Source: Octopus bimaculoides (lineage: Eukaryota). From it: a stretch of 60,412 nucleotides of DNA. The position numbers and the translations under genes were made by a program. Position 1 is the stretch's first letter. Each line of letters starts with the position of its first letter. The DNA lies in NCBI RefSeq assembly GCF_001194135.2, contig NC_069000.1, forward strand, positions 47,190,460-47,250,871. Reading direction: 5' to 3'. The notes below the pieces were generated by a model, which was not told the DNA's origin, did not search any database, and was given only the letters and a program-made list of their open reading frames with translations. Positions 1-60,412 of this stretch are shown one piece after another.

Positions 1-42
<42 letters not shown>

Positions 43-288
43 TATTCAGTATTGCTATTAATTTGTGAGTCAGTGGTGGTTACCATTTTAACACAAATAA
101 CCAACAATGTTATTGGTAAAAGAAGAACAACATTACAATAAAACTGGTGTCTGAAATATATATTTCTTGGAAAATATTTACAAGGCTTACTTCTTAGAGT
201 AAGATGTTTTTTCTATTCATCTTTTATGCAAATGACTTGAACAATTTCACAAAGAACTGTGCCAAAAAAAAAGGAGGTAGGGGAGGGG

Positions 289-315
289 TTTATTTCAATA
301 GATTCATTCTTTATT
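289..315 (-). terminator. Candidate polyadenylation signals of LARS2
   Basis: AATAAA on the minus strand at 289-294 and 310-315, about 400 nt past the stop codon at 697. Confidence 0.4.
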
Positions 316-384
316 TTTTGTCAGGATACCAGTAATATACTGGGGTTGACTTATTATTAAGGATTAAAGGCACAGAAAGTGACA

Positions 385-558
385 CTGAAGTGGTGGAACA
401 GTACTGCAGTGGGGCTGCAGTGGCACTGTGTAGTAGTGGTATAACAAGTATAACGCAGTAGTAGGTCAGCGGTACTGCAGTGGAGGTACAGCAGCATTGC
501 AGTGGTGACACACTGGTACTGAAGTGGCAGTGGTACAGTGGTACTGCAATGGTGCAGG
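385..558. repeat. Degenerate minisatellite of CAGTGGTACTG-like units
   Basis: Recurrent GTACTGCAGTGG / CAGTGGTAC words in the presumed LARS2 3'UTR. Confidence 0.6.
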
Positions 559-696
559 GTTCAATTCTCAGCAGACCAATTGAAGTTGAATCTATATCAA
601 CAAAGTTGTTAATACTAAAAAAATGAATGAATACCACAACACACCAATTGCCTGTTTCTCTAATAAACATGTGACCTTATACCTCTGAGGAAATGG

Positions 697-20912
<20,216 letters not shown>

Positions 20913-21479
20913 GTTGGTCACTTCTGGTTGATGGGAATATTAAAAATAAAATAATAATAATAACCAATGTGTCTTTATATAAATACGTACACAAACAAGT
21001 CAGTACGGACCCACGTAACTTTATACCTCTAAATGCCCTTCTGGCTGACTACAAAGTCAACTTTATAAGACGTTTTATAATTAATCAAACTAAATATCAT
21101 TATATAAACGATTTTATAAACATTTTCCCCTCGAGATGAACGAATGGAACCCGTCAGCTTGATTTGAACAACGATCAAAAGATTACATTTACATATTTTA
21201 ACAAAAACACACAAGCACATGGAAACTTTTAGTAATTAAATCAAACTCCTAATTATGTGTGTATGTCTGATATAGGTGTGTGTTTGTGACCGTACACGAG
21301 TATGAAATATTTAATGCCTATATATATGTGTGCGTAACATGTGAAGTATATATTTATATGACATTTGCTATATAATATAATCTCCGTGAATGTGTGCAGT
21401 CATTTGAGTTTAAACATCGCGGAACAAGATTGTTACTCTGTTCGTTAAATGTCCTTTGACTAAAACAAAAATAATTGTG

Positions 21480-21720
21480 ATACTTTACAGCTAATTAATC
21501 TAGAAAAACATTTGAATTTCCAATTCAAATAATTACCATGAAGACGTTTACAAAAATTAAACTGTCGCCAACAAATTATTTACTGAGAATTTCTAAACAG
21601 TCGCCGGTAATTAACTGTCGACTGTGACCTCTGGAGGTCACAACATGAGCGCAGACTAAATATTCCCCATGATTATGTAAGGTTTAATACTTTGTTCATC
21701 GGAATTCTTTTCAAAATCGA
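21480..21720. promoter_or_regulatory. Putative bidirectional promoter and first non-coding exons of LARS2 and OSGEP
   Basis: Locally CpG-richer segment between divergent genes. Outward-facing donor-like sites CATG|GTAATT (minus, after 21537) and TAT|GTAAGG (plus, 21677). The OSGEP ATG exon has an upstream acceptor ending at 24185, so a 5'UTR exon must exist. Palindrome at 21623-21642. Confidence 0.45.
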
Positions 21721-22519
21721 AAGCAGTTCATTTTCTAATTGTTGCTATAATTTCAATTTCGTGAATAACGAATTTAGGTTTTCGTTTTCTAATTATCGAA
21801 ACTAAAAAACCCTAATTTAGACCGGGGACAAATCTAGCTCTTCACCGTCTATATCGAAGATGCGTGATTGAAATAAATTAAATGATTATAATTTAAAGAC
21901 GATAAGAGATCGATGTTCAAGTTGTAGTCAATAAGGAGATTCACTGCATAATTTACAGAGAAGAGAATCATCTTAGCTATTCAGTTGTTTGCATATTTCT
22001 TTCTACTTATGAGATAAAACTGTGACGACATTTCTGCTTCTGAAGCCAGCTGGAGTCGGCTTTGTTTCTTGAAATAAATATGTCAATAATATGGAATAGG
22101 ATTCGATAGGCCGTATAAAAATAGGTAATTAGTCCATGTAATTAAGAGCGGGGGTGTGGTGATAAGGTCTCAGCGAACTGAATCTGATTTTTTGCTTCAG
22201 TTTCTATTTCGAACTGCTTCACCTAAGTCTTAACTACCACAAAGGAAGATGAGGTCCTTCCTACACGACTTCACTCCTCATTTCTCGAAATATAACTCAA
22301 CACTTCATGTCAATTAACGTGTCATTTAAATTATAGAACATAAGGCTTCTGAAGTCTATCAAGTAGTTACAAATTAAGTTCTAAATCGGAATGCTGCCGT
22401 TAAAATAAGAACAACCTCATCAGTCATTCCTTCTTCCTAAATTTGATTCCATTCTTGCATTAGTTTTACTTTCATCTTTAGGATCGAAGATTTCCATAAC
22501 GTCAGATAATACATCGTGG

Positions 22520-22557
<38 letters not shown>

Positions 22558-24203
22558 TATATTAGTGTAAAATAAGGTTGTTATAAGGGAGGGATATAAG
22601 CGGAGCTTCAGACCATGTACCAATTATATAAATCATATCATTATAGTATAGAGTAAAGGGATGCATTGAGGCAGGAACAGAGTTAAAAGACTTCCATTGT
22701 TCCCGAGGGAGTTTTTAACCACTGCAGCTTGAGAAGATCCTAATAAATTCATCGCGCCTCAAAGTATCTTAACTCTGGCAGCTCTTCGACTATTTACAAT
22801 GGTTCTGTGTGGTTATCTTATTTCATGATTGACCAGCCACATTGAAATATTAAAAGCTAGAAATGTGATGTGTTTTAATCAAGCATGACTATTATTACAG
22901 TGGTTTATATATGTATGTATGAGTGCGACTCACATGAATCACGAAGTTTGAACAACTAAATGAAAGATTATTAAATACGAAATAAATCTAAAAGATTCGT
23001 CGAGTTAGAGTTATCTCCTTTGCAATTAGGACTCTTCACACTGAAACTGACAACAATAATTTTAAATAGGAAGTTTCTAGGGTAATTAGTTTTACTTTGT
23101 TTTTATATATATATATATGTGTGTGTGCGTGTGTGTTTTATTTTAATGTGAAGGTTCTGAGGTTAGAAGAAGTGGTGGGGCAGGCCGATAACTGTTTTAT
23201 ATTTTCTATCGACCTCCTGTGTTCTGTATAGGTTCGAACCACGGCGCTGCTGTCGAATTAGTTGTTTTAGGCCACAGGTCACTGTAAAGCAGGTACCAGT
23301 TATATACGCAAATAGGTAATGTGCCTACACAGTTCAAGTGAGGTGTCTGTAGTCTGTACATTCTGTGGTTGTGTGATCCTTAAATCTTAACTGTTGTATC
23401 CGGTCTCCCTCTAAGTTGGAGTTGTTTATCTCGCTTCGAGTAGTGGAGGTAACAGTCAGATGGTGTCGTATTGCTGTTGAGGCCCTGGAAGAGACAATAG
23501 GAGGCGCAAATTACCGTTGTATATTTTACCTCTTAACGGAGTAGGAGTTTTTGTTCTATCGCTCGATCTGAAAGAAATAACAGCTAGACATTCCCCTAAC
23601 CACTCATTACTGTCTTAAACACAGAAATTATATATTGGTAAATGTAGTCGTACATACATTGCTAAAATAACAGGTGTGTAGGGGTCACGACCGAAATCCC
23701 TTTCACCATAGACTTCGCGATCAGAACTGACCTGGGGCTAAACAACGCCTTGAACCATCGCAGTAAAACTAGAGATTCAGTAGTGACCCCTGTACCTACC
23801 CGGGTGGGTTACAGGACTAGCCACTACTCACTGGATATGACTCGACTATGATCGCACCTCTGCCCTATAGAAATATCCTTCGTGTTTAGTTTCAAATAAA
23901 TATTGATTAGAGTTAGGTTGATTCACAGAATTTGGGGGACATCAGAGATAAGACGTTCTTGTACAAAATCTCAGGACAGTATCAATACCCGTTTAAACCT
24001 AATTCGCTTTAGCACCGTTCTCTTACGTAATACCTGAGGAAGTGGACAAACACATGCATACACACACACACACACACACACATGCACGCGCCCAGAGGGA
24101 GAGAAACTTTTTCTCTTCACCAGATGAATATCATGTGATCCAGTGATTTATATTATTATTATTATTATTTTTCTTTCGATCTTAGATTCCCTCCAAACTA
24201 ACG

Positions 24204-26775
24204 ATGGTGATCTCTATTGGATTTGAAGGAAGTGCCAACAAACTTGGTATTGGTATTATGAAAAATGACAAAGTTTTAAGCAACCCTCGCCACACCTACG
24301 TCACACCTCCTGGTCAAGGTAAGAATTGCACCATTCCATCATGGTCACCCAACCTTATTCACTATTCCTGCCCTCCTCTTGTATCTATTACCTCACTTCA
24401 AGCCTTCAAGGGAGCTTGCATGGTCACTGGACATTTTAGAAATAGCAGCTAAATTCCTTCAAATCATACCCTGTGATATTTAAACAAAAAGGACATTGTA
24501 GATAATGTGTTCAGGGTTTCCCTACGAATGGTCATGGCTGGACTTCCTTTGATCACAGGCTTGCTCAATCAGGGTTGTTCTGGGACTAAACAATGACATC
24601 TATATATGTCTCTTAGTGTTTTTCTTGGTCTTCTCACCAAATCTTTTGCAAGATACATGGATCGTTATTTTAAAGCTAATTGCTGTGGTTGATGGAACGA
24701 ACTCCCATATATTTCTTGTCCACCCATGAAGGGAGTGGGTGAAAGAGAAACTCAACTCTGATAAGATTTGAACTTATGATATCAAGACTCAATACCTGCC
24801 AGATCTGTGTTGATTGAGATTTTGTTTTTTACCTGAAAAATAAGGAATTTGGGGCCATTCTACCAAAATGAAGCACAAATGTATTTTAGGCAGTGCTCCA
24901 GCTTGGGCATAAGCCATGGTAGCTTTAATGAACTAAAATATAAAACATAACCATTCCACTGAAGCCGTCTTTACCTTTCATCCTTTCAGGGTTGATAAAA
25001 TAAGTACCAGTTGCATACTGGGGCCAATGTCTTCAACCTCCCCCCTGCCCCCAAATTGCTGGCCTTGTGCCAAAATTTGAAACCATTATTATTATTTTTA
25101 ATTAACAGAAGTTACAAAGAAACTCAAAGGTTGAGAGTTCCATGCATGGCATGAAAATGATACAAAACTTGTCATGAATTTTAACTGCAAAATGTCCTGA
25201 CATGTTTAACCCTTCATCTCGTTTGGCCTTGGTAGATGCAGGTAACATTTGTAACAATGTTAGTTCTATAATGTTTCTCTGTAGGTTTTTTGCCACGCGA
25301 CACTGCCAAGCATCACCAGGAATATATACTGAAGGTTCTTAACCAAGCGATAGAAGAAGCACAGATTCAAACAAAAGACATTGATGTAATTTGTTATACA
25401 AAAGGTAGGTACATCTGTGTGTATGTGTGTGTGTGTGTAATATCCTTCCTCTAAGTAATTCAGCAAACATATTGTTTCCATGGTAACACATATGAATTTT
25501 GGATTTTGTTTTCCCTTGTATTTTCAGGTCCTGGAATGGGTGGACCTTTGGTGTCCACAGCAATTGTGGCACGCACAGTGGCACAGCTTTGGAAGAAACC
25601 TGTTGTGGCAGTTAATCATTGTATTGCTCATATCCTTCTGTTTGGGGTCTGAAAAGGGACTTTGGCTTCGTGTGTGAGTGGGGAGGATGTCACATGTAGG
25701 TAATATGTGTAGGTGTGGGAGGTGACTTATGGATGTGTATGTGTGATAAGATGTGTGTCTGTGTGTGGGTCATATGTTCACATGTGAAGATCACTTGTAT
25801 GTGTCTGTGAGGGTTATATGTGTATCTAGGAGTACACGTATGTGCTTATGTATGAGTAATGTGTGTGTATGCATGTGTCACGCATCGTGTGTGTGTGCAC
25901 ATACCAAAAAGTGGTGATGGTTGATGTTGTTGTTTTGCCCCAGTTCAAATCTAATCCTACAAACATTATCCTGCCATGACCATCTCATCTATTATTCAGA
26001 TACAACATATCTAGGCCTGCATTAGAAAATATGATCAACTTTTTATACTTTTTAAGGCAGCAGTAAATGATTTGAGGGAGATTTGGTTGATATTTTTAGC
26101 AAGTCAAATTACCATATAAGTGATTTGTTGTTCCTTTGGTGGTGATGGTGGTGGTTGTGGGTTAGGGTGAGGGTGGTTGTGATGGTGATGCTGATTGTAG
26201 TGATAATGATAGTGATGATGATGATGATGATGTATGTTGGTTCCTATTTTCTGTTCCTTTATTGTTGTTTTTGTTCCTTAATTCCTCTTTTTTGCACATA
26301 TTGAAATGGGTCGCCTGGTGACCGGGGCACAGAATCCCACTGTCCTCTATGTCAGTGGAGGAAACACACAGGTAAGACATCCTCTCTCTCTCCCTCTCTC
26401 TTTTTTATCTATGCTTCCCCCTTTCTCTCCCTCTTCATCTCCATTTCTCAACACAACCCTGTCTGTCTGTTTGTCCTGCAGGTCATCTCTTATTCCCAGC
26501 AGAAATATCGTATCTTTGGGGAAACCATTGACATTGCAGTCGGAAACTGCCTGGACAGATTTGCCAGAGTTTTAAAGGTAATTCCACTTTCACTGCTTTT
26601 TTTTCTTTATTTTACTTGGGTTAAATATCCCTTAGACGTTTTTTATAACCTCTAATTGAACTCACCTCTCTCTCTCTCTCTAAATATATATATATAGATA
26701 TAGATATAGATATGTTGCCACCTTGTATTATAGCTGTTCCTGTACATTTACCCTTACCTGTTATAATTATCCCAT

Positions 26776-26817
<42 letters not shown>

Positions 26818-29800
26818 CCACCTTATATATCACAGTTATCTTCATTATATTTATCCTCCTCCCTGTATTACAGTTATCCAATGATCCCAGTCCTGGCTAC
26901 AACATTGAACAACTGGCCAAAAAGTAAGTATAGATTTATATTGTGACAGATTGGACTGGAACAGACTGGATATAAATGGATGTTAAATGGATGAACTGGT
27001 AATGTTTGTATGATTATTTTCTTTGCAGAGGTAAGAAACTGGCCGAACTCCCTTACACTGTGAAAGGCATGGATGTGTCATTCTCTGGTTTACTCTCATA
27101 CATTGAGGTGAGTCTGTAGCTTTTTGCTTCATTCTTTACCTCCCACCCCCACCCTCACGCCAAACTTTGTGCCTTTCTGTGTTTTAAACTAAACTTCTGT
27201 CATGTTTCAAGCAGTTGATGCCATGGTTACAGTAAACTTCATTTTCTTTTTTTTTCTATTTATATTTTTGTATGGTTTGATTATTAAAGGAAGGGCAGGA
27301 GTAGTGACCTTGTGACCTTTCTTGGGGCTTCCTGACTGGATTTGGGGAATGGGCCTGTTGTTATGTCCATTATTTAGCCTGCATCCTGTCTGTTGTTACA
27401 TCTCCCCTATAATGGTCCCCTGTGACATATTTCAGGAGAAAGCCCCTCAATGGTTGAAGAATGGTGACTACACACCGGAAGATCTCTGTTTCTCTCTTCA
27501 GGAGACAGTCTTTGCTATGTTGGTGGAGATTACTGGTAAGTGTGTATAGTTGAATCTCTCATCCCCTGGTGTATGACTGGTTGACAGGGATGGTAACAGC
27601 TGAGTGTATAATGGTTTGGGTGATTCATGCTGAGATTTTACTTTAGGCATGGATGCATGGTCAAAAGGTTTGTTTCCCAAGTTCATAGTTTTGAGTTCAA
27701 TTCCACTGCATGGCACCATGGGAAAGTGTCTTTTACTACAACCCCAGGTTAATTGAGGCTTTGCGAATAGATTTGGTGGACGGGAAGTGAAAGATACCTT
27801 TTGTGTGTGAGTGTGACTCCTTGTTAGATGCTGGTGGTAAATCGAGTGTCACTGTTTTACAAATGGTATCATTCATTCCTAGTCTTCTGTGAAAATATTG
27901 GGGTCCCATTTAAGGGCCTTCACATTCATTCAGCTTCCTCAATGCTGGACCAAAAAAGGGAGTTACTAAGATGTTACTCAGGGCTGCTATTTCTAGCAGC
28001 CATATCTTCAAGCTTTAGTTTTACTTTCTTAAAAATAGCTGATTGTTTCCCTACACAATGAAGAAGTGTATTCTCCCCCCAACACACTTCCAATTTTATT
28101 GAAGCCAGAGGCCACATGTTTGAAATGGTAAATCCCAGGATATCAAACTGTAAACTAAAGTTGGTGTAGCCATGGGGGGAAACTCTGGTTCTCTGTTTTA
28201 CATTAACCAACCACCTCTGTTAACAACAACTATTTATAGTAATCTGGTTTCTAAAGGGTTAACATTTAAATCATGTTGTCTTAGTTATCCTAGTTGTCCC
28301 CAATTTTGTTAATTCTTATTTTTATTTTTAATTTGTATTTTGTTTCTTCAAATATTTTGGGTTTTTATGTCCCACAGAACGTGCCATGGCCCACTGCAAT
28401 TCCAACGAAGTCCTTATTGTTGGTGGTGTTGGCTGTAAGTATCCTTTTTTGCTACACTTTCTCATGGAATGTCTTCTTATCTTCCAATTCTGCTCTTAAC
28501 TATTTTGCAGGCTCAGCAAGCTTGGTCTTAGATTTCGGTGCAGGTAGGGGTGGTGTTGTTAAGTTTGCTGACCAACCAGGTGGTTCCATGTTTAGTCTCA
28601 CTGTATGGTTCATTGGGAAAATGTCTTCTACTGTGGCCCCTGGTCAATCACAGCAGTGAGTGTGGATTTGGGAGACAAAAACTGAAAGACTGTCGTGTGT
28701 GTGTTTCCTTGACTTGGCATCACATGATGGTTGTAAATGAGTGTCACCATCATGCCAGCAGCAGCATTCCATGCAAAACATATCTGGCCACGACAAAATA
28801 TGACCTTGCTTGGAAACGTGAGGTTTAGCAACAGGAAAGGCATCTGGTTGTAGAAAGTCTGTCTCAATGAATTCCAACTGACCTGAACAAACATGGAAAA
28901 GTGGATGTTAAAGCAATGGTGATGATGATGATGATGATGTATGCATAGGTTTGTTTCCCCTCTTTGTTTTGACATTGTTTAAAGTAAAAATTTCTTCCAC
29001 TCTTTAGTTATTCCATTGTGTGAAAGGAAAGACCAATGGATTAAGCGATGGGTTGATGGCAGGAAGGACACCTGGTATCATCAAGTTTCATCTAACCCAT
29101 GCTAACTTGAAGAAAACAGATGTAAAAACGTTTGGGTGGCAGTACTGGTGACGTCAGGGATGGCCGACTGATGATTCTTTTGTAGTCTGTATTTCAATGT
29201 TACCAAAAATATCTTTGTGCCTTTTATTTTTTCCCTTTTTCTTTTCTTAAAAATCTTTGTCAGGCAATGAACATTTACAAAAAATGATGGGTCAAATGGC
29301 TGAAGAGAGAGGGGCCAAATTATTTGCAACAGACGAGCGGTAAGTCCCCCATTGATCACCCCCCACCAATTACTGACCTGTCGTTCTCACTTTTATAACA
29401 TCTCAAACATGGGAAGGGATTTAAACTGAGATACAGATGTGACTGGGTGCTTTAGAAGTTCACTTCCCAACCACATGGTTCCAGGTTCAGTCCCACTGTG
29501 TGGCACCTTGAGCAAGTGGCTTCTACTATAGCCTCAGGCCAACCAAAACCTTGTGTTTGTGTGTGTGTGTGTGTGCATATATGTGTATGTATGCATATAA
29601 ATTATATATATATATATATAAATGTATGTGTATTTTTTCAATGAGTACAAATAACACGGAAAAAATAAAGTTACCAGGGTAGCAAAAATTCACTTAAGTG
29701 CCAAGAATATTACAGCCTAATATTCTTGAACGCCAGAAAACCAAAAGCATGAGTTTAAGAAGCAAACATCTTAATCACACAGCCACACTTGTCTCTCATC

Positions 29801-30550
29801 CATTTGTATGAAAGCAAATGAGAGACCCAGCGATTACAAGAACATTTCACATTTTGGTCCATTCTGCTCAACAGAAACCATTACAAAATTGGTCATTCCT
29901 TGTACACCCTTCACTCTTCAGATTTCTAAATATTAATCCCAGAATTCCAATTCTTCTTCAGGTTCTGTATTGACAATGGTGCCATGATAGCTTATGCTGG
30001 TTTATTGATGTACAAGAATGGTTACACCACCCCACTAAAAGACACAGGATGCACCCAGAGGTATTATTATTGTTGTTACTACTACTACTACTACTACTAC
30101 TTAAGGTAGCAAACTGGCAGAATCATTAGCATGCTGGATAAAATGTTTTGCAGCATTTCTTCCTTCTTTATGTTCTGAGTTCAAATTCCACCAAAGTTGA
30201 CCTTACCATTCGTTCTTGATGAAATGATTACCACTAAAATAATGAGGTTGAGGTAACCTACTAAATTTCCTTCCCACCAAGATTGCAGGCCTTGTTCCTA
30301 CAGTAGAAAGGAGTATTATTACGTTTTTTATTTTGCTGTGTCTTGTGAGGGTCGTAATGCCAATATTAATAACACACACTGGTTCAATATCACTTCTTCA
30401 TTGTTTGTCAGTTGGTTAAATATACAACCAACTAACTAATCAATCATTTGTTTAATGAATTGGTTAATCAATCATTTGGTTGTTTATCCATTCTTGTATT
30501 GTCTTTGCAGATATCGAACAGATGAAGTTCTTGTCACTTGGAGGAATTAA
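24204..30550 (+). CDS. OSGEP: tRNA N6-adenosine threonylcarbamoyltransferase (Kae1/OSGEP, KEOPS catalytic subunit; 12 coding exons, 335 aa)
   Basis: Exons 24204-24318, 25285-25404, 25528-25629, 26298-26371, 26482-26577, 26874-26923, 27029-27107, 27436-27535, 28378-28434, 29264-29339, 29962-30060, 30511-30550 total 1008 nt. Motifs: [93 protein letters not shown]. Intron 3 is AT-AC. Confidence 0.97.
25630..26297 (+). other. U12-type (minor spliceosome) AT-AC intron, OSGEP intron 3
   Basis: 5' site ATATCCTT at 25630, branch site TTCCTTAAT at 26274-26282, 3' end TGCAC at 26297. Removal restores C|AT (His) in NHCIAHIEMG. No GT-AG solution exists at this junction. Confidence 0.93.
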
Positions 30551-30599
30551 CAATTAATGAGACATAATTAACAAGTTTTATTATTTCTATTGTTTTCTA

Positions 30600-30621
30600 A
30601 ATAAATAAATAAATAAATAAA
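30600..30621 (+). terminator. Polyadenylation signal cluster of OSGEP
   Basis: Overlapping AATAAA hexamers in an (AAAT)n run 50 nt after the stop, followed by T-rich sequence. Confidence 0.6.
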
Positions 30622-31483
30622 TATTGTTTTTATATTGTTTATTGCAAATATTTATGAAAATATTCCAGAAATGTGACCTTTAAGGTCTTGGCAGCATTGA
30701 TGTAGAGTCACAGCACCAGACAGATCCCTTTCATAGGAATTGGTTGGTAAAACGTTTCTGTCGAGACAGATGTTGACCTCGGGACGGAAATCTATGTGGA
30801 TTGGTCAACACACACACACACACACACATACGGCACCTATCATCGGCAGAGGTGGAGAAGGCAGTGGTTTGTCCAGCTCATTTATCATCTACATACATGC
30901 ATACATGTGTATACACGTACGCACATGCCCATACACACACATGCACCTACACAACTAGAGTAAAGAAATGATCAACTTACCTGTATTTTCTTTAGATGTA
31001 CCTGTGTTTATAGACTTGTGTAACCTCACTTCTAACAACACTCGCCCTTTGATATGTATAAGATGCGTGTGTGTGTGTGTATAAACATGTACATGCAGAC
31101 CTGCATCTCTGTGCATGCGTGTGAGTGTATGTGAATGTATGTACGCACGTGTGGATATATGTATATGTATATATAAATACATACACACCGGTATTCAATT
31201 TACGTCAGTAACCATTTCCTTTGGTTGTTTGTTATTTTCATTGATTGTTGGGAAGTGGAGGAGTGAGAGGATAATAAAGAGGGAGAAAGAGATGTGGTGG
31301 TGGTGGTGAGCTGCCCATTAACGGAGGTTCGGTGTCCTTGTCCCCTTGCTTTTCTATCGAAAAGATCTAACAAGTTTGTCTTTACAATTTGTTGACAAAT
31401 TATTTTTTACCGTTTTACTAGCTTTCATGTCACGTTGTGCACCAGGTTCAACCACCAACACTCAGAAGAAATGAATAACGACA

Positions 31484-31516
<33 letters not shown>

Positions 31517-31972
31517 GGTGACGAAATGCTAAACGGTATTTCATTTGAGTTCAAATTCCGCCGGAGTCGACTTTGCCTTTCATCCTTTCGGGGTCGATAA
31601 ATTAAGTATCAGTGAAACACTGGAGTCAATGTAATCGACTCATCCCGTCCCCTAAAATTGCTGCCCTTGTGGCAAAATTTGAAACCATTATTATTATTAA
31701 GGTGGCGAACTGGCAGAATCTTTATTCCTCCTTTAAGTAATAGAGTGGACAAAATAAACCCATCACGAATTCCGGTGGTTGTATGGTTCATCCATCGTTT
31801 GGATAATTCAACCTTGGCCGCTATATTAATTCTATTCTGGTGAATGACGACAGGAAAATAACAAGACTCGCCTTCCTGGAAATCGCTCATCCCTCTGCTC
31901 ATTTGTTAGACAGAGGATAGGATCCAGAGCAGATTCAGGTAAGTTGTTTGAGAATGTATTACTCAGAACGTG

Positions 31973-32099
31973 ATTGGATCTTCGATCCATATCCTGCGCA
32001 ATACTCGACCAATCAAAGCACAGGACTCAACCAATGTTACAAACTCACGTGATAGATAAGACGACCAATCATTACAGATTAACATGCTGAACTATAAAA
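31973..32099 (+). promoter_or_regulatory. Orphan Pol II promoter-like cluster (CCAAT boxes, E-box, TATA)
   Basis: ATTGG 31973; CCAAT 32009, 32031, 32065; CACGTG 32046-32051; TATAAAA 32093-32099. Confidence 0.45.
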
Positions 32100-32124
32100 C
32101 GCTAGCCGACTTCAATTAGAAATT

Positions 32125-32299
<175 letters not shown>

Positions 32300-32303
<4 letters not shown>

Positions 32304-32361
32304 TGTGATGAGCTGTCCACAAAGCTGCGGCTTTCGTGGATGCGAAACTATTGGTCACTCT
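32300..32361 (+). ncRNA. Type I hammerhead ribozyme-like motif (C3 replaced by G)
   Basis: Stem I AGAGU/ACUCU, core GUGAUGA, long stem II (GC..UCCAC AAAGC-UGCG-GCUUU C GUGGA..GC), GAAA, stem III AC-UAUUG-GU, GUC triplet. Confidence 0.6.
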
Positions 32362-32404
32362 ATGACCAGACTTAAACTTTGTGATTATACATACATACAT
32401 GCAT

Positions 32405-32454
<50 letters not shown>

Positions 32455-33448
32455 TGCATTTTCGCTCTCGGGAGTCATTTTCCTCCTCGCCCTTCCCAAA
32501 GTAAACTTTTCGAGTGAATGAGCGCTCGCTTTTCCATATACGTCGTCCATTTCGCAATCACCAAAATATTTGAATCTTTCTCTGTCAGGATTAGCGTTAA
32601 TCCAACTAATCTATGATTATTATTCCGGCACACCGTAAACTTTAAAGACTCGATGTTGGAGGATTCTTTGCAAAGAACTTCCAGTTTTTTTTAGTCCCTT
32701 CTTTCCGGGTCCACTGTTGCCCCCTTTTTTCTTTCCTTATTGGTTTCCAACCCATCCCCGATATCCGTCTTCCCTCTCCATCAAGGGTGACACTAGTCAT
32801 AGTCCTTGGTCTTGAAATATTCGGGTATCATTAAGACGTGGGTGTTCATTTACATCCCAGCTGACCACATTGTAGTTCAACCCTTATATTGACCGTAGGG
32901 TGTTGCGGTCATGTGACAACATTCTAAGGGTCCGTCTCGCCTGCCAATATACGTGGTTGTGAATCTTTTGACCTCTACTTGCCCCTTCGTCTCTGGTCTT
33001 CAAAAATATACTCACGTTTCCATATGTTCTGCCCTAGTTGACTATCACTACCACCACCACCACCACCACCACCATCATCATCGTCGTCGTCGTCATCGTC
33101 TTCATCATCATCAACGTCATCATCATCGTCATAGCTGTCGTCATCGTCATCATCATCATCATCATTATTCATGAGTAACAGAAACAAAAACAAGAACAGT
33201 TGTGTCTGTCAAATCAGAATTGATGGCTCTTAACTGAAGAAAAAAAAGGAAAAAGAAGAGAAAAAAGAAAGAAGAAAGAGAAGAGAAACTATTTCGGTCG
33301 TTGTCGTCGACAGAGAGAGAGGGGGGAAGGAGTTGTTAGCAGCCATTAGTTCTGGGAAATGGTGATGGAACAAAATTAATGAGATCAACGTTGTCATGGT
33401 CACCAGAGTTGTATGTGAGTCTGACAGAAGCTGATAGACATCCTGCTG

Positions 33449-33504
<56 letters not shown>

Positions 33505-34035
33505 TTACATTCCACGGCAGTAATTGTTTTCACCTCAATAGACGTCAGTGATTGGTTGAAATTACCGAAATACGACAATTTTTTACATGAAATAACTTCG
33601 AATACAACATTTTTTATCTGTTCTATAACACAAAATATACAAGTATACGAAGTTTGAAAGTGTTTCGGTGCCAAAAACACTACATAAAACATAAATGAAA
33701 AGTGGTGCCCGTCAAATCATACACATCTCTCTTCCTCTGTCTATCCATTAACAATACCAACAGATTTTAATTCACACCCCAAAAGACCCTCGATCGACCA
33801 ACACTGTTTACAAGGCCCTATGCTTGGAATGACCAAATATAACTCACCTACCAAGTACAAGAAAATTTCTTCGCCCCAAAAATTTTTCACCACTTATATA
33901 CACACCATTCTACTTGAATAATGGAACTGCAAATACAATATCCTTACGTATTTCACTTCTATATTCATTCTCTTACTTCTCTCTGTATTTCATATCTTCT
34001 CTACAATAATTGATACTCAAACATTTTCTCACATC

Positions 34036-34083
34036 GTCTCTGATGAAGGGATATATAAAATATCCCGGAAACAGCTGTAAGAC
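34036..34083 (+). ncRNA. Minimal type I hammerhead ribozyme-like motif (Penelope-like-element type)
   Basis: Stem I GUCU/AGAC, CUGAUGA, extra A.G pair, stem II GGGAUAU/AUAUCCC, GAAA, stem III AC/GU with palindromic AGCU loop, GUA triplet. Confidence 0.65.
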
Positions 34084-34159
34084 TTTTTCTTGGTAAATGT
34101 TATGAAATCTATTTACTGCCTTGNNNNNNNNNNNNNNNNNNNNNNNNNNNNNNNNNNNN

Positions 34160-34194
<35 letters not shown>

Positions 34195-35701
34195 GCTCAT
34201 ACATACACATATCTTGTCAATTCAGTGAACAACAAAAAGAACAACACATGAAGAAGGTTTCACATATAAGATTTGAGTTTAACACTTTAATGGAAAAATA
34301 GTCTTAAAGTTTCCGAGGTTCTTCCTTCATCAGAAGAAAGACACAAGCATAGAGAGAGTAAGAAAAAAAATTGGTCAGTTTAAATAATGGAAATGCATGA
34401 TGAGTTAGAAAGTAAGTGAGAATGCTGTTTTATGGGGGAGTGATGAGGGAAGAATGGGTGGGTGTTTATAAGTATAGGAGTATACTTGTGTCTGAAAGCG
34501 AGTATAAAATGGGCATTGATATGTGTATGTTGGCATTTTAGTGAGGCATGCGTATGTGTGTAGAGGTATGCAAGTGTGGAAGTATAGTAGCGAAGGTTAG
34601 CGGGTGTGTGAGGCTATGGTGTGTGTATGAGTCGTAGCGTTAGGTGAATGGGTACGAAAGCACTATGAAAGATGAGAGGAGGCACCCGTGTGGTAGAAAA
34701 ATATTATTGCCGAAGTACACGGAGTGGCAAGAAGAACGTGGAGGGTGTGATAGATGTGTGCACAAGTGTATAACAAAAATAAAAAGTGTTAAAGGAGGGG
34801 GGAGCAGCAAAGTGAGGAAGACTTTGGGTGTGGGGATTGTCCGTCTCTTTGCTGAGGACAAATTATTTTTATCGCTGGACCCATTATAATGTGAAGTGTG
34901 TTGATTCGACTTGGACATCATTGAATAAACAGGTGAAGGGAAAACTTAAGGTTCCATTCAAAACAATATTCTCTTTCTCTNNNNNNNNNNNNNNNNNNNN
35001 NNNNNNNNNNNNNNNNNNNNNNNNNNNNNNNNNNNNNNNNNNNNNNNNNNNNNNNNNNNNNNNNNNNNNNNNNNNNNNNNNNNNNNNNNNNNNNNNNNNN
35101 NNNNNNNNNNNNNNNNNNNNNNNNNNNNNNNNNNNNNNNNNNNNNNNNNNNNNNNNNNNNNNNNNNNNNNNNNNNNNNNNNNNNNNNNNNNNNNNNNNNN
35201 NNNNNNNNNNNNNNNNNNNNNNNNNNNNNNNNNNNNNNNNNNNNNNNNNNNNNNNNNNNNNNNNNNNNNNNNNNNNNNNNNNNNNNNNNNNNNNNNNNNN
35301 TTTAGTTCATACTTTTCTTTTCTTATAAGCTTCGATATTTAGCTGTTAATTATCCTGGAAGACATTCAACATCCAAGTATTGTTCTCATCATCATTATTA
35401 TTATTATTGTTCAAATTCCGCCGAGGTCGACTTTGCCTTTCATCCTTTCAGGGGTTGATAAATTAAGTACCAGTTGAGTACTGGGGATCTATGTAATCGA
35501 CTACCCCCCTCCCCACAAATTCCAGACCTTGTGCCAATAGTAGAAAGGATTATTACTATTATTATTGTTGTTAAGGTGTCAAGCTGACAGAATCGTTAGC
35601 ACGCCGGACAAAATGCTCAGCGGTATTTCGTCCGTCTTTACGTGGTGTCGACTTCCCTTCCCCCGAAATTTCAGGCCTTGTGCCTATAGTAGAAAGGATT
35701 A

Positions 35702-35747
<46 letters not shown>

Positions 35748-36099
35748 GTCATTACATATTAATTTAATCAGCAGGAGTGTTATCCCGAGGTCTGATGACA
35801 ACAAGTTTTCTTAAATCTTGAGGATCTTTCTTAGGATTTTTGCAGAATACAGAATGATACTTTTCTGCCGGTCGACAATTCAGGTTTCAATTCCAATCTC
35901 TGTCTTTTACGTAACATTTTGGGTTTTTTGTGCTGCGTGCACCAAATATCACAGGAATAATTGTAATCTTAATCTTTTACAGTCCCATCAGCTCTCAGAG
36001 GCTTAATCTTAATATTTTTAATCAATTTTATTATTATCATTATTATTATCCGCTTTAATTTCTTTCAGGATTTTATTCACATAATTGTTGTTGTTGCTG

Positions 36100-36139
<40 letters not shown>

Positions 36140-36685
36140 ATCAACAGATTCAAACAAAAACATTTCCTATGAATCATGTTTCCTTCTTAAATTTCTTCAT
36201 GTTTCTCTAACACACACACACGAATACAGTCAGACACACTTACACAAAATATCTGTATATACATGCATTCATGCATACATACATACATACATACATACAT
36301 GTGTAGACAGCCACCCGAATTCGCTATTCACACAGCTATATCTAAATTCCAAACCATTTTTCGTTGTTGTAGACATAATGGCACATTAGTATATGATATA
36401 TATTCTTTTATTCTTTGTATGTATGTATGTATGTATGTATGTATGTATGTATGCATATATGTATGTATGTATGTACCACTGTATTACAATATATGCACCA
36501 GTGTGATTACAGGAGAGTTCTACTCGCGAACTCAAATCATCAACTGAACCGAGACAAGATGGCGGTTTACTGTGGAACAATAATGTAGAATATTTATATT
36601 TCGTACTACACCTCTCTCCCTCTTTCTCTCTCCCTCTCACTCACTCACTCTCCCCCTCTCTCTCTTTTTTATTCCTTGACTCTTT

Positions 36686-36720
<35 letters not shown>

Positions 36721-37156
36721 CACACACACACACACACACACACAGATTGTATGAACTGCCTTTTCCTTCCATTTTTCTCCTTTAAACTTCGGATAAAACA
36801 TCACTACAACGAGGTAACCGACGGACAGACATACAGACAGACAGATAGACTGACAGACTGACTGACAGACAGACAGACAGACTGGCTGACGGACAGACAG
36901 ACACACTGATTCGTATCTTACCCGGGGCAGGTCTTTCCCCTGCCTCCTCCATCCAAGATAACAATAGTTCCTATAGCAAGAAACCCCATTTAATTAACAA
37001 ACGGTCCTTAAACTATCATTATCTGTCGAGATTTGGTAGAGATCTGTTAAGATAGTCTTTTATTTTGTATGTCCGAATCGGTGAAACAAGATGGCCGAAA
37101 TCTTATTTTATGTTTTGTGGAGATTATTTCCGTTGAAGATAAAATAGCAAAGTTGA

Positions 37157-46825
<9,669 letters not shown>

Positions 46826-48439
46826 GAAAGGCGATGTCTCAAATGACAAACAGACAGACGAGCAACCAAAATATCTGGAAAATATATATAATATATAAAT
46901 TACATGTATTATAAATGACAGAAAATAAAGAAGACTAATTTGACGTTATGTAAGACTTTCCAAATTATTGATGTCTGTCACATTACTGAACGCTAGATGC
47001 AGGCAGTCAACGATGCAACATCGATGAGGTCACCTGACCTACTAAAAGTAGCAACCAAATATCAGCACCACCACCATGAATAAACATACACACTGCTGTT
47101 TCTTGAAAAAGGAAGGACACAAATAGATAATGAAAAAGGGAAGGGCACAAATAGATAACTGTCTTGATAAAAGTCTGGATTGTCCCGGTTGGAAAAATAT
47201 ATGATTACAAGTATAGCTTGAGGTAAACTTTGTCATTATCAATACGATCTCCAACTCTACCGTCATCGTCGTCGGATGTGAGTTGAGGGGAACTTGGCTA
47301 CTATTTCTTGATGATCGAGTGACTACGAAGGGTTTCCCTTGGTAATATTTCTAGGGAATCCAGAATCCGAACAACCCATTCCGGATTGTGTGTGTGTGTG
47401 TGTGTGTAAGTTGCGTATTGGAGTCTATGAATGTGTATTTGTGTAGATATATATGTGCGTGAGTGTTTGCATGTATATGTGTGTTGAATCTATGTGTGTG
47501 TGTGTGAATATGTGCATGCATGCGTGTGTACGTGTGTGTATGTGTGTGTGTGCGTGCGTGTTTTTCAGCACGTTTCTCATATCAGCAAACAATTTGACTT
47601 GTATTTAACTAAGGTTATTGAGTCCGTGAGGTGGGGGTGGCAGTGTGGGTACTTTAGTTGTGTAGTGGTGTATAGGTGATGGCGGCGGCGCAGTGGTGTA
47701 TATATATANNNNNNNNNNNNNNNNNNNNNNNNNNNNNNNNNNNNNNNNNNNNNNNNNNNNNNNNNNNNNNNNNNNNNNNNNNNNNNNNNNNNNNNNNNNN
47801 NNNNNNNNNNNNNNNNNNNNNNNNNNNNNNTGTGTCTCAGTTAACAACTTTCTTATTAAAGAAGTCGGATCAAATTAATAATGAAATCTATCCCACAATC
47901 CTCACTTGTTTATTGTTTCTCTAAACTGTGACCCCCTCCTCCCAACACCTCACCTTCCCATCATGCCTTTCACCTGAAACTTTGTCCTTGTCTGATCTTT
48001 ACAAACATCACGACGTTAACCTCATCCCTACCAACAACCCTCTCCCTCTCCTCTCTCATTCCTTCACTACTACGACTACTACTAGTAGTAGTAGTAATGT
48101 TATTGTCGCTGTTGTTGTTGTTTCTCCCTGGAAGACACCTAGAAATCAAAGGCATTCCAACCGTGACCACACAGTCTACGTTTTCGGACATAGAATACAT
48201 AGGACTTTAGTAGAGTCCTTTTTGTTACAAGCATTTAGACCAGGTCTAAGAGTACCTGCTACCCCTTTCTATCGCCAATCTCGGAAACCCTATAAAAAAT
48301 GTCCCTTTCTCATTTGAGTAAACCATAAAAATGGATGTCTTTCTAAGGGTCTGTATTGAAAGGACCCTTCATAAAATTATATTTTGAGGGCCTATGCAAG
48401 GTCGATTCTCTCAGCTGAAGCAGCAGCAACGAAACCTAA

Positions 48440-48850
48440 CGGTGCTGCTGCCAATTTAGTCATCATGAACCGCATCCAAAAATGACCACCCGACTGATTG
48501 GCTTAAAGTCACTTGCAGACAGACACCAATCTCTGTCTCACGGGTGTGCTGTGTCTCCTCTCTCTACCTTTTCTACCGCTACTACAGAACGGCCATTGGT
48601 CGTCGGAATATTGGTGTCATGCTGCTTCTCCCAGGCTTTTCCAACCTACACGCCTCTCCTCATTCCATCACCCCAATGCGCATTCAACCTCCAAACCCCT
48701 ACGTTAATTACCAAACGAGTCCTTCCTTCCCGGAACGTCGCCTTTCCCTAGAACTCCTTCCTGTTCAGGTCCATCCACCAAGTGTTAACTTACAAAGGTT
48801 CAAGAGGAATATTAACGGCATCAACCTCCCCAGTCAAGGACAGGGTAGGA
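48440..48850 (+). mobile_element. 3' fragment of a CR1/L2/Jockey-group LINE
   Basis: RIQKMTTRLIG...QSLSH, VSSLYLFYRYY and LLPVQVHPPSVNLQRFKRNIN match the post-RT C-terminus of these LINEs (SLxHRRxVxSLxLFYRYY; WNxLPxxVFPxxxNLxxFK). Frameshifted. Confidence 0.7.
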
Positions 48851-49542
48851 TCCTATGGAGGACATGGGCACAGATTCTCTGTCTCGTCTGACCCGACAAA
48901 TAAAAAAATATCAGACTGAGATATTTTCGTTTAAGATTTTACTACAACCGTTTGTGTAAAATTACATGAAGAAGATTTCCACTTCATTGTAGGGGACATT
49001 TTTACAGCTTTCATCTAAAGTGTCCTGATTTTCCATCTTTTGAAATAAAATCGCAAGGTGTAAAAACGCCTCAACCCTAATCCCTGTGAGCTGGATTTCA
49101 TTTGTAAATTTATTGTCGTACTCAGCCCAACAAACATCTTCACCAGCCATCTTAATTAGGGTCCGCCAAATTTCTATTTTAGAGGTCGCCACCTACCAAC
49201 ACTCGACTAAACATTACTTCTAAGCTAATTCCGTCATTCAATCTTCTACATTTGTTATAAATTAGATAAGTAATAAGGGACGATAGATTTGTTGATACTG
49301 GGTCCCCTGCTTAAATATCGTTTGTAATTTCATGGTCAGATAAGGGAAATGGGATCACAACAGGGAAACATAGGGTCACCCTGCACTATGCCAGTTATAT
49401 GGGTCCCAGGGTGGGGCTAACGCTATGTGTCTTTACAAAGAGTTGATGGAAAAAAAACGTAGATTTATAATAACATAAGAAACGACAGTGTGTGTAAATT
49501 GATATCTGGCTTATGGAGTTGATTAGGTTGATCATATACACA

Positions 49543-49586
<44 letters not shown>

Positions 49587-51360
49587 NNNNNNNNNNNNNN
49601 NNNNNNNNNNNNNNNNNNNNNNNNNNNNNNNNNNNNNNNNNNNNNNNNNNNNNNNNNNNNNNNNNNNNNNNNNNNNNNNNNNNNNNNNNNNNNNNNNNNN
49701 NNNNNNNNNNNNNNNNNNNNNNNNNNNNNNNNNNNNNNNNNNNNNNNNNNNNNNNNNNNNNNNNNNNNNNNNNNNNNNNNNNNNNNNNNNNNNNNNNNNN
49801 NNNNNNNNNNNNNNNNNNNNNNNNNNNNNNNNNNNNNNNNNNNNNNNNNNNNNNNNNNNNNNNNNNNNNNNNNNNNNNNNNNNNNNNNNNNNNNNNNNNN
49901 NNNNNNNNNNNNNNNNNNNNNNNNNNNNNNNNNNNNNNNNNNNNNNNNNNNNNNNNNNNNNNNNNNNNNNNNNNNNNNNNNNNNNNNNNNNNNNNNNNNT
50001 ATATATATATATATATATGTGTAAGGGACGACCGTGCGAACTCATAAAAGGAGAAATGGTGACGAATGGAAAAACAGAGGACTCCTTTTATTTAAACGTG
50101 TCACACGGTCGAACACACAATAATAATATATCGAAGATGATATACAATGATATGTTATGCGACGATAACATAGATGACCAGTAATGAAAAACTACAACCG
50201 TATAAGATGAATAACAGAGATATTTATTGTAGCGTTAAAGATGTATGTCTGTGTGAGAGTGTGAATGCGACATATAAGAGCATAATCAAAGACAGGCCGT
50301 CATACAAAGAAAAGTGTGTATGTGAGTGATACATGTGTGTATGAGTGTTTACAGCAGATAGAAAGAGAGTCAATAACACGTGAGCAATTATACCAGTTCG
50401 TTAGTACACTATAGGAAAAGTTCTGTATGTGAAAGTGAGGAAAGGCTGAGTGTGGCAGTGCTGATCACTAGTTGTGATGTCGTNNNNNNNNNNNNNNNNN
50501 NNNNNNNNNNNNNNNNNNNNNNNNNNNNNNNNNNNNNNNNNNNNNNNNNNNNNNNNNNNNNNNNNNNNNNNNNNNNNNNNNNNNNNNNNNNNNNNNNNNN
50601 NNNNNNNNNNNNNNNNNNNNNNNNNNNNNNNNNNNNNNNNNNNNNNNNNNNNNNNNNNNNNNNNNNNNNNNNNNNNNNNNNNNNNNNNNNNNNNNNNNNN
50701 NNNNNNNNNNNNNNNNNNNNNNNNNNNNNNNNNNNNNNNNNNNNNNNNNNNNNNNNNNNNNNNNNNNNNNNNNNNNNNNNNNNNNNNNNNNNNNNNNNNN
50801 NNNNNNNNNNNNNNNNNNNNNNNNNNNNNNNNNNNNNNNNNNNNNNNNNNNNNNNNNNNNNNNNNNNNNNNNNNNNNNNNNNNNNNNNNNNNNNNNNNNN
50901 NNNNNNNNNNNNNNNNNNNNNNNNNNNNNNNNNNNNAGAGAAACTGGACCGAGACAAATTATTGGGTATGAGTTAAAGCTATTTATAACAAACTATGGGC
51001 TCCCGATGGCTTCAGAATTTTACTCTATCACATGACCTTATTAGGGGCCGTGATTGGTCAGTTTGCGTTCTGGCGGGAAAGGTTCGAAGAAGTTGCCGAT
51101 TCGAATAATAATCAGTCACGTGATGACAAGGAATGGGTTCTCTACTACGCTCGCATTTATTTATATTTAAATGAGAAGATTGTATGTAATGGCGATAGTA
51201 GTTTTGTATCTAGTGACGATAGGTAGTTTCACTACATATATATATATATATATGGAAATATTATTCATTATACATGCACATACGTATACATTGATACACA
51301 AACGCTCGAGTGTGTGGTGTACACGCACAGAAACATATGTCCACATAGGCACATGATATA

Positions 51361-51895
51361 TACAAGGTGCACTCAAAAAGTATCCGACTTTTAGTTTCCC
51401 CGCCAAAACTAATACCACGTGAGTAAAATGTTTTGGGTGTGAGGTGACGCCTTCCTTCCTGCGCATGTGTGAAAATTTTCTCGCCGGCTGGCCGCGTCCT
51501 TCCTCGATTATTACACAGGCTACAGACGTGTAGTGCGCACTCATCGGGTTTTCGTTTCCATCGAGTAGAATTATTGCATCAAGCTTTGCCAAAAGCTTGG
51601 TGATACCCAAGCTCAAACTATCCAGAAGATTCAGCAGATCTTTGACGATGATACCATGGGCAAAACTCAGATCAAGAATTGATACAACCTCTACAAACGC
51701 AGCCGTACTTCAGTGGTGAGCAACGCCTGCTCAGACCGAAACGAGGAACCGACTGAGAAGATTCGTCAAATAGCCATGGAAGACTGTCGTGTAACATTCC
51801 AGGAAATTGCTTACAAAGTAAGAATAAGTACGAGATCAGTGCATTCCATTTTAACGGAAGATTTGTGCATGCGGAGAATTTTGGGCAGTACCATT
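51361..51895 (+). mobile_element. Mariner (Tc1/mariner) remnant: left end and 5' transposase
   Basis: TA then CAAGGTGCACTCAAAAAGTATCCGAC as a TIR-like end. Translation CIKLCQKLGDTQAQTIQKIQQIFDDDTMGKTQIKN*Y...EKIRQIAMEDCRVTFQEIAYKVRISTRSVHSILTEDLCMRR is the mariner double HTH. Contains stops; DDD domain absent. Confidence 0.8.
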
Positions 51896-54322
51896 CAATC
51901 TGGCGGTGTGAAAACCTTTCACGCTGCCTAATTAGATCAGCAATTTAGCAGTAATTGTGATCAATAACTTGAAATAGAGAAATTTCATCAACAATAAAGT
52001 CAATCGATACATTTGGTAGAAAAGTGATATCTTGAGTTCCGAGAACTTACCTGTACAAAATATGCGTCCATGACTTCTCAATGTATATAATATGTATGTA
52101 TGTGTGTATGTATGTATGTGTGTATGTATGTATGTATGTATGTATGTATGTATGTATGTATGAATGTATATATGTATGTACGTATATATGTATGTATGTA
52201 TATATATATGTATGTACGTATATATGTATGTATGTACGTACGTATAAAATTCTGTAATTACATTACAATCCAACCAGTCGTGAGAAAGAGTCAGATACGT
52301 GACGTCAAAAGATCAAAAGTATCCATCCAAGGGTAACCAGTTCTATTATCTTCTGTGTGACAGGATCTCCCTGGGGCTGGTCAACAAACTGTGGTTGTTG
52401 TGTTGGGACATGTACGTAAGACAATTCGGCGGGACAAGTTCAATTCCCGAACGTGGCACGTACGTATGATCTACTTCGCTCGTTTATCAAGTGGAGATGA
52501 ATGACCTCTACTACGTTACATTCATTTATAATAGAGATGAAATCTCCGTTACCAAAAAATATTTAAATATGAAAAATGGTGTCATTTAACGCGTTTGTGT
52601 GCGCACAAAACAGTACACTGTACGCGCGCGTGCAGTGCTCACTCACGCACTCATACACATTCTATATATGATATACTACACACACACACACACACACACG
52701 CGCACACACACACACACACACGCACACACACATACGTAATATGTATTATGTGTGTTTGTGTATGCATATGTATGTGTGTGTGTGTGTATGTATATATAGA
52801 TATAGATATATATAAACGCACACACATGCACACAAGCATACATACATTCATACATACACATATACACGCACGCATGCGCGGACACACACATTTCGAACTG
52901 AAGAATTATTGTCAACGTTGAGAATCCTTTGTGAGCCAGATTTAGGGATAAAAAAAAAGACGAACATTGAGGGTGTGGAAGCTGGAGGGAGAGGGGGAGA
53001 GCAAGAAAGAGACAGAGATGGAAAGAGAGAGATGGACAGAGACAAAGAAAGAAGGAAAGAATGAAAGAGAGAGAGAAAGAAAAGAAGGAAGGAAGTGTGA
53101 TTAACAGAGTGAGATAGATAGATAAAAAGAGAGACAAAGAAAGAGAAAGAGAGAAATAGACAGACAGACAGACAGACAAAGAGTGGGAGACATTGTCAGA
53201 CGAGCATGACTCGATAGTATGTACCGTGCTTTCACGAACTGTTTTAGGTGCCTGTGGAGTCGCGAGCAGACAGGCAGCATCTTGATTCCCTGATCCAACA
53301 ACCAGGATGTAACTGCTGGGAGAGAGAAGGAGAGAGAGGGCGAGAGACACAGATAGACAGACACACAGAGATAGGACAGTACCAATACTATGTATCGACT
53401 CTAAAAGGATGGAAGGTAAAGTTCACCTCGATAGGATTTGAATCTACTGCACAGTGATCCAGAACAAATATCCCGAGACTTACAAACAATAATTAGATAA
53501 AACCAACTAAGAACTTCTACGCCATCATCCCCACCTCACAACTCACTAAACTGCAAAAGAAATCGTTTCTTTAATTTAAACTTAATCCTCTGTGTCGTTA
53601 GCACGCCGGGGAAAATGCCTCGTTCGTGTTTTACGGTCTGACTTCAAATTCTGTCGAGGTCGACTTTGCCTTTCATCCTTTCGAGATCTATAAAATAAGT
53701 ACCAGTTGATCATTGGAAATGACTGACACCCTCCTATGAAATTGATGGCCTTGTGCCAAAATCTGAAACCAATATTGTGTCATCTTAGGTGTTTAAAGAT
53801 TTATAATTAATGTATTAAAGCATTTTAATTAAAAGTTGCTTAGTTTGACCTCATAAATATATCTTGTATAATTGAAAGATGTAAAATTTTTGGCGCTAAT
53901 ATAGTTTCATATTTCATCGTTTGTTTTTGTTCTTGTTTTACGACCAACTAAAATAATCATAAAAATGTATTTAAAATTATTTTTATTGCCCCATTTTCGC
54001 ACCTCGGCTTTAAAAAAGCCATCAAATTTATAGAAAAGTAATTTTAATGTCACAAAACGATCAATGCTTTCGCAGCTCTACTTGAAATTTTTATTATTCA
54101 ACTGATAATTTCAACGAATAATTTACTGAATTGTTAAATAAATTCGTTTGTTTATTTGATTTTTTCTTTCATTTATTTTAATCTTTTCCAATGTTATTAG
54201 AATTAACACGAAAAATATTTGTATCGAAGTGTTTTTAGCGGCTTTTGTAGAACCGTTGTTTTGTTTATCGTTTTTGAAATCTGAATAAATATTACGTCTT
54301 TTCAAACACAAGACAATGGAGT

Positions 54323-54369
<47 letters not shown>

Positions 54370-56154
54370 CGAAGGAATTTATCTGACAATGTAATATTTG
54401 CTATTTTACTTTAATTAGCTACAAAATAAGAAATAAATTAAGAAATGAATTTTAATTATTTGTTATTACTACTAAAAAGTGGTGGATTGATAGAAATTGT
54501 CGACTGGCCGTTCACATTATGAGTTCAATTCCTACCGAGGTCAGATTTGATTGTCATTCTCCTGGGGTCGATTAAATTAAGCAGCACTCAAGTACCGGCA
54601 GCAATGTAGTCGATACTAAGTCCCTCCCCTCAAAATTACTGGCTTTGGGACAAATTAAAAACAATTCGGTGAGAATCGTTAGAGCATCGAACGAAATTGC
54701 TTTGCGGTATTTCTTCCGATTCATTACGAGTTCAAATTCTGCCGGGAGCATTTTTGCCTTTCATCTTTTCAGGGTCGATAAAATAAAGTACTAGGGTTAA
54801 TGGAATAGATTAATCCCTCCCTCTAAAACTGCTGACCTTGTATCAATATTTAATCAATTATTAGCAGAAAGTAACCCCGAAAGAAAGATATATTTTTAGA
54901 TGAACCATTCAAAATCGAATTTTAAGGTCACAAACCCCCCAAAAATCAATAGGATCTCTGCTCCAAAAATTCAAACTGTTTCTTAATGTAAATCCTGAAT
55001 CCAATACTTAAAGATCAATAGAATCTTGGCAACACTGATTTACAATATTTCGCGATCTAAACGCAGATCAACAAATTTAATCCTTAATCGCACCGCGCGC
55101 TTTGCTCGCTTCCCTGGTTTAAACACATCTTTCTAGACGTGACCTCCAGACGTGACCTCCAGAATTACGGGTCATGCTTTTCGATTGCCAAAAAACGAAG
55201 ACCAGCGACGGCTGCAGACGGAATGGCTGCCAACAAAGGGACGAACGGAAGAGAAGGGGAGCCAAGAAGGCTTCATTGTCTAAAATTGTTTCAAATCTCT
55301 TCTATTAACATTCCATACACCTGAACAGTTAATAGCCATCTTTGCTCATATTAATGAGGAAATTTAAATATTTGCTGGATCCAACTACGATAATGACACG
55401 AAATAGTTTTAATTTTCCTTTCTCAGTAGATTCATTTTGTAGGAAAACAGTTTCATTTTTTTTTGTCTCCTGGAAGCCATTTACTTTTGACGAAGTGAAT
55501 ACTTTTTGTATGTGCGGAGGACAAAGACCGAAGTGACACCCAGACATCTCTTATCATACCTTTATGACGTCCTAAAAAAACACAATGATTTATGACGTCA
55601 TTATGATGTGGAGATAATTGAAGACGTGTCACTATGAACTTTGATCTTTTCACATGATAGACTTAAATTTTAGTAAATTTTTAATTATAATTTGTCGGAT
55701 AAAAACCGCTGACACCTCTCACTCACATTCTTCGTACGCTAGCAGAAAAATTTCATGTTTTCTTTTTTCCTTATTAAATCTGTCGCCAACAGAACATGGC
55801 CCCTTCCAGTCCTTTTCTGAAGTGGTTTTCAACCTTTTATACCTTAGCACCTCCTAATACCGAATTAAGGTGCTTTACAAATGCCCCCAGCCATTTTTTG
55901 CGAAACAAAAATAGAATCATTAATAATATTTCTACGCTCGCCAGAGGGCGCAACTTGACAGTCCTCGTCGTTGACATTAGTTTTCATAGAATACAATGGT
56001 ATAAATAGCAATGCATTATGTAAAGAATCGTTTTCTAGATTCTGAGTCAAGTTTCGAAACCTGGCAGAGAAAATGTGGTGGCGGGGCGTGGAAGGAGACC
56101 CAGCTCGAAGATTATTACGGCCAAGTAGCTTTGCAAAAATCAAATTTCAGTTGA

Positions 56155-56588
56155 ATGGAACAAGATTTCAAATCGTTTGGACATGTAGCAACCTGATACT
56201 ACAACATGACAAAATCCATCATGGGCAGCATGGGGTGAGGTGTATGTGCATGAGAAGGACGAAGAATTAATTGAAGAAAATGAAGTCTATTCCAATACGT
56301 AAGCTGGTGTGTGTATTACAACAGACAACCAATCAATTCTCCCAAAGTGTAGAATACACGGTGGGAAGCAGGTTGGAGTTTGTTTCAATGACAACGGCCA
56401 TGGATTATTGGAAGACAATGTTATTATTCAACCCATTTTTACTCAGGATCCAAATAAGAACTGGAAGCAACCTTCTTATCCGACTAAACGAGATCTGAAG
56501 AGTTCAAACGGTAGCAGTGAAGTCTATAACAGCAAACGGGAAATGATTGCTCATAACGAAATATTTGACAAATGCCGTTGCTGGGATT
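56155..56588 (+). pseudogene. FBXO11: Decayed FBXO11 fragment (CASH/beta-helix repeats)
   Basis: Across frames: HDKIHHGQHG / [27 protein letters not shown]...RIHGGKQVGVCFNDNGHGLLEDN / IQIRTGSNLLIRLNEI* / VYNS...HNEIFD / NAVAG. This is collinear with recalled FBXO11 [39 protein letters not shown]...[23 protein letters not shown]...VQIRTGSNPKIRRNKI...DNEIFDNAMAG. Has stops and frameshifts. Confidence 0.8.
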
Positions 56589-56727
56589 AAGAGAAATTGA
56601 AAGCCGGTTCGAGGATATAATAAAATAAACAATGGTATTTTCAGTGGTGATAAAGATATCCTTGAAGAGAACGACATACTCCAGAATGCTCAGGCCCTTG
56701 TGTGTGTATGTGTGTGTGAGAGAGAGG

Positions 56728-56796
<69 letters not shown>

Positions 56797-57089
56797 TGTG
56801 TGTGTGTGTGTGTGTAAGAAAGAATTTTCGATGGTTTTACTGCTGGTCTGGAGATCACAAGTAATGCAACTGCTATGTTACAAGAGATTAAAATATATTT
56901 TAAAAAAAGTTTGATGGGATTTGTCTTGGCAATTGTGTCAGTCCTATTTCAAAGATAACATCATGACTGGTAGCCATAATATAATCGAGAAAGCTGTTGT
57001 TTTCCGGTCAATGTCTCTATAAAAGATTGAGTTGTACTGCTTCCCCAATGCACAATTTTTACAGGTGTTGGACATGCTGCACCACTGAC

Positions 57090-57400
57090 CGCGACGCCAT
57101 ATCTTTTCATCATGGATTTTCGCAATGATATCTGGTCGGTTATCCTGAATTTTTCAATCAGTTTCAACATTGAAATTCCAAAGGAACTTCAACATTCTTG
57201 TAGTAGTTTGTGTTCCCAACTAATTCTCTTTGCGACGGAGGTTGTATGAGTGGCATATCGACCAGTAACAGGTACCGAGATACCTTGTCTTGTCTTTGCA
57301 TGCATTCTGTTGGTGCCAGTCTGCTGCGTCCAGAGATTATGAAGTCGATTGTGGTACTTAAAAATGCGAGGAGTTCACTGGCTGCGAAAAGGAAATTCTC
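57090..57400 (-). mobile_element. Fragment of an RLE-type non-LTR retrotransposon (zinc knuckle to PD endonuclease motif)
   Basis: Minus-strand peptides TIDFIISGRSRLAPTECMQRQDKV (decayed ETxxHIxSGCxxLAxxxYxxRHDxV) and [18 protein letters not shown] (WDFxIxTDxxIxxNRPDI). Confidence 0.7.
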
Positions 57401-59038
57401 TCGGTTGAAGAAGAAACCAGATCTTTTGAAAGAGACCCGTGAGAGCTGGAAGCAGCCGTCGACCGGAATAAAATGAAATTCACGACAATTCGCAAGAATA
57501 ATTCTAATAAAATGCTTCTATAATGTATACAAGGAATATCTAGACGAAAGATCGAGAAGGAAATGGGATCACAGTTTAAAACAGCCTTAAAACAACAGAA
57601 GAACAGTTCGAATCTCAGACTTTCTGACATATCTTCTTATATTTAAGGGGTTTTGGGTTTTTCTTATATATTTCAACGATTCAGGAGACACAGCCTCTTC
57701 ACTTGCCAATACAAAGACCTCCTCACAAATGACTTTAGAATCTCCAACCGTGAACCACCCTGCGAGGGTAGTGCTGTAGGGCTTACCTTGATCAGCGCAA
57801 CAAGACGTTTCAAGTTCATAGAAATACCTTGTTTTGATTATTCTTTGGTTTATTTATTTCTGTCTAACTTTTGAGGTAAATATTTCTTGTTCTTTTTTTC
57901 ATTCGTCTTATTATATTTTCCATAACGCCTTTCTCCATTTTCCCCCTCCCCTTCACATTGGAGACATTCTCTCTCCGCTCCCGCCACCGCCACCAACGTT
58001 TACCATATTTTACCATATTCTNNNNNNNNNNNNNNNNNNNNNNNNNNNNNNNNNNNNNNNNNNNNNNNNNNNNNNNNNNNNNNNNNNNNNNNNNNNNNNN
58101 NNNNNNNNNNNNNNNNNNNNNNNNNNNNNNNNNNNNNNNNNNNNNNNNNNNNNNNNNNNNNNNNNNNNNNNNNNNNNNNNNNNNNNNNNNNNNNNNNNNN
58201 NNNNNNNNNNNNNNNNNNNNNNNNNNNNNNNNNNNNNNNNNNNNNNNNNNNNNNNNNNNNNNNNNNNNNNNNNNNNNNNNNNNNNNNNNNNNNNNNNNNN
58301 NNNNNNNNNNNNNNNNNNNNNNNNNNNNNNNNNNNNNNNNNNNNNNNNNNNNNNNNNNNNNNNNNNNNNNNNNNNNNNNNNNNNNNNNNNNNNNNNNNNN
58401 NNNNNNNNNNNNNNNNNNNNNNNNNNNNNNNNNNNNNNNNNNNNNNNNNNNNNNNNNNNNNNNNNNNNNNNNNNNNNNNNNNNNNNNNNNNNNNNNNNNN
58501 NNNNNNNNNNNNNNNNNNNNNNNNNNNNNNNNNNNNNNNNNNNNNNNNNNNNNNNNNNNNNNNNNNNNNNNNNNNNNNNNNNNNNNNNNNNNNNNNNNNN
58601 NNNNNNNNNNNNNNNNNNNNNNNNNNNNNNNNNNNNNNNNNNNNNNNNNNNNNNNNNNNNNNNNNNNNNNNNNNNNNNNGGGGGGGGGGAATAAGGGGAG
58701 TGGAGAGACAAGAAAGAAAGAAAGAAAGAAAGAAAGAATCACAATTATTTCCTCTCTACATACATACAAATAGACAGACAGACAAAGGGAGAAAGAGAGA
58801 GGGAGAGACTTACCAGTTCTTCGTGTCCGATGCCTAAGTGACGGCCATCCTTACTTTGCCATCATCATCATCATCATCATCATCATTATAGGGCTGTGAT
58901 GTTGGGTGGTAGTGAGAGAGTTCAGAGAGCCGTCCACCTGGTCATCAATTGGTGTGTGGACAGATGTGACAATGAAGTAAAAGTACCCCCAGGATACAAC
59001 TGGTAGCAATTCTCCACTAGTTTATATAGTACAGTACA

Positions 59039-59086
<48 letters not shown>

Positions 59087-59206
59087 ATATATTTTATATA
59101 TAAAGAGGGATGTATATATTATTGTGATATGTACAACACTAATCACTAATATGTAAACAGTAATGACTGACTGACTACTACTACTACTACTACTACTACC
59201 ACTACT

Positions 59207-59237
<31 letters not shown>

Positions 59238-59324
59238 CACTGCTGCTGCTGCTGCTTCCAGCGATCGCTGCTGCAATTGCTCTCACAACTGCTGATGCTG
59301 TCGATATGGTGGTGGAGGGGGATC

Positions 59325-59540
59325 GTGCAAGTTGAGATGGCAGAATCGTTAGCACGCCGGACAAAATGTTTAGCGACATTTCATCGATATTTACTTTCTG
59401 AGTTCAAATTCCGTCGACGTCTACTTCGCCTTTCATCCTTTCTGGGTCGATAAATTAAGTACCAGTCAAGTACTGGGATCCATGTAGTCGACTATCGCCC
59501 TCCTGCAAAGTTTCAGGCCTTGTGCCCATAGCAGAAACGC
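59325..59540 (+). mobile_element. tRNA-derived SINE, family B
   Basis: GGCAGAATCGTTAGCACGCCGGACAAAATG...GAGTTCAAATTCCG...GCCTTTCATCCTTT...GATAAATTAAGTACCAG. Related copies at about 1900-2095(-), 9550-9775(-), 13200-13420(+), 24975-25085(+), 30100-30310(+), 31515-31690(+), 35410-35700(+), 53590-53770(+) and 54480-54850(+). Confidence 0.8.
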
Positions 59541-59828
59541 ATTCACCCCCAGATCGGTAAACCTATTATTAAAACTATTCCATCCTTGATCATCTTAAAG
59601 ACAAGAGTGTGTGGCATACTGAATATTTGACTACTATTTTTAGCAGGTTTAACGCCCGTGTAGAGCATGGAATTGAAACCGATTCGAATACGCGGGGGTA
59701 ACTTGCAGGGTTTCAAAACATGTAGCATAGACGGAACATCTGAAGGAGAAGAATTCTGAATGTTTACAAATTCACAGTTATGTAAGTCACTAGGCTGGTA
59801 CTCGTCATAGAGAACTTTGCAAGTGTGT

Positions 59829-59869
<41 letters not shown>

Positions 59870-59950
59870 TATGTATATATGTATGTCTGTATGTGTGGAG
59901 GCGCAATGGCCCAGTGGTTAGGGCAGCGGACTCGCGGTCANNNNNNNNNN

Positions 59951-60330
59951 GTGGAGGCGCAATGGCCCAGTGGTTAGGGCAGCGGACTCGCGGTCATAGG
60001 ATCGCGGTTTCGATTCCCAGACCGGGCGTTGTGAGTGTTTATTGAGCGAAAACACCTAAAGCTCTACGAGGCTCCGACAGGGGAAGGTAGCGAACCCTGC
60101 TGTACTCTTCCACCACAACTTTCTCTCTTACTTCCTGTTTCTCTTGTGCCTGTAATTCAAAGGGTCAGCCTTGTCACACTGTGTCACGCTGAATATCCCC
60201 GAGAACTACGTTAAGGGTACACGTGTCTGTGGAGTGCTCAGCCACTTGCACGTTAATTTCACGAGCAGGCTGTTCCGTTGGTCGGATCAACTGGAACCCT
60301 CGACGTCGTAACCGGCGGAGTGCCAGCACA
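59951..60330 (+). mobile_element. tRNA-derived SINE, family C, full length
   Basis: tRNA-like head with A box (TGGCCCAGTGG) and B box (GGTTTCGATTCCC), followed by a roughly 300-bp non-tRNA body. A decayed minus-strand relative lies at about 3990-4150. Confidence 0.8.
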
Positions 60331-60412
60331 CACATGATAAAGAGAATGTATGCGTGTGTAGATACAGGTATTCGAGTGAGAAGAGAGTTCAGTAATAGGA
60401 GCTATCATGAAG

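What the first reader, a model, noticed from the sequence alone, without database searches (positions are those of the whole stretch)
25630..26297. U12-type AT-AC intron splits the metal-binding His codon of OSGEP
Seen: a 668-nt intron with ATATCCTT 5' site, TTCCTTAAT branch site 16 nt from the end and an AC terminus. It interrupts the second His of the HCIxH motif (C|AT). Established: AT-AC introns are rare, need the minor spliceosome, can be rate-limiting, and are often mis-annotated by GT-AG predictors. From memory, human OSGEP has 11 exons with one 176-nt exon equal to exons 3+4 here (102+74), which would make this intron absent in human; this needs checking. Inference: t6A synthesis here depends on minor splicing.
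Basis: partly seen in the sequence, partly recalled or inferred. Interest (0 to 1): 0.7.

Follow-up and report, generated by a model that had tools for sequence, protein, structure and literature searches.

The report
Ancient minor-spliceosome intron in octopus OSGEP
The octopus gene for the tRNA-modifying enzyme OSGEP contains a genuine rare-class (U12-type, AT-AC) intron inside a catalytic histidine codon; it is an old animal intron that chordates lost and is already in the public gene model, so it is real but ordinary.

Summary
Window 25630-26297 is a 668-nt intron of OSGEP/Kae1 in Octopus bimaculoides. It starts ATATCCTT and ends AC. Its branch site TTCCTTAAT puts the branch A 16 nt from the 3' end. 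It splits codon His113 (C|AT), the second histidine of HCIAH.

A scoring matrix built from 84 published human minor introns gives about 12 bits for the 5' site and 13-14 bits for the branch site. The other ten OSGEP introns score at most -3.7 and 5.0.

The same codon and phase carries a U12-type intron in six other animals. It is AT-AC in Argonauta and Lingula, and GT-AG subtype in Pomacea, a sea urchin and a hemichordate. Trichoplax has a degenerate version.

It is absent in a sea anemone, amphioxus, a sawfish and a bat.

The spliced protein equals RefSeq XP_014773139.1 exactly, so the junction is already annotated. Other annotations (O. vulgaris, Sepia pharaonis) break exactly here.

The link to t6A synthesis is sound inference, but rate limitation is untested. 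Verdict: a real, ancient, ordinary member of a known class, of low novelty.

The parts
24204..30550 (+). OSGEP/Kae1 coding region: 12 coding exons, 11 introns, 335 aa
   Evidence: Exon map and translation with no internal stop. The protein is identical to RefSeq O. bimaculoides XP_014773139.1. Pfam TsaD E=4e-85.
25528..25629 (+). Exon 3 (102 nt). Encodes ...NHCIA and the first base (C) of the His113 codon. The His109 codon is at 25617-25619.
25630..26297 (+). Intron 3: a 668-nt U12-type AT-AC intron in phase 1
   Evidence: It is the only non-GT-AG intron of the gene.
25630..25638 (+). U12-type 5' splice site ATATCCTTC
   Evidence: Perfect match to /ATATCCTT. It scores 11.8-12.5 bits on a PWM from 84 human minor introns (training median 13.7-14.4). 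The other 10 introns score -3.7 or below.
26272..26283 (+). U12-type branch-site 12-mer TGTTCCTTAATT (core TTCCTTAAT at 26274-26282). The presumed branch A is 26281, 16 nt from the intron end.
   Evidence: It scores 13.2-14.2 bits, the 74th percentile of the human training set. The other introns score 5.0 or below.
26296..26297 (+). 3' terminal AC dinucleotide
26298..26371 (+). Exon 4 (74 nt). Starts with AT, completing His113, then [24 protein letters not shown].
26137..26232 (+). (GGT/GAT)n microsatellite-like tract in the 3' part of the intron. It has no known role in splicing.
   Evidence: A similar tract lies in the same part of the Argonauta intron.

Best explanation
Window 25630-26297 is a genuine U12-dependent (minor-spliceosome) intron of the AT-AC subtype in the single OSGEP/Kae1 gene of Octopus bimaculoides.

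Inferred mechanism, from the known behaviour of this intron class:
- U11 snRNP pairs with ATATCCTT at the 5' end.
- U12 snRNA pairs with TTCCTTAAT and bulges the branch A at 26281.
- U4atac/U6atac.U5 then catalyse removal, joining C (25629) to AT (26298). This rebuilds the His113 codon of the metal-binding HCIAH motif.

The intron is ancient. It was present as U12-type at this codon and phase at least in the last common ancestor of protostomes and deuterostomes, and perhaps before placozoans split off. It has switched between the AT-AC and GT-AG subtypes. It was deleted precisely in chordates and in a sea anemone.

Retention puts a stop codon 7 codons into the intron. Productive OSGEP mRNA, and hence cytosolic t6A37 synthesis by KEOPS, therefore requires minor splicing in octopus and in most invertebrate bilaterians examined.
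For: Shown here:
1. Exact motifs and coordinates.
2. Only this junction keeps the conserved protein uninterrupted, and the product equals the RefSeq protein exactly.
3. On a PWM from 84 human minor introns (Olthof 2019 supplementary file 3), the 5' site scores about 12 bits and the branch site 13-14 bits at d=16. All ten other introns of the gene score negative at the 5' site.
4. The joint chance at a homology-fixed junction is about 2e-7.
5. Orthologous introns at aa113 phase 1:
   - Argonauta: ATATCCTT/TGCCTTAAT...AC
   - Lingula: ATATCCTT/TTTCTTAAC...AC
   - Pomacea: GTATCCTT...AG
   - Lytechinus: GTATCCTT/TTCCTTGAT...AG
   - Glandiceps: GTATCCTT/GACCTTGAC...AG
   - Trichoplax: GTATCTAT/TCTTTAAC...AG
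6. Two unlabelled metagenome OSGEP loci carry GTATCCTT at the same codon.
7. There is no intron at this site in Actinia, amphioxus, sawfish or bat.
8. Phase 1 fits the known bias of minor introns away from phase 0. Molluscs and Lingula are reported as relatively rich in minor introns, and Octopus sinensis was surveyed (PMC10639083).
9. Retention reads [11 protein letters not shown]-stop.
10. The two metal-bound histidines are essential for t6A activity (bioRxiv 10.64898/2026.03.03.709218).
Against: - No RNA-seq reads of O. bimaculoides were examined. Use of junction 25629/26298 rests on the RefSeq model, on protein conservation, and on short transcript-like contigs from decapodiform cephalopods that encode the contiguous motif.
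- Dependence on U11/U12/U4atac/U6atac is inferred from sequence, not tested.
- The octopus minor snRNA genes are not in this window (Rfam scan empty).
- The 5' site score is only at the 24th percentile of the human training set, because of A at +1 and C at +9. It is still about 15 bits or more above every other intron of the gene.
- Nothing here tests whether this step is rate-limiting.
Confidence: 0.95

Rival explanations
1. It is a U2-type (major-spliceosome) AT-AC intron, a rare class that shares the terminal dinucleotides but is recognised by U1 and U2.
For: Only the AT...AC termini. A pyrimidine-rich stretch (CCTCTTTTTT) lies between the branch site and the 3' end.
Against: The 5' site is a perfect ATATCCTT. 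The branch site is a perfect TTCCTTRAY at 16 nt from the end. Both score in the range of human minor introns. Orthologues keep [A/G]TATCCTT while the terminal dinucleotides switch, which is the signature of U12-type introns.
Confidence: 0.02
2. The real mRNA avoids the AT-AC junction by using cryptic GT-AG sites. The O. vulgaris model CAI9737268.1 does this and drops residues 74-124. On this reading the AT-AC intron is an artefact of homology-forced annotation.
For: Such a model exists in a public annotation. A GT in the Val codons of exon 2 and the AG at 26331-26332 would allow an in-frame skip. This is inferred from the window sequence.
Against: That product lacks both metal-binding histidines and the whole of exon 3, so it would be catalytically dead. 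Full-length 335-aa proteins with a contiguous HCIxHIEMGR are encoded on short transcript-like contigs of related cephalopods and in the RefSeq models of O. bimaculoides, O. sinensis and Argonauta. The U12 signals are conserved across phyla.
Confidence: 0.02
3. The motifs are a chance match, and the intron was gained recently in one lineage.
For: ATATCCTT alone occurs 7 times in the window. One copy lies inside intron 2, 190 nt upstream.
Against: The joint chance is about 2e-7. The same codon and phase carries U12-type signals in molluscs, a brachiopod, an echinoderm and a hemichordate.
Confidence: 0.01

Closest known systems
U12-type (minor-spliceosome) introns, AT-AC subtype, as catalogued in human (for example SPCS2, MATN2, E2F5, WDR11 in Olthof et al. 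2019, PMC6717393)
   Same: It has the /ATATCCTT 5' site, a TTCCTTRAY branch site close to the 3' end and an AC terminus. It is not in phase 0. It is the single minor intron among many major introns in a housekeeping, information-processing gene. It shows deep conservation and switching between the AT-AC and GT-AG subtypes.
   Different: The host gene, OSGEP, is not a minor-intron gene in human or mouse. The intron is missing in the chordates examined, so it does not appear in vertebrate-centred lists.
Orthologous OSGEP intron of Lingula anatina and Argonauta hians (AT-AC), and of Pomacea, Lytechinus and Glandiceps (GT-AG U12 subtype)
   Same: It occupies the identical codon (second His of HCxxH) and phase 1, with the same [A/G]TATCCTT 5' site and a U12-like branch site 9-16 nt from the 3' end.
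   Different: Length ranges from 159 to 1441 nt, the terminal dinucleotides differ, and branch-site quality varies (Pomacea scores only 5.9 bits).
U2-type AT-AC introns
   Same: The terminal dinucleotides are the same.
   Different: The internal 5' site and branch-site consensus are of the U12 type here.

Membership tests
U12-type (minor-spliceosome) intron | 5' splice site consensus /[A or G]TATCCTT | tested here: met
   ATATCCTT at 25630-25637 is a perfect match. It scores 11.8-12.5 bits on a PWM from 84 human minor introns, while the other 10 introns score -3.7 or below.
U12-type (minor-spliceosome) intron | Branch-site consensus TTCCTTRAY lying close (about 10-20 nt) to the 3' splice site | tested here: met
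   TTCCTTAAT at 26274-26282, with the branch A 16 nt from the end. It scores 13.2-14.2 bits, the 74th percentile of the human set.
U12-type (minor-spliceosome) intron | Terminal dinucleotides AT-AC or GT-AG | tested here: met
   AT at 25630-25631 and AC at 26296-26297.
U12-type (minor-spliceosome) intron | The junction is used in mature mRNA | tested here: inconclusive
   The spliced product equals the RefSeq XP model exactly. Related cephalopod transcript-like contigs encode the contiguous motif. No octopus reads were examined.
U12-type (minor-spliceosome) intron | Removal depends on U11, U12, U4atac and U6atac snRNPs | not testable with these tools
   This needs snRNA knock-down or a minigene assay.
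U12-type (minor-spliceosome) intron | The organism has a minor spliceosome | not tested
   There are no snRNA genes in the window. The literature surveys Octopus sinensis for minor introns and reports molluscs as relatively rich in them (PMC10639083).
U12-type (minor-spliceosome) intron | Orthologous introns keep the U12 signals | tested here: met
   Six species from five phyla, plus two metagenome loci, have them at the same codon and phase.
U2-type AT-AC intron | A U1-complementary 5' site (ATAAGT-like) and no U12 branch-site box | tested here: not met
   The 5' site is ATATCCTTC and a perfect U12 branch-site box is present.
OSGEP/Kae1 (TsaD family, catalytic subunit of KEOPS) | A TsaD-fold ASKHA domain with the HxxxH metal-binding motif | tested here: met
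   PF00814 E=4e-85. The alignment of residues 4-335 with human OSGEP 6GWJ_K scores E=4e-173. H109 and H113 are present.

The most novel reading that the evidence does not exclude
The OSGEP minor intron is retained across most invertebrate bilaterians because it acts as a control valve. It would couple output of the essential t6A/KEOPS pathway to minor-spliceosome activity, for example to U6atac level under stress. Chordates and some cnidarians would have uncoupled the two by deleting the intron precisely.
Probability: 0.07. Interest if true: 0.45.

Novelty: new member of a known kind. Interest (0 to 1): 0.18.

Why it matters
Practical value. The intron is a clear annotation trap. GT-AG-only pipelines produced OSGEP models in Octopus vulgaris and Sepia pharaonis that lack the catalytic histidines or start just after the intron. 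Those models should be corrected.

Evolutionary value. It adds one well-documented case of three known patterns:
- an ancient minor intron kept as U12-type across protostomes and ambulacrarian deuterostomes;
- switching between the AT-AC and GT-AG subtypes;
- exact loss in chordates and in a sea anemone. In the anemone the neighbouring intron is also missing, which would fit loss through a reverse-transcribed copy.

Biological value. In these animals a universal tRNA modification enzyme needs the minor spliceosome. In vertebrates it does not, so OSGEP is missing from vertebrate-centred minor-intron gene lists. None of this changes what is known about minor introns.

Tried and rejected
- First splice mapper. 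The version built on gapped tblastn hits failed where hits ran across short introns. I replaced it with chaining of exact matches and exact junction enumeration.
- Failed look-ups. Crassostrea isoform X2 and Mizuhopecten were not on record, so no bivalve was examined.
- Literature. Searches for OSGEP or Kae1 with U12 or 'minor intron' found nothing relevant; the one apparent hit was Osgepl1 in an SMA expression table. The supplement of PMC11347168 is not held.
- Metagenome scan. Only 2 of 120 loci encode OSGEP, and both are unlabelled animal-like sequences.
- Rfam scan of the whole window found nothing, so there is no embedded snoRNA or snRNA.
- GTATCCTT at 28439 looked like a second U12 intron. 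The true donor is the overlapping GTAAGT at 28435, and using 28439 would shift the frame.
- The other ATATCCTT copies in the window were not linked to any exon.
- Not reached: human genomic DNA, and plant, fungal, protist, sponge, annelid and arthropod loci. The age of the intron before Bilateria/Placozoa is therefore open.

Full report
**1. What is in the sequence**

The window comes from an octopus. A tblastn search with a remembered human OSGEP sequence (used only as a probe) located twelve coding blocks on the + strand between 24204 and 30550.

Joining them at explicit splice sites gives a 1008-nt reading frame and a 335-aa protein with no internal stop. That protein is identical to RefSeq XP_014773139.1/XP_052830948.1 of Octopus bimaculoides and 99% identical to the O. 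sinensis protein. It matches Pfam TsaD (PF00814) at E=4e-85. It also aligns residue for residue (4-335) with human OSGEP in structure 6GWJ chain K, so human numbering applies.

Ten of the eleven introns are GT-AG. Intron 3 is the exception:
- It runs from 25630 to 26297, 668 nt.
- It begins ATATCCTTC and ends ...TGTTCCTTAATTCCTCTTTTTTGCAC.
- Exon 3 (102 nt) ends CAT TGT ATT GCT C.
- Exon 4 (74 nt) begins AT ATT GAA ATG.
- The intron therefore sits in phase 1 inside the codon of His113, the second histidine of HCIAH.

The two conserved histidines bind the active-site metal, and mutating them abolishes t6A activity (bioRxiv 10.64898/2026.03.03.709218).

**2. Is it more than chance, and is it U12-type?**

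The 8-mer ATATCCTT alone is weak evidence. It occurs seven times in the window against 3.0 +/- 1.7 expected.

I had no intronIC. Instead I built position weight matrices from the 5' site and branch-site 12-mers of 84 human minor introns, listed in supplementary file 3 of Olthof et al. 2019 (PMC6717393).

| Intron | 5' site score | Best branch-site score |
|---|---|---|
| Octopus intron 3 | 11.8-12.5 bits (varies with background) | 13.2-14.2 bits, branch A 16 nt from the 3' end |
| Human training set, median | 13.7-14.4 bits | 11.4-12.4 bits |
| The ten other OSGEP introns | -3.7 to -19.8 bits | at most 5.0 bits |

Across both strands of the window, only 9 of 120,806 positions reach the 5' site score and only 5 reach the branch-site score. 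The junction is fixed by protein homology to a 6-nt register, so the joint chance is about 2e-7.

The junction can slide by -1 to +4 nt without changing the mRNA. Only the AT-AC register corresponds to a known splice-site class.

**3. Comparative evidence**

I fetched the genomic loci of orthologous proteins and mapped each protein exactly onto its own DNA (mapping; scores).

| Species | Group | State at aa113, phase 1 |
|---|---|---|
| Octopus bimaculoides (window) | cephalopod | ATATCCTT...TTCCTTAAT...AC |
| Argonauta hians | cephalopod | ATATCCTT...TGCCTTAAT...AC |
| Lingula anatina | brachiopod | ATATCCTT...TTTCTTAAC...AC, only 159 nt |
| Pomacea canaliculata | gastropod | GTATCCTT...AG (U12 GT-AG subtype; weak branch site, 5.9 bits) |
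| Lytechinus variegatus | sea urchin | GTATCCTT...TTCCTTGAT...AG |
| Glandiceps talaboti | hemichordate | GTATCCTT...GACCTTGAC...AG |
| Trichoplax adhaerens | placozoan | GTATCTAT (weak, 3.7 bits) with a good branch site TCTTTAAC (11.1 bits, d=15); cannot be classed |
| Actinia tenebrosa | sea anemone | no intron between aa79 and aa170; this intron and the next are both missing |
| Branchiostoma floridae | amphioxus | neither of those two introns; one U2-type intron 27 nt downstream (equivalent to Gly122, phase 1) |
| Pristis pectinata | sawfish | no intron; one 176-nt exon covers aa79-138; 11 coding exons |
| Phyllostomus hastatus | bat | no intron; one 176-nt exon covers aa79-138; 11 coding exons |

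A pattern scan of metagenome contigs added two unlabelled OSGEP loci, L056 and L126. Both have GTATCCTT at the same codon.

The simplest reading has four parts:
- The intron is an ancient U12-type intron. It was present at least in the protostome-deuterostome ancestor, and possibly earlier.
- It switched between the AT-AC and GT-AG subtypes.
- It was deleted precisely in chordates and in a sea anemone.
- Subtype switching and loss are established fates of U12-type introns (Burge et al. 1998, from my own knowledge).

Phase 1 fits the known bias of minor introns away from phase 0. Molluscs and Lingula are reported as relatively rich in minor introns (PMC10639083).

**4. The human claim**

Human DNA could not be retrieved.
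- The bat protein is 96% identical to the remembered human one, and its exon covering aa79-138 is 176 nt, which equals 102+74.
- A paper states that human OSGEP has 11 exons (PMC11612026).
- OSGEP does not appear in the human and mouse minor-intron tables of Olthof et al. 2019, whereas SPCS2 and DERL2 do.

**5. How it works, and what depends on it**

Shown here:
- the sequence signals;
- the exact reading-frame restoration;
- the conservation across phyla.

Inferred from the known mechanism of this intron class:
- recognition of the 5' site by U11 and of the branch site by U12;
- catalysis by U4atac/U6atac.U5.

If the intron is retained, the reading frame continues [11 protein letters not shown]-stop. 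That gives a 119-residue fragment lacking most of the enzyme, and probably a target of nonsense-mediated decay. Productive OSGEP mRNA therefore needs minor splicing in octopus. Whether this step limits expression was not tested.

**6. Annotation consequences**

NCBI's models for O. bimaculoides, O. sinensis and Argonauta are full length. Three other models fail at exactly this intron:
- O. vulgaris CAI9737268.1 (284 aa) lacks residues 74-124, which includes both catalytic histidines.
- O. vulgaris CAI9737269.1 (220 aa) starts at Met116, the first Met after the intron.
- Sepia (Acanthosepion) pharaonis KAE1 CAE1302609.1 (212 aa) starts at residue 124.

Transcript-like contigs from decapodiform cephalopods encode the full 335 aa with a contiguous HCIGHIEMGR.

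**7. Novelty and verdict**

I found no paper that mentions a minor intron in OSGEP or Kae1. Against that:
- the junction is already in RefSeq;
- the intron is widespread in animals;
- a pan-eukaryotic intronIC survey covers Octopus sinensis and Lingula, so it is almost certainly in existing computed catalogues.

It is a correct and well-described observation of an ordinary member of a known class. Its value is mainly for annotation, and as one more example of minor-intron loss and subtype switching. Interest is low.

Noticed in passing
window 28435-28446 (+), 5' end of OSGEP intron 9: The U2-type donor GTAAGT overlaps a perfect U12-like GTATCCTT that starts 4 nt downstream, at 28439. This is the highest-scoring U12 5' site match in the window (15.6 bits). 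A weak U12-like box CTTTTCTTAAAA lies 13 nt from the 3' end. Using 28439 would add 4 nt and shift the frame. The Pomacea and Argonauta introns start GTAAGTATTCTT and GTAAGTATTGAA. It is probably chance, though a decoy site or a relic is possible.
   Followed up: partly
window 25440-25448 (+), inside OSGEP intron 2: A second ATATCCTTC 9-mer lies 190 nt upstream of the real U12 5' site and 36 nt into the 123-nt intron 2. It is not conserved: the 16.6-kb Argonauta locus has only one ATATCCTT. Pairing it with the AC at 26297 would skip exon 3.
   Followed up: partly
window 26137-26232 (+) and L001 about 4650-5150: A (GGT/GAT)n microsatellite-like tract fills the 3' part of the U12 intron, just upstream of the branch site, in both Octopus and Argonauta.
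   Followed up: partly
proteins P0058, P0223 (O. vulgaris) and P0224 (Sepia pharaonis): These public gene models of OSGEP are truncated or mis-spliced exactly at the AT-AC intron. They lack aa74-124, or start at Met116, or start at aa124.
   Followed up: yes
L010 5096-5777 (Branchiostoma floridae): Amphioxus lacks the introns at aa113 and aa138. It has a U2-type GT-AG intron at a different position, equivalent to Gly122 in phase 1, 27 nt downstream of the U12 site.
   Followed up: partly
L004 2933-3204 (Actinia tenebrosa): The sea anemone lacks two adjacent introns (aa113 and aa138) at once, leaving one long exon covering aa79-170. Losing neighbouring introns together would fit loss through a reverse-transcribed copy.
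   Followed up: no
window 37157-39136 (-): An uninterrupted 659-aa ORF carries glycoside hydrolase family 31 domains (PF01055, PF21365). It appears to be a single-exon GH31-like gene downstream of OSGEP.
   Followed up: partly
window 7026 (-), 19884 (-), 4832 (-), 3489 (+), 23873 (+), 33938 (+), 56656 (+): Further [A/G]TATCC(T/TT)-type matches score 11-14 bits as U12 5' sites. None was tied to an exon. The count of ATATCCTT (7) is at the upper edge of chance (2 of 100 shuffles reach it).
   Followed up: no
window, several places (for example about 15220-15700, 39670-39950, 50480-50940, 58020-58680): Runs of N (3343 in all) flanked by microsatellites (TA/TG/CA repeats) mark assembly gaps. Gene content there cannot be judged.
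   Followed up: no
L008 and L009 (bat, sawfish) compared with L001 (Argonauta): In both vertebrates the gene immediately upstream, on the opposite strand, has an Exo_endo_phos domain (APEX1-like). In Argonauta the upstream neighbour is a class I aminoacyl-tRNA synthetase.
   Followed up: no
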